IMG/VR virus record: IMGVR_UViG_3300033480_000002
Coordinates: 1 to 51,768 of that record
Origin: a virus
Length of the DNA: 51,768 nt
Reading direction: 5' to 3' (one strand)
Part shown: positions 1-51,768 of the stretch, in pieces
Layout of the letters: every line of letters begins with the position of its first letter
Position numbering within the stretch: the stretch's first letter is position 1
Program-made: the position numbers and the translations under genes
The notes under the pieces: generated by a model
Seen by the model: only the letters and a program-made list of their open reading frames with translations
The model's database searches: none
Told to the model about the DNA's origin: nothing

Positions 1-127
1 CCCCCGGGTGGGTAGTGCTGGTATTGAGGCAAGCCTCTCTCTAAGAACATGCATGTGTCAAGGACCTAAGTCCCGATGGTGCTGTTCTGTGGCCTAGCTC
101 ACATCCTGTGCTGTCTGTATGTGGGCA
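1..127. repeat. Terminal duplication: 1-127 is identical to 51642-51768 (circular-assembly style overlap)
   Basis: Read directly. The opening string cccccgggtgggtagtgctgg... restarts at 51642 and runs to the last base. This implies a circular or circularly permuted unit of 51,641 bp. Confidence 0.95.
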
Positions 128-246
128 TACTGTGTGTATGTCGCTTATGTGTGATGCATGCTGTATGTGTGTTGTTGGCATGGGTGCGTGTGTATTGTGC
201 GTGCTGGGTGTGTGCGTGTGTGTGTATGTAATGGGTATGTAATGGG
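105..246. repeat. G/T-rich, imperfect (TG)n-like low-complexity tract
   Basis: Runs such as tgtgtgtatgtcgcttatgtgtgatgcatgctgtatgtgtgttgttgg...gtgtgtgcgtgtgtgtgtatgtaatgggtatgtaatggg. Strong strand asymmetry, no ORF, nothing similar elsewhere in the window. Confidence 0.85.
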
Positions 247-353
247 ATAGTCAGCAGCTATTCTTTATTTATTTAAAGAATGCACGAAGAATGGGCATGA
301 TGCGTGCCCATACGTAGTAGAACATTGCATTAGTAGCATGATCTTGTGCAATT

Positions 354-369
354 GCGAAAGCGCTGATAT
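354..369. repeat. Exact 16-mer gcgaaagcgctgatat, second copy at 28299-28314 (operator-like)
   Basis: Identical 16 nt in the same orientation at both loci, with an AGCGCT palindromic core. Immediately preceded by tgcaattgcga (347-357), which resembles tgcacttgcga at 28428-28438. Confidence 0.8.
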
Positions 370-428
370 CGCACCATACACTGCTATGATCATGGGAGAG
401 CGCTTACCGCGCTGAATGTTCAACAATG

Positions 429-460
429 CATTCTTTTGAAAGCGCTTTCCATTCTTTTGA
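429..460. repeat. Direct repeat cattcttttga x2 (429-439, 450-460) flanking palindrome GAAAGCGCTTTC (438-449)
   Basis: Read directly. The two 11-mers are spaced 21 bp start to start. The GAAAGCGCT core recurs in the 16-mer at 354 and at 28299. Confidence 0.75.
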
Positions 461-669
461 CCCGCCCCATGTTAAATCCGGCCCCCTACCCCCCCGGCTA
501 CTATCCCCTCCCTGATTTTCCCCAGGTAGTAGTCGCCCCCTATACAGAGAGTAAATGTGACGAACATCACACAGGGGTATACCAGGGCATAAACGGGCAC
601 AACGGGCGGATGTGACAAAGAGGGGGTGCCGAATCGGCTGATTCGGCGACGGATATAATAAGTAGAGGG

Positions 670-784
670 TAGTTACTAGCTGAGCCCTGAGCCCCTCAAG
701 GGCGAAGGGCGAAGCGAGTGGCTCAGGTCTGATGGACCTGAGCCCCGAAGCCCCAAGCGGAGGGGCTCAGGGCTCTAGTAACTA
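670..784. repeat. Compound imperfect palindrome (about 115 bp)
   Basis: Outer arms are TAGTTACTAG(CTG)AGCCCTGAGCCCCTC and GAGGGGCTCAGGGCTCTAGTAACTA. Inner hairpin is GCTCAGGTC-tgatg-GACCTGAGC. Non-pairing middles carry GGGCGAAG x2 versus CCCCGAAG/CCCCAAG. Flanked by A+T-rich DNA. Confidence 0.85.
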
Positions 785-845
785 ATATATTAACTAACTT
801 ATTAAGAATACTATATTACTCAGCTAGCTGTGCCCGCCGAAGGGT

Positions 846-877
846 ATTCTCCAGCCATTAATTGATGGCTGGAGAAT
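846..877. repeat. Palindrome ATTCTCCAGCCAT-taattg-ATGGCTGGAGAAT
   Basis: Perfect 13-bp arms with a 6-bp spacer. Could be a dimeric protein site or a hairpin. Lies in the gene-free region upstream of the terminase side. Confidence 0.85.
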
Positions 878-910
878 GTTTCACTAGCTAATAAAACTAG
901 CTGGTAATGA

Positions 911-958
911 AATAAAACAGCTACTCAGTAGGTCCACCGGGTGCTTGCCCGGCGGACC
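911..958 (-). terminator. Candidate intrinsic terminator of the leftward HTH transcript
   Basis: Hairpin GGTCCACCGGG-tgcttg-CCCGGCGGACC (931-958). On the minus strand it is followed by the T-rich run TACTGAGTAGCTGTTTTATTTCATT. Confidence 0.55.
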
Positions 959-1124
959 CCTTGCCACCGCTGCCTTTCTTTTTCCGCTGTTTGCGCTCTT
1001 CTTCTCTTCTTTTAGCTCTCGCTGAAAGTGGTCTATCTGCATAATCGTATTTGCTTGTCGCTGCCCTCGGAACGAGGCCAGCTCCACGGCCGTAGGCTCC
1101 CCATCTGTTCCGCAGCACTCCCAT
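921..1124 (-). CDS. Small basic ORF (67 aa), uncertain
   Basis: ATG lies 5 nt after the stop of the HTH gene. Lys/Arg/Gly-rich tail (KRREEERKQRKKKGSGGKG). No clear SD. The 3' end overlaps the 931-958 hairpin. Confidence 0.25.
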   Translation of the reverse strand: MGVLRNRWGAYGRGAGLVPRAATSKYDYADRPLSARAKRREEERKQRKKKGSGGKGSAGQAPGGPTE

Positions 1125-1129
1125 GGCGA

Positions 1130-1441
1130 TCAGTCCGTGACCGGCGGGAGTCCGGCGAGGATGTTCCGCCGGTAGGGCACCAGGTGCACCGCCTCGACCT
1201 CGCCCGGCTGGGCGACCCAGCCGCAGAGGAAGTCGAGCGGGATGTCCAACCCCGTGGCAATCAGATCCCCCTGCCACAGGCCGCACCTGCGGCCGTCAAG
1301 GATCTCCGTCAGGGACCGGATGTGGAGTCCGGTCAGCTCTGCGAGTTCACCGAACTCGATCCCCCGAGCATGCATGAGGATCCGTGCTGCTCGCGCGAAA
1401 CCAAGATTGAACACTTCGACGTCACTCATCTTTCCCATCAT
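1130..1441 (-). CDS. XRE-family helix-turn-helix DNA-binding protein
   Basis: Trimmed from track ORF 1130..1882, whose upstream part overlaps the terminase. FARAARILMHARGIEFGELAELTGLHIRSLTEILDGRR fits the XRE HTH. SD-like GAAAGGGG precedes MMGKMSD. Confidence 0.7.
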   Translation of the reverse strand: MMGKMSDVEVFNLGFARAARILMHARGIEFGELAELTGLHIRSLTEILDGRRCGLWQGDLIATGLDIPLDFLCGWVAQPGEVEAVHLVPYRRNILAGLPPVTD

Positions 1442-1489
1442 TAGCCCCTTTCGGCAGTCCACAACTTGACAATACCACAGGGAGGGCAT

Positions 1490-3376
1490 ATGCCGGTCCT
1501 TGGTGGCATAGGTCAGGATGAGGCTAAAAAGCGCGTCATTGAGTATATTCGCCAGGGTATGACCGTTAGGGATGCAACTGCGAAGGTCTCCCGCACGGTC
1601 AAAACTTACGAGGCGTGGCGCTGGGAAGATCCCGAGTTTAAGCGAATTGTGAATGAGATCCGCGCTATCAGGCGCGGGGCAATGAAAAGAGGAATTGACG
1701 AAGAGGCTTGCCATCTCAGCTTTGCTGAATGGCGGAAGAAATTCCTTGACCAGGATACCTATCCACATCAACAGATGTGGATTGATGTATTGGAGGGGCG
1801 AGAGCCCGAGCTTACCCGCAAGGGCATTCTCTATGAACCCGGCCGAAAGAATCGGGTTTTGATCAATACCCCTCCCTATCATGCGAAATCTGCGACGATT
1901 ACCGTTCAGTATATTACATACCGGATCTGCCTCAATCCACAGATCAGGGTTCTCCTGGTTTCAAAGACCCAGGAGCTAGCAAAGCAGTTCCTTTACTCGA
2001 TCAAAAAGCTATTGACGGATCCTCAGTATTTGGAACTGCAAAAGGCTTACGCGCCATCCGCCGAGGGTTTCAAGGGTGATGTCTGGACGGCTAGCCGGAT
2101 TTATGTTGCTGGCCGAGATGGGGCTGAGTCTGACCCCACCGTGCAGGCTCTCGGCCTCCAAGGACACATCTACGGTCGCCGTAGCGACCTCATCATCCTT
2201 GACGATGTTTGTACCCTGGACAACGCGCACAACTACGAGAAGCAGATGACCTGGTTGAACCAGGAGGTTGCCTCTCGGGCGAAGGACGGCAAGATCCTCG
2301 TCGTCGGGACGAGGGTCGCCCCGGTGGACATCTACAGCGAGTTGCGCAATCCCGATAACTACATCTCCAACAAGTCGCCCTGGACCTATCTCGGTCAGCC
2401 TGCGGTACTGGAATTCGCCGAGAAGGCGACGGACTGGGTTACCCTGTGGCCGAAGTCCAACATGCCGTTGGATGAGGAATTTGCCGGCGAGCCCGACGAG
2501 GACGGCCTGTACCCCGCGTGGGATGGCCCAGCTCTCGATGAGATCCGAAACTCGGTCAAGGCCAACACGTGGGCCTTGATCTACATGCAGCAGGCCATTT
2601 CCGAGGATGCCGTCTTTAATCCGATCTGCGTGCAGGGTTCTGTTGAGGGCCGCCGCAAGCCTGGCCCTCTGCGAGCTGGAGCCTGGGGCCACCCGAGGAA
2701 TGGGCCCGAGGGGCAGTATGTCATCGGTTCTATCGACCCCGCCGCAACTGGGGATGCTTTCATTCTGATCTATTCCGTCGACCGGCAGGCCAACACGCGC
2801 CGGGTACTGAACTGTTGGACCAGATGCAACACGATCCCCAGTTGGTACGCGGAGCAGATTGAGACGCTGACTCAGATATTTGGCGTCAATGAATGGGTGA
2901 TCGAGCAAAACGCTTATGCCAACTGGCTGATCTATGATGAACGTATTGTTGACTGGTGTCGTAATCACGGTGTGAAGATTACGCCGCACTACACCTCCCG
3001 GAACAAGCTCGATCCCGATTTTGGCGTTGCTAGTGTTGCCCCGCTTTTCGGGACCATCAAGCGACATGTGGACGGGGGACGCCCTATCCACGCCAAAGAC
3101 AACCTGATCGAACTGCCGGACCCGAATCAGTCCGAGGGCGTACGGGCGCTCATGGAGCAACTCATTGTCTGGATTCCCAACAGACGTGGAAAAGACCTGA
3201 AGCAGGATGGCCCCATGGCCCTGTGGTTCGCCGAGCTGCGAGCCAGGGAGGTGCTCGGTTTTGGGCAGCGGAAGAGGCTGCACTATATGGATAACAAGTA
3301 TCTCTCGTCGCGCGACAAGGAACAGCGCGTCGTGATTCCTATGAGCGCGTATCGGCTCGCTGCGGCCGGGGGGTGA
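1490..3376 (+). CDS. terL: Terminase large subunit with N-terminal HTH extension
   Basis: P-loop-like PPYHAKSAT, Walker B DLIILDD, coupling motif VVGTR, nuclease Asp in IGSIDPAATGDAF. The first ~90 aa (EAKKRVIEYIRQGMTVRDATAKVSRTVKTYEAWR) look like a small-terminase-type HTH. ATG at 1490 follows GGGAGGG; the track start at 1466 is TTG. Confidence 0.85.
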   Translation: MPVLGGIGQDEAKKRVIEYIRQGMTVRDATAKVSRTVKTYEAWRWEDPEFKRIVNEIRAIRRGAMKRGIDEEACHLSFAEWRKKFLDQDTYPHQQMWIDVLEGREPELTRKGILYEPGRKNRVLINTPPYHAKSATITVQYITYRICLNPQIRVLLVSKTQELAKQFLYSIKKLLTDPQYLELQKAYAPSAEGFKGDVWTASRIYVAGRDGAESDPTVQALGLQGHIYGRRSDLIILDDVCTLDNAHNYEKQMTWLNQEVASRAKDGKILVVGTRVAPVDIYSELRNPDNYISNKSPWTYLGQPAVLEFAEKATDWVTLWPKSNMPLDEEFAGEPDEDGLYPAWDGPALDEIRNSVKANTWALIYMQQAISEDAVFNPICVQGSVEGRRKPGPLRAGAWGHPRNGPEGQYVIGSIDPAATGDAFILIYSVDRQANTRRVLNCWTRCNTIPSWYAEQIETLTQIFGVNEWVIEQNAYANWLIYDERIVDWCRNHGVKITPHYTSRNKLDPDFGVASVAPLFGTIKRHVDGGRPIHAKDNLIELPDPNQSEGVRALMEQLIVWIPNRRGKDLKQDGPMALWFAELRAREVLGFGQRKRLHYMDNKYLSSRDKEQRVVIPMSAYRLAAAGG

Positions 3377-3377
3377 A

Positions 3378-5171
3378 ATGGATTCTGACTACCTCGGCGA
3401 TGTCATCCATCGTGTAGAAGCCCTCCGTCAGCGACACCGCGAACGGGATATGCGCCACCGTGAGATCCAGGCGATCCGGCGGGGCAACTTCGAGGCTATC
3501 TGGCCCGACGCATTCTCGGACGTCTTCCAGCGTCCGATCGTTGCCAATCTCATCGACACGGCCGCGCGAGACGCGGCAGCCATGCTGGCGCCCTTGCCGA
3601 GCTTCAACTGTTCGGCTGCCACTATGCTTACGGATGTTGCAAAGAAGTTCGCGGACAAGCGATCGAAGATCGCCAATAATTACATCAACTCTTCTGACCT
3701 CCAGTGGCAGATGAACAATCGTGGGGCCGATCAGCTCATCTCGTATGGCTTGCTCGTCCTGGCCATCGAGCCTGATTTCGCATCCCAGACTCCATGGATG
3801 CATGTCGAGGATGCCGTACAGGCATATCCGGTAATCGACATGAAGGGCAACACGAAAGAGTTCGCTCGTGCTTGGCGGGCTGACTGGTTCCAGCTAGAGG
3901 CTGACTACCCAGAGATGGGGCGCCTTCGCTCTCGGGACAATACATTCTTCCGTAAGCCTGACGTCACCATTAAGGTTGATGTAGTCAAATACACCGACCA
4001 GAACCGCATCTGTCTTTACCTTCCTCAGTACAAGAATTTCATTCTTGAGGATCTTGCCAATCCGCTCGGGGATTGCCCGTACATCTGCGTGCAGCGACCG
4101 GGTATCGATGACGAACAGCGCGGCGCGTACGATGACGTTATCTGGGTGCAACTCGCCAGGCATCGCCTCCAGGCGCTCCTGATCGAGGGCACAGAGAAGG
4201 CAGTCCGCGCTCCGATGGTCGTGCCGCCGGATGTGGATGATCTTGCTCTCGGTCCCGATGGGGTAATCCACACAAACGCTGGCGCGGCGGCAGTTGGCAG
4301 AGCCAGGCTGGATATGCCATCTCAGGCATTCGGCGCCGTAGAGGCGCTCAAGCAAGAGCAGATGCTAGGCGCTATGTCACCCGAATCCCGCTCGGGGCAA
4401 ATGGAAGCCTCCGTCATTACCGGTCGCGGGGCGCAGCAACTCATGGCTGCGTTCTCATCCCAGCAGGTTTCCTTGCAGACGACTTTGGCTTTCGCCTACA
4501 AGAGAGCCATCGAGAAGTGCTTTGACATGGATGAGAGGCTATGGCCTGATGTCGAAAAGGAAGTCCGGGGTCAAGATGCGGGTGTTCCCTACAGCATTCG
4601 CTACCGTCCCAGTCGTGACATCAAGGGCGATCATACAGTGGATGTTAGCTATGGGTTTGCGGCTGGCCTCGATCCCAACCGTTCCCTGGTATTCCTGCTC
4701 CAGGTGCACGGCGCAGGCGGGATCAGCACGGATTACCTGCGTCGCAACCTGCCCGTAGGAATCAATGCTGCGGAAGAGGAAAGCAAGATCACTGTCGAGC
4801 AGTCCCGCTCTGCGATCGTCCAGGGATTTATCGCTCTAGCGCAGGCAATTCCCCAGCTCGCGGCTGCTGGTCAAGACCCAACACAAATCATCGACCAGAC
4901 TGCCGCATTTATTGAGAAGCTCCAAGAGGGCCTCTCTCCAGAAAAGGCAGCTCGTGCTGCCCTGGCCCCGCCACCCCAGGTTCAGGCTCCCAGCTCTCCC
5001 TCTCTAGCTGGTGGTGAGCCGCCTGGGGTGGTGGGCGGGCCGGAAGCCCCTCCGGGCTTACCTGCCCCTGAGGAAGGTCGCCCAGACCTGCAAATGCTCA
5101 TGGCTGGCCTGGGTGCCGGGGGAAGTCCTCAGCTCTCTGCGTCAGTAAGCAGAATGCTCCCGACTGGCTAG
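3378..5171 (+). CDS. Portal protein (candidate)
   Basis: 597 aa, starts 1 nt after the terL stop. Position and size are typical of a portal. Pro/Gly/Ala-rich C-terminal tail. No diagnostic motif could be verified by eye. Confidence 0.65.
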   Translation: MDSDYLGDVIHRVEALRQRHRERDMRHREIQAIRRGNFEAIWPDAFSDVFQRPIVANLIDTAARDAAAMLAPLPSFNCSAATMLTDVAKKFADKRSKIANNYINSSDLQWQMNNRGADQLISYGLLVLAIEPDFASQTPWMHVEDAVQAYPVIDMKGNTKEFARAWRADWFQLEADYPEMGRLRSRDNTFFRKPDVTIKVDVVKYTDQNRICLYLPQYKNFILEDLANPLGDCPYICVQRPGIDDEQRGAYDDVIWVQLARHRLQALLIEGTEKAVRAPMVVPPDVDDLALGPDGVIHTNAGAAAVGRARLDMPSQAFGAVEALKQEQMLGAMSPESRSGQMEASVITGRGAQQLMAAFSSQQVSLQTTLAFAYKRAIEKCFDMDERLWPDVEKEVRGQDAGVPYSIRYRPSRDIKGDHTVDVSYGFAAGLDPNRSLVFLLQVHGAGGISTDYLRRNLPVGINAAEEESKITVEQSRSAIVQGFIALAQAIPQLAAAGQDPTQIIDQTAAFIEKLQEGLSPEKAARAALAPPPQVQAPSSPSLAGGEPPGVVGGPEAPPGLPAPEEGRPDLQMLMAGLGAGGSPQLSASVSRMLPTG

Positions 5172-5419
5172 CCTGACGGTCTGGAGTTTTTGATCCATCC
5201 GGGGATGTGTTCTTTGTTTCTTTCTGCCCATGCCATCACATCGGCAGGTTTAAAGATACGCACATTCCCCTTTCTCCCCTGGTCGCGCAGGTAGCCCGCC
5301 TTGCCCAGATTGCAGATCGTCTGCCTTGAAACTCGACGTCCGATTACCGACGAAATGTATTCCGCGGCCTCTGTAGTTCCCCACATCTCGCCGGACCCCG
5401 GCGACGCAGATTGAGCCAT
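5168..5419 (-). CDS. Excisionase/MerR-like (HTH_17-type) DNA-binding protein, opposite strand to the virion operon
   Basis: TTEAAEYISSVIGRRVSRQTICNLGKAGYLRDQGRKGNVRIFKPADVMAWAERN matches the Xis/AlpA-type winged HTH pattern. The ORF exactly fills the 262-nt gap between the plus-strand genes. No good SD, so the start is uncertain (5419 or 5386). Confidence 0.6.
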   Translation of the reverse strand: MAQSASPGSGEMWGTTEAAEYISSVIGRRVSRQTICNLGKAGYLRDQGRKGNVRIFKPADVMAWAERNKEHIPGWIKNSRPSG

Positions 5420-5433
5420 AGAAGGATTTTAAC

Positions 5434-5859
5434 ATGCCCGACGGACGCGGGGGCTACAGACGCCCCAGTAACCCAGCCCCCGTCTCCGGACCGGGCGCGC
5501 ACTCTCGCCGCACCGATGGGGGGGCGATGGATCTACCAGATGCCGCATATGGTGAGAACAAGGCATTTCAGGAAATTCAGCAGGGTGCCCCACTGAAGCC
5601 CGCCTCCTCGGCGGGATCAATGCCGCAGATCACTCCACTTAGTGCATCGAGCACACAACCGGATGTTCCCGTCACGGACGGGTCTGCGTATGGACCTGGT
5701 GCAGGGATGGAAGCCATCACCTCCGGCCAGACCCCGAATCAGGAAGACAGCGAGCATCTCAGGAAATACCTACCCCTACTTATCGACATTGCGCAGAAAG
5801 ACAACACGCCACCTGCCACGAGGCGCTGGGTGCGAACCATTATTGCCAATATCTCCTAG
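5434..5859 (+). CDS. Hypothetical virion-module protein (141 aa)
   Basis: SD GAAGGA lies 7 nt upstream. Tightly packed in the late operon. Pro/Gly/Ser-rich N-terminal half. Confidence 0.7.
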   Translation: MPDGRGGYRRPSNPAPVSGPGAHSRRTDGGAMDLPDAAYGENKAFQEIQQGAPLKPASSAGSMPQITPLSASSTQPDVPVTDGSAYGPGAGMEAITSGQTPNQEDSEHLRKYLPLLIDIAQKDNTPPATRRWVRTIIANIS

Positions 5860-5868
5860 GGGGAATCC

Positions 5869-8800
5869 ATGAGTTTCTGGTCCCGTGTGGGAGATGCTTT
5901 TGACTGGATGGGTGATCGCGTAGGGGACGCCTGGGCTTTCGCCGAGAAGGATCTTGACAAGACTGCTGCTGGATTCGCTAAGACTTGGCGCGAGGAGCAG
6001 GAGATAAATCCTGCCGCCAAGTGGGGATGGCAATACGGTCTGGAGCCGACCCTCAATGCTCTAAATACTGTCACTAGTGCGGTAAACCGTGGTCTCTCGA
6101 CAGCCAACCAGGTCTTCCTTGCACCTCAGGAAGAGGGGCAACCTTATGGGGAATGGTTGGGGCGGGCCTTCCAGGGTGAGGAATGGAAAGAGGCGTGGGG
6201 TCGGACTGGCGACGACATCGAAACTGAAGAGGGCCAGCCAGCCGAGGGTATATCTTTTGGGCAGAGTTTCTACACGGGTGTTGGCCCAGGTGTTGGGATG
6301 GATCCGGGCACCGTTAAAGAGCGTGATGACTTCTTCCATCACACCTGGCAGGGGAAGGTTACCTCTGGGGCGGCTGATTTTGCTCTCGCGTGGTATGCCG
6401 ATCCTACCGTCGTTGCCGGTAAGGGAATCAAGGCTGGGCGCCTAGCAGCTACAACAGTCCGAGCTGAGGATGTCGAAGACGCTATCCGGGTTGCCGATAG
6501 CGCCGAGGATTCTCTTGATGCATCTCGGCGCGCTCGTCGCGCGGGCAGCAAGATCCAGAATTTCATCGAGTCGACTGATGGTATGACCTCTGCGGAAATG
6601 ATGCATCTCCCGCAGTTCAAGGCCACATCAAATTCAGCGGTCATGGCTGACCTGTTTGCCGAAGCAAATCGAGTTGATGATGACATTACTCGTCATCAAA
6701 TTAAACGAGATGTATTTGGCGCAGCCCTCGGATCCCATACAAGTCGCGAAAGCCTCAAGGCGAACCAAGAGGCTTTGAGGAGGCGGCTTGATCGGTTTGT
6801 TATGCCGATCGAGAACTCTGAGGCGGAACGCTATTTTCAGATCAATGATCTCGGCGACGCAGAAATGCGCTTCTTTAACAGCCAGGAGAACCTGACTGAG
6901 CTTACCGCTTATACTGATAACATCGAGCGCGAGATCTCCCGCATGCAGGCCGCACTTGATGTCCGCAGTACCTCACGCAAGATCGCTACTGATGTATTAG
7001 AGGGCCAGAAGGTCAAGCGCGAGTTGAACTTCGTGCGCGAGCGTGTTCTCTATTCTGGTCTCGGTGGCCGTCCGGTACGAATCATGGCTGGCGGACCGGG
7101 ATCCTCCATCCCCCATCACATCAACGTGAAGGATGCAGAACAGGGTTACCGCGAGCTGGAGCACAATCTAGCTCGTACTGGTTGGCTTTCCGGTGAGCAG
7201 AAGAGCGACTTTTTGGACCAGTTCCTCGCTGCCTCGGACGCTTCCGAGCGGTCGGTTCTGGTCGAGAAGATCGAAAATACGATGTTCGCTCAGGCTGGCC
7301 AGGCGCATGGTCGTAGCGGAACTGAGATCAGGGCACTTCTTCAGGCTTCCCGTGGCGTTAGGAATACCTGGAAAAATGGCCTAAAGAATCGACTCTACTC
7401 GGCCGCGGAGGACCAGACTGGTCGGCGGCTCGATTATGTTACGACCGTTGGACCAGACGGGGAAGCTCTCGTCTACCCCGCACCGCTACTGCGTACACAG
7501 ATTGAGGATTCAGTCAGCTTTACCGATCCTCGGGCATTGGAATACGCGCTAAAGCGCGCGACCAACAGCCGATGGCTAGAGAGCCTGACTGGCCTAATGA
7601 CTGGCCAGAGTGACAAGGCTATCAGGGGTGCAGCCCGAGTCCAGGATATCGCAAGTTATGGAAATGACCTGGCACGGTCCATGGCTAACAGCGCCCTGAG
7701 TATGTGGAAGTTCATGGCTTTGGCTCGCGTTGCCTACCCAATGCGTATCCAGGTGGATACGCAGCTTCGTACCCTTGCTGCCCTCGGGGGGCTGTCTTAC
7801 ATTTCCTCTGCTGGGCGGGGGGGTAAAAACTGGCTCCTGAACCGTCGGGATCAGTTGATCGGTACTGAAGATCTGCTTGACCTCACAGCCGTCCCTCGTG
7901 CCGACAGGCGAGCTATCGAGCGAGCTGAGCGCGGATTGACACGGGTGGAAGGTCGCCTCAGGGATGCAAGGAAGGCGGGGAGGACCGAAGAGATTCTTCC
8001 TCTCAAGGCGCGCGTTGAGCGCGCCCGGGAACGCCTGGAAGCTGCCAACCAAGTCCGGGTTACACCATCGACCGGCATGAGGCGTACGGATCTTACGAGG
8101 CTAGAGGTGGCACGCACGCCTCGCGGACAGAGGATCGAGTTGCGGCCTGCGGCCGATCTGGCCGAATTGGAGAAGAGGGAGCACCTTCTCTCCACTGACA
8201 ATGCCGTAGCAATGGCCGTGGCTGACGCAACGGATCTCCACCTCGCAACAGCTCGCGGGACCGGAGACTGGGGAATCATCAATGGCGCTCATGAGAATTG
8301 GACGTCGTCTCAGCTTCGTGCGGTAAATCAGCAGATCCGGAATTCCCCTGTTGGCATGAGGGTCCTCACCGATCCTGACGATGCCAGTGTCGCTCGCTGG
8401 ATCCGTTCGGATCCAGCCGCAAGGGAAGAATGGAATATTGTACGCCAGGGGAACCATGATGTTGAAGCGTGGGTTGCCAATGTTAGAGCCCATGTAGAGC
8501 ATCACTTGCCGGATCCAGAACTGCGCGCTTCCATCGCTGAGCGGCGAATGGGGCAGGCCGATATCGAGGCGTATTTCTCTGATGTCGCCGCCCGCCGGGA
8601 CGTCCATGGTGAAAACTACACCCCCTATGGTTCAAACCCGATTACTCAGTGGGCAAACGGAATTCGTACCAAATTCTTCAAGACCGTATCTGATATGCCA
8701 GAGCAGGTCATGGGTAGGCATCCCCTGTACAATGCGCAGTTCCGGAGCCACCTCAGGGATATGGTCGAGAATAGCACCGGAGATAGCCTCAGTGAGGCTG

Positions 8801-10401
8801 AGATCCGGTCCATGCGAATTGCAGCGGATAGACTTGCTCGCAAGGATGTCGTAAGTACACTCTATGATGTTTCTCAGCAGAGTGAAGCTGCTATAGCGGC
8901 ACGCTTTATTTCCCCGTTCTACTCTGCATGGTCTGACACCATGCGGAAATGGGGAAGGCTTTTCTACGAGGATCCATCTCGATTGACTCGTGGGGCCATC
9001 ATGTGGCAGGCACCAAAGGATGCAGGTCTTATTACTGAGGAGGATGGTGTCGAGTACATCACTCTTCCAGCCACGGGGTGGACAAAGAGTGTAGGTATCG
9101 GGGACTGGAAGATCCGAAAGGATTCCTTCAACATTGTTTTCCAGGGTGAGCCGTGGTGGCTTCCTGGGGGTGGGCCGATGATTCAGGTTCCCACCAATGA
9201 GATCGTAAAGAAGGTATATCCGAAATCCGCCGATAACCCGATTCTCAAGTGGATTTTGCCGTACGGTCCGACTGAGGATTCAGCTACCAAGCAACTGCTA
9301 CCCGCTTGGGCAAAGAGAGTCCAGGAGTCCGGTGTATTCGGAAATAATCCTAAGGAAGTTGCCGATGTCTACGCCATGCTCCTGGCTCAGGAACAGGTAG
9401 AGGCAAGGCTTGAGGGTCGTGACCCGAAGTCCGAAGATGAGATTGCCAAAGCTGCACGTAACTGGTTCCTGCTCAGGGCCATTACCGCAAATGCTGTTCC
9501 GGTGTCAGCTAAGCCCACTCCCCGTATGCAACTATATATCGACAAGGCTCACGAGTACCGCAAGGAATACTTCCAGGATCCTAGGGCTTACGAGGCCAAG
9601 TACGGCGTGGATGACTGGCAGAAAAAGTATTACCAGGATTTCCCGGATTATTTCGAGATGTCCATCTCTGTATCTCTCAATGAAACTGGTATTACTGCCA
9701 GCGAGCAGGCCATAACTGGGATACAGAAATGGCGCAAGTACATCGCTGGAAGTCCGGAGTTCGGTTGGATGTTTGTGGGACCGGACAATGTCGGAGACTT
9801 CTCGCAGGGTGCTTATACTTTCCAGGCATCCAATGCTATCGGATATGGGACAACAAAGAAGTTCCGTTCTACCCGGGACCCCAAGGAAGCTCTTCGTCAG
9901 ATGCAGGTGGAGCGAGGCTGGATTGAATACAATTCTGTCCAGACCAAGATTAACCTCATCATGGAAAAGCGGGGCATCTACTCGCTGAGCGACAATCAGG
10001 CTCAGGATATCAAGGCAGTAAGGGATCGCTGGATCGACGGAATGCGAAACGGGAGCCCCGCCAAGAAAGCATGGTACGAGGAATACATGGCCGGGGGCGA
10101 CGGATCTAGAGCGGTCCGTATGATCAATACAGCCACAGCCGCCTGGGAATCGAGTCCCGAACTCCGCAATCGCCCTGACATGCAGGCACTTCGCGATTAC
10201 CTCAAGATCCGGGAAAGAGTCCAGGCCGTTTTGGAAACCAGGCGTTACAAGTCTCTTGAGCGGAATCCTGATATTGCAGGCGTCTGGGGTCGCTTTGTTC
10301 AGAATTTGGTTGCCCAAAATATAGGGTTTGAGCAAATGTATAACCGGGTACTCCAGTTCGATAAACTTGCGGGTAGCCTCCCCGAGGCGGGTGAAGAATA
10401 A
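5869..10401 (+). CDS. Very large virion protein (1510 aa), candidate internal/ejection or head-decoration-type protein; function unassigned
   Basis: Longest ORF in the genome, with SD GGGGGA. Charged, alpha-helix-rich composition. Sits between the portal and the NlpC/P60 gene. Stop overlaps the next start (TAATG). Confidence 0.8.
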   Translation: MSFWSRVGDAFDWMGDRVGDAWAFAEKDLDKTAAGFAKTWREEQEINPAAKWGWQYGLEPTLNALNTVTSAVNRGLSTANQVFLAPQEEGQPYGEWLGRAFQGEEWKEAWGRTGDDIETEEGQPAEGISFGQSFYTGVGPGVGMDPGTVKERDDFFHHTWQGKVTSGAADFALAWYADPTVVAGKGIKAGRLAATTVRAEDVEDAIRVADSAEDSLDASRRARRAGSKIQNFIESTDGMTSAEMMHLPQFKATSNSAVMADLFAEANRVDDDITRHQIKRDVFGAALGSHTSRESLKANQEALRRRLDRFVMPIENSEAERYFQINDLGDAEMRFFNSQENLTELTAYTDNIEREISRMQAALDVRSTSRKIATDVLEGQKVKRELNFVRERVLYSGLGGRPVRIMAGGPGSSIPHHINVKDAEQGYRELEHNLARTGWLSGEQKSDFLDQFLAASDASERSVLVEKIENTMFAQAGQAHGRSGTEIRALLQASRGVRNTWKNGLKNRLYSAAEDQTGRRLDYVTTVGPDGEALVYPAPLLRTQIEDSVSFTDPRALEYALKRATNSRWLESLTGLMTGQSDKAIRGAARVQDIASYGNDLARSMANSALSMWKFMALARVAYPMRIQVDTQLRTLAALGGLSYISSAGRGGKNWLLNRRDQLIGTEDLLDLTAVPRADRRAIERAERGLTRVEGRLRDARKAGRTEEILPLKARVERARERLEAANQVRVTPSTGMRRTDLTRLEVARTPRGQRIELRPAADLAELEKREHLLSTDNAVAMAVADATDLHLATARGTGDWGIINGAHENWTSSQLRAVNQQIRNSPVGMRVLTDPDDASVARWIRSDPAAREEWNIVRQGNHDVEAWVANVRAHVEHHLPDPELRASIAERRMGQADIEAYFSDVAARRDVHGENYTPYGSNPITQWANGIRTKFFKTVSDMPEQVMGRHPLYNAQFRSHLRDMVENSTGDSLSEAEIRSMRIAADRLARKDVVSTLYDVSQQSEAAIAARFISPFYSAWSDTMRKWGRLFYEDPSRLTRGAIMWQAPKDAGLITEEDGVEYITLPATGWTKSVGIGDWKIRKDSFNIVFQGEPWWLPGGGPMIQVPTNEIVKKVYPKSADNPILKWILPYGPTEDSATKQLLPAWAKRVQESGVFGNNPKEVADVYAMLLAQEQVEARLEGRDPKSEDEIAKAARNWFLLRAITANAVPVSAKPTPRMQLYIDKAHEYRKEYFQDPRAYEAKYGVDDWQKKYYQDFPDYFEMSISVSLNETGITASEQAITGIQKWRKYIAGSPEFGWMFVGPDNVGDFSQGAYTFQASNAIGYGTTKKFRSTRDPKEALRQMQVERGWIEYNSVQTKINLIMEKRGIYSLSDNQAQDIKAVRDRWIDGMRNGSPAKKAWYEEYMAGGDGSRAVRMINTATAAWESSPELRNRPDMQALRDYLKIRERVQAVLETRRYKSLERNPDIAGVWGRFVQNLVAQNIGFEQMYNRVLQFDKLAGSLPEAGEE

Positions 10402-11189
10402 TGGCAACTGGCTACCAGGGAGCTCAGCCTGGGAATTATGGGACGTCGAACGCGCAGGCAGACCTGGAAATACTTTCTGGTTCCGGCTACGGGGCGAACC
10501 CCCAAGATCCTCCAGTGTGGTGGCGTCAAGATCGAAAGTCACCAAACCTCTATTCCGGAACTGCGGCCAAATATGGAATTCAACCGTCTACCTCGATAGA
10601 GCGATTCGGACAGATCTCTTCGTCTGAGGCTTCCCTCAAATTTTACTCTGACGACACATTTAGCAACAAGGTCATGAAGCAAATGCTAGACCTCGGGCTG
10701 ATCAAGACAATGAGCTTTTCGGAAGCATCAAAAGTCTGGGACATAGCCGTGGGGGAAGCGAGCAAATTTGCTGCGGCTGGCAGGCGAATCACTCCGCTAA
10801 TGGCACTCGATATCATCGGTGGAACCCGTGGTGGGGGTCAGGGTCCAACGTCCCAAACGCAAAAGTCATATCAGATCATCTCTCGCCCGAGCGCGAATGC
10901 ATACGTCCGGGCAATGTTCAAGGAGAATCTCGGACGTAATCCGACAAAGGCGGAACTGAACAGATGGGCTGGCAGGCTTATCAATAAGTCTGAGTCTGAC
11001 CCAACGGTCACAACCAGCACTACATCATACTCAGGCCAGAATACGTCCACAGTATCGCGCACCAAGGAAGGGTTTAGCGACACCGAGGCTGAGGAATACT
11101 TGCGGTCCGTCACTGAAGCCGATCCTGAATTCGGCGCCTATCAGGCTGCTACCACATATATGAATGCACTGATGAACGCCATCGGTTAG
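10401..11189 (+). CDS. Hypothetical virion-module protein (262 aa)
   Basis: TAATG coupling to the upstream gene. No recognisable motif. Confidence 0.75.
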   Translation: MATGYQGAQPGNYGTSNAQADLEILSGSGYGANPQDPPVWWRQDRKSPNLYSGTAAKYGIQPSTSIERFGQISSSEASLKFYSDDTFSNKVMKQMLDLGLIKTMSFSEASKVWDIAVGEASKFAAAGRRITPLMALDIIGGTRGGGQGPTSQTQKSYQIISRPSANAYVRAMFKENLGRNPTKAELNRWAGRLINKSESDPTVTTSTTSYSGQNTSTVSRTKEGFSDTEAEEYLRSVTEADPEFGAYQAATTYMNALMNAIG

Positions 11190-11200
11190 GGGGACCATAC

Positions 11201-11788
11201 ATGGACCTCCAGGTTGATACGTCCATCGAGCAGTCGCAGGATTTCACCGGAGCGCCGGGGGTTAACGCCCCCGGCATGGGTGCCGTTGCCAGCCCGTCCA
11301 CCGCAGCAGTTGACAGTCCGTCGTTTACTGGCCTGGCTGCTCCTCAGCTCTCCATGGCGGCTACTTCCCCGGACGGGGGTTTGCCCAGCCTGAAGCGGGT
11401 TAGCAAGGTCGGCAAGGTCAGATCTCAGGTTGTAGCATTTGCAAAGCAGTTTCTTGGTATCCCATATGTTTGGGGCGGAAATGGCCCCAAGGGGTTTGAC
11501 TGCTCTGGCCTGACTCGTTATGTAACAAAAAACTTTGGTGTGAACCTCCCTCGCATATCTTATCAGCAGGCAAATTCGGGTACTCGGATGGGGATAAGTT
11601 CTCTTCAGCCTGGCGACCTGGTCGCCTGGGATAACTCTGCTAGGAATAACGGGGCTGACCATATCGCCCTATACATCGGCAATGGGTACATTCTTGAGGC
11701 CCCCCGCGCCGGAGTCCCGGTGAGAATCCGGAAGTTAGGTAAGGGCGAGGGCGCCTGGGGGGTTCATCTGAAATATCCTGGAGAGTGA
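11201..11788 (+). CDS. NlpC/P60-family peptidoglycan endopeptidase (virion-associated candidate)
   Basis: C-terminal domain IPYVWGGNGPKGFDCSGLTRYV...GDLVAW...ADHIALYIGNGYILEAP carries the catalytic Cys (DCSG) and His (DHIALY) signature of NlpC/P60. Confidence 0.85.
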   Translation: MDLQVDTSIEQSQDFTGAPGVNAPGMGAVASPSTAAVDSPSFTGLAAPQLSMAATSPDGGLPSLKRVSKVGKVRSQVVAFAKQFLGIPYVWGGNGPKGFDCSGLTRYVTKNFGVNLPRISYQQANSGTRMGISSLQPGDLVAWDNSARNNGADHIALYIGNGYILEAPRAGVPVRIRKLGKGEGAWGVHLKYPGE

Positions 11789-11789
11789 T

Positions 11790-12656
11790 ATGGCCAAGCT
11801 GAGCGCGCGTCAGCTCGCGGAGGAATACGGCTTTGCTTATGCTTTCCTCAAGAGCGACAAGTCCCTGTGGGGGCTGTTCAAAAAGGCTGTCAGCGGTGGA
11901 TGGTCTGCGGAGAAATTCACAGCTAGACTTAAGACCACGAAGTGGTTTAGGAAAAATGGCGAGTCCGCTAGGCAGTGGAAGTTGCTGGAGAAGTCGGATC
12001 CAGCTACAGCAAAGCAGAGATTTAAGCAGACGCGTGCACAGGTTGGTGATTTCGCCGCCGAACTGGGAGCCCAGGTATCAGGCGAGCAATTAACAAAACT
12101 TACGAAAAATGCGCTCCTGTATAACTGGAACGAATCCCAGCTCCGCAACATGTTGGGCGACTACGTCCGATCTACCCATGGTGTGTATACCGGTGATACC
12201 GGTGACGAGATGGACCAGGTAAGAAAAACCGCCTGGGCCAATGGTGTCCGCCTCAGCGGGACTACGCTACATAATCACGCCACAAACATCGCAAAGGGAA
12301 AGTACGACTCCGATTATGTCGAGGGCCTTCTTCGCCGTCAGGCCATCACTCTATATCCGGAGTATGCTGATCAACTCAAAGCTGGTATGGACATGTTCGA
12401 TATTGCCAGTCCCTACCGTGAATCCATGGCAAAGATTCTAGAGATGAATCCAGCGGACATCGATATGTTCGATAATACCCTTCGTGGCGCGATGCAGACT
12501 AAGAATGAAAAGGGTGAGCTTACATCTAAAACGTTGTGGCAGTTCGAGCAAGATCTTCGCCGAGATCCGCGTTGGTACGGAACTCAGAATGCTCAGGACT
12601 CCACTATGGCCGTGGGGCGTCAGGTACTTAAAGACTTTGGATTCATGGGGGCCTGA
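11790..12656 (+). CDS. Hypothetical virion-module protein (288 aa)
   Basis: Starts 2 nt after the upstream stop. Coding-like composition. No motif recognised. Confidence 0.75.
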   Translation: MAKLSARQLAEEYGFAYAFLKSDKSLWGLFKKAVSGGWSAEKFTARLKTTKWFRKNGESARQWKLLEKSDPATAKQRFKQTRAQVGDFAAELGAQVSGEQLTKLTKNALLYNWNESQLRNMLGDYVRSTHGVYTGDTGDEMDQVRKTAWANGVRLSGTTLHNHATNIAKGKYDSDYVEGLLRRQAITLYPEYADQLKAGMDMFDIASPYRESMAKILEMNPADIDMFDNTLRGAMQTKNEKGELTSKTLWQFEQDLRRDPRWYGTQNAQDSTMAVGRQVLKDFGFMGA

Positions 12657-13498
12657 TGGCGACAACCAGCAATGCTCTGACAGGGAGCAAGCGGGATGCT
12701 GCCGCAGCGCTGGTTGCGCTGTTTACCGACTACGGTCTCGCCTCCCTTGCACCGCAGATTGTCCGGATGATCCAGGAGGGATTCTCTTCGGATACTATTT
12801 CCATCAAGCTCCGCGACACAAAGGAATACAAAGAGCGCTTCGCCGCGAACGAGACCCGTCGAAAGAAGGGGCTCGTCGATCTTTCTCCTGCGGAGTACGT
12901 AGCAACAGAAAGATCCTATCGTCAGATTATGTCGGCAGCGGGTATGCCAGTTGGATTCTACGATTCCAAGGATGACTTCCGAAAGTTCCTAGAGAACGAT
13001 GTGAGTCCCACTGAACTACAGAGTCGGGTGACCGTAGCCCAGGATGCGTTGAACAACGCCGATCGAGATGTCTTGACTTACTTCAAGCAGCATTACACCT
13101 CAGGTGAAATGGTTTCCTATCTCCTAGATCCCAAAAGGGCGACACCGCTCATTGAGAAGCAGTATAAAGCTGCTCAAATTGGGGGAGCCGCGTCGCGGCA
13201 GGGTCTCGATCTCGACGCCGGAACGGCCGAATCCCTCGCGGGCACGGGAGTCTCGGTGAGTGATGCGTCGGCTGGATTCGGTTTTATTGCCCAGGAGCTA
13301 CCGACAGCAAACAAGCTGGCTGACATTTACGGTGAGGGTGGTCTCACCTTGAAAGACCTCGCTGAGGAGGTTTTCCAGGATGACTCCGCTACAGCCAAGA
13401 AGCGAAAGAAGCTGGCTTCCCAGGAGCGCGCGAGTTTCGGGAAGAGCAGCGCGCTAACTAAAACGTCACTGACAAAAAGTGGAGCTGGCTCCCTTTGA
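12656..13498 (+). CDS. Hypothetical virion-module protein (280 aa)
   Basis: TGATG overlap with the upstream gene. No motif recognised. Confidence 0.75.
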   Translation: MATTSNALTGSKRDAAAALVALFTDYGLASLAPQIVRMIQEGFSSDTISIKLRDTKEYKERFAANETRRKKGLVDLSPAEYVATERSYRQIMSAAGMPVGFYDSKDDFRKFLENDVSPTELQSRVTVAQDALNNADRDVLTYFKQHYTSGEMVSYLLDPKRATPLIEKQYKAAQIGGAASRQGLDLDAGTAESLAGTGVSVSDASAGFGFIAQELPTANKLADIYGEGGLTLKDLAEEVFQDDSATAKKRKKLASQERASFGKSSALTKTSLTKSGAGSL

Positions 13499-13518
13499 GC
13501 CGTTGGAGCTAATTTACT

Positions 13519-14646
13519 ATGGCTAAGGTCACAATTCTTGTCCGGGGGCAGAGCCTCATCCTAACGGATGTTGAGGAGTTTTTTACTCAGATCAACGAGA
13601 CGGTTTATTCCGACTCTGCCCTGACTGTCCCTATCGTTATTCCGCATTCTTTCAGTACTGATCTCGATGTTTATTGCGCCGACGCGACTGAACTTGAGTT
13701 CACGGTCACCGATACCGGTGGAACCGCGTTCCCGAAACAGCGCATTGGTATGCAGGAACTTGTCGATCAGACTCTCGTTTTCGAGCCCAGCGATACGCAG
13801 GAGTGGTCCGGTCTTCGCGAGCCGGACGTCCAGAATTTCACCGTTGATGGCACATGGACCAAGCCGACTGACGGCCAGACCGTTCACGTCGAACTTATCG
13901 GTGGAGGCGCCGGTGGAGGCTCCGGTCGTAAGGGTGCCGCAGGAGCTGCTCGATATGGTGGCGGTGGCGGATCTGGTGGTCACTGTGCCGAAGGATGGTT
14001 CCAGGCATCCGCTCTTTCCGCCACGGTGGCTGTCACAGTCGGTACTGGCGGTGCCGGTGGCGCGGCCGTAACGGCGGATACTACCAGCGGAAATATCGGA
14101 GTTGCAGGCGAAGCGTCTAGCTTCGGTACCTACATTGCCACTCAGGTGTCCGTGCCTGGTGCTGGTGGAACAGATGCGGCAGCCGCGGGCGGTACCACCG
14201 CCTTTGTGCTCACTGGTGCTGGTGGCGCTGGTGGGGCTGGATCTGGGACTGCTGTTGCTGGTACGGCTGGTTCGTCCGGAGGGATTCTCTTCGGTGTGCT
14301 TCAGCCTGCGGGTGGTGGCGGTGGTGGAGGAATCCACACCGACAACGCTGCGCAGAATGGTGGCGCTGGGGGCGCCCAGAGCCCTCAGGCTAAGGCTGGC
14401 GGGGCTGCTGCTGTTGTCGACACCTCGGCGGCTGCGGCTGGTACGGCAGGCGGTGCTGGCAAGGCTGGTGCCGGTGGAGGCGGCGGGGCCGCTTCTAACA
14501 CTGCGACCACATACAGCGCCGGTGGCGCTGGTGGCCTTTACGGTGGCGGTGGTGGTGGCGGAGGCGCTGGCCTCAACGCGACAACCAACTCTGGCGTGGG
14601 TGGGGCCGGTGCGGCTGGTTACTGCCGAGTGACGACGTACTTCTAA
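13519..14646 (+). CDS. Glycine-rich tail/fibre-type protein
   Basis: C-terminal 250 aa are dominated by GGxGG/GAGG repeats (GGGAGGGSGRKGAAGAARYGGGGGSGG...). I associate this with actinophage minor tail proteins. SD-like GGAGCTAA upstream. Confidence 0.75.
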   Translation: MAKVTILVRGQSLILTDVEEFFTQINETVYSDSALTVPIVIPHSFSTDLDVYCADATELEFTVTDTGGTAFPKQRIGMQELVDQTLVFEPSDTQEWSGLREPDVQNFTVDGTWTKPTDGQTVHVELIGGGAGGGSGRKGAAGAARYGGGGGSGGHCAEGWFQASALSATVAVTVGTGGAGGAAVTADTTSGNIGVAGEASSFGTYIATQVSVPGAGGTDAAAAGGTTAFVLTGAGGAGGAGSGTAVAGTAGSSGGILFGVLQPAGGGGGGGIHTDNAAQNGGAGGAQSPQAKAGGAAAVVDTSAAAAGTAGGAGKAGAGGGGGAASNTATTYSAGGAGGLYGGGGGGGGAGLNATTNSGVGGAGAAGYCRVTTYF

Positions 14647-14649
14647 TCC

Positions 14650-14943
14650 ATGGCCATGCCAATGACTGAGGCGACGCTTAGTAACGTCGCCAGCAGCATT
14701 GTTTCCCAAGAGATTTCGGGAGGTTCATCCTCCCGCAAGCTCCTTTCCGTATATAATGACTCTGGTCAGGTGCTGTATCTGAAATTTGGAACGGAAGCAT
14801 CTCCGACGTCATACACGGTACAGGTTGCAGCCGCTGCTTACTACGAATTGCCTAACCATCCAACGCATGGGACCTACCTCGGTGTCATTACCGGAGTGTG
14901 GGCTGCGGCGAATGGTTACGCCAGGGTGACAGAGGTATCATAA
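14650..14943 (+). CDS. Hypothetical small tail-module protein (97 aa)
   Basis: Starts 3 nt after the upstream stop and ends in a TAATG overlap with the next gene. Confidence 0.7.
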   Translation: MAMPMTEATLSNVASSIVSQEISGGSSSRKLLSVYNDSGQVLYLKFGTEASPTSYTVQVAAAAYYELPNHPTHGTYLGVITGVWAAANGYARVTEVS

Positions 14944-16358
14944 TGCCGCTGTATGGACCTGCTACGCAGATCCCCCATACTGTTTCAGACATGTTGCGCG
15001 GGGCTAGTACGTCTAGCCCCGCAATCATGTCCCACCGAGCCCATCGTCATGCATTTCCTGAAAACAGCATGGCGGGTTATGAAAGTTCTTTCGCCGTCGC
15101 GGACGCGGCGGAGATCTCGTTTTATCGCACAGCGGATTATGTTCCCATCTGCATGCATGACTCGACGCTTACGCGCACCACGGACGGCACTGGCAATATC
15201 TCCGATATCACATACGCAACTCTGAAAAAGAACGTGAAGATTGACATCGGGGCATCAACCCTAGGGGCCGGGTGGGCGAGCCAAGACATTCCGCTTCTAA
15301 TGGATGTCATTGATCTCGGCGTTGGTAAGATTCCACTTCTGGTCGAACCAAAAACTGGATCTACGAGTGATTTCGGTGTTCTTTATGACATCATAAATAG
15401 ATTCACCTCACCAACAAGCAATTTCATCATCAAGGGTTACAGGGATACAGACGGCACATCCACAAGCGGAGTAGCCGCTGCCGCCGGACTGGGATATACC
15501 ACGTGGGTGTATTACAGTGAGGCTGATACCGCTGATATGATTACGGCGGGAGCTAATGATCCATACATTTCCATCCTCTCCATTCCGGCATCCCTTGCAT
15601 CCGAGGCGAATATCGCTCTTGCTTCCGCCACGGGAAAACCCGTAACTGTGCATGATGTAAATAGGCGCAGCGAAATGGCGACCTTCACGGGTCGTGGGGC
15701 GACGATGATTATGAGTCCCCAGGTTGGCTATCTCCAGCGTTCAACGGCCGCCCTGACTTCGACACACTTTGCGGATCAGCTCAGAGACCCCGGAATGATC
15801 CGGTACAATCTTGCTTTTGAAACATTCCCAAGTATGGACGCTGTCGATGGATCCATTGCTATGACAAGTGGCACTACTAATACCCTCATGCTTGGATCGC
15901 TTTGTGGGACAACCGCACCGGCAAGTTATGTAATTAATTTCTCGATCAAGTGGCCTACTCTTCCAGCAGTGAACGAGCAATCAGGTATTGCATTCGGCAA
16001 ACCAGATGACTCATCGTTTGGCACGCAGGATGCTACCAATGCTTCGGGTGGATATCATTTGGTTATCCGCCCCAGAGGGGCGACAGATACAGACTGCGCT
16101 TTCCAGCTTTATACCCACGCGCCATTGACGGCTGTTGGTACAAAAATCGGGGAATTGGCATCAAGTGCCAAGGTGGTTGCAGACACTTGGCTTACTGGCA
16201 CCGTTACGGTCACCGCCGCTAACATCACTATCGAGCGAACTGACGTTGCGACAGATCCAGTCACGGTTGCGAATACGACTTACCGTGGCCCGTACGTCCA
16301 TCTTGTTCCCGGGTCATCCACGCAGACGGTAGAATTCGGGAATGTCTCGATCACCTGA
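14943..16358 (+). CDS. Tail-associated glycerophosphodiester phosphodiesterase (GDPD) domain protein
   Basis: N-terminal HRAHRHAFPENSMAGYESS...CMHDSTLTRTTDGTG matches the GDPD active-site pattern (H-R...E-N...H-D). Start moved to the ATG at 14943 (MPLYGPAT) because it overlaps the upstream TAA. Confidence 0.8.
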   Translation: MPLYGPATQIPHTVSDMLRGASTSSPAIMSHRAHRHAFPENSMAGYESSFAVADAAEISFYRTADYVPICMHDSTLTRTTDGTGNISDITYATLKKNVKIDIGASTLGAGWASQDIPLLMDVIDLGVGKIPLLVEPKTGSTSDFGVLYDIINRFTSPTSNFIIKGYRDTDGTSTSGVAAAAGLGYTTWVYYSEADTADMITAGANDPYISILSIPASLASEANIALASATGKPVTVHDVNRRSEMATFTGRGATMIMSPQVGYLQRSTAALTSTHFADQLRDPGMIRYNLAFETFPSMDAVDGSIAMTSGTTNTLMLGSLCGTTAPASYVINFSIKWPTLPAVNEQSGIAFGKPDDSSFGTQDATNASGGYHLVIRPRGATDTDCAFQLYTHAPLTAVGTKIGELASSAKVVADTWLTGTVTVTAANITIERTDVATDPVTVANTTYRGPYVHLVPGSSTQTVEFGNVSIT

Positions 16359-16391
16359 GCAATGGACGCGTAAACAAATTGTGAGGTGGTC

Positions 16392-16772
16392 ATGCCGCTC
16401 TATGTGCCCGTTTCTACTAGTCTGCCTTTTCAGGGTAGCGCATTCCTAACATACTCCATTGGTCCCTCAATCGAAGTGATTGAGGGGGGATACAAGTGGC
16501 GAGCACCCGGCAGCGCGACGATCAACGGAGTGGCTGCCACACTTGGTACCGCTCCCGCCTCAACAAGCATGATTCTCGATCTTAATATCAACGGAACAAC
16601 TGCATACACCACTCAGGGCAACAGGCCGACGATCGCCATCAGTGGGACGTTGTCGACACTAACACTTCCCGATGTCGTTGATGTAGTTGCTGGCGATTTG
16701 CTTACTTTAGATGTTGATCAAACAGATGCAGCCGCACAAAATCTCGTTGTCGTAGTCTCCCTGGGGGTATAG
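16392..16772 (+). CDS. Hypothetical tail-module protein (126 aa)
   Basis: ATG follows GAGGTGG. The N-terminus MPLYVPVS mirrors MPLYGPAT of the preceding gene. Confidence 0.7.
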   Translation: MPLYVPVSTSLPFQGSAFLTYSIGPSIEVIEGGYKWRAPGSATINGVAATLGTAPASTSMILDLNINGTTAYTTQGNRPTIAISGTLSTLTLPDVVDVVAGDLLTLDVDQTDAAAQNLVVVVSLGV

Positions 16773-16773
16773 C

Positions 16774-17802
16774 GTGGCACTCCTTTTTATGGATGGATTC
16801 GCGGCTGGAGATTTTGCCACGAAATGGACTATTGTTGGGGTTTATCAGGCTCCCATGGTTGTTGGTACTGCAACTCCCCGAGTCCCTGGTGGGTCGTATT
16901 TGTACAATACGGGCGCAGCGGCTAATACAATCCAACAGGCATTCACTGCAACCGCGGAAATCTTTTATGGATTTGGCCTGCGCCTGATGGCGGGCGTAAC
17001 GTCCTGGAATACTTCCATTTTCTCCGATGCTGCCGTGACTTGTCACCTCGTCCTCCAGCGGAGCGCTGCTGGATTCCTGGAACTACGTCGTGGCACTACG
17101 ACTGGAACGATCCTTGCCACAGGAACGACCGCTATTAGCGATGACGTGTGGCATTATATTGAGATTCGCGCAACGGTCGCCGACTCCGGTGGAATCTGCC
17201 AGGTCCATTTGGATGGCAATGCAACCCCAGAGATTGACTTCACTGGTGACACTAGAAATGCAGGAACGTCGGTTAACATTGATGCGGTGCGACAGAGTGT
17301 CAGAAACGCAAGCACTGTTTTCTTGACCGATGTCTATATCCTCAATACTACCGGCGCAGCGCCATTGAACACATGGCTAGGGGATGTTGCAGTGCGAACG
17401 CTATCCCCCAGTGGGAATGGTACAACTTCGCAGTTTGTTGGAAGCGACGCCGACTCGACGGACAACTACGCCTTGGTGGATGAACTTCCGGTTTCTACGT
17501 CTGATTGGGTCGGCTCGGCCACCGTTGGGCATAAAGACACTTACGCTATTGCCGACCTCCCGGCAGGTGTGCAGACCGTATATGGTCTAGCCTGGAACGC
17601 CAATGTAGCCAAGACTGACGCGGGCGATATTTCGGCAGCTCCGGTTATCCGATCGGGCGCCACGGATTATGTCGGATCGACATTCGCTCCGAGTACATCC
17701 TACGTCACCAGGCAGGTTATCTACGCGACTGATCCGGCTACCTCGGCAGCGTGGACCCCGGCGGGGGTTAACGCTATTGAAGCGGGAGTGCAAGTGGCAT
17801 GA
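16774..17802 (+). CDS. Hypothetical tail/receptor-binding-type protein (342 aa)
   Basis: GTG start 1 nt after the upstream stop. Beta-rich Thr/Ala/Gly/Val composition typical of fibre or spike domains. Function not verifiable by eye. Confidence 0.7.
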   Translation: MALLFMDGFAAGDFATKWTIVGVYQAPMVVGTATPRVPGGSYLYNTGAAANTIQQAFTATAEIFYGFGLRLMAGVTSWNTSIFSDAAVTCHLVLQRSAAGFLELRRGTTTGTILATGTTAISDDVWHYIEIRATVADSGGICQVHLDGNATPEIDFTGDTRNAGTSVNIDAVRQSVRNASTVFLTDVYILNTTGAAPLNTWLGDVAVRTLSPSGNGTTSQFVGSDADSTDNYALVDELPVSTSDWVGSATVGHKDTYAIADLPAGVQTVYGLAWNANVAKTDAGDISAAPVIRSGATDYVGSTFAPSTSYVTRQVIYATDPATSAAWTPAGVNAIEAGVQVA

Positions 17803-17996
17803 CCGATGTCCGCCTAGCTGGAATCCAAGGTGAAGCTCTCGGCGATGGCACCCCGTATACGCGACTGTCAGGTGCCTATCTGGAAACACTGGCCCAGTAC
17901 CCGCCCCTTGAGGTCTGGACTGCAAACCTCTATATCAATGTCCTGACTGAAGCTCCTAGCGGCAGCCGTCAGGGATGGGGCCTAATCTGTTCATGA
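17799..17996 (+). CDS. Hypothetical small protein (65 aa)
   Basis: ATGA overlap with the upstream gene. Followed by hairpin cctggt-ctat-accagg at 18003-18018. Confidence 0.55.
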   Translation: MTDVRLAGIQGEALGDGTPYTRLSGAYLETLAQYPPLEVWTANLYINVLTEAPSGSRQGWGLICS

Positions 17997-18022
17997 TCAA
18001 TGCCTGGTCTATACCAGGCCGC

Positions 18023-18095
18023 AGCGGGGTAGAGGAGTTCGGTGCCTTGGCGGCCCCATAAGCCGCAGACGCGGGTTCAAATCCCGCCCCCGCCA
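18023..18095 (+). tRNA. tRNA-Met(CAT)-like: tRNA-like gene, anticodon CAT (Met/Ile2-type), non-canonical
   Basis: Hand-folded cloverleaf. Acceptor AGCGGGG/CCCCGCC with an A1xC72 mismatch, D stem GAGG/CCTT, anticodon stem GCGGC/GCCGC, loop CCCATAA (C at position 33 instead of U), T arm GCGGG-TTCAAAT-CCCGC. 73 nt. Confidence 0.55.
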
Positions 18096-18131
18096 CGGCG
18101 GGGAGTCACTCCAAGTGACTCCCCGACCCAA

Positions 18132-18204
18132 TGGTCAGTAGCTCAATTGGTAGAGCGTCGGTCTCCAAAACCGAAGGTTTCAGGTTCAACTCCTGACTGA
18201 TCAG
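18132..18204 (+). tRNA. tRNA-Trp(CCA): tRNA-Trp (anticodon CCA)
   Basis: Hand-folded. Acceptor TGGTCAG/CTGATCA (one G-U), D arm GCTC-AATTGGTA-GAGC, anticodon arm TCGGT-CTCCAAA-ACCGA, variable AGGTT, T arm TCAGG-TTCAACT-CCTGA, discriminator G. 73 nt. Confidence 0.85.
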
Positions 18205-18324
18205 CCCTCCCTCCGATCGACCGGCCCGGAGGAGCGTAAAAGACCGGTAGCTAGAGCCGCTTTAGATTCCCCTGTCTACATAGCGAGGCTAGCGAATTCA
18301 CTTGAATTAGGGAGAGACGCCAGT

Positions 18325-18873
18325 ATGGGCGATTTTAATTGGGATGACGACGACCAGGACAACGGCAACGAGACCTCTCTGATGAAGGATCTCCGTAAGC
18401 AGCTTGAGGCCGCAAAGCAGGCCAATAAGGATATGCAGAGGCAGATGGCCGACGTGCAGGCGAAGGCACGTCAGACAGATGTTCGCGTTCTGCTCTCCGA
18501 GCTGGGTGTCAAGAATGCCAAGGTTGGTAAGTTCATCCCGGAAGATGTCGAAGCCACCAAAGAAGGACTGACGGGGTGGCTCAAGGAAAACGGCGATGTG
18601 TTCGGAATCGACCTGGACAAGAAGGATTCGGGAGATGCTCCCCCTGCCGGGGATGCTGGTGTGCCCGCAATACAGCCACCGCCCGCTTCCAATATGAGCC
18701 AGGATGCCGTAAATGCACTCCAGCGTTTGCAGGGAGTGCAGCCAGCTACCAGTGGCGCCGCGTTGTCGGTGCACGATCAGGTCCTTTCAGGTCTCCAGAC
18801 AGCATTCGACCAGACTGGCGATTTCAAGGGATTCATGGCGGCAGCGAAGAAGGTGCTGCCGCAAGCCAACTAA
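18325..18873 (+). CDS. Capsid scaffolding protein (candidate)
   Basis: Acidic N-terminus (DDDDQDNGNE) and a coiled-coil-like segment (KDLRKQLEAAKQANKDMQRQMADVQAKARQ). Lies immediately upstream of the capsid gene. SD GGGAGAG. Confidence 0.65.
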   Translation: MGDFNWDDDDQDNGNETSLMKDLRKQLEAAKQANKDMQRQMADVQAKARQTDVRVLLSELGVKNAKVGKFIPEDVEATKEGLTGWLKENGDVFGIDLDKKDSGDAPPAGDAGVPAIQPPPASNMSQDAVNALQRLQGVQPATSGAALSVHDQVLSGLQTAFDQTGDFKGFMAAAKKVLPQAN

Positions 18874-18884
18874 GGGGTAAGTAA

Positions 18885-19844
18885 GTGGCTAACGAGTACA
18901 CTTCAATTCTTACTACCCCGGGCATTGGTGACAATACTGTCAAGGCGATGTACGACTTTGCCATTGCGGCAAAGCTCCGTGAGCGTCCGCAGTACCGTTC
19001 GTGGGTTGATCGCAATCCCGTTCGGCCCAATGGTCCAGGGCAGACGATTACTTTCCAGTTCCATCAGTGGTTTGACAGTACGGCTGTTACTGCCGCCAAG
19101 ACGCCTCTCAATGAAGAGCAGGATGTTGACAGCACCAAGCTGCCTGTTACCACGACCGGAACGGTCACCGCGAACGAGTACGGCTTTGCCGTTACCCGGA
19201 CTCGCAAGCTGACCATCTTCTCTTTCGATGACATCGATACCTACGCGGCCGAAGCTGTGGCTAATCATCTTGCTGACTGGCAGGATGAGATGGTCCAGGA
19301 CGTTATGGTGACCTTCACCCAGCAGGTCATCAGCTCGGCTGACCACACCACAGAGGTCACCCTCGACAACACGGACTTCCTTATGGCTGGTGCCGTTAGG
19401 CAGGCTGTAACCACCCTCAGGGCGCAGAATGTTCCGACTGTTGATGGAATGTTCTACAGGGGAGGCACGCACCCGTACGCCATTCACGATCTCCGCGAGG
19501 AGACCGGATCTGGCTCTTGGCGTGTCCCGACTGAATACGGCGTCAATCAGGGCGACATCTGGCGCGGCGAATTCGGGGAATTCGAGGGTGTTCGGTTCGT
19601 CCAGAACAACCGCACCCGCGTCTCCCAGACTGGTGCTGGCAACGAGGATGTCATCCACACCTATGTTGCCGGACCTGAGGCAATGACCGAGTTGAACTAC
19701 GTCGAGCCCGGCTCAGTGGTTGGCCCGGTTACTGACAAATTGCAGCGGTTCCGCACGATTGGGTGGTATGGGGTGCTTGGATGGGCTAAGTACCGCGATG
19801 AGAGCCTTGTCCAGATCCTCAACTCCAGTTCGTTCTACGCGTAA
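18885..19844 (+). CDS. Major capsid protein (candidate)
   Basis: 319 aa, GTG start after AAGGGG. Follows the scaffold-like gene and is followed by the strongest textbook terminator in the arm. The composition reminds me of N4-gp56-type capsid proteins; this is recollection only. Confidence 0.7.
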   Translation: MANEYTSILTTPGIGDNTVKAMYDFAIAAKLRERPQYRSWVDRNPVRPNGPGQTITFQFHQWFDSTAVTAAKTPLNEEQDVDSTKLPVTTTGTVTANEYGFAVTRTRKLTIFSFDDIDTYAAEAVANHLADWQDEMVQDVMVTFTQQVISSADHTTEVTLDNTDFLMAGAVRQAVTTLRAQNVPTVDGMFYRGGTHPYAIHDLREETGSGSWRVPTEYGVNQGDIWRGEFGEFEGVRFVQNNRTRVSQTGAGNEDVIHTYVAGPEAMTELNYVEPGSVVGPVTDKLQRFRTIGWYGVLGWAKYRDESLVQILNSSSFYA

Positions 19845-19855
19845 TTAGCGCGGGT

Positions 19856-19888
19856 GGAGGGCTGCCTTCGGGCAGCCCTCCTGTATTT
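19856..19888 (+). terminator. Intrinsic terminator after the capsid gene
   Basis: GGAGGGCTGCC-ttcg-GGCAGCCCTCC followed by TGTATTT. Confidence 0.85.
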
Positions 19889-19899
19889 CGGGAGGCTCT

Positions 19900-20145
19900 G
19901 TGCCCACGTTCACTACTCCTACCACTCCGGAACGCCTGGGTGGCGACGCCTTCTTTTCTCGCATCCACTTAGATCGAGGAGTAACGGTCCTAAAGGAAAC
20001 CGGTGCCTACCGCGAGGTTTCTGACCCCACTCCGGAAGAAGTAACAGCCGCCGATATTGCATATCTCGGTGGTCGCAAGTACACCATAGATGCCGCCGAA
20101 GCGGCCGATCTGACGGCCGCTGGGTATGGAGCTTACATTAGTTAA
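19900..20145 (+). CDS. Hypothetical virion-module protein (81 aa)
   Basis: GTG start after GGGAGG. Position downstream of the capsid gene suggests a head or connector accessory protein. Confidence 0.6.
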   Translation: MPTFTTPTTPERLGGDAFFSRIHLDRGVTVLKETGAYREVSDPTPEEVTAADIAYLGGRKYTIDAAEAADLTAAGYGAYIS

Positions 20146-20158
20146 GGGGCGCCAGCTT

Positions 20159-20347
20159 ATGTATGAAGTAATCATCGCTGTCGCAGCCCTGATAACCGTA
20201 TTATTTAACTACTTTGGTACAAAGCGATCTGTAAATATCAGCGGAGACTCCGTCCTCCGCGAAATAAGAGAGCTTAGAGAAATGCTTGATTCCCACCTGC
20301 ATGATCATATGCAGGCTTCCCTGCGGGTGGTACGCCGTGGCATGTAG
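20159..20347 (+). CDS. Small single-pass membrane protein (62 aa)
   Basis: Trimmed to MYEVIIAVAALITVLFNYFG (one hydrophobic helix) followed by a charged helix. SD AAGGGG. Confidence 0.55.
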   Translation: MYEVIIAVAALITVLFNYFGTKRSVNISGDSVLREIRELREMLDSHLHDHMQASLRVVRRGM

Positions 20348-20621
20348 TGAGGGATGTCCGACAAGGGACCACGCATCCTATGCGGAATGTCTGAGATCTA
20401 AACAACCCAGAGTGGCCTATTGCAATTCTACGAACGGGTGGGATTGCACCAGGCAGAAAGCCTGGGATCGAGAACTTCAGCTCTACCGCGATGTTAGGGC
20501 ACAGGGTATCGAACCGGATCGCTGCGACGGTCCCGCTATTGCGGCAGCCATAAAGCAGTCGGATGAGACCGGTATAGCCTACAACGGACTAAAGAGGCGG
20601 CCGTATGTTCCCGACGACTGA
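20337..20621 (+). CDS. Cys-rich small protein (94 aa)
   Basis: GTG start overlaps the end of the upstream gene. VACSEGCPTRDHASYAECL...YCNSTNGWDC. Function unknown. Confidence 0.5.
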   Translation: MACSEGCPTRDHASYAECLRSKQPRVAYCNSTNGWDCTRQKAWDRELQLYRDVRAQGIEPDRCDGPAIAAAIKQSDETGIAYNGLKRRPYVPDD

Positions 20622-21495
20622 CACATTCGGAACCGTCATTGACGAAGTGATCCTGTCACTAACAGGTCAAGGACTTACTGATGACATTATCGTCTCCCTG
20701 AATAGTGCGATCGACAGCAACGATCTAGCCATAACGGTCGACGACAGTGACGTTCTCTCTCGTGGACTTATCGAGATCGACGGAGAGTTGATCTACATCA
20801 GCTCCGTGGCAGGTGCAACCGGCGCGATTCCCGTCTGGGGTCGAGGTTTTAAGGGAACGACCGCCGCGAGTCACCTCCAGGATGCGGCTGTTCATATCGC
20901 CCCGACCTGGCCGCGCTCTATCGTCGGTCGAGAGATAAACAATACGATCCGATCTCTATATCCGACATTGTTTGTTCCAACGGCAACAGAGATCACCCTG
21001 ACGGCCGACAACTGGCAGTACGAATTGCCAGCCGCCTGCGAGAAGGTTCTCTCGGTCGAATGGGAGTGGGGTACCAGCCAATGGATCAAGACGAATGCCT
21101 GGGAGGTCATGCATCTGGCTAACGCCACAGACTTCCCGTCGGGAAAGGCGATCGCCCTTGGGGATCCTCTCTACACGGGGTCAATGCTTCGTGTCAAATA
21201 CGCAGCCCGGCCCACTGTCTTCTCTTCTGAGGCTAGCGTATTTACGACCTGCGGTCTTCCCGCGAGCTGTAAGGATGTTGTCGTTCTGGGTACAGCCTAT
21301 CGACTCCTGCCCTGGGCTGACGCTGGTCGCGCCAAGGTGGATAGCGCTGAAGCCAATGCACTCTCAAGCAGCCGTCCCATCGGCGCGGCAACCAGCATTG
21401 CTAGCAATTTGCAGAAATCGTATCTCCGGCGCCTCGAAGAGGAGCGGAGAGCGCTCGCAGCTAATTATCCGTCGCAAGTTCATTATGTGAGGTAA
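20605..21495 (+). CDS. Hypothetical virion/tail structural protein (296 aa)
   Basis: 17-nt overlap with the upstream ORF. Lies in the late operon just before the fibre-like gene. Confidence 0.7.
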   Translation: MFPTTDTFGTVIDEVILSLTGQGLTDDIIVSLNSAIDSNDLAITVDDSDVLSRGLIEIDGELIYISSVAGATGAIPVWGRGFKGTTAASHLQDAAVHIAPTWPRSIVGREINNTIRSLYPTLFVPTATEITLTADNWQYELPAACEKVLSVEWEWGTSQWIKTNAWEVMHLANATDFPSGKAIALGDPLYTGSMLRVKYAARPTVFSSEASVFTTCGLPASCKDVVVLGTAYRLLPWADAGRAKVDSAEANALSSSRPIGAATSIASNLQKSYLRRLEEERRALAANYPSQVHYVR

Positions 21496-21497
21496 AT

Positions 21498-22541
21498 GTG
21501 GGGCGGAATTATTCCTCTACCTGCGTAGCGGTGCAGGTTGCTGTCGAGCTGTCTCCTGCTGCTACCACTCTTACCGTTAGTTCCACAGCCGGGTTTCCCG
21601 CCGCACCATTTACTATTGTCGCTGATCCCGGAACAGCTTCCGAGGAGATCATTACTGTTGCTGCAATAGCCGGGAATGATTTTACAGGACTGACGCGTGG
21701 TGAGGATGGCACCTCGGGGACGACCCATCTCGTGGGTGCAACGATTCGCCACATGGCTACTGCGCGAGATCTCCAGGAGCCCCAGGACCACATTGACGGG
21801 ACCACCGGTGTCCACGGAGCAGTCGGCAGCGTAGTGGGCACGAGTGACGCTCAGACCCTCACAAACAAGACCATCGATGCCTCTGCCAACACCGTGAGCA
21901 ACGTTGCACAGGCATCCGTGACGGGTCTCGTCACAGCCCTATCCGATGCCACGACGCACTACGGCCTAACTGCCGGAGTTCACGGGCGGACCGGGACGCT
22001 TGTCGCCACCTCGGACACTCAGACCCTTACGAATAAAACGATGTCCGGGGCCAGTAATACTTTCTCCAGTATCCCGCAATCAGCAGTAACGAATCTAACG
22101 ACCACCATTGCTGCTATCGGATCCGCCAGTTCCTATACGCCCACCCTGACTTATATCACCCTTGGCACAGGGGGCAACAAGTATGGATGGTACGACGAAC
22201 TTCCTGGCGGCTGGGTGGTTGGTGGATTCCTTCTCCTGTTTGGTACCGGTTGCGCCATCACGGATATTGCCGTCGTGAGTCTTCCCGTGACTGCATGGGA
22301 ACCCTACTCCGGGGTATTGCAGATTAATGTTGGATCGTGGATCTTCCGCGACCTGAGCTCAGGTCCAGACCACTACTCGGGGTCCCTTGGCACATGGGAC
22401 ACTAGTTCAAATAGTGTCAGTCTTGGAGGGTGTTGGAATTCAGCCTCCGGAGTCCCTGATACACGGGTTACCACGAATAGACCTGTTACTGTTCAGAGTG
22501 GGGACATCATATCTGGACAGTTCAGCTATCGATCGGCGTGA
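21498..22541 (+). CDS. Tail fibre-like protein
   Basis: Internal repeats SDAQTLTNKTIDASANTVSNV and SDTQTLTNKTMSGASNTFSSI, plus a Gly/Thr/Ser-rich beta-type composition. GTG start. Confidence 0.7.
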   Translation: MGRNYSSTCVAVQVAVELSPAATTLTVSSTAGFPAAPFTIVADPGTASEEIITVAAIAGNDFTGLTRGEDGTSGTTHLVGATIRHMATARDLQEPQDHIDGTTGVHGAVGSVVGTSDAQTLTNKTIDASANTVSNVAQASVTGLVTALSDATTHYGLTAGVHGRTGTLVATSDTQTLTNKTMSGASNTFSSIPQSAVTNLTTTIAAIGSASSYTPTLTYITLGTGGNKYGWYDELPGGWVVGGFLLLFGTGCAITDIAVVSLPVTAWEPYSGVLQINVGSWIFRDLSSGPDHYSGSLGTWDTSSNSVSLGGCWNSASGVPDTRVTTNRPVTVQSGDIISGQFSYRSA

Positions 22542-22544
22542 CAA

Positions 22545-23294
22545 ATGCCTTGGATGCCTAGCGCCAGGAAACGTGAAATTCCTGAGAACAGAACGGCGCC
22601 CCGCATCAACGCGAACAAAGTCATTCTGCACTCGGCCGTGGGACCTGGGTCCCTCTACGGCTATTTCTCGCGGGATGACGTCAAGGTCGAGTCTCACTTT
22701 TGGGTGGGACTCGACGGGAGTATCGAGCAATATCTCGATACCAATGTTCGTGCTGATGCAAATTGGGATGCCAACAGTTCGGCCATTTCCATCGAGACGG
22801 CCGATAATGGAAATCCAGATGAGTTTCCCTGGACTAATGATCAAGTCAGCTCGCTTGCTGAAATTATAAACTGGGCAAGCGAAACTCACAATATTCCCAT
22901 TCGACTCTGCCCCAGTGCGGATAGTTCCGGAATCGGGTATCACCGGCAGTTTGCCAATTGGAATAAGTCGGCCCACTCCTGCCCTGGCGACGCCCGAGTA
23001 AAGCAAGTGCCGGGGATCATTGCAATAGCAAAGGAGTGGGATATGCCCCTCACTGACGCAGATGTCAAGAAAATCTGGAACACGGACGGAATTATCAATA
23101 ATCTCAACGCTCCTCCAGATAGCAAGAATCCGACGTGGGCGCCCAAAACCGCACTGGAGCTAGCGGATGATAAACTCGATCGGATTCTTGCGCAACTGAA
23201 ATCCCTGGAAAAGACGGGACTCACTGAGGCTCAGCTTACAGCGATTGTTGATCGGGTCATCGCTGAGATTACCAAGCTCCATCTAGTTAAGTAA
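22545..23294 (+). CDS. N-acetylmuramoyl-L-alanine amidase (amidase_2/PGRP-type) endolysin
   Basis: VILHSAVG...ESHFWV...ANSSAISIETAD...YHRQF...HSCPGD fits the Zn-binding His/His/Cys pattern of amidase_2. The C-terminal ~80 aa form an unassigned extension. Confidence 0.8.
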   Translation: MPWMPSARKREIPENRTAPRINANKVILHSAVGPGSLYGYFSRDDVKVESHFWVGLDGSIEQYLDTNVRADANWDANSSAISIETADNGNPDEFPWTNDQVSSLAEIINWASETHNIPIRLCPSADSSGIGYHRQFANWNKSAHSCPGDARVKQVPGIIAIAKEWDMPLTDADVKKIWNTDGIINNLNAPPDSKNPTWAPKTALELADDKLDRILAQLKSLEKTGLTEAQLTAIVDRVIAEITKLHLVK

Positions 23295-23305
23295 ACGGAG
23301 GCGGG

Positions 23306-25222
23306 ATGCCCTACGTTGTTTCGGCAAGCCCCGACTTCACCGAGGGCTTCCCGTTCGCGCTGACGCTTAAGGAAGTCGTCGCCGCCTACGCCAAGAGTGG
23401 TTTTGAGTATGACATCTCGATCGACGAGATGCCTTTCTTGCTGGCCTGCTCCGAGGATAACCCTTACACGCGCGCAACGCTGGACACCAAGAAACAGCAG
23501 ATCGATACAAGCAATGAACCCGGTGAACAGTTATTCACGCAATGGTGGATCCGGAGTCAGGATTCATGGCATGGGGGAGCGGGGGTAACTTACTACGAGC
23601 CCCGCTCTGATGAGGGTACAAAGTATCGGTATGCCAGTTCGGTAGGAATTGACCCATGGACAGAGGGCCAGATCTCTCTTCTCCATAGCATGACTCTGCC
23701 CGTTGAGTCGGCGGGCGTCACGCCCGTCTACTGCACATCCGCCGTCGTCAGCGGCGCCGACGTCGCTTTCCTGCAAGTCGATGGCGTGGTAAAACGCTGG
23801 ACCGGTACCGCCGCGACCAATTACACGGTGTCTACTGGCGGCACCCCGGCAAGCCGCGTGGCTGTCTGCGGAGCACTGATTGTCGTCGGCACGACGGATG
23901 GCATAAGCTCGGGGACTGTCGGTGGTACCGCCCTTACTGCTCTTTGGACAGTCGCTACCGGAACGGTTCTGGTTCCTTGGTGGGTAAAGGGTCGAATTAT
24001 CGCCTCTCGGGGATCAGCTCTACATGAGCTGACCCTCGCTGGGGGCGCCCTGCCAGCAGCGATATGGACTCACCCTTCCACATCATGGCACTGGACTTCC
24101 GTAGTGGAAGCCCCCACGGCAATCCTGGCCGCTGGTTATGACAATGGTTACGGCTACATCTACGCCTTCAATCTTGTTGATTCTGGGTCTGGTGGCACGC
24201 CCACATTGGGCGACGCAATCCAAATTGCAGAGTTCCCGCCTGGGGAAGAAGTGTACTCACTTGCTACCTATCTGGGTACATATGTAGCCATTGGAACGAA
24301 CAAGGGTGTTCGCATAGGGATCCTAGGAAGCGACAGCAATGGCGCTACTCTGACCTACGGGCCCCTGGTGATTGAGACGACCTACCCGGTTCGCGATCTT
24401 ACCGCCAGGGATCGATTCGCCTATGCGACGATCCAGGCGGGGATTAACGGCAAGAGCGGGTGCGCCCGAATCGACCTGAGTAATGAGGTCGAGTCTGGCA
24501 GATTTGCTTGGGCTTACGATGTTTCCACCCAAACGACTGGCGTCCCACATTCTATCGCATGTTTGGGAACAACAAACCGAGTGCTAATTGGGGTAGCCGA
24601 CGAGGGAATATACCAGACATCCACGACAGCTTACGAAGCTACTGGGTATATGCGCACTGGTCGTATCAGATTCTCAACAGGGGAAAACAAATCCTTCCAT
24701 AGAATTAGAGTCAGGACGTCCTGTCCGGATGATTCTACCTGCGCGATTTACAGCATTGTCCCCGAGGGCAGTCCGGTATTTGTATTCTCATTGAGTAACA
24801 CTTTCGATGACAATCAAGATATCTCACTATCCATTGCCAATACCGGGTATCAATATCTGAGTATCCAGTTGACGCTTAATGCGTCGACCGACCTTGGAGA
24901 TACTCCCATTGTTGACTCGATGACCCTAAAGGCACTTCCCCTCACTGACGCAGTGAGGGAGCTACAAATTCCACTGATGTGCTTTGATGTTGAGACGGAT
25001 CGGAAGGGGACGAAGGTCGGCGTCAGGAATGGAGCCTGGTCCAGGCTCGCCGCTCTGGAGCAAGCGGAGTCCGACAATGCCACGGTGAACATCGTGGATA
25101 CCACAACCGGAGAGTCGTTCAGTGGGCAGATCACCCGAGTGGCATTCACTAGGATAAAGCCCCCCGAAGGTAATAGAAAAAACTTCGGTGGCCTGATCAA
25201 TCTAACGGTGGTGCAACTGTGA
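23306..25222 (+). CDS. Large virion/tail protein (638 aa), function unassigned
   Basis: SD GGAGGCGGG. Beta-rich composition. Sits between the amidase and the PG-binding gene. Could be a tail tube or nozzle-type protein, but that is a guess. Confidence 0.7.
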   Translation: MPYVVSASPDFTEGFPFALTLKEVVAAYAKSGFEYDISIDEMPFLLACSEDNPYTRATLDTKKQQIDTSNEPGEQLFTQWWIRSQDSWHGGAGVTYYEPRSDEGTKYRYASSVGIDPWTEGQISLLHSMTLPVESAGVTPVYCTSAVVSGADVAFLQVDGVVKRWTGTAATNYTVSTGGTPASRVAVCGALIVVGTTDGISSGTVGGTALTALWTVATGTVLVPWWVKGRIIASRGSALHELTLAGGALPAAIWTHPSTSWHWTSVVEAPTAILAAGYDNGYGYIYAFNLVDSGSGGTPTLGDAIQIAEFPPGEEVYSLATYLGTYVAIGTNKGVRIGILGSDSNGATLTYGPLVIETTYPVRDLTARDRFAYATIQAGINGKSGCARIDLSNEVESGRFAWAYDVSTQTTGVPHSIACLGTTNRVLIGVADEGIYQTSTTAYEATGYMRTGRIRFSTGENKSFHRIRVRTSCPDDSTCAIYSIVPEGSPVFVFSLSNTFDDNQDISLSIANTGYQYLSIQLTLNASTDLGDTPIVDSMTLKALPLTDAVRELQIPLMCFDVETDRKGTKVGVRNGAWSRLAALEQAESDNATVNIVDTTTGESFSGQITRVAFTRIKPPEGNRKNFGGLINLTVVQL

Positions 25223-25647
25223 AATCTGCTCCTGATTGGTACGATCATGAACTTGAGGTCGGCGATAGACATAGGTCTGTCGCCGTTGTGCAAAGAAAAC
25301 TCGGCATACCTATTACTGGCATCTATGACCAGACCACGGCTGCCGTTGTGAGGGGATTTCAAATGGCGAGGAAGCTAAAGAAAACTGGCACCGTTAACGT
25401 GCCGACTGCCGCATCCCTGGGGGATCGGGCCACAAGGGGTCTGACACCCGAGTGGTGGCGGAGGCCACTCCAGCTCTGGGACACTGGGGATGACTGTAAG
25501 GCACTCAATGCTGCCCTGAACCTTCCGCCGACGGACCGGTTTACCCCTGACACCGAAGCTGCCATCCGGCGATATCAATCTAGTAACAACCTCCCCGTGA
25601 CAGGCATGTGTCACGAGGAGATCGCGAAGATGCTAGGGGATCTCTAG
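25219..25647 (+). CDS. Peptidoglycan-binding (PG_binding_1-like) repeat protein
   Basis: Two repeats of the pattern G..V..LQ..L.....DG.F...T..AV..FQ, namely SVAVVQRKLGIPITGIYDQTTAAVVRGFQ and CKALNAALNLPPTDRFTPDTEAAIRRYQ. GTGA overlap with the upstream gene. Confidence 0.7.
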   Translation: MKSAPDWYDHELEVGDRHRSVAVVQRKLGIPITGIYDQTTAAVVRGFQMARKLKKTGTVNVPTAASLGDRATRGLTPEWWRRPLQLWDTGDDCKALNAALNLPPTDRFTPDTEAAIRRYQSSNNLPVTGMCHEEIAKMLGDL

Positions 25648-25868
25648 TGATCGATGTCCTGCGGGCGAACCCAGCCCGCATCTATGGCCTCTCTGCGGCT
25701 GTTGTGGCCCTCGTGGCTTACTTCCTGCCCTCCACCCCCGTCGGCCTTGTGCTGGCCGTCGTAGCGGCCACTGTGGCTCTCTGGAGCGGGCAGGTCGTAC
25801 AGCGCGTGGAGGACGACAAGACGATCGCAGCGCTGTATGAAGATCCACCCATTGAAGAGAATCTATAA
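25647..25868 (+). CDS. Holin-like two-TM membrane protein (73 aa)
   Basis: GTG start overlaps the upstream TAG. IYGLSAAVVALVAYFL and VGLVLAVVAATVALW are two hydrophobic helices, followed by a charged C-terminus. Last gene of the late arm. Confidence 0.55.
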   Translation: MIDVLRANPARIYGLSAAVVALVAYFLPSTPVGLVLAVVAATVALWSGQVVQRVEDDKTIAALYEDPPIEENL

Positions 25869-25875
25869 ACAAAAC

Positions 25876-25912
25876 GAAGGACCCCCGGTGCCTTGAGCAC
25901 CGGGGGTCCTTC
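25876..25912. terminator. Bidirectional hairpin terminator between convergent arms
   Basis: 16-bp stem GAAGGACCCCCGGTGC-cttga-GCACCGGGGGTCCTTC, located between the holin-like gene (+) and the XRE gene (-). Confidence 0.75.
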
Positions 25913-25938
25913 GGCCGTTCGGGGGAGTGGACAATCCA

Positions 25939-26220
25939 TCAACCCCCGTCAGTGTTGATCACCCCCGAACAGTGACAATTGCATCGTACCATACCCTCGA
26001 CAGGAGGCACCAGGGAGCACACGGGCACTCCGAGCGCCCTGGCGATCCCCACGATCCCTCGGAAGGTCATGTCCCTGTGTCCATTCTCCCACTGGGAAAT
26101 GGTGTTCGGCGCGCTCCCTATCTTCCGCGCCAGCGCGGCCTGCGCGAGACGTTTCCGTCTCCTGTGGCGTCGTATGAGCATTCCGACATGCACGAGGAAG
26201 GCGTCGTTACTCGTTCTCAT
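25939..26220 (-). CDS. XRE/Cro-CI-family HTH regulator (repressor candidate)
   Basis: RRKRLAQAALARKIGSAPNTISQWENGHRDMTFRGIVGIARALGV is a classic HTH_3. ATG at 26220 follows GGGGGGTGGGAA. Last gene of the leftward lysogeny operon. Confidence 0.8.
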   Translation of the reverse strand: MRTSNDAFLVHVGMLIRRHRRRKRLAQAALARKIGSAPNTISQWENGHRDMTFRGIVGIARALGVPVCSLVPPVEGMVRCNCHCSGVINTDGG

Positions 26221-26458
26221 GATTCCCACCCCCCTGTAACGGGATCCCCGCCTCGATTGCAGCTCGGTAGTTACCGAGCATTCTGACCATCAGATCTCCC
26301 CAGGAGATCCCGTTCCGGACGGCCATGTCGTACGCCCCCCATAGCAGGTTGTAGGCGATCCGGTCCGGCTCCATGTTGGTCTCGTAGCGGGGGAATCCGC
26401 CGCTGTCGACCGTGTAGGTAAGGACCGTATTCGGGGTCGCGTCGGTCCAGCGCCTCAC
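26207..26458 (-). CDS. Hypothetical protein (83 aa)
   Basis: ATGA-type 4-nt overlap with the upstream gene. No motif recognised. Confidence 0.6.
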   Translation of the reverse strand: MRRWTDATPNTVLTYTVDSGGFPRYETNMEPDRIAYNLLWGAYDMAVRNGISWGDLMVRMLGNYRAAIEAGIPLQGGGNHENE

Positions 26459-26640
26459 TCGTCATCTCCTAGCTCTCGTGGCCGATAGGAACTGACCGGA
26501 CGTCGCTCCTCGGCAACAACCAGGAGTGACTCGATCCACCGAGCACAAGTGTGGCACAGGTGTACCGTCCTGGACTGCCCGGGAGCTTCTATGCGGAATT
26601 TGCAGATTGCCTTCCTTCGGGCGCATTTGTCACAGTTCAT
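26455..26640 (-). CDS. Small zinc-ribbon protein (61 aa)
   Basis: Trimmed to MNCDKCARRKAICKF...HLCHTCARW (CxxC...CxxC). Its ATG overlaps the integrase TGA (ATGA). Confidence 0.6.
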   Translation of the reverse strand: MNCDKCARRKAICKFRIEAPGQSRTVHLCHTCARWIESLLVVAEERRPVSSYRPRELGDDE

Positions 26641-27638
26641 CTCACTGCCGCCAATCTGACGACCGTGGGCTGCTCGGTCGTCCACATCTCCTGGCCGATG
26701 ACGCTCTCGCGGTCAGCCTCTTCACGATCGAATCCGAGGTAGTGCCAGGTCTCTTCAATATTCTTGTGGTGAAGCCACTTCATTATCACCTTATCGGCGA
26801 TATATGGGTCAAGGTCGTTCTTGATCAGGGTGTTCCTATATGCTAGCGCGCCGGATCGGCGCAGCAAGTGTTCACCAAGACCCTTGAGATCGGTTGTGAT
26901 GGTGGTATTGGAAAGCGCACGTTGGATGATCTCATGCACTTTCTGTACTGGTCTTGATGGATTCAATCGGTCCCGCCCGTGTTGACGAGCGGGAACGAGA
27001 TGCCATTCCGGATGCTCGATCATCATCTGACGGACCGAGTTGTATCCCATCTCTGACGCATACCAATCGAGATAGGAGACAAGCCCACGCTCCAATGTGG
27101 CGCTGACCGGCATCCAGTCCAGCAAGTTGGATTTCCACACGTGGACACGGATATGCGGACCCGGCCGGTCGGGATCTGAGCCCTCCCAACTGATGTCCCC
27201 CAAGGTAATGGTGGCCATTTCGGATGCCCTGAGGAATAGGGTCAGGCCGAGCAGGACAATCATCCGGTCCCGCTCGCCCGTTGCTCCGTCGAGTAGATGG
27301 CCGAACTGATCGGGGGCGAGGCGGAATAGGTCGACTGGATCGACCTTGTACATGGCCAGGTCACTAGTGGGGTTCTTGCGGGTGTACCCACGGGCATGCG
27401 TCCACCTGAAGAACATCCGGAGACCGGACACGTACGCATTGAGCGTGTTCGCCCCGTGAGTTTCACTGCGGTCTTCAAAGAACCGATCCATGTGCTCATG
27501 GGTAACCCGAGAAATCTCAATATCTCCCGTGACGGTCATGAGTTGACTAATCGTGCTGGCGTATCGCCGCAGCGTACTGGCGCTCTTGCGCCGGTTCAAG
27601 CTGGCGATGTACTTGTCCCTGGCTTCGGAGATCTTCAT
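26637..27638 (-). CDS. int: Tyrosine recombinase/integrase (XerC/D-like, SAM-like N-domain)
   Basis: Catalytic pattern: R in LFLRASEM, H-x-x-R in GEHLLRRSGA, H/Y in HHKNIEETWHYLG. N-terminal TLRRYASTISQL...LNAYVSGLRMFFRW core-binding domain. Start trimmed to MKISEARD (ATGA overlap with the upstream gene). Confidence 0.85.
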   Translation of the reverse strand: MKISEARDKYIASLNRRKSASTLRRYASTISQLMTVTGDIEISRVTHEHMDRFFEDRSETHGANTLNAYVSGLRMFFRWTHARGYTRKNPTSDLAMYKVDPVDLFRLAPDQFGHLLDGATGERDRMIVLLGLTLFLRASEMATITLGDISWEGSDPDRPGPHIRVHVWKSNLLDWMPVSATLERGLVSYLDWYASEMGYNSVRQMMIEHPEWHLVPARQHGRDRLNPSRPVQKVHEIIQRALSNTTITTDLKGLGEHLLRRSGALAYRNTLIKNDLDPYIADKVIMKWLHHKNIEETWHYLGFDREEADRESVIGQEMWTTEQPTVVRLAAVR

Positions 27639-28285
27639 GCGATCATCCCCGCGAGGGCGCGAGAGACGGTTTTCTGGGAGCATCCAACCTCAAGGGCTAG
27701 GCGTCCATGTGTCCACGAGGGATTGCGCGATTTCAGTGTCCGTATCACTGTGGACGTGTCCACCCCATTCCCTGTCCTACTTGACTGGACAGGGGTGGCA
27801 TTCTCGGTGTCTACCTGAGCGGCTTTCCGTGTCCGCCTCGGAGTGGACACCTTTTCTTTTGTCATGTCCACCTGGAATGTCTTCTCTGTCCGGTCCAATT
27901 CGGACAGGGAAATGCTGGCGATGACCACTAGGCCATCGACACACAATGGCATGATGTGACTAGAGGACGTCGATTCTCCGAAATGCAAGCAGACCGCCAG
28001 CATATGCTGGTAGCTGACCACTGCTGCAACTCCAGCGACGACGGCTGCGGCGACCAGCCGGACACCGGAGCGCCATGAGCGCTCCGAGGGGATGCGCTCG
28101 ATCACGAGAGAGCCGAGGGCCAGCGCTGCCGCTGGCCATGCCGCGATGCCCTGAGAGATCAACCGATTGGGCGACTCGATCAAGGAAGCGTGCAGCACGT
28201 TGGCTGCTAGGGAGGCAGCGAGGCCGAGCCCGAGCGCGCAGCGCGCGACCAGTCGACCCGCCGTGCAGGTATTGGGAGCTGTCAT
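27635..28285 (-). CDS. Multi-pass membrane protein (DUF2637-like) with C-terminal HTH
   Basis: Four hydrophobic segments plus SYQHMLAV...PLCVDGLVVIAS, which I recall as the DUF2637 signature. C-terminus WTHGRLALEVGCSQKTVSRAL is HTH-like. First gene of the leftward operon. Confidence 0.65.
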   Translation of the reverse strand: MTAPNTCTAGRLVARCALGLGLAASLAANVLHASLIESPNRLISQGIAAWPAAALALGSLVIERIPSERSWRSGVRLVAAAVVAGVAAVVSYQHMLAVCLHFGESTSSSHIMPLCVDGLVVIASISLSELDRTEKTFQVDMTKEKVSTPRRTRKAAQVDTENATPVQSSRTGNGVDTSTVIRTLKSRNPSWTHGRLALEVGCSQKTVSRALAGMIA

Positions 28286-28298
28286 GCCACCAAGTCTA

Positions 28299-28314
28299 GC
28301 GAAAGCGCTGATAT
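28299..28314. repeat. Second copy of the 16-mer gcgaaagcgctgatat (operator-like), 14 nt upstream of the leftward operon start codon
   Basis: Identical to 354-369. On the minus strand it reads ATATCAGCGCTTTCGC, directly 5' of the GGTGG SD of gene 27635..28285. Confidence 0.8.
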
Positions 28315-28442
28315 AACGGAAGGCGACAGGTCAGGTGTCATGCAGGAACTTGGAGGCAAGGATGACGACATGTACAATGGGATCTTATCTATGGCCTCTG
28401 ACCTGCGGTTTTGCATGATCAAAATACTGCACTTGCGAGATC

Positions 28443-28472
28443 TTGACGGGAGGATTGACCATCCTCTAAGAT
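28443..28472 (+). promoter_or_regulatory. Candidate rightward promoter with operator in the spacer
   Basis: TTGACG (28443-48), 18 nt, TAAGAT (28467-72). The spacer contains the inverted repeat GAGGAT-tgacc-ATCCTC (28450-66). tgcacttgcga lies just upstream (28428-38). Confidence 0.5.
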
Positions 28473-28499
28473 GCTGCAAGGTAGGCTTAGGAGGTTGCC

Positions 28500-28988
28500 G
28501 TGCCTGCAACCGTGCTCCCGCTGAGGGAGATCCGTGAGCGTCTCGCTGACGGCGAGACGCCCAAGGAGATCCAAGATGATCTCCGCACGAGGGGACTCGC
28601 TGTGCCACTGAGGACCGTGCAGTCGATCATGCACCGGGCGGGCATCCGCCGTCGGTCGCCGGTGCCGTGGCCCTGGACTGTGGAGGCCCGGCACCAGTAC
28701 CTCTACCCCTTGACCATGCTTCGCTTCCTCCGTCGGCGTGATGGGGAGGGGAAGCCCTTGAGTCCAGAACAGCTCGCCGAGCTGACCAGATGGCTCAATC
28801 GCCTCGACAGTGACGACGTTGTGCTGGATTACGTTCCCGATCGGACACCCCCATTCATCTATGCCAGACGCCGTTACATGGCGTCTGGTGAACCGGTTGA
28901 CGTGGGGATGTATCGCGACCGGACACGATTGAGCTGCGGGTGCAACATCGATGCTTGCTCGCACGATCGGGACATCCCCAAGGGTTGA
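28500..28988 (+). CDS. HTH-containing early regulator (162 aa), divergent from the lysogeny operon
   Basis: GTG follows TAGGAGG. The N-terminus LREIRERLADGETPKEIQDDLRTRGLAVPLRTVQSIMHRAGI looks like a resolvase/Psq-type HTH. The antisense track ORF 28419..29099 has junk-like composition. Confidence 0.7.
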   Translation: MPATVLPLREIRERLADGETPKEIQDDLRTRGLAVPLRTVQSIMHRAGIRRRSPVPWPWTVEARHQYLYPLTMLRFLRRRDGEGKPLSPEQLAELTRWLNRLDSDDVVLDYVPDRTPPFIYARRRYMASGEPVDVGMYRDRTRLSCGCNIDACSHDRDIPKG

Positions 28989-29029
28989 TATACTCTCCCC
29001 GCACGGTTGGGAGCACTGTGCGGGGAGCG

Positions 29030-29070
29030 GAGGGCTCGGGTTGGCAACCCGGGCCCTCTGTCTGTTTGGA
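29030..29070 (+). terminator. Candidate intrinsic terminator
   Basis: 13-bp stem GAGGGCTCGGGTT-ggca-AACCCGGGCCCTC followed by TGTCTGTTTGG. Confidence 0.6.
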
Positions 29071-29095
29071 GACAGTTGACTCAGTCCAGACAAAG

Positions 29096-29123
29096 ACACC
29101 CAAGAGGTACACCTCTTGGGTGT
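29096..29123. repeat. Near-perfect palindrome ACACCCAAGAGGT-ac-ACCTCTTGGGTGT
   Basis: Read directly. 13-bp arms. Followed by the CTAG-rich string gagctagtagtagttacttactagctagctagttacagc (29124-29162). Confidence 0.8.
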
Positions 29124-29323
29124 GAGCTAGTAGTAGTTACTTACTAGCTAGCTAGTTACAGCTTTGTAACCTCCCGCTGCCTCTTACGGAGGCAGGGGGA
29201 CCTAACCTGCTGTTGAGGTGCCCGGTCGGGTCCACCGGCGGAGGTCCTAGCCGGGCCGCCGGGCGGCTGGGCACCTCACCAACTTGCCCATACCGCACCA
29301 ACTACCTCAAAGTCAAGATTTTC

Positions 29324-29351
29324 TTGACGAGATCTCGAATCCCGATAGGAT
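29324..29351 (+). promoter_or_regulatory. Candidate early rightward promoter
   Basis: TTGACG (29324-29), 16 nt, TAGGAT (29346-51). The spacer holds the perfect palindrome CGAGATCTCG. About 30 nt upstream of the first early gene. Confidence 0.5.
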
Positions 29352-29383
29352 TGAACTAGCAACAACGAACGAGGGAGCAGCAC

Positions 29384-29620
29384 ATGGTCCGCGAATCGGC
29401 CACCTCCCGGACCAGGTGTGAAACCCGCAAATTTGGTAATGTTGAATTTGTGTGTAGCGAGGGGATAGCCACCCTTTCATACGAAAAGGGCTCCCGTCTT
29501 GAGAAAGATTGGGATGCTGCCGTAACGTCAGCATGGAACTGCGGTTACACACTTGTTGATGATGATCCCACCTATATGGGGAAATTTTATAACGTCTACC
29601 TCCTGGAACCGATTCACTAG
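29384..29620 (+). CDS. Hypothetical early protein (78 aa)
   Basis: SD GAGGGAG lies 7 nt upstream. No motif recognised. Confidence 0.65.
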   Translation: MVRESATSRTRCETRKFGNVEFVCSEGIATLSYEKGSRLEKDWDAAVTSAWNCGYTLVDDDPTYMGKFYNVYLLEPIH

Positions 29621-29629
29621 AGGATGACA

Positions 29630-29839
29630 ATGACAACTGAATACGGTGACGAACCGGCTCTCTACGCCGGGGATTTCGTCAAAAATGTCGATGGCAAGCG
29701 GCCGGGAAGATTCGGCGTGATCATCGATCGCCTGGAGTCAGGCGGCTACGTCGTAGCCGAGATCTACAATTATGAAACTTGCCTGGCCCCGCTGGGGTCA
29801 CTTGAGCCAGGCGACCCCCGTGAACTGGTGACGAACTGA
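29630..29839 (+). CDS. Hypothetical early protein (69 aa)
   Basis: Second ATG chosen for spacing from GAGGA; the track start is 29624. Its stop TGA (29837-39) overlaps the CTG at 29836 that heads the nuclease frame. Confidence 0.6.
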   Translation: MTTEYGDEPALYAGDFVKNVDGKRPGRFGVIIDRLESGGYVVAEIYNYETCLAPLGSLEPGDPRELVTN

Positions 29840-30663
29840 CCGGCAATCTGCCGGACCATCTCTCTTATTCAGCATTAGGCGATCTCACCCAGTGCGGTGA
29901 GAAGTACCGCCTCAAGAGAATCCTTCATCTCCCATCAACGCCCTCATGGGCAATGGTTGGTGGATCTGCTGTACACCTAGCCACAGAGGCATTAGATAAG
30001 GCTGACTTTGGCCTCGAAACCGGGCAGCCGAAGACCTTTGTAGAGGCTTTCGAGCAGGAGATCCAGCGACGGGAAGAGGACTCGGGAATTCCTAAAGAGG
30101 GGTGGCGCGCGGCCGGACGCGCCTCCAAGGATTGGCCCGAGGCTGAGAACGAGAAGTGGTGGCTGGCTAATGGGCAGTCTCAGGTCAACAATTGGCGCTC
30201 TTTTCTCAAGAGATCTAACTACTACATTTGGATTACCCCTGAGGGTGTTCCTGCTATCGAGATTGCATTCACCGTGGACCTTTACGGTCCTACGGTTGGC
30301 TACATCGACCGAATTATGGAATCTCCTGGTGCTGGAATCGGTCCTGTTGACCTGAAATCTGGGGCAAGTGATCCAGCGTCAGATGACCAGCTAGGGCTAT
30401 ACGCCCTCGCTATCGAGGACACCTGGGGGATCTCCCCTACATGGGGAGCTTACTTCAGGACACGTAAGCCATGGATCAATCCCGCAGCTCCCATGGAGTC
30501 ACATTACGACGGAAGGCACCATTACAAGTTCAAGCGTGGGTGGGATCAGATCAAAGCTGAGATCTACATTCCCAGTCCCTCCCGACTCTGTTCTAGCTGT
30601 GACGTCCGACGTTTCTGTTATCAGGTTCAGGGTATTGAGTCCGAAGAGTACAAACCTTGGTAG
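29836..30663 (+). CDS. Cas4/RecB-family PD-(D/E)XK exonuclease with Cys cluster; start codon unresolved
   Basis: IDRIME, VDLKSG (D-x-K), QLGLYALA, and a C-terminal CSSCDVRRFC paired with an N-terminal Cys in LSYSALGDLTQCGEKYRL. That conserved N-terminus lies upstream of the first ATG (29953), in a frame open from 29824 with no ATG/GTG/TTG. Confidence 0.75.
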   Translation: MTGNLPDHLSYSALGDLTQCGEKYRLKRILHLPSTPSWAMVGGSAVHLATEALDKADFGLETGQPKTFVEAFEQEIQRREEDSGIPKEGWRAAGRASKDWPEAENEKWWLANGQSQVNNWRSFLKRSNYYIWITPEGVPAIEIAFTVDLYGPTVGYIDRIMESPGAGIGPVDLKSGASDPASDDQLGLYALAIEDTWGISPTWGAYFRTRKPWINPAAPMESHYDGRHHYKFKRGWDQIKAEIYIPSPSRLCSSCDVRRFCYQVQGIESEEYKPW

Positions 30664-30668
30664 GGAAT

Positions 30669-30836
30669 ATGAAGACAGGTATGAGGGTACATTACGCGAA
30701 TGATGTTTCTGACCAGGGGGAGATCCTCCGAGAGGAGACCGACGCCGATCAGGATCTTTGGTACTACGTTGCCTGGGACGACGGCGCCAGGGGTTGGTAC
30801 TCCCCTGGGGAGATCGGGGAGGTAGCGAGTGACTGA
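30669..30836 (+). CDS. Small protein (55 aa), below the ORF-track cut-off
   Basis: ATG follows GGTAGGGAA. MKTGMRVHYANDVSDQGEILREETDADQDLWYYVAWDDGARGWYSPGEIGEVASD fills the gap between annotated ORFs. Its stop overlaps the next GTG start region. Confidence 0.5.
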   Translation: MKTGMRVHYANDVSDQGEILREETDADQDLWYYVAWDDGARGWYSPGEIGEVASD

Positions 30837-31230
30837 ATGCCATTCTGCCAACCTCAGGGGGGTCAGGAGCAGCCTACTCCTCAGCGTGAAGGCTGAGGAT
30901 GCAGAGACCCTGATGGGAGAGATGCAGCGATTCTTTCCTGGGGTCGAGGCAGTCGACCCCATTGAGTTCATGGTCCGGGCTGACATGCACATCAAGGCCA
31001 CGGAGAACATTGTTCTCCCGGCTGACATGACTCCAACCCAGGCCCCTCGGGCTGCGAGCCCAGCGGCTCAGCCCGCTGGAACTCCAGCTCCCAGTTGCCC
31101 CCACGGGCAGAGGATTTACAAGGAAGGCGTAGGGAAAAAGGGAAGGTGGGCAGCGTGGATGTGCGCTGCGGGCCAGAATGACCCCAGTCGTTGCCAGCCG
31201 GAATGGATCGATCTTAAGAAGGGTAACTGA
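30829..31230 (+). CDS. Hypothetical protein with C-terminal Cys/His cluster (133 aa)
   Basis: GTG start. C-terminus CPHGQRIYKEGVGKKGRWAAWMCAAGQNDPSRCQPEW suggests a zinc-binding module. Confidence 0.6.
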   Translation: MTECHSANLRGVRSSLLLSVKAEDAETLMGEMQRFFPGVEAVDPIEFMVRADMHIKATENIVLPADMTPTQAPRAASPAAQPAGTPAPSCPHGQRIYKEGVGKKGRWAAWMCAAGQNDPSRCQPEWIDLKKGN

Positions 31231-31232
31231 AT

Positions 31233-31439
31233 ATGGAGCAGAAGATTTCCCTCTCGGCGAGCGGCTACGATGGTATCGGTTTCTCGGTCGAGGATCCCGA
31301 CCCGGTGAAGATCCTGATGGATGCCGCGCAGACCATCAGGGAGAAGCTCGACGAGAGTATGCCGATCATGTTCCACCTGCTTCCGCCTACGGCGCGGGGC
31401 GAAGATTACCTCGGCGTTCTCTCGGGAATCTCCGTCTAG
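31233..31439 (+). CDS. Hypothetical protein (68 aa)
   Basis: ATG lies 2 nt after the upstream stop. Its stop TAG overlaps the next GTG (TAGTG). Confidence 0.6.
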   Translation: MEQKISLSASGYDGIGFSVEDPDPVKILMDAAQTIREKLDESMPIMFHLLPPTARGEDYLGVLSGISV

Positions 31440-32224
31440 TGCTGTCTCCGTCGCGTGCGCTGAGGCTGGCCATCGCGGCGAATCCCCTACCGGATGTGCC
31501 GGACCTCGCTGCCCTACATAGGCACGGGGTCCGGCCCCGGAGGGGGCAGCTCATGATGATCGCTGGTCGTCCCGGAGCCATGAAATCCACACTCGCCATG
31601 TGGTGGGCAGCCCAACTCAATATCCCCACGCTGTACTTTAGCGCGGACATGGCGCCCCATACGGCGTCGACGCGGCTTGCTGCCTGTATCAGCGGCGATA
31701 AGGTCATCGAAGTCAGCGCGACGCTGGCTGGAGCCCGCCAGCATTACTATGAAGATGTCCTCGGGCAGACAAAGATCTCCCTGTGTTTCGACAGCAGCCC
31801 GACCTTCGATGACATAGGCACCGAGATCAACGCGTACGTAGAAACCTGGGATGCGTTCCCCGAGCTGATCGTCGTGGATAACGCGCTCAACGTGGATCAT
31901 GGGCTGGAAGGGCATAGTGGCTTACTCGCAGTGATGGATGAGTGCCACAGGATGGCACGGGTCACAGGTGCGGCCGTATGGGTCCTGCACCACACCACGG
32001 AGTCTACCTCGACAGACCCCTCTGAGCCGCAGCCTTCGCGAGATGTCCAGCATAAGGTCACCCAACTCCCGGAGATCGTCCTTACTGTCGCGTATGACGA
32101 GTACACCGGAAACTTCTGGATTGCCCCAGTAAAGAATAGAAACGGCAAGGATGACCCTACAGGTCATATCCGATTCAGGTTACAGGCGATTCCCGAAAGG
32201 GCTCTATTTAGAGCGCCGATGTAG
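31439..32224 (+). CDS. DnaB-like/RecA-fold replicative ATPase (261 aa)
   Basis: Walker A AGRPGAMKST, Walker B ELIVVDN, then VWVLHHTTES. Start moved from the track's 31178 to the GTG at 31439, because the upstream part overlaps two other genes. Confidence 0.7.
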   Translation: MLSPSRALRLAIAANPLPDVPDLAALHRHGVRPRRGQLMMIAGRPGAMKSTLAMWWAAQLNIPTLYFSADMAPHTASTRLAACISGDKVIEVSATLAGARQHYYEDVLGQTKISLCFDSSPTFDDIGTEINAYVETWDAFPELIVVDNALNVDHGLEGHSGLLAVMDECHRMARVTGAAVWVLHHTTESTSTDPSEPQPSRDVQHKVTQLPEIVLTVAYDEYTGNFWIAPVKNRNGKDDPTGHIRFRLQAIPERALFRAPM

Positions 32225-32237
32225 GAATAGGTAAATA

Positions 32238-32345
32238 ATGCTTGATGTTAAGGTAATTTCTGATCGCCATTGGGGATATGAGGTCACCTACGTCAATGGC
32301 GTTCCCATCAGTTTCGTGCGCACTGAAATTGGATGGTATGGATGA
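32238..32345 (+). CDS. Micro-ORF (35 aa), uncertain
   Basis: MLDVKVISDRHWGYEVTYVNGVPISFVRTEIGWYG. Its stop overlaps the ATG at 32342 (ATGA). No strong SD. Confidence 0.35.
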   Translation: MLDVKVISDRHWGYEVTYVNGVPISFVRTEIGWYG

Positions 32346-32974
32346 CATTCCCAAAGTTTCCGAAGATCCCCCGGTTTAACCGGGAGGTTGTTATCACTGA
32401 GAAGATAGACGGGACAAATGGCCTGATCTATATTTCCGACCCGTATGGTGGGAATACCCTACTCAGTAATCCGCCAGTGGTGATCGAATCTGATGGATTC
32501 CAAATTGCGGCAGGGAGTCACCGTCGGTGGATTTATCCAGCAATGGATAATCATGGTTTTGCTAAATGGGTTTTCGACAATGCTGATGAATTGGTGAAAT
32601 TGGGGCCCGGTCTCCATTATGGTGAATGGTGGGGTTCTGGGATTAATCGAGGCTACGGGTTCACTCGTAATGAACACTTCTTTTCATTGTTCAATGTTTC
32701 CCGCTGGAATGGCGAGACCCTCGGGGATATTGATGTCCCTAATCTAACCGCTGTTCCCATTCTCAGAAATGGGAGCGCAGCTTATCTGGAAAGCATGATT
32801 GAAGAGGAGCTAGATCACCTTAGAGCACATGGCTCTATCGCAGCTCCGGGCTTCATGCGCCCGGAGGGCATCGTGATCTACCACACTGCTGGCAACCATC
32901 TATACAAGGTCACCCTTGAGGGTGACGACCTACCCAAGTCGCTGTCTCAACAGCGACGGCTGGACGCTGCATAA
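32342..32974 (+). CDS. RNA ligase-family nucleotidyltransferase
   Basis: Motif I EKIDGTN (adenylated Lys), YGEWWG, EGIVIYH, LYKVTLEG. The size and motif order fit the small phage RNA-ligase family. Visibly more A+T-rich than its neighbours (by eye). Confidence 0.7.
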   Translation: MTFPKFPKIPRFNREVVITEKIDGTNGLIYISDPYGGNTLLSNPPVVIESDGFQIAAGSHRRWIYPAMDNHGFAKWVFDNADELVKLGPGLHYGEWWGSGINRGYGFTRNEHFFSLFNVSRWNGETLGDIDVPNLTAVPILRNGSAAYLESMIEEELDHLRAHGSIAAPGFMRPEGIVIYHTAGNHLYKVTLEGDDLPKSLSQQRRLDAA

Positions 32975-32990
32975 AGGCGGAGATTAGGCG

Positions 32991-33350
32991 ATGGAATCCA
33001 GCCCTGGTACCACAGTACCTACCCCCACCCCTGAGGAGCTAATCATAGCCCCCCGCCCAGAGATCCAGGGGGGTTCTGAGGCTCAGCCCCTCTGGCAGAA
33101 CAGCCAGGGACAGTGGCGAGATGGCTACGGCTCCTGCAAGTGCGGAGCTGAGTGGGTGGGTCACAACCTAGGGCACTGCGTCCGGTGTCACCGGACGTTC
33201 GTGGGTGAGGCTTTTGATAGGCATCAAAGGTATGACGGCACCGGTTCCAAAACCGGATGCCTGGACCCTATGTTCTGTGGACTTGCTGGGAAGGAAAAAC
33301 CCTGGGGAATTGTTTACGCCCGGAGGAGGAACGGGTTTAATGGGCGATAG
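32991..33350 (+). CDS. Zinc-finger protein (119 aa)
   Basis: CKCGAEW...HCVRCHRTFVGEAFDRHQ is a CxC...HCxxCH cluster. SD GGCGGAGA. Confidence 0.6.
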   Translation: MESSPGTTVPTPTPEELIIAPRPEIQGGSEAQPLWQNSQGQWRDGYGSCKCGAEWVGHNLGHCVRCHRTFVGEAFDRHQRYDGTGSKTGCLDPMFCGLAGKEKPWGIVYARRRNGFNGR

Positions 33351-33513
33351 TAATTTATATATTGTTGAAGCTGAGGATGGTTTTTACGAGATCTGGGAAA
33401 GCGGCGTCGAGGATCGCTGGCGGTTTAGTTTCCCGTATCGAATGGAAGCTGAAGCATTCATTGACGGGTATCTTCTCGGATATGAGGATGGGCTGGATGA
33501 CGAGCGGATCTAG
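33340..33513 (+). CDS. Hypothetical small acidic protein (57 aa)
   Basis: Trimmed to MGDSNLYIVEAEDGFYEIWESG... 11-nt overlap with the upstream gene. Confidence 0.5.
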   Translation: MGDSNLYIVEAEDGFYEIWESGVEDRWRFSFPYRMEAEAFIDGYLLGYEDGLDDERI

Positions 33514-34063
33514 TGCCACTCGCCGTCGGAGGGGTCCGGAGACCGAACGTTGGGTTTGCGCTTACCTCAAGAAGATATTCCCTTTTGCGTCAACAAAGGG
33601 TGGCTCAAGCCCTGGAAGGGATATCCTAAATACGACGGGTTTTTCGATCGAGGTAAAGGCAAGGGCTGGTTTCAACCCCCTCGCCTGGCTTAAACAGGCA
33701 AAAAAGAATAGCTGTGAACATGAATTCTCGGTTGTTATTTTCCGCCCTAACGGGATGGGCGAAGCCCAGGTGGGATCATTTGGGGTAATCATGACCCTAT
33801 CTGATTTCCGGGATCTTGTTGAAGCAATCATTGAAGCACAAAAAGGATCGGAATTTAGTGGGGAATGCATAGCGGATACACAGATAGCAGACCTGACATC
33901 GGATCCGTCCTGGACTACTACGGCGTCACGTACAGCCTTGGGTGTAGTTCAGACCAGTCGATCAAATGTCCAGTGCATGACGACTCTCGCCCGTCGGCCA
34001 GTCTCAACCTCGATAAGCAGCTCTTCTGCTGCCACGCCTGCGGAGCAAATGGTTCTGTTTTAG
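33497..34063 (+). CDS. PD-(D/E)XK Holliday-junction-resolvase-like nuclease; C-terminal ~65 aa overlap the primase ORF
   Basis: GPETERWVCAYL (E), GRDIL (D) and FSIEVKAR (E-x-K) give the resolvase-type motif order. The domain appears complete by about 33830, but the frame stays open to 34063. Confidence 0.6.
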   Translation: MTSGSSATRRRRGPETERWVCAYLKKIFPFASTKGGSSPGRDILNTTGFSIEVKARAGFNPLAWLKQAKKNSCEHEFSVVIFRPNGMGEAQVGSFGVIMTLSDFRDLVEAIIEAQKGSEFSGECIADTQIADLTSDPSWTTTASRTALGVVQTSRSNVQCMTTLARRPVSTSISSSSAATPAEQMVLF

Positions 34064-34260
34064 ATCTTGTCATGCTGAAGGAGGGGGTTGATTTTGCGAC
34101 CGCTCTCCAGCTCGCAAAGGAAATCGCTGGAACGGGCGACGGCGAGATACGAGATAAGTCGAGAGTTAGCGCTCCTGTACCTGAGAGCGAGGGGTATCAA
34201 CCCCGATACCGCCGAACGATTCCGGCTAGGCGTCGTGTCCGACCCGCTTATGGGACATGA
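33865..34260 (+). CDS. DNA primase, CHC2 zinc-finger part
   Basis: DIGSVLDYYGV...CPVHDDSRPSASLNLDKQLFCCHACGANGSVLDLV is the DnaG-type CHC2 finger. Frame 1; its tail after about 34130 looks non-coding-like (RYRRTIPARRRVRPAYGT). Confidence 0.7.
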   Translation: MHSGYTDSRPDIGSVLDYYGVTYSLGCSSDQSIKCPVHDDSRPSASLNLDKQLFCCHACGANGSVLDLVMLKEGVDFATALQLAKEIAGTGDGEIRDKSRVSAPVPESEGYQPRYRRTIPARRRVRPAYGT

Positions 34261-34729
34261 GCAGTTCGCTGGGAGGTTGAGCATTCCCTCTATAGGTCCC
34301 CGGGGTGTGTACAGCCTTCGCTTCCGCTGTATCGAGGAGCACGACTGCAAAGAGAGAAATTGCCCCAAGTATCTCGGATTCGGAGATGCCCAGACTCGCC
34401 TGTTCAATATCCAGGATATCCACGATGCCGTGGATGAGATCTGCGTAACCGAGGGAGAATTGGATTGTGTTGTTCTCAGCCAATGTGGGTTCTACGCAGT
34501 TGGAGTTCCTGGCTCAGACAACTGGAAGAAGCACCACCCTCGAATGCTCACTGGGTTCGAGAGAGTCTTTGTCTTGGGGGATGGTGACAAGGCTGGAGCT
34601 GGTTTTGCCAAAAGGGTTGTCGCTTCCCTCTCTAACGCAGTCAATGTCCAGTTACCTCAAGGAATGGATGTCAACGATTACTATCTCGCCAAAGGCGAGG
34701 ACGGAATAAGGGAGTTAATCCATGCGTGA
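34088..34729 (+). CDS. DNA primase, linker plus TOPRIM part
   Basis: LALLYLRARGINPDTAERFRLGVV (primase linker), then EGELDCVVL and VLGDGDKAG (TOPRIM E and DxD). Frame 2, overlapping the Zn-finger ORF by 173 nt. Confidence 0.7.
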   Translation: MILRPLSSSQRKSLERATARYEISRELALLYLRARGINPDTAERFRLGVVSDPLMGHEQFAGRLSIPSIGPRGVYSLRFRCIEEHDCKERNCPKYLGFGDAQTRLFNIQDIHDAVDEICVTEGELDCVVLSQCGFYAVGVPGSDNWKKHHPRMLTGFERVFVLGDGDKAGAGFAKRVVASLSNAVNVQLPQGMDVNDYYLAKGEDGIRELIHA

Positions 34730-34955
34730 TCCAATAATCGAGCGGAACTTTACTTACCATAAGCCCAATGATGACCAGGTTGCCCGGATGGAAACCTTCC
34801 GGAATGCGGCTAAAGATCTTGCCTACGAGATCAAGAATGAAGCTCCATTGTGTTATGAGACATCTGTCGCAATGGAAAAGCTGTCTGAGGTTGTCATGTG
34901 GGTTAACGCAGCTATCGCCAGGGAGGTTGAGAATGTCTCCGCACTGCGAGGGTAA
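34722..34955 (+). CDS. Small helical-hairpin protein (77 aa); possible Acb2/Tad1-hairpin-like family (recollection only)
   Basis: Signature FTYHKP...Q..R....R.AAKDLA..I....P...E.S.A..KL.E..MWVNAAIARE. I associate this YHxP...NAAIAR pattern with a widespread phage two-helix family linked to nucleotide-signal sponges. Not verified. Confidence 0.35.
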   Translation: MRDPIIERNFTYHKPNDDQVARMETFRNAAKDLAYEIKNEAPLCYETSVAMEKLSEVVMWVNAAIAREVENVSALRG

Positions 34956-35214
34956 CACCTGCCCCGATGAGAGGAAGCTGGACGAAGTATTCAGCCGGGA
35001 ATTCAGCGACTGGGACGAGACCACCAATCCCTCTCCGGGAAATATCGTAACTAAGTGGATTGCCATTGTCGAGGTCTGTGACGTCGATGGCAGGCGGCGA
35101 CTTCAATGGTGCACCTCGGAGAGCATGGCCCCTTGGGATGCGAGGGGAGTCCTCCTGTCTGTCGTTGACGAGCTGGACCCACCGTCTGTGGTGATGGCTG
35201 GCGGGTGTAGCTAA
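34933..35214 (+). CDS. Hypothetical protein (93 aa)
   Basis: Trimmed to the ATG after GGGAGGTTGAGA (MSPHCEGNTCPDERKLDE...). 23-nt overlap with the upstream gene. Confidence 0.6.
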   Translation: MSPHCEGNTCPDERKLDEVFSREFSDWDETTNPSPGNIVTKWIAIVEVCDVDGRRRLQWCTSESMAPWDARGVLLSVVDELDPPSVVMAGGCS

Positions 35215-35297
35215 TGCCCTGTATTCAGATCATGCCCGGAGTAATTGTCTGCCTCCGGGATCCAGATGAGGACGACGAGGATTGGGGTGACGAGTGA
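35214..35297 (+). CDS. Micro-ORF (27 aa, acidic), uncertain
   Basis: MPCIQIMPGVIVCLRDPDEDDEDWGDE. Start overlaps the upstream TAA (TAATG) and its stop overlaps the next GTG (GTGA), exactly bridging two genes. Confidence 0.3.
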   Translation: MPCIQIMPGVIVCLRDPDEDDEDWGDE

Positions 35298-35830
35298 AGG
35301 TTATCTTTTGGGATTTGGAGACCACAGATCTCAAAGCTCTTATGGGGCGCATCATTTGTTGCTCATTTGTTACGCTTGAAGGTGACATCTGGACATACAG
35401 GGGTGATGATGACCCCTACCGCAGAGCCGACCTGATTGATGATGGCGCACTTTGTGTCACCATCCGGGACACCCTAGAAGACTTCGACCTGATTGTTGCC
35501 CACAATGGACGGCTGTTCGATATTCCCATGTTGAATGCCAGATTGGCGAAGGTGGGGGAGCGTCCGCTCAACCCTCACTTTGTGATGGATCCTCGCTGGT
35601 ACCTCAATTCCTCATCGATGAGGATCGGATCAGCGAAGCTGGAGAATGCCCAAAAGTTTTTCGGTCTCACGGAGTCGAAGACTCCGATCTCATGGGAGAC
35701 CTGGCAGAGGGCCGGTATGGGAGACCGGGCTGCCATGGATGAGGTGGTACGGCACTGCGAACAGGATGTGCTGGTGCTGCGGGAGTTGTACCCGCATGTA
35801 TTGCCTTACGTAAAGACGTTGCACCGGTAA
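35294..35830 (+). CDS. DEDD-type 3'-5' exonuclease (RNase H-like fold)
   Basis: ExoI FWDLETTD, ExoII VAHNGRLFDIPML, ExoIII VVRHCEQDV. Confidence 0.75.
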   Translation: MKVIFWDLETTDLKALMGRIICCSFVTLEGDIWTYRGDDDPYRRADLIDDGALCVTIRDTLEDFDLIVAHNGRLFDIPMLNARLAKVGERPLNPHFVMDPRWYLNSSSMRIGSAKLENAQKFFGLTESKTPISWETWQRAGMGDRAAMDEVVRHCEQDVLVLRELYPHVLPYVKTLHR

Positions 35831-36234
35831 TGGGTGGGTATGGCTTCAAGCCAGGAGACCGAGTACGGGTCATCGGGGGAAATCCCCCAAGGGGCCTCAC
35901 TGGAGAGATTATCCGTGATGCCAGCTACCTGGGTTGGGTGATTAAGGCGGATCCCCCTTTCAATGCTATCGAGAGTTTCATATACGGCTGGGAATTGGAG
36001 ATGGAAGTGCATCCTACTCACTTTGGCTGGGCGCTGGAGCAGCTTAAGCTTGGGCGACTTCTCGCCCGTAGGGGCTGGAATGGCAAGGGAATGTATGTGG
36101 CCCTCCAGGAGCCGGACGAGGGATCCGCGAATACCCTGCCCTACCTCTACGTGATCACCGTGACCGGCGATCGAGTCCCCTGGGTGGCAAGCCAGTCGGA
36201 CCTCCTGGCCATTGACTGGGAGCTTGTTGGGTGA
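35830..36234 (+). CDS. DUF2829-like (Tad2-type fold) domain protein with N-terminal extension
   Basis: C-terminal half FGWALEQLKLGRLLARRGWNGKGMYVALQEP...LPYLYVITVTGDRVPWVASQSDLLAIDWELV matches my memory of the DUF2829 consensus (F..A...lk.G..v.R.gW.....i......W..s..DlLa.DW). The N-terminal ~55 aa are SH3-like and unassigned. Confidence 0.6.
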   Translation: MGGYGFKPGDRVRVIGGNPPRGLTGEIIRDASYLGWVIKADPPFNAIESFIYGWELEMEVHPTHFGWALEQLKLGRLLARRGWNGKGMYVALQEPDEGSANTLPYLYVITVTGDRVPWVASQSDLLAIDWELVG

Positions 36235-36422
36235 ACTTCTACCGCAAGTCTGAAACCATTCACAATTGTCCACTTCCGCCGCTCCCGTTTGAGTGGGGAG
36301 AGGACTGGATCTGTGAGGACTGTGGGGCCAAGTGGCTAGCCACCGAGGCGTGGAAGCCGAAGAGTGGCCAGCGGTTTCAGTGGAGCCTATTGGAGTTAGG
36401 AAGAGGGGTTGGCAATGGGTAG
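36231..36422 (+). CDS. Hypothetical small protein (63 aa)
   Basis: GTGA overlap with the upstream gene. Contains CEDCG. Confidence 0.5.
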   Translation: MNFYRKSETIHNCPLPPLPFEWGEDWICEDCGAKWLATEAWKPKSGQRFQWSLLELGRGVGNG

Positions 36423-36642
36423 TAAGAAGATCACATTTGAGCAGGCAGTAAAGTCACTCTGGGAAGAGTGCGAGGAGTGGGGTAGCGAGGTTCATCCGTT
36501 CGTCCTCCTCATGTCCTTCGCTTACCGTTCTCCCGAATCTGTCAAGTCCTGGGAGGACGCTGACCACGAGGCAAAGAAGAGAGAGAAGCTCGGCCTGGCC
36601 CTGAGCCACCTTGGGGAGAGGTTGCTGGGGGAGAATGTTTGA
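36415..36642 (+). CDS. Hypothetical small acidic protein (75 aa)
   Basis: ATG follows GAGGGG (MGSKKITFEQAVKSLWEECEEWG...). Confidence 0.55.
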   Translation: MGSKKITFEQAVKSLWEECEEWGSEVHPFVLLMSFAYRSPESVKSWEDADHEAKKREKLGLALSHLGERLLGENV

Positions 36643-37336
36643 TGTCGATGCGGAAATCTATGGTGTCGCCCGCCAGGTCCACCGGGGTTACCGCTCATAC
36701 ATCACGTTGGCTGATTTGGCTCAGATTGGCCAGGTCTGGCGTTATGAGCATAAGAAACGGATGGAAGACCTAGAGGCGGCCCTGGCCGAAGAGATCATCA
36801 CTCCTCAAGCTGCTAGGTGGTCTCTTCGTCGAGACCTCCGCAGGGCCATGGAGCTGGAGGCCAGGAAGGCGAAGGCTCATTGGATTGGCTATGACCCGTC
36901 AGATGAGCAGTTCTATGGGCATGCTTCCATCGAGCTGATTCTGCCAGCGGTCTGGTTCGGGGAGATCTCCCCCCCCACGGCCTTCACTGGCCCCGTGGCG
37001 GGTAAGAGCGACCCCGCCGAGGGGAACACCTGGGCAGCCCGAGTCCAGGACGTCAAAGGGGCATGGGAGGGCTCTCACCTGACGGGCAGGGAGCAGGCGG
37101 TGCTGATCTATAACGTCTGCTATGAGCTGCCGATGACACATGTTGCAGAACTGTTCAATGTGGACGAATCCACCATTAGGCGCTGGAAAGCCGCAGCCCT
37201 GGATAAGATGGTCGATTTCCTGGGGGGCCCCCGTCCGCGGGGGTGTCCTTACGACTGCGAGTGCCACGAGGGAAGGCTCAGGCGCAGACCGAAGCTCCAC
37301 ACGAATGACAGCGGAGCCAATCAGATGCTAGGGTGA
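36635..37336 (+). CDS. Sigma-70 region-4-like HTH regulator (ECF-sigma-like candidate)
   Basis: REQAVLIYNVCYELPMTHVAELFNVDESTIRRWKAAALDKMVDFL is a region-4-type HTH. An upstream DLAQIGQVW resembles region 2. Start trimmed to the ATG at 36635 (overlaps the upstream stop). Confidence 0.55.
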   Translation: MFDVDAEIYGVARQVHRGYRSYITLADLAQIGQVWRYEHKKRMEDLEAALAEEIITPQAARWSLRRDLRRAMELEARKAKAHWIGYDPSDEQFYGHASIELILPAVWFGEISPPTAFTGPVAGKSDPAEGNTWAARVQDVKGAWEGSHLTGREQAVLIYNVCYELPMTHVAELFNVDESTIRRWKAAALDKMVDFLGGPRPRGCPYDCECHEGRLRRRPKLHTNDSGANQMLG

Positions 37337-37375
37337 ACCTGTCGTCATCGACCCCCAAGCGAGAGGCGACACTGA

Positions 37376-37549
37376 GAGGCCCCCAGGTTGCGCCGAAGCT
37401 GGGGGCCTCTTGCTGTACACTGGGGTTGCCCCTTCCTAGGGGGCGGCTCTACCACCGCACGCCATCCCGCCCCCCTCCTCTGCTCGGGGCGGGATGGCGA
37501 CAGGCGCCCCTCCGGACCCTCATCCGGAGGGGCGCTCTGCTGTATCTTT
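37376..37549 (+). other. Three consecutive GC-rich hairpins (terminator/structured RNA candidate)
   Basis: GAGGCCCCCAG/CTGGGGGCCTC plus TTGCTGT (37376-37416). GCCATCCCGCCCC/GGGGCGGGATGGC (37461-98). GCGCCCCTCCGGA/TCCGGAGGGGCGC plus TCTGCTGTATCTTT (37504-49). Confidence 0.6.
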
Positions 37550-37554
37550 GGTCC

Positions 37555-38091
37555 ATGGCTGCTAAACGACGCGCAAGCGCCTCGGCTGCTACGCCGGGCA
37601 CGGTGGACGAACTACGCGCGGTCACGCGCGAGGCTCATGAAGCCCTGAGAGATCTCAGAGTCGCAATGAGGGAGATCGAGGCCAAGTCTGCCGAGTTGGT
37701 CAAATTTCAAGACCAGACTACGAAAGTGCTTACGGACCTTATCCGTGCGGAGAAATATGATATAAAATCTTATGTACAAGAGACGGCACGAAATGATATA
37801 TGTCAATTAGGAGAGGAACTCAAAAGATTCCAGGACAAAGCTGAAGAGACCATTATTAGTAACATAACGGAATTGTACGACACTCTCACGGGTGAACCAT
37901 TAAGACAGGCGGGGTTGATACAATTTACAGTGTCAGAAATAGCGGCGATGGTTTCACGAGTACGCGTCATGGAAGTCATGGACGAGGAGACAAGGGAAGA
38001 GATCTTGCGGCTGATCCACGCCAGTGTCGTCATCGACACCCCTTCGCGGAGGAGGAACCCCGCCCTGGGAGAAGTATGGTCAGGGCCGTGA
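37555..38091 (+). CDS. Coiled-coil protein (178 aa), A+T-richer than surroundings
   Basis: Trimmed from the track's 37333 to MAAKRRASASA..., because the upstream part is the hairpin region. Long heptad-like charged helices. Last rightward gene. Confidence 0.6.
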   Translation: MAAKRRASASAATPGTVDELRAVTREAHEALRDLRVAMREIEAKSAELVKFQDQTTKVLTDLIRAEKYDIKSYVQETARNDICQLGEELKRFQDKAEETIISNITELYDTLTGEPLRQAGLIQFTVSEIAAMVSRVRVMEVMDEETREEILRLIHASVVIDTPSRRRNPALGEVWSGP

Positions 38092-38244
38092 TACAATGAG
38101 CGTGCGGGGTTCGGGGGCGGGGACCGCACATCCCCCCCGCGTCCTCCTGTGTGAGGGTGGTCAGGAAAGAGGGGCTCGGTGCGGCTGAGGCGCCGAGCCC
38201 CTCGCCTTATGGTATGCTTATATTACTTGCTAGGGCATGGCAAG

Positions 38245-38286
38245 GAGAGGGTCACCGTTGCGAGCGGTGGCCCTCTCGTTTATTTG
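38245..38286 (+). terminator. Intrinsic terminator at the convergence point
   Basis: 13-bp stem GAGAGGGTCACCG-ttgcgag-CGGTGGCCCTCTC followed by GTTTATTTG. Overlaps the stop of the minus-strand gene at 38280. A further hairpin lies at 38169-38203. Confidence 0.7.
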
Positions 38287-39017
38287 CGCCGGTATACGCT
38301 GAGTTCGTCGTGGATGTGAGACCAACTGACGTGGTGCTCACAGTCGGCAACCAACTCCCAGTCGCTCTCCAACCCCGCAAAGAACGGGTCATTGGCGTTG
38401 CACCCGCCCAGCCCTTCGCCGCAGTAGAACAGGGTGTCTCCGTTGTAGGCAGCCAGTGCGACCATTGCCATGTCACGACTGTGGGGGGGCCAACATAGAA
38501 ACAACGCCCGGTCGGGATGCAACGCAGATACCATCGCATCCCCCTGGTGGATTGGGTGATATTCGCAATGTCCAGTCCATCCCGTATCCGCTGGCGGGCA
38601 GTGGTATTTATTTCCCCCCTTGCTGGGTGGATTCAGATCATAAGCAACGACATCAACCCCGCACTGGCTCAGTAGCCATGCCCAGTAGCCGGTCCCCGCA
38701 CCGATTTCAACCACGCATCGGTCTGCTATTTGCTTCACCATCCATTGAATGGCCTTGGGGTGCGGGATAGCCCAGGAATACTGAACAGCTAGCCTATCCC
38801 TAGAGGGCATTTCGTCAAGATGGTCTTTCTTAGCCTTGACCTCCTCCGGAGGAAAGTCCATCAAGGCTAGAATCGGATGGCCTATGGGTTCCCATCTCCC
38901 GTAAAACTGCTGCGTGATCTTGTCACCAGGAATGTCCTTAACTATATCCCAGTAGGGATTCTGTATCTTCATCTGCTTCCGACTTAACCCCGTCGTATTG
39001 GCTACTTGCGACGCCAC
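38280..39017 (-). CDS. Class I SAM-dependent methyltransferase-fold protein
   Basis: Motif I VVEIGAGTGYWAWLL followed by VVAYDLNP (acidic motif II). Start uncertain: GTG at 39017, or the ATG giving MKIQNPYW. Confidence 0.65.
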   Translation of the reverse strand: MASQVANTTGLSRKQMKIQNPYWDIVKDIPGDKITQQFYGRWEPIGHPILALMDFPPEEVKAKKDHLDEMPSRDRLAVQYSWAIPHPKAIQWMVKQIADRCVVEIGAGTGYWAWLLSQCGVDVVAYDLNPPSKGGNKYHCPPADTGWTGHCEYHPIHQGDAMVSALHPDRALFLCWPPHSRDMAMVALAAYNGDTLFYCGEGLGGCNANDPFFAGLESDWELVADCEHHVSWSHIHDELSVYRRK

Positions 39018-39147
39018 ATCACATCAAGCGGCCCTAGGCGAAAACCAAAGGCTAGATCTTTCCTGATTGGCCACCACCAAATCCCGAGCATCCATTGTGT
39101 CCAAAAGATCTTTACACTAATTTCCATACTTCACCTAGTCAGCCAGC

Positions 39148-39180
39148 GGCCCCCGGGGAGCTACCCTGTCCCCGGGGGCC
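39148..39180. other. Strong hairpin GGCCCCCGGGGA-gctaccctg-TCCCCGGGGGCC
   Basis: 12-bp perfect stem in the 477-bp gap between two leftward genes. No U-run on either strand. Confidence 0.7.
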
Positions 39181-39297
39181 TGATGTCTGGATGGGAGATT
39201 AGAAGTCTCGTCCTTGACAAAGACTACCATCTCGGCGGTTAGCTGCGCCGTTTCATGAGATGCCGCCACTCTGGCCACTGAGTTATGGGGCCATGAT

Positions 39298-39328
39298 TGG
39301 AGACCCCAACGGGATTCGAACCCGTGAC
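39298..39328 (-). other. tRNA 3'-end fragment (T arm, acceptor 3' strand, CCA): att-like core candidate
   Basis: The minus strand reads GTC-ACGGG-TTCGAAT-CCCGT-TGGGGTC-T-CCA. I could fold no matching 5' acceptor or anticodon arm upstream, so it is a fragment and not a gene. Confidence 0.6.
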
Positions 39329-39460
39329 TGCGACAAACTTAGGCGTCAGCTTGACCCCTATCAATCCAATAGGCGATCTCCGCTCGGTGGTGTAGTCACA
39401 TATGCTGTGGGCGAGAGGAGGGGCAGGAAGAGCAGGATGAGGATGAGGATGACATCACCC

Positions 39461-39490
39461 CAGTGCCCATACTGGCAGTGCCCATACTGG
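39461..39490. repeat. Exact tandem 15-mer cagtgcccatactgg x2 (plus aggatg x3 at 39434-39452)
   Basis: Read directly. Lies about 130 nt from the tRNA fragment and just 3' of gene 39495..40244. Confidence 0.85.
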
Positions 39491-39494
39491 GGAG

Positions 39495-40244
39495 CTATTG
39501 GGAGGAGAGAGACGGCAGGAGGTAGGAGAACAGAGCACCGGCTCGCAGCGAGGGAGCTGGGGTCGTGTTGGCTCGCTCTCGGGCTTCTCGGATTGCGATG
39601 AGCAGGATATGACCGCGGAGGAGAAGGTCATCCTTGACGCCCTGGGGGAGGGCGCCAGAGAACTGGATGGACGTCCAGTACCCCTCCAGTTGCCGATCTT
39701 CCATCATGGCGGTCTGGGCGGGGTGTTTGTCCGTGGGGGGGACGACCACGACTGGCCTCTTGAAGTCCACCACCCGGGCCGTCTTGACCGAAGCAGCCTG
39801 ATAGAGAGCTGCACTGTCGGTGTCTGCCCATTCGAGCGCTGGGTCAAGCACAGGGGCCTGCTCGACGACCGTGAGCCAGTTCTGCACCAGGCGCTCGAAT
39901 GCTAGGAGTGCCCCGACAGGGACGCCGCTCATGAGTGCCTGGCCATGGATGAGGATATCCGCCTTGGCGATCTGATTGGCAGCCTCGCGGGTGAGCGCGA
40001 TACCTGCCCGCTCGGTCATCTCGACGGCTACGGTATTGAGCACCTGTGGCGCCCGCTCCTGGACTCGCTTGCTCTCTCGCGGGAGAGCGGCTCCGCCCTC
40101 GCGGGCAACCTCGTAGGTGCGCTCCAAGCCCCCAAAGAGGGATGTCTTGGAGAGGGTAGAAATAGCCGCCTGCCGGGCCTCCTCAGCCCGCCTGGCAACG
40201 GCGGGCTCGGCCGCCAGCACTTGGCACAGGAGTGATTGGCTCAT
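39495..40244 (-). CDS. Hypothetical protein (249 aa)
   Basis: Good coding-like composition. Conserved-looking blocks LFGGLERTY, LDPALEW, KHPAQT, FSGALP. I cannot name the family. Confidence 0.7.
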   Translation of the reverse strand: MSQSLLCQVLAAEPAVARRAEEARQAAISTLSKTSLFGGLERTYEVAREGGAALPRESKRVQERAPQVLNTVAVEMTERAGIALTREAANQIAKADILIHGQALMSGVPVGALLAFERLVQNWLTVVEQAPVLDPALEWADTDSAALYQAASVKTARVVDFKRPVVVVPPTDKHPAQTAMMEDRQLEGYWTSIQFSGALPQGVKDDLLLRGHILLIAIREARERANTTPAPSLRAGALFSYLLPSLSSQ

Positions 40245-40331
40245 AAGACCACCCTAGCGAGATCCGCGACCTTGTCCAGAAAAACCGGAACCCCCGCCGT
40301 CACGAGTCGGCGGGGGTTCCGGGGCAGTCGG

Positions 40332-40796
40332 TCAGCCAGTGAAGGTCGGTGTATCTGTCACCGGTTCGTCGATCGATTCCGTGGGCTCACTGGTCGTTGT
40401 CTCGGTCGTCGTCCCGGTCGGCTCCACCGTGGTGGTGGTCGGCTGCGTCGTGGTTGCCGTCGTGGTGGTCGTCACGGCCGTGGTGGTTGTGGTGGTTGTG
40501 GGTGCGATGTAGTCCGCCCACCTCCACAGCGGCTTCCCCGTGCGGGGGTTGGTCTCATCCGTAATGAGACACTGCTGCGCTCCGACGATCCGTGGTGCCG
40601 GGAGCTTCGACGAGCAGAGCTGGCCTGTCGACGGCGTGGCCCACTCGCCACCTGCGGTGCAGTACTGCATCCCGTCCGTGGAGATGGTATACGGAGTGCA
40701 CTGCTGCTCTGCCTTGGCGGCTGCGCCGGTGGGTGCGGCCATCAGGCCGATCACACCGAGTGCGACCACCGCGAGTGCGGTGAGGATCCTGCGCAC
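40332..40796 (-). CDS. Secreted protein with poly-Thr linker
   Basis: GTG follows GGAAGGA. Signal-like N-terminus MRRILTALAVVALGVIGLMAAPTGAAA, a four-Cys domain, then TTTTTTTAVTTTTTATTTQPTTTT. Confidence 0.7.
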   Translation of the reverse strand: MRRILTALAVVALGVIGLMAAPTGAAAKAEQQCTPYTISTDGMQYCTAGGEWATPSTGQLCSSKLPAPRIVGAQQCLITDETNPRTGKPLWRWADYIAPTTTTTTTAVTTTTTATTTQPTTTTVEPTGTTTETTTSEPTESIDEPVTDTPTFTG

Positions 40797-40890
40797 GTGC
40801 GTCCTTCCAGAGTCGGTTGCCAGGGGCTCACGTTCAGCCCCTCATTGGCACTGATCTGGCGAGCCTAGCAGGCGCGGCGGTGAGCTGGTG

Positions 40891-40928
40891 CCAAAAGACA
40901 GAGACCCCCCGGTGACCGCCGGGGGGTC
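40891..40928 (-). terminator. Intrinsic terminator (minus strand)
   Basis: GACCCCCCGG-cggtca-CCGGGGGGTC on the minus strand, followed by TCTGTCTTTTGG. Confidence 0.7.
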
Positions 40929-40985
40929 CCCTGGAGGAGAAATCACGTCGCCTTGCCCTGACGACCTGAGCAGTGTATCAGGCCG

Positions 40986-41060
40986 TCAGCCCGTCCAGGA
41001 CTTGTAGCACCCCATGAGCCCGACAAGCAGGGCGACGATGAGTATGAATATCAGTCCCAT
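40986..41060 (-). CDS. Hydrophobic micro-ORF (24 aa), uncertain
   Basis: MGLIFILIVALLVGLMGCYKSWTG. ATG lies 3 nt after the stop of the upstream methyltransferase-fold gene. Followed by the 40891-40928 terminator. No SD. Confidence 0.35.
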   Translation of the reverse strand: MGLIFILIVALLVGLMGCYKSWTG

Positions 41061-41063
41061 ACG

Positions 41064-41717
41064 TTAAAGATTACCACGCCCCCAGACAGCTAGGAAATCT
41101 GGGCTACCATTCGCTGATCGTGAGAAGACAAATGAGGGATAACTAATAATATGGGGTAATTCCCAAATTGGTTTTAGTGCATGTACTGCAGTATTTCCAA
41201 TCATAATATACTGTAAACAATGTCTGATAACATCGGCTTCATCAACACCGATCTCATTCCCGCCCGCATAGTGACGCCCCGGGTCATACCTGTGGGTTAT
41301 CCAGCAACCAATTACAACATCGGGATCGTAGCGTCGAACTGCATCATGGGCGTCAATTTCAATCACATTGCGGCCGTATGGAACGGTGGGCTGTCCAGTT
41401 GCCCGGTATATGCGACGATATTTAGCTTTTCTCTGCATGCAGTTATCCGTCGCTCGGATATCGAGCGCCTGAGCTAGGACGCCATGCCCAGCGCCTATTT
41501 CGATTGCGCGACGGTCACCAATATAATCGCGCAAAAAATCGACCAGCTCAACTGTCGGGAAATTGTAGATCCCATAACGATGGCCAAACAGCGCCCGCTC
41601 CTCGATTGTCGTGCTCGCCCAGAATTCGGACGGCAACACGCGGACCCTGCCCGCACTGTCGAGGACATACGGGGAAATATCTCGGACGCGGGCAGGGTCC
41701 AGTTCGTTACTGATCAT
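41064..41717 (-). CDS. Class I SAM-dependent methyltransferase-fold protein (second copy of the fold)
   Basis: Motif I AIEIGAGHGVLAQAL. Clearly more A+T-rich than neighbouring genes (by eye). Confidence 0.6.
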   Translation of the reverse strand: MISNELDPARVRDISPYVLDSAGRVRVLPSEFWASTTIEERALFGHRYGIYNFPTVELVDFLRDYIGDRRAIEIGAGHGVLAQALDIRATDNCMQRKAKYRRIYRATGQPTVPYGRNVIEIDAHDAVRRYDPDVVIGCWITHRYDPGRHYAGGNEIGVDEADVIRHCLQYIMIGNTAVHALKPIWELPHIISYPSFVFSRSANGSPDFLAVWGRGNL

Positions 41718-41719
41718 TG

Positions 41720-42079
41720 TTACATGCTACCCCACACCATGCAGGCGTAGCCCGCCCTCCAGACTGCGTCGTCCCAGTCTGGAGATTCTGGATCGGTACG
41801 ACGGAGTGCTCCGATCGCCTGAGTGACGGCCGGATCACTGCCGAGCATGGCGCGAGCTTCCATGGCTGCCTGGATGTGCGGCTCCCCGAGCTGAGTCCGA
41901 GGCTGGACCGATGAGAACGTCCGGCAGGCTTGGATCGTATATCGATCCCCGGGGGACTGGGCAGCCTCCCGTGACGGTGGTTTGGCGGTGTCCGAGTTGA
42001 TCACTGGTGACGTGACCACCAGACAGATAGCCAGCAGGGCAATAGCCCTGGGGGCAATGGCGACAATTTGATTCCTCAC
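41720..42079 (-). CDS. Secreted/anchored small protein (119 aa)
   Basis: GTG follows GAGGAGG. The N-terminal hydrophobic segment AIALLAICLVVTSPV looks like a signal peptide or anchor. Confidence 0.65.
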   Translation of the reverse strand: MRNQIVAIAPRAIALLAICLVVTSPVINSDTAKPPSREAAQSPGDRYTIQACRTFSSVQPRTQLGEPHIQAAMEARAMLGSDPAVTQAIGALRRTDPESPDWDDAVWRAGYACMVWGSM

Positions 42080-42089
42080 GGGCGCCTCC

Positions 42090-42476
42090 TCAAGCTCGCC
42101 ATATCCATATTGGGATCGACGCCTGCCCGGCTAACCGGATGGTGATCCTAGTCCCGACAGATCTCCTGCGCCAAAACGCTAGACATAAATCGGCCCCAGC
42201 ACTAACCATCTCCTGATTGCGGATCGGCCCGGCGCTAGGGCCGAGACGATCCCAGTCGGCCGGATGAGGCTCGATGGGCCAATGCCAGAACTCAGTTACG
42301 AGTCTGGCAGCCATTTCGTCAGCCCCGGTGGGGCAAGCACCGTGGACGAGAATCCGACCGAGGCCAAGCAGGTAATGATTCGCCGCACCGAGCGCCCGGG
42401 AGATAACCAATTCGTTCTCCCAATCTCTACTCCCGGTCACTAGGATTCGGCGGGGGCGGTCCGCTAGGGCCGTCAT
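42090..42476 (-). CDS. SLOG/DUF2493-like Rossmann protein
   Basis: RILVTGSRDW...ILVHGACPTGADEMAA...GPIRNQEMV...ADLCLAFW fits my memory of the DUF2493 (YpsA-related SLOG) pattern. The ATG at 42476 overlaps the upstream TGA (ATGA). Confidence 0.6.
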   Translation of the reverse strand: MTALADRPRRILVTGSRDWENELVISRALGAANHYLLGLGRILVHGACPTGADEMAARLVTEFWHWPIEPHPADWDRLGPSAGPIRNQEMVSAGADLCLAFWRRRSVGTRITIRLAGQASIPIWIWRA

Positions 42477-42625
42477 CGATAGCTCAGTAGACGATGACAG
42501 GATGGACACCAGATTGTACTCATTCCCCACATTCCCGGAGTGTGGATCTCACACGATGGACAGAAGTACAGCTCTCCCTCAGGGTCGGCCGCGTGCCGTT
42601 GCGATGGCACGAGCGACAGCAGCAT
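42473..42625 (-). CDS. Small zinc-ribbon protein (50 aa)
   Basis: FCPSCEIHTPGMWGMSTIWCPSCHRL (CxxC...CxxC). Its stop is fused to the next start (ATGA at 42473-76). The N-terminal start (42625) is uncertain and overlaps gene 42579..42875. Confidence 0.45.
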   Translation of the reverse strand: MLLSLVPSQRHAADPEGELYFCPSCEIHTPGMWGMSTIWCPSCHRLLSYR

Positions 42626-42875
42626 CGAACTCACTGCGTGTGCGACCTGCCGCGTCCAGGGAAATGGCGATCCCGATCTTTTCTGCAAGATCCAACTCCC
42701 TTCCGCGTTCTGCAACCATTTGGACCATCAGGTCAAATGGCCACGCTTCTTTGCGGGCGCAGGTGACGCACCAGTGTACCTCACCGTGACCAGAAATTAC
42801 ATTGAGGAATAAAGCTCTTCTCCCGCAGGTGTCACAGAAGTGAGCCTCACTGAGTGGCTCGGGCCCGCACGTCAT
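42579..42875 (-). CDS. Zinc-ribbon protein (98 aa)
   Basis: FCDTCGRRA...HWCVTCARK. ATGA overlap with the upstream gene. Confidence 0.65.
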   Translation of the reverse strand: MTCGPEPLSEAHFCDTCGRRALFLNVISGHGEVHWCVTCARKEAWPFDLMVQMVAERGRELDLAEKIGIAISLDAAGRTRSEFDAAVARAIATARGRP

Positions 42876-43294
42876 CCGTCGTCCCTGGCTGGCAAAGCGG
42901 GTGGAACTTCTCGTCGCGGCCGATCATCGTCAAGGGCTTGTTGCACCCCTCCCTCGCGCACATGGGCGCAGCATCCGTCGCAACCGTGGACTCCCCACCA
43001 GTCTTCTCCAATTGATCTCCCATATGCGACGTCGTCTGGGTCGGGGTGGCCGATCCCGTGGTAGCAGATGCGCTCGCTGAATCCCTTGTCCGACCGGTAG
43101 ACCACGGGCCAGTTGGTCATGGGGTGATCGGATGGGTGGTGAACGACGCACCCCCTCCCCTCGCACCGCGAGGGGTGATGGGTGATAACTACTCGCCGTC
43201 CGATACGAGCGCCATGGTCTGGGTCTGTAGTCTCGACCTCAAATACCCTCCCCCTGAGGGGGTGCTCCCACTCTTCTAGTTCTTCGCTCGGCAT
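42872..43294 (-). CDS. His/Cys-rich protein (140 aa)
   Basis: Trimmed to MPSEELEEW. Contains ITHHPSRCEGRGCVVHHPSDHP and HGCDGCCAH clusters, suggesting metal binding. Confidence 0.6.
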   Translation of the reverse strand: MPSEELEEWEHPLRGRVFEVETTDPDHGARIGRRVVITHHPSRCEGRGCVVHHPSDHPMTNWPVVYRSDKGFSERICYHGIGHPDPDDVAYGRSIGEDWWGVHGCDGCCAHVREGGVQQALDDDRPRREVPPALPARDDG

Positions 43295-43692
43295 CCACAG
43301 CCTCCGATCAGGCACCTGCGGCCTCGGGTACCCTTCAGATGCGCCCGCTTCGGGTGGGCGCAGTATCCACACCACGCATTCTCGACCGGCTCGGCCACAA
43401 CTGGAGTAGCCACCGGGAACATAGAGGCAATGTGCACCTCATCTGCGAGCGCTGGGATGAGTCCATTCTTGATCGCTCGCTGGGCATCACCCATGTTGAA
43501 AAACGGTCCGTGAAGAATGGTAGATCCCCATGCTGGCACTACGGATACGACCGTGTATCCACCGCGCTGCATCGCCATCTCCATGACGGCAGCAAATATT
43601 TCATCCGCCAGCTTTTCAGCCGATGGGAAGTCTTGTTCTAGTATCTCGACCAGGTGGCCCCGCTCATGACCCCTGATCCTGATTCTGCTCAT
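43276..43692 (-). CDS. Hypothetical protein with C-terminal Cys cluster (138 aa)
   Basis: ATGA overlap with the WhiB-like gene. C-terminus WCGYCAHPKRAH...CLIGGCGC. Confidence 0.6.
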   Translation of the reverse strand: MSRIRIRGHERGHLVEILEQDFPSAEKLADEIFAAVMEMAMQRGGYTVVSVVPAWGSTILHGPFFNMGDAQRAIKNGLIPALADEVHIASMFPVATPVVAEPVENAWCGYCAHPKRAHLKGTRGRRCLIGGCGCRAKN

Positions 43693-44042
43693 TGCGGTGG
43701 TCCGGGGCGGATCTCGGCTGCGATAATGCCGATGGCGTCTTTGTCGGCTGCGGCAAGTTCTCGACACTGGGGTAGGACCTTGCAGATTCCTCGACAGATC
43801 CCGACACTCATGGTAGCTCGGCGTCTGAATTGGGCTGGCGTTTCACAGTCCATGATTCCCACATCGGCCAACATCCTACGGGGATCCCATTGCGTGGATC
43901 CTGAACATGGCCGAATGTAGCCCAGTTCCTCACACGCATCTTCCAGCCCGAGCAGGGCTTTCTTAATCAACGGATCCATGGCTACTGGATCCGGCCAGGT
44001 GTAGACGTACACCTGCTCGACATCGTCCCACTTCCGCCCCAT
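43689..44042 (-). CDS. WhiB-like Fe-S transcription factor (divergent)
   Basis: Cys pattern C-x27-C-x3-C-x5-C (CSGS...ICRGICKVLPQC), followed by GIIAAE where WhiB has GVWGG. ATG follows GGTGAGGTG. Confidence 0.5.
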   Translation of the reverse strand: MGRKWDDVEQVYVYTWPDPVAMDPLIKKALLGLEDACEELGYIRPCSGSTQWDPRRMLADVGIMDCETPAQFRRRATMSVGICRGICKVLPQCRELAAADKDAIGIIAAEIRPGPPQ

Positions 44043-44169
44043 TGGACACCTCACCGGCTATTCAGTTGTTATGAGGACGCAAGTGGCCGCGTTTTGGCGC
44101 GGCCACCGCGTCGTTGTCTTCCTAGCCGGTTGTGGAGCTTCGAGGGGTGTCCAGTCCCTCGGTATTACA

Positions 44170-44280
44170 TTACCTAGCGATTCGTTCGACCCAGGCCCTC
44201 AGGGGACCTCCGCACCCGGAGCACGATGCTATGCCCCACAGGTGCATTCCGTACCTACTACACTCGGGATTGTCGCACAT
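44170..44280 (-). CDS. Zinc-ribbon micro-ORF (36 aa), uncertain
   Basis: MCDNPECSRYGMHLWGIASCSGCGGPLRAWVERIAR (Cx4C...CxxC). Overlaps the last 23 nt of gene 44258..44590 in another frame. Confidence 0.35.
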   Translation of the reverse strand: MCDNPECSRYGMHLWGIASCSGCGGPLRAWVERIAR

Positions 44281-44590
44281 TAGTTCCGTGCGCTCCGAGC
44301 GCATTTTCGCCATTAACGTCTTCACTGATCTCCTCGAATGCCCCCATCGCATTGGCTATGGCACTCGCTGCTCCTATTGCCCCTTCCTCGTTGTCGAATG
44401 TCATGTATGCCCCTTTGTGGTCGGGGACATACAGCTCAAACAATCTACCCTCAATGCCAGTCCAGTAAACCGCGACCCAACGGTCGCCGTCGAAGACGCT
44501 GAAAAAGACGGTCGTGTATCGCTCAATGTCCAAAAGCCGGAGATAGGCGAACACGTCTAGCACCCTCCCGCGCCGAGAGAGATATCTCAT
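44258..44590 (-). CDS. Hypothetical protein (110 aa)
   Basis: ATGA overlap with the upstream gene. No motif recognised. Confidence 0.65.
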   Translation of the reverse strand: MRYLSRRGRVLDVFAYLRLLDIERYTTVFFSVFDGDRWVAVYWTGIEGRLFELYVPDHKGAYMTFDNEEGAIGAASAIANAMGAFEEISEDVNGENALGAHGTNVRQSRV

Positions 44591-45066
44591 GACAGGGCTG
44601 CCATGACGTGAGCGACGATCCCGTAAGGGTCGCCCTCCTCCCTAGCGAGCTGCAGGGCCTTGGGAATGGTCAACCCGTGTACCTGCGAGCAATGCTGCCC
44701 GGGGCCCTTACCTTTCCTGCCGCAGAGGGGACACGTATCGCCGAGCGTTTGGGAATACCGAACGCCATGCACTACTTTGTAGTGATAGGTCAAACCGCTA
44801 CTTGTTGTGAACTCAGTTCCGCATTTAATGCAGAACCAGTTCGTATCCCCCAAGGAAGATTTCGACGTTTCTCGCTCGACCGGCGCTCCACGTCGCTCTA
44901 GGAGTCGCCGGAGCGGTTCTAGCGCGTCGATACCTTCCTGACAGAGGTCGAGCTGTCGAATGAGACCGCCGATCCTGATGATCTCTGTACGAACGCTCGG
45001 GATTCTCAGCTCTGGATCCCGCTCCACGCAGTGATCGCAGGAGACCCGGACCTCAACCTCTCTCAC
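44587..45066 (-). CDS. Protein with two C2H2-type zinc fingers
   Basis: FCIKCGTEFTTSSGLTYHYKVVHG and CPLCGRKGKGPGQHCSQVHG (C-x2-C...H-x4-H), plus an N-terminal CDHC...C pair. Confidence 0.7.
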   Translation of the reverse strand: MREVEVRVSCDHCVERDPELRIPSVRTEIIRIGGLIRQLDLCQEGIDALEPLRRLLERRGAPVERETSKSSLGDTNWFCIKCGTEFTTSSGLTYHYKVVHGVRYSQTLGDTCPLCGRKGKGPGQHCSQVHGLTIPKALQLAREEGDPYGIVAHVMAALS

Positions 45067-45422
45067 AAGTCACCCCCCTTGGGGGTGATCGGGAGGATGT
45101 TCTCTATCCACAGCTCTCCGCGCTCATCAGCGGAAAGTCCCCCTGACCCCGACGGGGCCAGGTATTCCTGGTCGTACTTCATTCGTCCTGATCCTTGAAT
45201 CCTCGCCCCACCGGAATCCCGTTCGTAGGTCGAGAATTGCAGGCAGCGCATACAGCGCCGCGTGATCAAGAAACCCTTCTCGCCTGAGACGGGCAGTCGA
45301 TTCATTGCCCGAGCGCCAAAGCGCTCCCAGGCATGGGAGCGCTCGGACATGCACTCCAGGTAATCGTGTTTGATTCCCTTCCGCCAGGAATCAAATCCTT
45401 CGTCCTTAGCCCCCTGGGTCAC
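45063..45422 (-). CDS. Hypothetical protein (119 aa)
   Basis: Start moved to the GTG 7 nt after ACGGAGGA. The track's longer N-terminus overlaps the upstream gene. Confidence 0.6.
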   Translation of the reverse strand: MTQGAKDEGFDSWRKGIKHDYLECMSERSHAWERFGARAMNRLPVSGEKGFLITRRCMRCLQFSTYERDSGGARIQGSGRMKYDQEYLAPSGSGGLSADERGELWIENILPITPKGGDL

Positions 45423-45453
45423 TTCAGATTCCTCCGTTGTCTTGCGGGTGTGG

Positions 45454-45699
45454 TTATAGACCGGGGGGGAACATCTGTTCAGGAAGCTCACGGTCGCGGA
45501 TAGAGACAGCGACCGTGCGCGCACCCTTTGAATTGAGCCAGAAAATGATCTGCCGTACTGGTGAGTCGGGAGTCACTGGCCTATCCTCATGCACGGGGGT
45601 GTGCAGTCGACGGTCGTTCGCATCCCGCAGCCGTGGACGGACGTAGCCTGCGGCTTCGGCATCGGAGAGGCTGTCGAATACGGGTAGATCAGGTTCCAT
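45454..45699 (-). CDS. Hypothetical protein (81 aa)
   Basis: ATG follows AGGGAGGGCGAA. First gene after a 300-nt spacer. Confidence 0.6.
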   Translation of the reverse strand: MEPDLPVFDSLSDAEAAGYVRPRLRDANDRRLHTPVHEDRPVTPDSPVRQIIFWLNSKGARTVAVSIRDRELPEQMFPPGL

Positions 45700-45792
45700 T
45701 TCGCCCTCCCTGTCCAGATTGGGTGTCTAGCGTAACCTGGACGGGTAAGAAACGGAATAGGACGAGAGTCCTGGTGAGTGCCCGCTCGTACA

Positions 45793-45818
45793 ACCTGGGG
45801 CGCCGGTGCCTGGGGCGC
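45793..45818. repeat. Tandem 11-mer cctggggcgcc x2 (4-nt spacer)
   Basis: Read directly. Each copy holds the GGCGCC palindrome. About 95-125 nt upstream of the start at 45699. Confidence 0.8.
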
Positions 45819-45955
45819 CGCGCTCGGCCGTCGCGGGGGTCAGCCTGGGTCATAGCCGCTCCCATCAGGTCGGATGTCCGGACCGTAACCGGACATCACA
45901 CCTGAGGGCAAGCCAGACGCGAAAGGATTTCGGTTAAAATTTGATAACACCCGTT

Positions 45956-46009
45956 CTGCTCATCACGGACACATCCGGACTCGTGGCCCGGATGCGCCCG
46001 AAACGGTCA
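45956..46009 (-). repeat. Box1-hairpin-box2 intergenic element, copy G
   Basis: The minus strand reads TGACCGTTTCGG-GCG-CATCCGG-gccacgag-TCCGGATG-TGTCCGTGATGAGCAG. The TGA is the stop of gene 46007..46159. Confidence 0.7.
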
Positions 46010-46159
46010 GTGGTAGATGGGAGTCTGCGCGTACTTCGGCTGGCTCGTCGACCAGAACAGGAGGATGATGAATCCTCCGAGAACCAGGGAATACACGAAC
46101 AGCCGAAAATCCTTGTCCTTGGCGTACACCCAGATTGTATCGAAGAGCCTTCTCAGCAT
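46007..46159 (-). CDS. Small membrane protein (50 aa)
   Basis: Trimmed to MLRRLFDTIWVYAKDKDFRLFVYSLVLGGFIILLFW... (one TM helix). Its ATG overlaps the upstream stop (ATGCTGA). SD CGGAGG. Confidence 0.6.
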   Translation of the reverse strand: MLRRLFDTIWVYAKDKDFRLFVYSLVLGGFIILLFWSTSQPKYAQTPIYH

Positions 46160-46479
46160 TTTGCCTCCGGTGGTTGGACCGGGCAGGGTTGCCCCTGCCG
46201 GATTGCGCTCAGTGGACCGATGAGTTTCGTCATCGTCCACCCGTAGAGGGCCGCTACCAACGCGGCGTCTGTGGTAGTGCGGCAACCGAGGCGTCTGCAC
46301 GCCCCGGGGTACGCCGTCCACGCGAACTTCCACAATGCGGGCAGATAGCGGTACTCATCGCAGAATTTCTCGATGTCTCTCTGTGTCTCATTGAGGGGAT
46401 CCCTCAATGGAGGAACCCGCGTCAGATCGACGAACCGGTCTCCCGGGTGGATGTGATCGATCAGTCGCCATTCGGACAT
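46153..46479 (-). CDS. Hypothetical protein (108 aa)
   Basis: Trimmed to MSEWRLIDH after TAGGAGAGAC. The track's N-terminal extension overlaps the upstream gene. Confidence 0.65.
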   Translation of the reverse strand: MSEWRLIDHIHPGDRFVDLTRVPPLRDPLNETQRDIEKFCDEYRYLPALWKFAWTAYPGACRRLGCRTTTDAALVAALYGWTMTKLIGPLSAIRQGQPCPVQPPEAKC

Positions 46480-46486
46480 GTCTCTC

Positions 46487-46663
46487 CTATGCGGCAATAG
46501 GCATGGACAGGGCGGACTCGTAGGCAGCCAAGAACACCCCCCACTCGTCCTCGTCGTACCGGGCGCGCTCGGCAGGGAGGTCGAGGGCATCGATGTATCC
46601 GCGCCGAACAAGATTACCGAGCGTACCACCCTCGGCGCTGGCAGTTGTCAGATTGTCAACCAT
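46487..46663 (-). CDS. Hypothetical small protein (58 aa)
   Basis: Trimmed to MVDNLTTASAEGG after GGAAAAGGAA. Confidence 0.55.
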   Translation of the reverse strand: MVDNLTTASAEGGTLGNLVRRGYIDALDLPAERARYDEDEWGVFLAAYESALSMPIAA

Positions 46664-46700
46664 TTCCTTTTCCTCATTTCGGACATTTCCGGGTAATCCC

Positions 46701-46739
46701 AAAAAAGAGCACCATCCCCGGACCTTCGGGATGGTGCTC
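46701..46739 (-). terminator. Intrinsic terminator inside the leftward gene train
   Basis: The minus strand reads GAGCACCATCCC-gaaggtccg-GGGATGGTGCTC followed by TTTTTTGGG. Confidence 0.8.
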
Positions 46740-46759
46740 TCTCTTGGGACGGCTCGGTC

Positions 46760-46888
46760 TTATTGCCACATCCTTTCCAGTGAGTGGATCCATCGCCGCA
46801 ATAGCCACGCGAGCAGCCATTTCCGGCATTCCTTCGCTGCCATCTCCGCATTGCGGAGGTCGGTCAGCAGCTTGGCTGCCATGACCAT
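46760..46888 (-). CDS. Micro-ORF (42 aa), uncertain
   Basis: MVMAAKLLTDLRNAEMAAKECRKWLLAWLLRRWIHSLERMWQ, an amphipathic helix. Lies between the stop at 46900 and the terminator. Weak SD. Confidence 0.25.
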   Translation of the reverse strand: MVMAAKLLTDLRNAEMAAKECRKWLLAWLLRRWIHSLERMWQ

Positions 46889-46899
46889 CCGAGGGGTGA

Positions 46900-47328
46900 T
46901 CACTCTGACCTCCGGAGGCCCAACGACACCATCAGGGCGTCCCTGAGTGCCGCCAGGGCGTGCAGCTCCCGCAGGGGCATGTCAGTCTGGGTGCCGATGA
47001 TCAGGGCAAGCTGATGGGCGAGCAGGCGACGCATTCCGGAATCGAAACCATCGAGCGCCCGGTGATCGAAGCCCAGCCCCTCGCCCACAACTCGCTCCCC
47101 GGCCGCCTGGATCAGCGGCCGAGACGGGTCGATCTGGAATGCGTACCGGCCCGCCATGTCAGCAAGATCGCGTAGCGACCTCACATCCATGAACACCTCG
47201 TGTGCCCGATCGCTGTCGTGGTCGCACGTGAAACCCAGCGTCCCGACGTATCTGTGCGTCGCTGGGTCAAGCGACCTCCCCACCTTGCGGAAAGTCGCTC
47301 TGTGCGTTTCTCTCGGTCTACCACCCAT
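46900..47328 (-). CDS. Hypothetical protein (142 aa)
   Basis: ATG follows GGAAGGGGAATTGA. No motif recognised. Confidence 0.65.
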   Translation of the reverse strand: MGGRPRETHRATFRKVGRSLDPATHRYVGTLGFTCDHDSDRAHEVFMDVRSLRDLADMAGRYAFQIDPSRPLIQAAGERVVGEGLGFDHRALDGFDSGMRRLLAHQLALIIGTQTDMPLRELHALAALRDALMVSLGLRRSE

Positions 47329-47405
47329 TCAATTCCCCTTCCTGAGAAACCCAACAGGGCTGGTATCCTAGCAGCTACGGTAGGTTACCAGCCCCGCAAG
47401 GACGC

Positions 47406-47801
47406 TCAGGGTGCGCTCAGCTCGGAGCGCAGGAGGAATCGACGAGTGGCTCGCTCCCCGGCGGTCCCCTCGTCTGTGTCCGTGTCGAAGTAATTCCCGT
47501 GGTGCCACTCCTTCGGATTCAGCCACGTAGCGACAACGAACTTTCCGCCCATGCGGGCAAGAATTGTCGTTACTCCATTCTCACGCCGATATGCACCGGT
47601 GATCGTGTATCCGTTGATCATGGCCCCCACTCGGGGGAGCTGGGGCTCCGCAATCTCCGAGATGTACCACTCAGCGGACTCACCGCAATGGCAGGTGTAA
47701 CGACGATCATCAACCTCCCGGATGGTGACCCGTATCCCTTTCATCTCGCTCAGGGCTTGCTCTAGGCACGGCTCCATCTCGCACACTGCGTACGCCTTCA
47801 T
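47406..47801 (-). CDS. Hypothetical protein with CxC/CxC pairs (131 aa)
   Basis: AVCEMEPC...YTCHCGES. Starts 1 nt after the upstream stop. Followed by hairpin GGGCTGGTA...TACCAGCCC (47344-47395). Confidence 0.65.
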   Translation of the reverse strand: MKAYAVCEMEPCLEQALSEMKGIRVTIREVDDRRYTCHCGESAEWYISEIAEPQLPRVGAMINGYTITGAYRRENGVTTILARMGGKFVVATWLNPKEWHHGNYFDTDTDEGTAGERATRRFLLRSELSAP

Positions 47802-47802
47802 A

Positions 47803-48042
47803 TCACCCTCTCCTGTCTGGACTTGTCAGGTATTCCAAGGCCACCCAACAGGAATACCAGGTTGTCTTATAGAATGGATCGACTGAGGTCCCCACTAGAG
47901 CGTCACGATCTTCCGCGGGAAGGGCATTGAAAAACGCCTGCCCGCGACGCTGACGGTAACGGATGACATTGTGGCACATGGAGCGGAATTGGTCCGGCTC
48001 CATTAGGGCCATAACTTCATTTTTAAAATCCTCGTCGATCAT
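47803..48042 (-). CDS. Hypothetical protein (79 aa)
   Basis: Start set at the ATG after GGAGAAAGAG (MIDEDFKNEV). The track ATG at 48066 lies inside box2 of repeat copy F. Confidence 0.6.
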   Translation of the reverse strand: MIDEDFKNEVMALMEPDQFRSMCHNVIRYRQRRGQAFFNALPAEDRDALVGTSVDPFYKTTWYSCWVALEYLTSPDRRG

Positions 48043-48105
48043 CTCTTTCTCCTGTCTGGCCTCCATCGCACACCCCGGGCGAGCCGGGATGCACGAAAGC
48101 GGTCA
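48043..48105 (-). repeat. Box1-hairpin-box2 intergenic element, copy F
   Basis: The minus strand reads TGACCGCTTTCG-TGCATCCCGG-ctcgc-CCGGGGTGTGC-GATGGAGGCCAG-ACAGGAGAAAGAG. Confidence 0.7.
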
Positions 48106-48525
48106 GCGGTACCGGATTTCAGTAAGGCACCCGCCGAACGAGCATTCGCAGTCGGCCGGGTGCCACTTGCACGGTTCCGGCCGGTAACGGCACTTGTAAG
48201 AGTTGCACAGCTCGTGCACCTCGAAATGGCTGGTTCCGAATGTGGTCCCCAGAGCGGGACCGTAGAACCGGAACCAGTCGTCATCGTAGAACTTACCCTC
48301 CGGTGTCGGGTCACCCGGCTCCAGCCGGGTGGGCACAAGGTAGCGCCTCGGGCCGAACACCCGGAGGACCTTGAACACCTTCGGGTCGAGGATCAGCTCA
48401 AGATCTGCCCAGCATACCGGCTCCGTGCTGCGATACGGAGCCTCTCCGAGCCCCATCGGTGTCTCTACTGTTACGCCATGTGTTGCGGGCTTAGTGCAGA
48501 AAACACACGTGTAACCCTCCAACAT
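48103..48525 (-). CDS. Cys-rich protein (140 aa)
   Basis: CVFC...C...CNSYKCRYRPEPCKWHPADCECSFGGC. Start trimmed to MLEGYTC after AAAGGGGA. Confidence 0.65.
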   Translation of the reverse strand: MLEGYTCVFCTKPATHGVTVETPMGLGEAPYRSTEPVCWADLELILDPKVFKVLRVFGPRRYLVPTRLEPGDPTPEGKFYDDDWFRFYGPALGTTFGTSHFEVHELCNSYKCRYRPEPCKWHPADCECSFGGCLTEIRYR

Positions 48526-48586
48526 TGTCATTCCCCTTTCTGGCAGCCACGGAAGCACCCCCGCAGGGGTGCAACCGAAGCGGTCA
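48526..48586 (-). repeat. Box1-hairpin-box2 intergenic element, copy E
   Basis: The minus strand reads TGACCGCTTCGG-TT-GCACCCC-tgc-GGGGGTGC-TTCCGTGGCTGCCAG-AAAGGGGA. Confidence 0.7.
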
Positions 48587-49075
48587 GTAAGTGATGTCGA
48601 TCCGACCGACCCTCTTGGGCTCCAGGGAGCCCGTGAGCTGTAGCCAGCGGTCCTCCAGGGCATCCCGCTTATCGATCAGCGGGTGGAGCTTCTCAGCCGC
48701 CTCCCGGACGGCTTCCGTTGCCCTGTCAAGGTCGTTGTTCACCTTGGTAAGGGTGGCCTGCCCCTCAATTGCGTCGGTCCACAGTAGATCGGCCTTACGG
48801 ATGATCATTTCCAGGATCTTGGCCTGGTGCGTGGGAGGGGTCGGCTTGTCCCAGTCCCGACGAATCGAGTAATACGCCTCGCGGTTGAGCACGATACCCT
48901 CGTCCGTGCGGTTCAGGGAAAGCGAGACCGTGTTTTCCTTGCCCCGGTAGGCGAGCCGCTCGTGATGGGTGCTCACGTGCGCCCACCCGTCACCGTTGAA
49001 TGCGAATACGAGAACGCCAGTGAAACCGTCCTCATCAATGGTGACCTTCTCATCCGGTGATTCCATGTATGTCAT
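48584..49075 (-). CDS. Hypothetical protein (163 aa)
   Basis: Trimmed to MTYMESPDEK after GGAGGAGAGAA. The C-terminal half is coiled-coil-like. Confidence 0.65.
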   Translation of the reverse strand: MTYMESPDEKVTIDEDGFTGVLVFAFNGDGWAHVSTHHERLAYRGKENTVSLSLNRTDEGIVLNREAYYSIRRDWDKPTPPTHQAKILEMIIRKADLLWTDAIEGQATLTKVNNDLDRATEAVREAAEKLHPLIDKRDALEDRWLQLTGSLEPKRVGRIDITY

Positions 49076-49146
49076 TTCTCTCCTCCAGTTGGCACTGATC
49101 AGCCATAGCCACCCGCACCGAAGGTGTGAATGACTAAAGCGGGTCA
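49076..49146 (-). repeat. Box1-hairpin-box2 intergenic element, copy D
   Basis: The minus strand reads TGACCCGCTTTAGTCATTCA-CACC-ttcg-GGTG-CGGG-TGGCTATGGCTGATCAG-TGCCAACTGGAGGAGAGAA. Confidence 0.75.
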
Positions 49147-49374
49147 GTACTCGCCCAGCTCCCGGGCGATGTCCTGATCGGCAATACCTGCCCATACCGC
49201 CATCGCTGCGGTATGGGTGATCCCCGGAGGGTCGTCCGGATATCTGGTCTCGATGTACTCCCGTAGCTCCCACGTGTGCGACATGTGCCGCACGTCGTCG
49301 GGCGGAACCTCGGCGATTATTGCATCGACTCTGCGCATTTCATCGCCGGTCATCACTCGGTATTCCATGGCCAT
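49144..49374 (-). CDS. Hypothetical protein (76 aa)
   Basis: ATG follows GAGGGAATGGCC. No motif recognised. Confidence 0.6.
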   Translation of the reverse strand: MAMEYRVMTGDEMRRVDAIIAEVPPDDVRHMSHTWELREYIETRYPDDPPGITHTAAMAVWAGIADQDIARELGEY

Positions 49375-49380
49375 TCCCTC

Positions 49381-49746
49381 TCAGCTTTCGTCCGGGATGT
49401 ACGCGACGGCCCAGCCCACATCTTCAGTCACGCATCCCGGCTCGCCATCCTCGGCGGCAACGTCGCCGTACACCACAACCGCGACATACAGGCCAGGAGT
49501 CGCCCGGATGTCACGCTCAAGGTTCCCGCCGATGTACTCCGATGGGTGCATGATCGGACTGTGAGCCTGGCCGTACTGCCCGGTGTATCCGTACATCAAT
49601 TGCCACTCACGCCCGTTCACGGGGCGTGCGTCGATGTGGCCATCCTCTGTGACCTCCGGAGCCCAGACGTCCGGCTCATCGGTCACGGAGCCGTCCGCGT
49701 GGACCCTGACGACGTGGTCGAAATCCATGATCTTGTTGAGTTCCAT
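49381..49746 (-). CDS. Hypothetical protein (121 aa)
   Basis: ATG follows GGATGAGAGGATGAGATC. Conserved-looking block GYTGQYGQAHSPIMHPSEYIGG. Confidence 0.65.
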   Translation of the reverse strand: MELNKIMDFDHVVRVHADGSVTDEPDVWAPEVTEDGHIDARPVNGREWQLMYGYTGQYGQAHSPIMHPSEYIGGNLERDIRATPGLYVAVVVYGDVAAEDGEPGCVTEDVGWAVAYIPDES

Positions 49747-49829
49747 GATCTCATCCTCTCATCCTGGCCGTCTGGCAGCCATGGCGGTCCACCCTGGCCC
49801 CTCCCTAGGGTGGACCGCTAAAGCGGTCA
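49747..49829 (-). repeat. Box1-hairpin-box2 intergenic element, copy C
   Basis: The minus strand reads TGACCGCTTTAG-CGGTCCACCCT-agggaggggcc-AGGGTGGACCG-CCATGGCTGCCAG-ACGGCCAGGATGAGAGG. Confidence 0.75.
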
Positions 49830-50102
49830 GACGTCGATGACCTCGACGTGAAGGATCAGCTTGTTACCCTTGTTGCCCGTGAATTCCCACCGTCGGTAGT
49901 CCCCCACGGCGAGCGTGTACTGCCCTCCCTGCCGGTACACTGCCGGTTCACCCGGTGTCCATTCCCGATCGTCGTATTCCCTCTGAACTCGGATGACGCC
50001 CCGTCCCGCCTGGAAAGCGGAATTGATAGCGAACCGGTTCATATCGCACAGTGCCTTGCCATCGGGCGTACTGACAACCACCCGGATCTTCGGTCGCTTC
50101 AT
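49827..50102 (-). CDS. Hypothetical protein (91 aa)
   Basis: ATG follows TAGGAGGAGAGA. No motif recognised. Confidence 0.65.
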   Translation of the reverse strand: MKRPKIRVVVSTPDGKALCDMNRFAINSAFQAGRGVIRVQREYDDREWTPGEPAVYRQGGQYTLAVGDYRRWEFTGNKGNKLILHVEVIDV

Positions 50103-50171
50103 TCTCTCCTCCTAGCCTGAGTGGCCATAGCCAAGCACTCCGGAGAGTGCATGACTAAAGTGACTCAGTCA
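50103..50171 (-). repeat. Box1-hairpin-box2 intergenic element, copy B
   Basis: The minus strand reads TGACTGAGTCACTTTAGTCAT-GCACTC-tccg-GAGTGC-TTGGCTATGGCCACTCAG-GCTAGGAGGAGAGA. Confidence 0.75.
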
Positions 50172-50471
50172 CTCGGTAAACACTGTAAACGCGTAGCGGT
50201 CGCCGTGATGGTAATCCCCGCATCCCTCACACGCGCGGGTCGAGAACGTGTCCGTTTCACAGTCACAGTCCTGCTCTCCGCTAGTGGGAGAGTCGGGGCG
50301 ATTCGGGCAGTCCTCCCGGTGCTCGCCTCCCATGGCGATGGTGTACGGCTCGCCTTCCCACTCTGCCCACGGTTCGGGCAGGTCGGCAGGTCTGTCAGGG
50401 TCGCACTCGCCATTAGCATGCACAAGCATGCAGTCCTGACACACCCATATCTGGCAGAATATCTCAGCCAT
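50169..50471 (-). CDS. Cys-rich protein (100 aa)
   Basis: FCQIWVCQDCMLVHANGEC...DCDCETD...CEGCGDYHH. SD GGAGAGAGGA. Confidence 0.7.
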   Translation of the reverse strand: MAEIFCQIWVCQDCMLVHANGECDPDRPADLPEPWAEWEGEPYTIAMGGEHREDCPNRPDSPTSGEQDCDCETDTFSTRACEGCGDYHHGDRYAFTVFTE

Positions 50472-50549
50472 TGTCTCATCCTCTCTCCATTGGGCTGATC
50501 GCCCATACCCGCCGTCCGGGCTAGGCCCGGAAGCGAGTAAAGCCGGTCA
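50472..50549 (-). repeat. Box1-hairpin-box2 intergenic element, copy A
   Basis: The minus strand reads TGACCGGCTTTACTCGCT-TCCGGGC-cta-GCCCGGA-CGGCGGGTATGGGCGATCAG-CCCAATGGAGAGAGG. Confidence 0.7.
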
Positions 50550-50777
50550 GGCGATGATCGCTGCGATTGTTTCCAGAGCTGTACGGCGCGCGTCACGCGG
50601 GTAGACACCCGGTGTCGCGCCGAGCGTGCACGGTGGGCCGGAGTGATACCTTAGGGTGAAATGATCATCACCCACTCCCCATCGGAACTGGAATGCATTC
50701 CGTTCCGGCCGCTCGACTAGGAAGCTAAAGCTCCCGTCGTCCTCGGTCGTTTCTGTGATCTTGAGCGTTTCCATCAC
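50547..50777 (-). CDS. Hypothetical protein (76 aa)
   Basis: ATGA overlap with the upstream gene. Confidence 0.6.
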   Translation of the reverse strand: MMETLKITETTEDDGSFSFLVERPERNAFQFRWGVGDDHFTLRYHSGPPCTLGATPGVYPRDARRTALETIAAIIA

Positions 50778-51133
50778 CGGTCGCTCCGCATCTTGAGTGC
50801 GTCCAGCGGGACCAGCTCAAGGGCTTGACTGTCGTCGAAACGAACGGTCACCCACCCGCCGAACGGCTTGACCACTGTCGTTCCCATACGGGGAAACTCG
50901 GCAGTGTCCGTGATCCGATGCACGCGGCGACGCTGATTCCTGTATTTCTCCCATGAGTGCGGGAGAGAATCGCAGGAAACGGCGTGGCCGTTGTCGACCG
51001 CCGAACGTGCACCTTCGTACAGTTCGGCGAACACGGTTGCATCCTGCATTGACATTGTCCCAACAATGCAGCCGGGACGGGCGTCAATAGCACCCTGCGC
51101 ATAGAATAGCGCTCTTTCATACCATCCGGACAT
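50774..51133 (-). CDS. Hypothetical protein (119 aa), first gene of the leftward arm
   Basis: Second ATG chosen (MSGWYERAL), 7 nt after GGGAGGA. The track start is 51139. Confidence 0.65.
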   Translation of the reverse strand: MSGWYERALFYAQGAIDARPGCIVGTMSMQDATVFAELYEGARSAVDNGHAVSCDSLPHSWEKYRNQRRRVHRITDTAEFPRMGTTVVKPFGGWVTVRFDDSQALELVPLDALKMRSDR

Positions 51134-51146
51134 TGTCATCCTCCCA

Positions 51147-51165
51147 TTGTGTGAGCTTCACACAA
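51147..51165. promoter_or_regulatory. Palindrome TTGTGTGA-gct-TCACACAA, just upstream of the first leftward gene
   Basis: 8-bp arms, 8-26 nt 5' of the start region on the coding strand. Could be an operator or an RBS-proximal hairpin. Confidence 0.5.
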
Positions 51166-51166
51166 G

Positions 51167-51238
51167 CCCTCCCCTATTCGCTCTCTCTACCGGACGGGCT
51201 TATACCGTAGGCGTAGAGGATCCCCGAATAGGGGAGGG
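51167..51238. repeat. 14-bp perfect inverted repeat CCCTCCCCTATTCG ... CGAATAGGGGAGGG (44-nt loop)
   Basis: Read directly (51167-51180 and 51225-51238). Lies in the leader of the leftward arm. Confidence 0.8.
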
Positions 51239-51641
51239 ATTCTATGAATTCACCCTCTAAAAACGCCTAAAGGCACAAGCCAATGTCTGGCTTGCGCCTA
51301 AAGGTGGAATTAGAGAATGACTTTCGCCGATGCCCATGACGCGCGGAATGATCACGCGCGTCCCTAACTGCCCCTCAGATACGGCCTAAGTGGCGCATAG
51401 ATCATGTTCCATGATTCACATCATTGATCATGATTCCGCTGACTCGGTTCCGCATCCTGGCACGCCCTAGTTACACCGATCATGACTGACAGTCTCAGAT
51501 CTTCCCTAGGCGCTCAACCGCTCGATTCGAGCGGGAGCGTGCCCCTAGCGCCTCGCCATGCCCGGTGCACCCCTAGCGGGTGACACTCGGCCTCTGTGCT
51601 GTTCTTAAGCTGCCGGACCGATCAGACGGTCCGCCCGGTGT

Positions 51642-51768
51642 CCCCCGGGTGGGTAGTGCTGGTATTGAGGCAAGCCTCTCTCTAAGAACATGCATGTGTC
51701 AAGGACCTAAGTCCCGATGGTGCTGTTCTGTGGCCTAGCTCACATCCTGTGCTGTCTGTATGTGGGCA
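51642..51768. repeat. Second copy of the 127-nt terminal duplication
   Basis: Identical to 1-127. Confidence 0.95.

Follow-up and report, generated by a model that had tools for sequence, protein, structure and literature searches.

Two candidate sponges of nucleotide immune signals are encoded at 34722-34955 and 35830-36234 on the plus strand of the window (the whole stretch of 51,768 nucleotides of viral DNA analysed here), and both open reading frames are also predicted by the gene caller of the source assembly. The first encodes a 77-aa helical-hairpin protein that is Acb2-like, and the second encodes a 134-aa protein which is composed of an N-terminal orphan module (residues 1-63; 35830-36018) and a Tad2-like (DUF2829) domain (residues 64-133, followed by the stop codon; 36019-36234). 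That the phage is temperate, as the earlier note had assumed, is supported by a tyrosine integrase gene on the minus strand (26637-27683). Its description as an actinophage holds only as a probable assignment which is based on distant relatives of two proteins, the terminase (44% identity to Streptomyces phages) and the primase (49% identity to Streptomyces phages). A genome scan for prophage relatives returned a single match, in which the terminase shares 53% identity with a contig of a Dermatophilaceae metagenome-assembled genome (MAG), and this serves as a weak pointer to the host. Megablast of the region 33800-37400 against 50,697 phage records gives zero matches; close relatives of this phage are lacking among sequenced phages.

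The gene that follows the Acb2-like gene (34933-35214, plus strand) encodes a 93-aa protein, has a GGGAGG ribosome-binding site 6 nucleotides upstream and is also predicted by the source gene caller. The protein has no match in Pfam, PHROG or NCBIfam and shares 29% identity (E 8e-10) with a 91-aa ORF that occupies the equivalent place in the nearest relative phage, L002, which marks it as a member of the conserved backbone and not as a part of the sponge pair. The gap before the next gene is filled by a doubtful 27-aa ORF (35214-35297, plus strand), which overlaps the upstream stop codon with its start (TAATG) and the GTG of the exonuclease gene with its end, is absent from the source gene calls and has a weak codon-usage score of 0.055 per codon. 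The exonuclease (35294-35830, plus strand) is a DEDDh-type 3'-5' enzyme of the RNase H-like superfamily with the motifs DLE, FD and H-x4-D; it matches PF13482 (RNase_H_2, E 7.8e-14) and phrog_403 ('DNA polymerase exonuclease subunit', E 5e-21), and its 76% identity to the L002 counterpart places it in the backbone of the replication module. A DEDD exonuclease and two tiny coupled ORFs had previously been placed between the two sponge genes; the exonuclease stands, and the supposed tiny ORFs resolve into the 93-aa gene and the doubtful 27-aa ORF. Downstream of the Tad2-like gene lie two small orphan ORFs (36231-36642, plus strand), one of 63 aa that contains a CxxC pair and one of 77 aa, which are both called in the source assembly and have no match in Pfam, PHROG or NCBIfam.

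The Tad2-like domain carries the motif FGWALEQLKLGRLLARRGWNGKG...PWVASQSDLLAIDWELV and matches the Tad2-like (DUF2829) family PF11195 over profile positions 2-73 of 73 with 82.6 bits (curated cutoff 25, E 3e-23), which bears out the DUF2829 assignment made in the earlier note; no NCBIfam model matches the protein. phmmer against the sequences of solved structures retrieves SptTad2, HgmTad2, ModTad2 and SPO1 Tad2 at E values of 1e-11 to 5e-8. The AlphaFold2 (AF2) model of the domain has a pLDDT of 89-97 and shows the fold of the Tad2 proteins, a helix alpha1 together with an antiparallel sheet. In a Foldseek search of the PDB the best 24 matches are without exception Tad2 structures, with E values of 4e-7 to 1e-5, a target-normalised TM of up to 0.86 and an rmsd of 1.7-2.6 Å, and the next match has an E value of only 0.2. 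At about 70 aa the core domain is smaller than those of SPO1 Tad2 (89 aa) and HgmTad2 (104 aa), and it differs from the Tad2 proteins in the roughly 60-aa N-terminal module without homologs that precedes it on the same ORF.

The GWNG loop and the PW[VL]ASQ[ST]D segment, which hold gcADPR in Tad2 proteins, are both retained. In HgmTad2 the ligand is contacted by W21, N22, G23, W87, L88, S90, T92 and D93, and mutation of these contacts abolished binding (Li et al., 10.1101/2023.11.15.567273). The equivalent residues here are W83, N84, G85, W118, V119, S121, S123 and D124, of which six are identical and two are conservative replacements (L to V and T to S). HgmTad2 in addition forms a cyclic-dinucleotide pocket with a long insertion between beta2 and beta5 (R31, S47, F70 and N85; 10.1101/2023.11.15.567273). 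An insertion of this type is absent from the present domain, in which about 11 residues (QEPDEGSANTL) make up the beta2-beta3 loop that joins strand 89-93 to strand 105-109. The domain is thus minimal, with neither a cyclic-dinucleotide pocket of the HgmTad2 type nor the alpha2 helix that SPO1 Tad2 uses for dimer packing. Among the tested homologs the closest is Tad2_71 (48% identity), a broad inhibitor of Thoeris that binds 3'cADPR and N7-cADPR, and all four of the tested proteins Tad2_70, 71, 82 and 83, which like the present domain have GWNG and WLASQ[TA]D motifs, inhibit type I Thoeris; Tad2_78, which bears GWNG and PWVPSQQD, is inactive (Hadary et al. 2025). By analogy with tested Tad2 proteins, the Tad2-like protein would be expected to bind a Thoeris signal and to inhibit Thoeris.

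The 77-aa protein carries an FTYHKP...EVVMWVNAAIAR motif and matches the Acb2_Tad1_hairpin family PF24729 over its full length (profile positions 1-58 of 58) with 54.1 bits (curated cutoff 27, E 1.7e-14), so that both candidate sponges lie above the curated Pfam cutoffs. It also matches phrog_1454 (E 2e-17), and no NCBIfam model matches it. Its gene shares 8 nucleotides with the end of the primase gene and has GGGAG 7 nucleotides upstream of the ATG. The AF2 model (pLDDT 89) is a helical hairpin with helices at 4-9, 20-40 and 45-75, which is the build of an Acb2 protomer: a short N-terminal helix and two long antiparallel helices. A structure search of BFVD with this model finds Acb2/Tad1 hairpin proteins, some of them from actinophages, in 18 of the first 24 matches. 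Against the PDB the monomer is too generic to score significantly, with T4 Vs.4 (7uq2) as the best Foldseek match (E 2.1, TM 0.55) and PaMx33 Acb2 (8h2j) in 24th place. Sequence searches of the PDB with the 77-aa protein alone return chance hits (E > 0.4), and a family profile of 73 homologs was needed to reach the solved Acb2/Tad1 structures. This profile finds Acb2_43 (PDB 9ptq) at E 2.5e-5, Tad1 proteins at E 2e-3 and, more weakly, T4 Vs.4 at E 0.1-0.3; PaMx33 Acb2 is detected neither by the protein nor by its family profile. Together with the Pfam match, the link to Acb2_43 upholds the membership in the hairpin family with which the earlier note had associated the motif.

Within this family the protein falls into the FTYHxP...MWANAxIAR subfamily, which Hadary et al. 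(2025) count among the Acb2 homologs. A Tad1-like identity was considered and rejected. Tad1 shares with the protein the motif sRE..lAlt.lEE..mW.N in its C-terminal helix, but Tad1 chains are 120-140 aa long and carry the hairpin C-terminally, behind a larger N-terminal portion, and the 73-homolog profile aligns only to their residues ~87-126; with 77 aa the protein consists of the hairpin only and is therefore Acb2-like. Its sequence likeness to PaMx33 and T4 Acb2 is only remote, although it has the same helical build and the same pair of a tyrosine and a basic residue in the dinucleotide pocket. In PaMx33 Acb2, Y11 stacks and K26 forms a salt bridge in this pocket. The corresponding residues are Y12 and R27, which have the same spacing of 15 residues as Y11/K26 in PaMx33 and Y8/K23 in T4, differ in the replacement of lysine by arginine and are invariant across the alignment of the 73 sequences. 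The site for cyclic trinucleotides, an optional feature among Acb2 proteins, has probably been lost: the family consensus R45/T52, which corresponds to R67/T74 of the cA3 site in PaMx33, reads Y45/E52 here. The mapping to PaMx33 is indirect and runs via T4, in which D61/T68 align with the two consensus residues, 7 residues apart. In all, four near-invariant residues of the family are changed (R45Y, T52E, E55S and A61V). Neither the beta-strands nor the T4/K55 contacts that occur in the 3'cADPR-specific Acb2_43 are present in the protein. The two nearest tested homologs have different targets, as Acb2_4 (47% identity), which also has the Y/R pair, inhibits cGAMP CBASS, and Acb2_27 (49% identity) acts against type I Thoeris and cUA CBASS (Hadary et al. 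2025); target specificity is for this reason not readable from the sequence.

Both sponge genes are accessory. L002 shares the order RNA ligase, nuclease, split primase, 91-aa ORF, exonuclease and sigma-like gene, and both sponge genes are missing from this otherwise syntenic replication module. The sigma-like gene of L002 directly follows the exonuclease gene and the 63-aa and 77-aa orphan ORFs do not occur there, which suggests that these two ORFs were inserted together with the Tad2-like gene. The presence of two unrelated sponge families in one phage is shared with T4, which carries the anti-signalling proteins Acb1, Acb2 and Sequestin, and with the IMG/VR phages L017 and L042, in which a Tad2-like and an Acb2-like gene are directly adjacent. 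Unlike these tandem cassettes, the sponge genes of the present phage have two or three backbone genes between them, depending on whether the doubtful 27-aa ORF is counted with the 93-aa and exonuclease genes, and they appear to be independent insertions. Since L002 keeps the module without both genes, the comparison argues for two separate accessory insertions rather than one island, and the compact counter-defence locus envisaged by the earlier note is not upheld.

It is proposed, with a probability of about 0.68, that a temperate and probably actinobacterial phage acquired two sponge genes separately, as accessory insertions in its early replication operon, and that the Tad2-like protein binds an ADP-ribose signal and the Acb2-like protein a cyclic dinucleotide or 3'cADPR. 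Tad2 proteins are homotetramers in which two ligand pockets lie between protomers. The Tad2-like protein would most likely form such a tetramer and bind a TIR-derived ADP-ribose signal of the 3'cADPR or 1''-3' gcADPR type, held in the pocket of the conserved GWNG / PW(V)ASQ(S)D motifs, without the cyclic-dinucleotide insertion of HgmTad2, and capture of the signal would blunt a Thoeris-type defence. The Acb2-like protein would most likely assemble into a hexamer of helical hairpins and bind a cyclic dinucleotide similar to cGAMP, or possibly 3'cADPR, in the pocket around Y12 and R27. Translational coupling links both genes to replication genes, so that the sponges would be produced early, at the time the signals arise.

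The N-terminal module of the 134-aa protein, described earlier as an unassigned module of ~55 aa, is indeed unassigned at about 60 aa. It contains a weak KOW/SH3-like motif (FKPGDRVRVIGG...G..GEI), and a Pfam search with E values up to 10 yields only a sub-threshold KOW match (E ~0.1); NCBIfam yields no match. In a word-index search of 5.8 billion proteins all matches are restricted to the C-terminal half of the 134-aa protein, and exhaustive phmmer against 1.84 billion representative proteins finds no homolog of the module but two repeat proteins only, of which P0218 shares the KOW-like motif PG.RVRI..G..G.I. N-terminal extensions precede the Tad2-like domain in 11 of 95 other homologs, and phmmer finds no likeness between the module and these 11 extensions. 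An N-terminal extension as such is therefore common in Tad2-like proteins; what survives of the new fusion suggested by the earlier note is a module that is itself new, with its translation as a fusion being putative. AF2 does not fold the module confidently (pLDDT 49-58, with strands at 11-15, 36-39 and 55-58), which makes a structural search meaningless. The module joins the domain just before helix alpha1, which is the tetramer interface, and on the model it could interfere with assembly. The idea that the 134-aa ORF is spuriously long, its 5' part being non-coding, was rejected on codon usage, and an additional internal start is possible.

An internal start would be required if the gene product were simply a standalone Tad2 with 75-77 aa, beginning at Met58 (36001) or at Val60 (GTG at 36007), with the upstream 57 codons either untranslated or a recent read-through extension that has no function of its own. 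This reading is possible but rather unlikely. Met58 and Val60 precede F65 by 7 and 5 residues, within the 2-8 residues found there in most standalone homologs, a GGAG lies 6 nucleotides upstream of the GTG, and the module has no homolog and a low pLDDT. Against this, the N-terminal segment has a coding-like codon score of 0.208 per codon in frame (genuine coding windows 0.246 +/- 0.10; 95th percentile of off-frame windows -0.078), and its ATG at 35830 overlaps the stop codon of the exonuclease gene in the manner of the other coupled junctions of the operon. An internal start would also leave a non-coding gap of 171 nucleotides in a module that is otherwise without gaps, and the source gene caller predicts the 134-aa product. 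The same codon usage and coupled start codon are what would be seen if the module were a translated new domain, possibly a small beta-barrel of the KOW/SH3-like type, that adds a second activity to the Tad2 sponge by forming an extra ligand pocket, by altering the oligomer or by binding a host defence protein such as a TIR protein or effector. The weak KOW-type motif shared with P0218, the predicted strands and the modules on the 11 other Tad2-like proteins are in line with such a domain, as are two N-terminally extended homologs, one a 158-aa protein crystallised with four chains (PDB 9kzr) and the other Tad2_73, which inhibits CBASS. It would constitute a new architectural variant of signal sponges, but it is improbable: the module has no homolog and hence no sign of purifying selection, its model is of low confidence, and Foldseek gives no significant match apart from Tad2 structures.

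An equally doubtful alternative to signal capture is that one or both proteins belong to their families by descent and have a role other than sequestering immune signals, for example that the hairpin protein encoded after the primase aids replication or that the DUF2829 protein has an anti-CRISPR activity like that of AcrIIA7. Both genes are located within the replication operon and coupled to the primase and exonuclease genes, roughly a quarter of the tested sponge-family homologs (19 of 84) inhibited none of seven systems (Hadary et al. 2025), and AcrIIA7, a DUF2829 protein, was first described as a Cas9 inhibitor. However, L002 has the same replication module without either gene, so neither is required for replication, and in other phages the two families adjoin each other as a tad2-acb2 pair far from replication genes. 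The anti-Cas9 activity of HgmTad2/AcrIIA7 could not be reproduced by Li et al. (10.1101/2023.11.15.567273), and the ligand-contact residues are conserved in the present proteins.

Several sponges per phage and adjacent tad2-acb2 pairs are already known, and both genes add members to known anti-defence families without constituting a novel type of system. They widen the range of two sponge families defined by experiment to include an uncultured, temperate and probably actinobacterial phage lineage without a close sequenced relative; otherwise the result is at the level of annotation. The predictions that follow for the two proteins are that the Tad2-like protein would bind a cADPR-type Thoeris signal and no cyclic dinucleotides, and that the Acb2-like protein would keep the dinucleotide pocket with the cA3 site lost. 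Such sponges are practical reagents with which unknown immune signals can be captured. The comparison with L002 indicates that the two sponge genes act as mobile accessory cargo in a conserved replication operon, a pattern that helps in the search for further anti-defence genes, including the two orphan ORFs beside the Tad2-like gene.

The virus represents a novel phage lineage and adds a new member to each of two known anti-defence families, an Acb2-like protein of 77 amino acids (34722-34955, plus strand) and a Tad2-like protein of 134 amino acids (35830-36234, plus strand), the latter with an orphan N-terminal extension. The earlier note had read the two genes as putative signal sponges; the sequence contains the two ORFs with the motifs that were quoted, the family membership of both is supported by Pfam matches beyond chance, and for the Tad2-like protein the fold and the conservation of the binding site are supported in addition. 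From the behaviour of tested homologs we strongly infer that both proteins would act as signal sponges.

The Tad2-like protein matches the Pfam family Tad2-like (PF11195, previously named DUF2829) over residues 64-133 with 82.6 bits (cutoff 25, E 3e-23), and in a phmmer search of PDB sequences its only significant matches are Tad2 proteins (E 1e-11 to 5e-8), including SptTad2, HgmTad2/AcrIIA7, ModTad2 and SPO1 gp34.65. An AlphaFold2 model built with 82 homologs places residues 61-134 at pLDDT 89-97, and all 24 Foldseek matches in the PDB at E <=1e-5 are Tad2 structures (TM normalised to the target up to 0.86, rmsd 1.7-2.6 Å), the next match having an E-value of 0.2. HgmTad2 contacts gcADPR through W21, N22, G23, W87, L88, S90, T92 and D93, and mutation of contact residues abolishes binding (Li et al., 10.1101/2023.11.15.567273). 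The aligned residues of the Tad2-like protein are W83, N84, G85, W118, V119, S121, S123 and D124, six of the eight being identical and two conservative. HgmTad2 also binds cGG and cGAMP via a long beta2-beta5 insertion (10.1101/2023.11.15.567273), which in the Tad2-like protein has shrunk to an 11-residue loop, and thus a second, dinucleotide-binding pocket of the HgmTad2 type is not expected. Hadary et al. 2025 (10.1101/2025.08.24.671296) screened 84 proteins, of which Tad2_71 is the nearest to the Tad2-like protein (48% identity); Tad2_71 binds 3'cADPR and N7-cADPR and inhibits type I, II and IV Thoeris, and all four tested homologs with GWNG and WLASQ[TA]D motifs inhibit type I Thoeris. Because these relatives bind cADPR signals or inhibit Thoeris, the best-supported mechanism is that the Tad2-like protein would sequester a cADPR-type Thoeris signal. 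In two homologs of about 153 amino acids, P0039 and P0050, an RGWNGKG-like segment occurs a second time, in degenerate form, close to the C-terminus, as if the Tad2 domain had been duplicated internally.

The N-terminal module of the Tad2-like ORF (residues 1 to approximately 60) has no counterpart in the 95 homologs that a search of 5.8 billion proteins recovered; all 95 align to the C-terminal half alone. Exhaustive phmmer searching of 1.84 billion representatives with the module returns only two repeat proteins, one of which shares a generic KOW/SH3-like motif with it; Pfam gives only sub-threshold KOW matches, and AlphaFold2 models the module at pLDDT 49-58. Two features point to translation of the module: its in-frame codon-usage score (0.208 per codon) is typical of real genes of the phage (0.246 +/- 0.10) and far exceeds off-frame scores, and its ATG and the stop codon of the exonuclease gene overlap, an arrangement shared with the other gene junctions of the operon. 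These features weigh against initiation solely at Met58 or Val60. An internal start there may nevertheless yield a short standalone Tad2 isoform, either alone or beside the fusion, as the two residues lie where standalone homologs of 73-77 amino acids begin and the Val60 codon is a GTG with GGAG 6 nucleotides upstream. Extensions of at least 40 amino acids occur in 11 of 95 other Tad2-like homologs, four of which share a recurrent module; a crystal structure exists for one N-terminally extended homolog (PDB 9kzr), and Tad2_73, which also has an extension, showed activity among the screened proteins (10.1101/2025.08.24.671296). The proposal of a new N-terminal fusion would thus hold for this orphan module, which has no relatives, and not for N-terminal extension as such, which is not unusual in the family; the reality and function of the extension are uncertain.

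The Acb2-like protein matches the Acb2/Tad1 hairpin family (PF24729) end to end with 54.1 bits (cutoff 27, E 1.7e-14); a Tad1-like identity was dropped, since its 77 amino acids comprise the hairpin only. By itself the sequence finds no match in the PDB, and a profile of 73 family members matches Acb2_43 (PDB 9ptq, E 2.5e-5), several Tad1 proteins (2e-3) and, weakly, T4 Vs.4. The family comprises 2,343 proteins at E <=0.01, and its signature FTYHxP...TKLEE.VMWANAxIAR is present in the Acb2 homolog list of Hadary et al. (10.1101/2025.08.24.671296). The AlphaFold2 model (pLDDT 89) consists of a short helix and two long antiparallel helices, the layout described for Acb2 protomers. Foldseek ranks T4 Vs.4 first in the PDB without significance (E 2.1), and in BFVD 18 of the first 24 matches are labelled 'Acb2/Tad1 hairpin', several of them being actinophage proteins. 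Y12 and R27 are invariant in the family and correspond in alignment position and 15-residue spacing to Y11/K26 of PaMx33 and Y8/K23 of T4, the residues that hold cyclic dinucleotides by stacking and by a salt bridge, so that this pair of the dinucleotide pocket is kept. The PaMx33 cA3 site R67/T74, mapped through D61/T68 of T4, corresponds to R45/T52 in the family consensus and is replaced by Y45/E52, and cyclic-trinucleotide binding has therefore probably been lost. The departures from near-invariant residues are R45Y, T52E, E55S and A61V; at these positions P0098, the homolog closest to it (61% identity), carries H, E, N and A, and the two proteins mark a divergent sub-branch that may bind a different ligand than most family members do. 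Of the tested relatives, Acb2_27 (49% identity) acts against type I Thoeris and cUA CBASS, whereas Acb2_4 (47% identity) inhibits cGAMP CBASS and no other system (10.1101/2025.08.24.671296); because these relatives differ in target, the ligand is not assignable with confidence.

Both genes lie in a plus-strand operon (approximately 32.3-37.3 kb) of overlapping, translationally coupled genes, in which an RNA ligase and then a nuclease are followed by a primase split in two ORFs (33865-34260 and 34088-34729), the Acb2-like gene, a 93 amino acid gene (34933-35214), a doubtful 27 amino acid ORF, a DEDDh-type exonuclease (35294-35830), the Tad2-like gene, two small orphan ORFs (36231-36422, 63 amino acids with a CxxC pair, and 36409-36642, 77 amino acids) and a sigma-like HTH protein. 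The gene following the hairpin gene had been described as tiny, but it encodes 93 amino acids behind a strong ribosome-binding site, GGGAGG, and has a counterpart in the closest relative found, IMGVR_UViG_3300021440_000036 (L002). L002 preserves the gene order of the replication module (exonuclease 76%, Toprim primase 64%, RNA ligase 48% and sigma-like protein 41% identity). Its Toprim primase is directly followed by the 91 amino acid counterpart of the 93 amino acid gene, without an Acb2-like gene, and its exonuclease directly by the sigma-like gene, without the Tad2-like gene and the orphan ORFs. Since both segments are missing from this otherwise syntenic relative, the Acb2-like gene would represent one insertion and the Tad2-like gene with the orphan ORFs a second, and the suggested 'compact locus' is therefore only loosely true. 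This classic accessory-gene behaviour argues against a role of either sponge gene in replication. The orphan ORFs match nothing in Pfam, PHROG or NCBIfam and may be additional cargo of an accessory or anti-defence kind. The primase ORFs encode CHC2 zinc-ribbon and Toprim domains in different frames with an overlap of 173 nucleotides, a length kept in L002 (1624-2028 and 1856-2497), and this conservation hints at either programmed frameshifting or coupled re-initiation; Streptomyces phages have two genes annotated 'DNA primase' at the equivalent position.

T4 is already known as a phage that carries several anti-signalling proteins at once. A Tad2-like gene lies within 10 kb in three of 80 IMG/VR loci carrying this Acb2 subfamily. 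In two of these three, from the low-GC phages L017 (9732-10198) and L042 (9711-10198), tad2 directly adjoins acb2 with a common or abutting start codon, between a late sigma/ArpU-like regulator and terminase genes; the L042 Tad2-like protein has TGFKNPN in place of GWNG.

The window corresponds to nearly all of metagenome contig k141_8148355 (ENA ERZ27266267; 51,782 bp). The phage looks like a temperate one of siphovirus type: besides genes for terminase and structural proteins it carries a tyrosine integrase gene (26637-27683, minus strand) and two tRNA genes. Its terminase is 44% identical to those of Streptomyces phages and 53% to one on a contig of a Dermatophilaceae MAG, and its primase is 49% identical to those of Streptomyces phages. 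The designation 'actinophage' is a reasonable reading of these relatives but an indirect one, because the nearest sequenced relatives are distant and there is no DNA-level match among 50,697 phage records. The tRNA-Met(CAT) and tRNA-Trp(CCA) genes lie among the structural genes (18023-18206, plus strand), and the tail-gene region encodes a 486 amino acid protein with a glycerophosphodiester phosphodiesterase domain (PF03009, E 7e-14; 14898-16358, plus strand). Where the right arm begins, on the minus strand, the pair 39495-40244/38280-39017 (minus) includes a full-length, strong DUF7873 match (E 3e-59), and a methyltransferase-like protein (weak PF13489; phrog_19090, E 8e-40) is encoded adjoining the DUF7873 gene, also on the minus strand. 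The right arm further encodes a SLOG-family protein (42090-42530, minus strand; PF10686 YAcAr, E 4e-10; phrog_289). SLOG domains have nucleotide-derived ligands and ThsA senses gcADPR via a SLOG domain; this protein could be a further candidate interactor with nucleotide signals.

Follow-up and report, generated by a model that had tools for sequence, protein, structure and literature searches.

The leftward arm of a 51,768-nt phage sequence (the whole of which is here called the window) contains minus-strand spacers that repeat one layout between unrelated genes, and the question is what this layout encodes. A preliminary description divided each of seven spacers into three parts: a TGA stop fused to a conserved box1, a variable hairpin, and a box2. 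As possible roles, it named processing, stability, binding of a regulator, and mobility. The seven spacers, the variants of both boxes, and the self-complementary cores had all been placed correctly, but the parts are not separate; box1 and box2 are the two strands of one lower stem, and each element is thus a single long imperfect hairpin of ~55 nt and ~22 bp that takes in the stop codon in or beside its base (CUGA...UCAG). The helix begins at the upstream stop codon or just before it and ends 13-25 nt ahead of the next start, the unpaired remainder being only a polypurine Shine-Dalgarno (SD) tract.

All copies are on the minus strand; bit scores refer to the covariance model described below. 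S1 (56 nt, 50495..50550; 55.4 bits) follows gene g2, whose stop (50549-50547) is held in a CUGA paired with UCAG; it contains a U·U mismatch and has a polypurine SD, and the start of g3 is 23 nt downstream of the hairpin. S2 (52 nt, 50117..50168; 50.9 bits) follows g3 and has a UCCG loop. Here, the fusion of stop and box1, which stands for the other six copies, breaks down: the conserved CUGAGU, paired with ACUCAG, lies 1 nt downstream of the real stop (50171-50169). In S3 (59 nt, 49772..49830; 54.5 bits), the stop of g4 (49829-49827) is within the base helix, and S4 (53 nt, 49095..49147; 53.4 bits), after g6 (stop 49146-49144), has the CUGA/UCAG base. S5 (48 nt, 48540..48587; 55.8 bits) follows g7 (stop 48586-48584) and has a UGCG loop, S6 (51 nt, 48056..48106; 53.5 bits) follows g8 (stop 48105-48103), and S7 (55 nt, 45956..46010; 53.0 bits), after g15 (stop 46009-46007), is the final copy, with ~250 nt without genes coming next. 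In addition to these seven standard copies, an eighth had gone uncounted: S8, a 70-nt variant hairpin (47410-47341) after g10 (stop 47408-47406), pairs CCUGAG with CUCAGG around the stop and shares with S1-S7 the C-G / U·G / U·U core (CUUG...UUGG). Its boxes differ from those of S1-S7 and resemble the copies of a related contig, L146, and it was missed by covariance models R1 and R2. The window thus holds eight copies, all in the leftward arm.

A covariance model built from S1-S7, as had been suggested, was run on both strands of the whole 51.8-kb window with filters off. S1-S7 scored 50.9-55.8 bits against their own model, and the next-best matches were the antisense strands of the same copies (8.9-17.5 bits), with unrelated noise at 12.5 bits or less; because of this gap, the elements were judged to be a discrete set and not a chance motif. 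Model matches elsewhere in the window are noise, in keeping with the earlier view that the element is confined to this arm. An isolated CCGCTTTAG on the plus strand, rightly suspected of being due to chance, has no model match, although its position is 18257-18265 and not 18259-18267. The hairpin family, first reported as unrecognised, is not listed in Rfam: Rfam 15 found only two tRNAs in the whole window at gathering thresholds, and only two chance hits far below threshold in 45800-50700 with E values up to 5. The element is not unique to this genome, and copies are present in related phage contigs, whose hosts are actinobacteria. A set of 29 copies from 10 phage contigs was aligned; the family is present in at least nine contigs besides that of the window, and is conserved across phages with terminases that are merely 50-73% identical. 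Other related phages have their own genome-specific box families.

That the stems are selected, as first proposed from their compensatory sequences, is supported by covariation. Among S1-S7, 91.5% of cells are paired and 11 pairs show double changes, a result matched by 0 of 500 shuffles. For the 29 copies, the alignment was fitted to the structure of the covariance model and its pair counts are thus inflated, but 95.1% of cells are paired, double changes occur in 16 of 17 pairs, and the covariation score is 0.72 versus 0.20 in shuffles; slid controls are only 34-46% paired.

The preliminary description left the choice between RNA and single-stranded DNA (ssDNA), and it is the former that stands. 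All 29 model matches are on the coding strand of the arm, the U·G pair is nearly invariant (27/29 copies), and G·U accounts for 106 of 491 stem cells. Of 106 hairpins from the phage group, 86 fold more stably as the sense strand, with a mean advantage of 5.1 kcal/mol (p = 5e-12), and UNCG plus GNRA loops outnumber their complements 13 to 3. Within the window alone, the two strands differ only modestly in energy: six of the eight copies are more stable as sense, and S3 folds better as antisense. Taken together, the near-invariant U·G pair, the abundance of G·U, and the better folding of the sense strand across the phage group identify the element as sense-strand RNA rather than ssDNA. Each copy is a cis-acting hairpin of sense-strand RNA, in a leftward ORFan operon that is presumably polycistronic and probably expressed early in infection, "early" being judged from position only.

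The hairpins sit in the narrow gaps of a same-strand gene array, and an SD and start follow each of them. Among the phage-group hairpins, 58 of 106 begin within -3 to 0 of the stop, versus 20.5 expected, a number reached in 0 of 20,000 simulations, and the tail ahead of the start codon is 73% purine. A canonical intrinsic terminator was rejected as an explanation both by the missing U-tract, which would be 7-9 nt directly 3' of the hairpin, and by the location inside operons, not at the ends of units. As first noted, no U-run follows any of the eight window copies, and the true terminator in the same arm, a hairpin plus U7 at 46701..46739 on the minus strand, is not a member of the family and provides the contrast: operon ends there are closed by canonical U-tract terminators. 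The phage-group hairpins agree, as TTTT or at least five T in the 10-nt tail was found in none of the 106. No spacer has a promoter-like site; one such site was found in the 6.3 kb scanned, within a gene, versus 1.9 expected.

The geometry of the hairpin is narrowly kept. Over the 29 copies, total pairing has a median of 22 bp (interquartile range 21-23), and the variable upper stem is 13-15 bp (median 14 bp). A mismatch 9-10 nt from each hairpin end is never Watson-Crick (U·U in 26 copies, C·A in two, and C·U in one); it sits 13-15 bp below the loop, and U·G and C-G adjoin the U·U position. We tentatively favour, as the most likely reading, an intercistronic processing/stability signal for a double-strand-specific RNase that is also a cassette boundary. 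The candidate cutter would be a double-strand-specific endoribonuclease, most likely host RNase III, and cleavage near the U·U position would split a long transcript into gene-sized mRNAs. If the 3' strand alone were cut, the upstream mRNA would keep its stop codon and a protective 3' hairpin, and the downstream mRNA would open with a short leader, rich in purines, on which ribosomes load. Two helical turns are what chiefly makes an RNA reactive to RNase III, and internal loops limit cleavage to one strand, leaving protective 3' hairpins (PMC1540722). The median of 22 bp over 29 copies corresponds to the helix of an RNase III-type substrate (~two turns, about 20-22 bp). RNase III requires little sequence, however, and the conserved boxes and invariant U·U could therefore equally be a signature of some other RNA-binding protein of host or phage.

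In T7 and SP82, early RNase III sites serve to cut and stabilise the transcript, which is the role proposed here. We folded the early intergenic spacers of T7 for comparison, taking them to be RNase III sites after Dunn and Studier (1983), as these are not annotated in the record used. The hairpins resemble the T7 (R0.3, R0.5, R1, R1.1, and R1.3) and T3 sites as repeated intercistronic hairpins of a podovirus operon that host RNA polymerase transcribes early in T7 and probably also here. In both cases, a conserved 5' box pairs with a conserved 3' box below a variable top, followed by an SD and AUG, and in the T7 fold, the UGA stop of gene 0.4 is inside the lower stem of R0.5. Both also have about two helical turns with internal non-canonical positions and no U-tract (PMC1540722). 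There is no sequence similarity to the T7 sites, which have larger asymmetric internal loops in place of the 1x1 U·U and small mismatches seen here; further, the host here is probably actinobacterial, with G+C-rich RNA, and cleavage is proven for T7 but only predicted for these hairpins. A second likeness is to the SP82 sites and a stabiliser, which are strongly conserved ~50-nt hairpins between early genes of a Gram-positive phage, followed by a purine-rich, SD-like tract; their sequences and host phylum are unrelated. The stabiliser likened to these hairpins is reportedly that of Hue et al. in 1995. The SP82 RNase III sites are cited in PMC4838370.

The cassette-boundary part of the favoured reading is a secondary consequence. 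The genes flanking the elements are ORFans with almost no homologs in the relatives sharing the hairpin; the same short boxes thus recur between unrelated ORFans, and for this reason we consider that the elements double as cassette boundaries. That they are also places of gene gain, loss, and swap is partly borne out by the junctions in two relatives, L172 and L174, neither of them a close relative of the window: four of five indels or replacements between these two are bounded by hairpin spacers, and one extra gene has duplicated elements on both sides. Selection alone would already place breakpoints at gene boundaries, and the elements may thus be passive in this role.

The foremost alternative, which we regard as unlikely, is that the hairpins are passive structural punctuation without cleavage, folding away the untranslated gap between cistrons. 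They would then block 3'-to-5' exonucleases, deny Rho an unstructured loading site, and perhaps also bring the stop beside the next SD for re-initiation. The idea is consistent with the extent of the hairpin, which takes up the spacer between the stop codon and a point shortly ahead of the SD, with the bimodal spacer lengths, which are either overlapping and translationally coupled (-4, -1, and -8) or 60-100 nt with a hairpin, and with the presence of stable UNCG and GNRA loops and no U-tract after any hairpin. A barrier or insulator, however, has no need of 22 bp kept to +/-1 bp, of a never-Watson-Crick position at a fixed distance, or of boxes conserved between phages so divergent in their terminases.

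Decidedly unlikely in our judgement is an operator role, in which an RNA-binding protein of phage or host, sequence-specific and distinct from RNase III, would bind the lower stem and U·U beside the ribosome-binding site and so set the translation or lifetime of the downstream ORFan. What is conserved is the sequence of the lower stem together with the U·G / U·U core, not the top; the element is immediately upstream of the SD, and the genome-specific box families of other related phages would also fit. On the other hand, no RNA-binding protein was recognised among the proteins of the window, and the arm proteins are not common to the phages that share the element, so that a partner encoded by the phage would need to come from another part of the genome. 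A comparable role has been suspected for the ESAS/SAS motifs in actinophages of clusters K and EF. Immediately ahead of conserved ribosome-binding sites, ESAS form imperfect inverted repeats (PMC3203893). Like ESAS/SAS and other actinobacteriophage intergenic repeats (clusters K, EF, O, EG, and EC, and the cluster A stoperators), the elements are phage-specific motifs in short gaps of a non-structural arm, and like ESAS, they are conserved beside unrelated genes (PMC3203893, PMC7302621). ESAS arms, though, are 17 bp, conserved over their full length, and tied to a 13-bp SAS at the ribosome-binding site, with stop-codon anchoring unreported, whereas the helix here is 22 bp and conserved in the lower stem alone. 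ESAS/SAS was rejected as an identity: the 13-bp SAS consensus (GGGATAGGAGCCC-like), with up to two mismatches, adjoins no element and occurs in the window once per strand, isolated, at 27171 (+) and 507 (-).

An element acting at the DNA level, i.e., a small mobile repeat or a linker for recombination by which ORFan cassettes are shuffled, with the RNA fold incidental, was judged very unlikely. Candidates would be a PeSL (promoter-early stem-loop) of the T4-like phages, a MITE, a REP element, or an integron attC site. In its favour are the unrelated genes that flank the element in the phages sharing it and the junctions of L172 and L174 described above, where hairpin spacers bound indels and replacements and one inserted gene lies between two copies.

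PeSLs behave in just this way (PMC2839356), and the elements of L172/L174 likewise flank ORFans and coincide with indel and replacement junctions. Both are conserved between genes, begin at the upstream stop, form stem-loops with G·T pairs, and are concentrated among ORFans in hyperplastic regions (PMC2839356, PMC4122927). PeSLs also bear a strong sigma-70 promoter and act as terminators, whereas the hairpins have neither promoter nor terminator tail; with no sigma-70-type early promoter in any spacer, the PeSL cassette was rejected. Like REP/BIME elements and attC sites, the hairpins are imperfect palindromes directly after the stops of same-strand genes, with conserved ends and a variable centre, but unlike REP/BIME, they lack GTAG/CTAC ends and have no adjacent RAYT gene. 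The attC core sites (RYYYAAC ... GTTRRRY) are absent from S1-S7, with S8 having a chance half-match, and it is the bottom strand that folds in attC, whereas the antisense is the weaker folder across this phage group. No integron integrase is adjacent; the sole integrase gene in the window (26637-27683) is 20 kb away. A MITE or recent mobile repeat was likewise rejected: the upper arms are 33% identical between copies, or about random, and are still complementary, and flanking direct repeats are 0-1 nt, i.e., target-site duplications are absent. Since the upper stems differ in every copy but remain complementary, the copies must be old and not recently transposed. The G·U-rich stems, the sense-strand bias, and the UNCG/GNRA loops further argue for selection on RNA.

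A more ambitious form of the cassette idea, which we would call a long shot, is that the portable module of stop codon, 22-bp hairpin, and ribosome-binding site is a dedicated phage ORFan-cassette system in which a specific factor other than RNase III reads the U·G / U·U core. If so, that factor would tie the initiation of each ORFan to termination of the one before and would also direct cassette gain, loss, and exchange between co-infecting phages; the module would be an RNA-marked counterpart, in actinobacterial podoviruses, of integron attC sites or PeSLs.

For Streptomyces phage phiC31, Ingham et al. reportedly described terminators without U-tails in the early region in 1995. Terminators or attenuators of that kind, leaky and factor-independent, which would grade expression along the operon, hardly seem credible here: GC-rich stable hairpins directly 3' of stop codons and the actinobacterial hosts of the related phages, a phylum for which U-less terminators have been proposed, would suit them, but the same arm uses U-tract terminators at its operon ends, the lack of a U-tract extends to all 106 hairpins, terminator stems do not look like a 22-bp helix with conserved mismatches, and purified mycobacterial RNA polymerase needs the U-tract, failing to terminate at hairpins without it even with NusA and NusG (PMC3993855).

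Two further systems were considered and rejected. For a lambda-type nut site, boxA CGCTCTTTA with up to two mismatches is scattered over the window (58 and 60 occurrences per strand); such a site would have boxA followed by a short boxB hairpin with a GNRA-like pentaloop in one or two copies per operon, whereas the element here is a 22-bp hairpin of variable loop, present eight times. For a bacterial SECIS or programmed UGA read-through, the frame after the UGA is open and in frame with the next gene only in S1 and S6; S2, S3, S4, and S8 have a further stop, and S5 is out of frame. Across the phage group, the stop can itself be paired, UGA with UCA 22 times and UAG with CUA nine times, and relatives use both UAG and UAA at the stop position.

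The preliminary description recognized seven minus-strand spacers in the leftward arm (45956 to 50550), each read as a TGA stop, a conserved box1, a variable hairpin, and a conserved box2. All seven were found in place, and their box variants and self-complementary cores are as reported; the observation is genuine and its description was good. The spacers also form a discrete set: when the whole window was searched on both strands with filters off, R1, the one of two covariance models of the family that was built from the seven copies, scored them at 50.9–55.8 bits, the runners-up being the copies' own antisense strands (8.9–17.5 bits) and noise (at most 12.5 bits). A lone plus-strand CCGCTTTAG, suspected of being a chance occurrence, had no model match and is judged to be just that, but it lies at 18257–18265. 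What did not survive is the division into separate parts because, by single-sequence folding and RNAalifold, box1 pairs with box2, and the entire layout is one imperfect hairpin. In the window copies, the UGA stop and the C that precedes it pair with (U)CAG at the 3′ end; above this base there is a small internal loop, then a core of C-G, U·G, and U·U, topped by a stem of 13–15 bp that differs in sequence in every copy while keeping its complementarity. In the copy S2, the true stop comes first and the conserved CUGA 1 nt later; the motif thus belongs to the element and is not merely the stop codon. Over the seven copies, 91.5% of the aligned cells are paired and both partners change in 11 of 17 pairs, a result reached by none of 500 shuffles; slid controls were 36–46% paired. 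Sliding-window folding of the complete window yielded hundreds of sites at −22 kcal/mol in this G+C-rich genome and was uninformative. An eighth stop-anchored hairpin (S8; 47341–47410, minus strand) follows gene g10; it shares the C-G / U·G / U·U (CUU/UGG) core of the others but not their boxes, resembles copies in the related contig L146, and was missed by both the preliminary description and the two covariance models.

No close match to the window was detected among GenBank phages, megablast of the arm was likewise without a match, and a protein search of viral contigs with the arm gene g7 found nothing; after these direct searches, relatives were reached via the terminase. A DNA pattern (TGACCGCTTT N15-45 ATGGC) gave 120 single unrelated matches in viral contigs and was too unspecific, and the loci that it supplied (L001–L120) were discarded. 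Together, the two covariance models matched 29 copies in 10 contigs, all on the coding strand of the leftward arm; the terminases of these contigs are 50–73% identical to that of the window, and one contig, of 48.9 kb, is from a Kineococcus isolate. In the 29-copy alignment, 95.1% of the cells are paired, 16 of 17 pairs show double changes, and the covariation score is 0.72 versus 0.20 for shuffles, with slid controls about 34–46% paired; this alignment was fitted to the model, which favours structure, and 10 of the 29 copies were not used in model building. The compensatory stems proposed earlier are thus borne out, covariation exceeding that of shuffles in both alignments. The geometry is tight: medians are 22 bp for total pairing (interquartile range 21–23) and 14 bp for the upper stem, and the length is 55 nt (53–58). 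A mismatch 9–10 nt from both ends is never Watson-Crick, being U·U in 26 copies, C·A in two, and C·U in one. In S1, S3, and S4 (50495–50520, 49772–49795, and 49080–49100, minus strand), box2 can alternatively pair just downstream, forming a small 3′ hairpin that competes with the lowest helix in the minimum-energy fold; this alternative might act as a switch once a ribosome covers the 5′ arm, or might be chance. The preliminary description knew of no family to which the element belonged; Rfam indeed contains no match, and the accessible papers on cultured cluster BF relatives mention neither this family nor the stop-anchored hairpins. The elements are best seen as a new family of intercistronic RNA hairpins under tight constraint, of a kind known by function from T7 and SP82 and by genomic behaviour from the PeSL and ESAS elements.

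Several features point to RNA rather than DNA, and to the sense strand. U·G occupies one pair position in 27 of the 29 copies. Summed over the per-pair table for these copies, G·U accounts for 106 of the 491 stem cells and non-standard combinations for only 24; every G·U would be an A·C mismatch on the opposite strand. A group survey covered all spacers of 45–135 nt in the leftward arms of 24 loci, using a simple custom gene caller, and 106 of the 160 spacers contain an unbranched hairpin of at least 12 bp (median 22 bp). Of these 106 hairpins, 86 fold more stably on the sense strand, the mean difference being 5.1 kcal/mol (p = 5e-12), and UNCG and GNRA tetraloops number 13, versus three of their reverse complements. 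In the window alone the energy bias is weaker, the sense strand being more stable in six of eight copies.

Spacer lengths in the arms surveyed are bimodal: genes either overlap (−1, −4, or −8) or are separated by 60–100 nt. The hairpin begins at −3 to 0 from the stop codon in 58 of the 106 group hairpins, compared with 20.5 expected from random placement; none of 20000 simulations reached 58, and the pattern is present in 21 of 24 loci. Stop codon and partner covary: UGA is paired with UCA 22 times and UAG with CUA nine times. In plain minimum-energy folds, stop-codon pairing is weak (33% versus 23% in shuffles), and the signal becomes clear only after the analysis of hairpin position. About 17 nt, 73% of them purine, are left between the hairpin and the start codon. 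Stop-anchored hairpins of the same type occur in FlowerPower, a cultured Streptomyces phage, where a conserved GGGGAGAGA ribosome-binding site comes after them. In one copy of the element in the closest relative (L123, 3981–4027, minus strand), the called start of the next gene is an AUG inside box2 (GGCUAUGG), and positions 69–71 of the family alignment are AUG, GUG, or UUG in most copies. Genes g2 and g3 share one reading frame (50169–50777, minus strand) with only the UGA of S1 between them, and S6 (48042–48105, minus strand) is open and in frame with the next gene. Read-through of UGA, if true, would produce fused proteins; however, because only two of seven copies are involved, these open frames are probably due to chance.

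The best-supported reading is that the hairpins are putative processing and stability signals for a double-strand-specific endoribonuclease, for which the prime candidate would be host RNase III; we infer that the arm would be transcribed as one early unit and then cleaved. RNase III substrates typically consist of two helical turns, and internal loops limit cutting to one strand, leaving a protective 3′ hairpin (PMC1540722). SP82 of Bacillus subtilis, through its citation in PMC4838370, offers a second precedent besides T7. When folded, the T7 early intergenic spacers show a 5′ box (ACUCAAGGU), a variable top, and a 3′ box (GGCCUUUAUGAUU), followed by a Shine-Dalgarno sequence and AUG, the same architecture of conserved boxes and variable top as in the window; in the T7 0.4/0.5 spacer, the gene 0.4 UGA stop is inside the lower stem. 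These spacers, which are not annotated as such in the record used, are the established RNase III sites R0.3 to R1.3 (Dunn and Studier 1983).

Other identities fit less well. The earlier opinion that the hairpins are not classical terminators is upheld, as a U-tract follows none of the 106 group hairpins; canonical terminators close units in the same arm, and where the U-tract is missing, mycobacterial RNA polymerase fails to terminate even in the presence of NusA and NusG (PMC3993855). Readings involving a phage-encoded RNA polymerase or hairpin promoters were dropped: no RNA polymerase was detected, a 1510-amino-acid protein matched nothing in Pfam or PDB, and folding is poorer on the template strand. 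A scan of the spacers detected no sigma-70-like promoter, and box1 and box2 have the wrong spacing to be one. A likeness of box2 to the 16S rRNA 3′ end is true of S1 and S4 only, and SECIS/read-through, attC, MITE, nut, and SAS elements each fail in a defining feature.

The hairpins are conserved where the genes are not. When the 29 arm proteins were compared with more than 80 related loci, convincing homologs were found for g3 and g5 only, together with one weak match (25% identity) for h21; the relative with the 73% identical terminase has no arm-protein homolog, yet it carries four element copies. The g3 product (50169–50471, minus strand) is a Cys-rich protein of 100 amino acids assigned to phrog_3034, a group without assigned function; its homologs in L146 (52%), L170 (38%), and L133 (37%) are followed by hairpins of another box family. 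The loci L172 and L174 (~85% nucleotide identity) differ by five indels or replacements, four of them bounded by hairpin spacers, and one extra gene is flanked on both sides by a copy of the same element. Such boundary behaviour is described for the PeSL cassettes found in T4-type phages (PMC2839356, PMC4122927). Such breakpoints would partly be expected from selection against breaks inside genes alone, and the hairpins may have an active role in recombination. After the T4 PeSLs, this is a second, independent case of regulatory punctuation that falls on the seams of phage mosaicism.

The elements define a structured RNA family new to Rfam. Because the broader stop-anchored class is present in cultured Streptomyces cluster BF podoviruses, and the family itself in contig JBFBND010000032 of the isolate Kineococcus sp. 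NPDC059986, both can be tested at the bench, and the tight geometry (22 bp and a fixed non-canonical pair) makes the hairpin a clean candidate substrate for determining what actinobacterial RNase III, or another reader of double-stranded RNA, recognizes. For annotating the early arms of these phages, which are rich in ORFans, they are also practical markers of true stop and start positions and of the limits of cassettes.

The window, from an uncultured phage, is a complete circular assembly for which two samples gave identical contigs. Nucleotides 1–127 are identical to 51642–51768, either because the ends of a circular contig overlap in the assembly or because the genome has terminal repeats; the true length is thus ~51,641 bp. 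The large terminase is 44% identical to those of the Streptomyces cluster BF podoviruses (Beephvirinae), and related terminases occur in contigs of Dermatophilaceae, Terrabacter, Kineococcus, Actinocorallia, Herbidospora, and Streptomyces; judging from these sequences, the host is very probably an actinobacterium. The leftward arm, made up of small genes, begins at ~51.1 kb, reaches 38 kb, and is divergent to the rightward structural genes; arm genes 1–15 had no informative Pfam or PHROG match. A tyrosine integrase with a SAM-like N-terminal domain (phrog_1, 8.8e-25) is encoded at 26637–27683, minus strand. Cultured cluster BF relatives are described as virulent, and some relatives look like prophages because they are embedded in large actinobacterial contigs. 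Among the replication genes is an RNA ligase (32333–32974, plus strand; PF09414, presumably the Rnl2-type family; phrog_548), and linking it to the many double-stranded RNA hairpins is pure speculation. Two tRNA genes (18023–18204, plus strand) lie upstream of the capsid genes; cluster BF relatives have 15–21 (PMC9753666). Between the leftward arm and the rightward packaging genes is a gene-free stretch of ~1.9 kb (51140–51768 plus 1–1130), of which the part scanned, within 51100–51768, has no sigma-70 consensus promoter. It is dense in repeats and palindromes, with a possible origin, terminal-repeat, or early-promoter function, and includes a perfect 16-nt inverted repeat (682–697/760–775), a palindrome (846–877), TG-rich repeats (166–227), ATCATG repeats (51401–51436), and many TAGG motifs.
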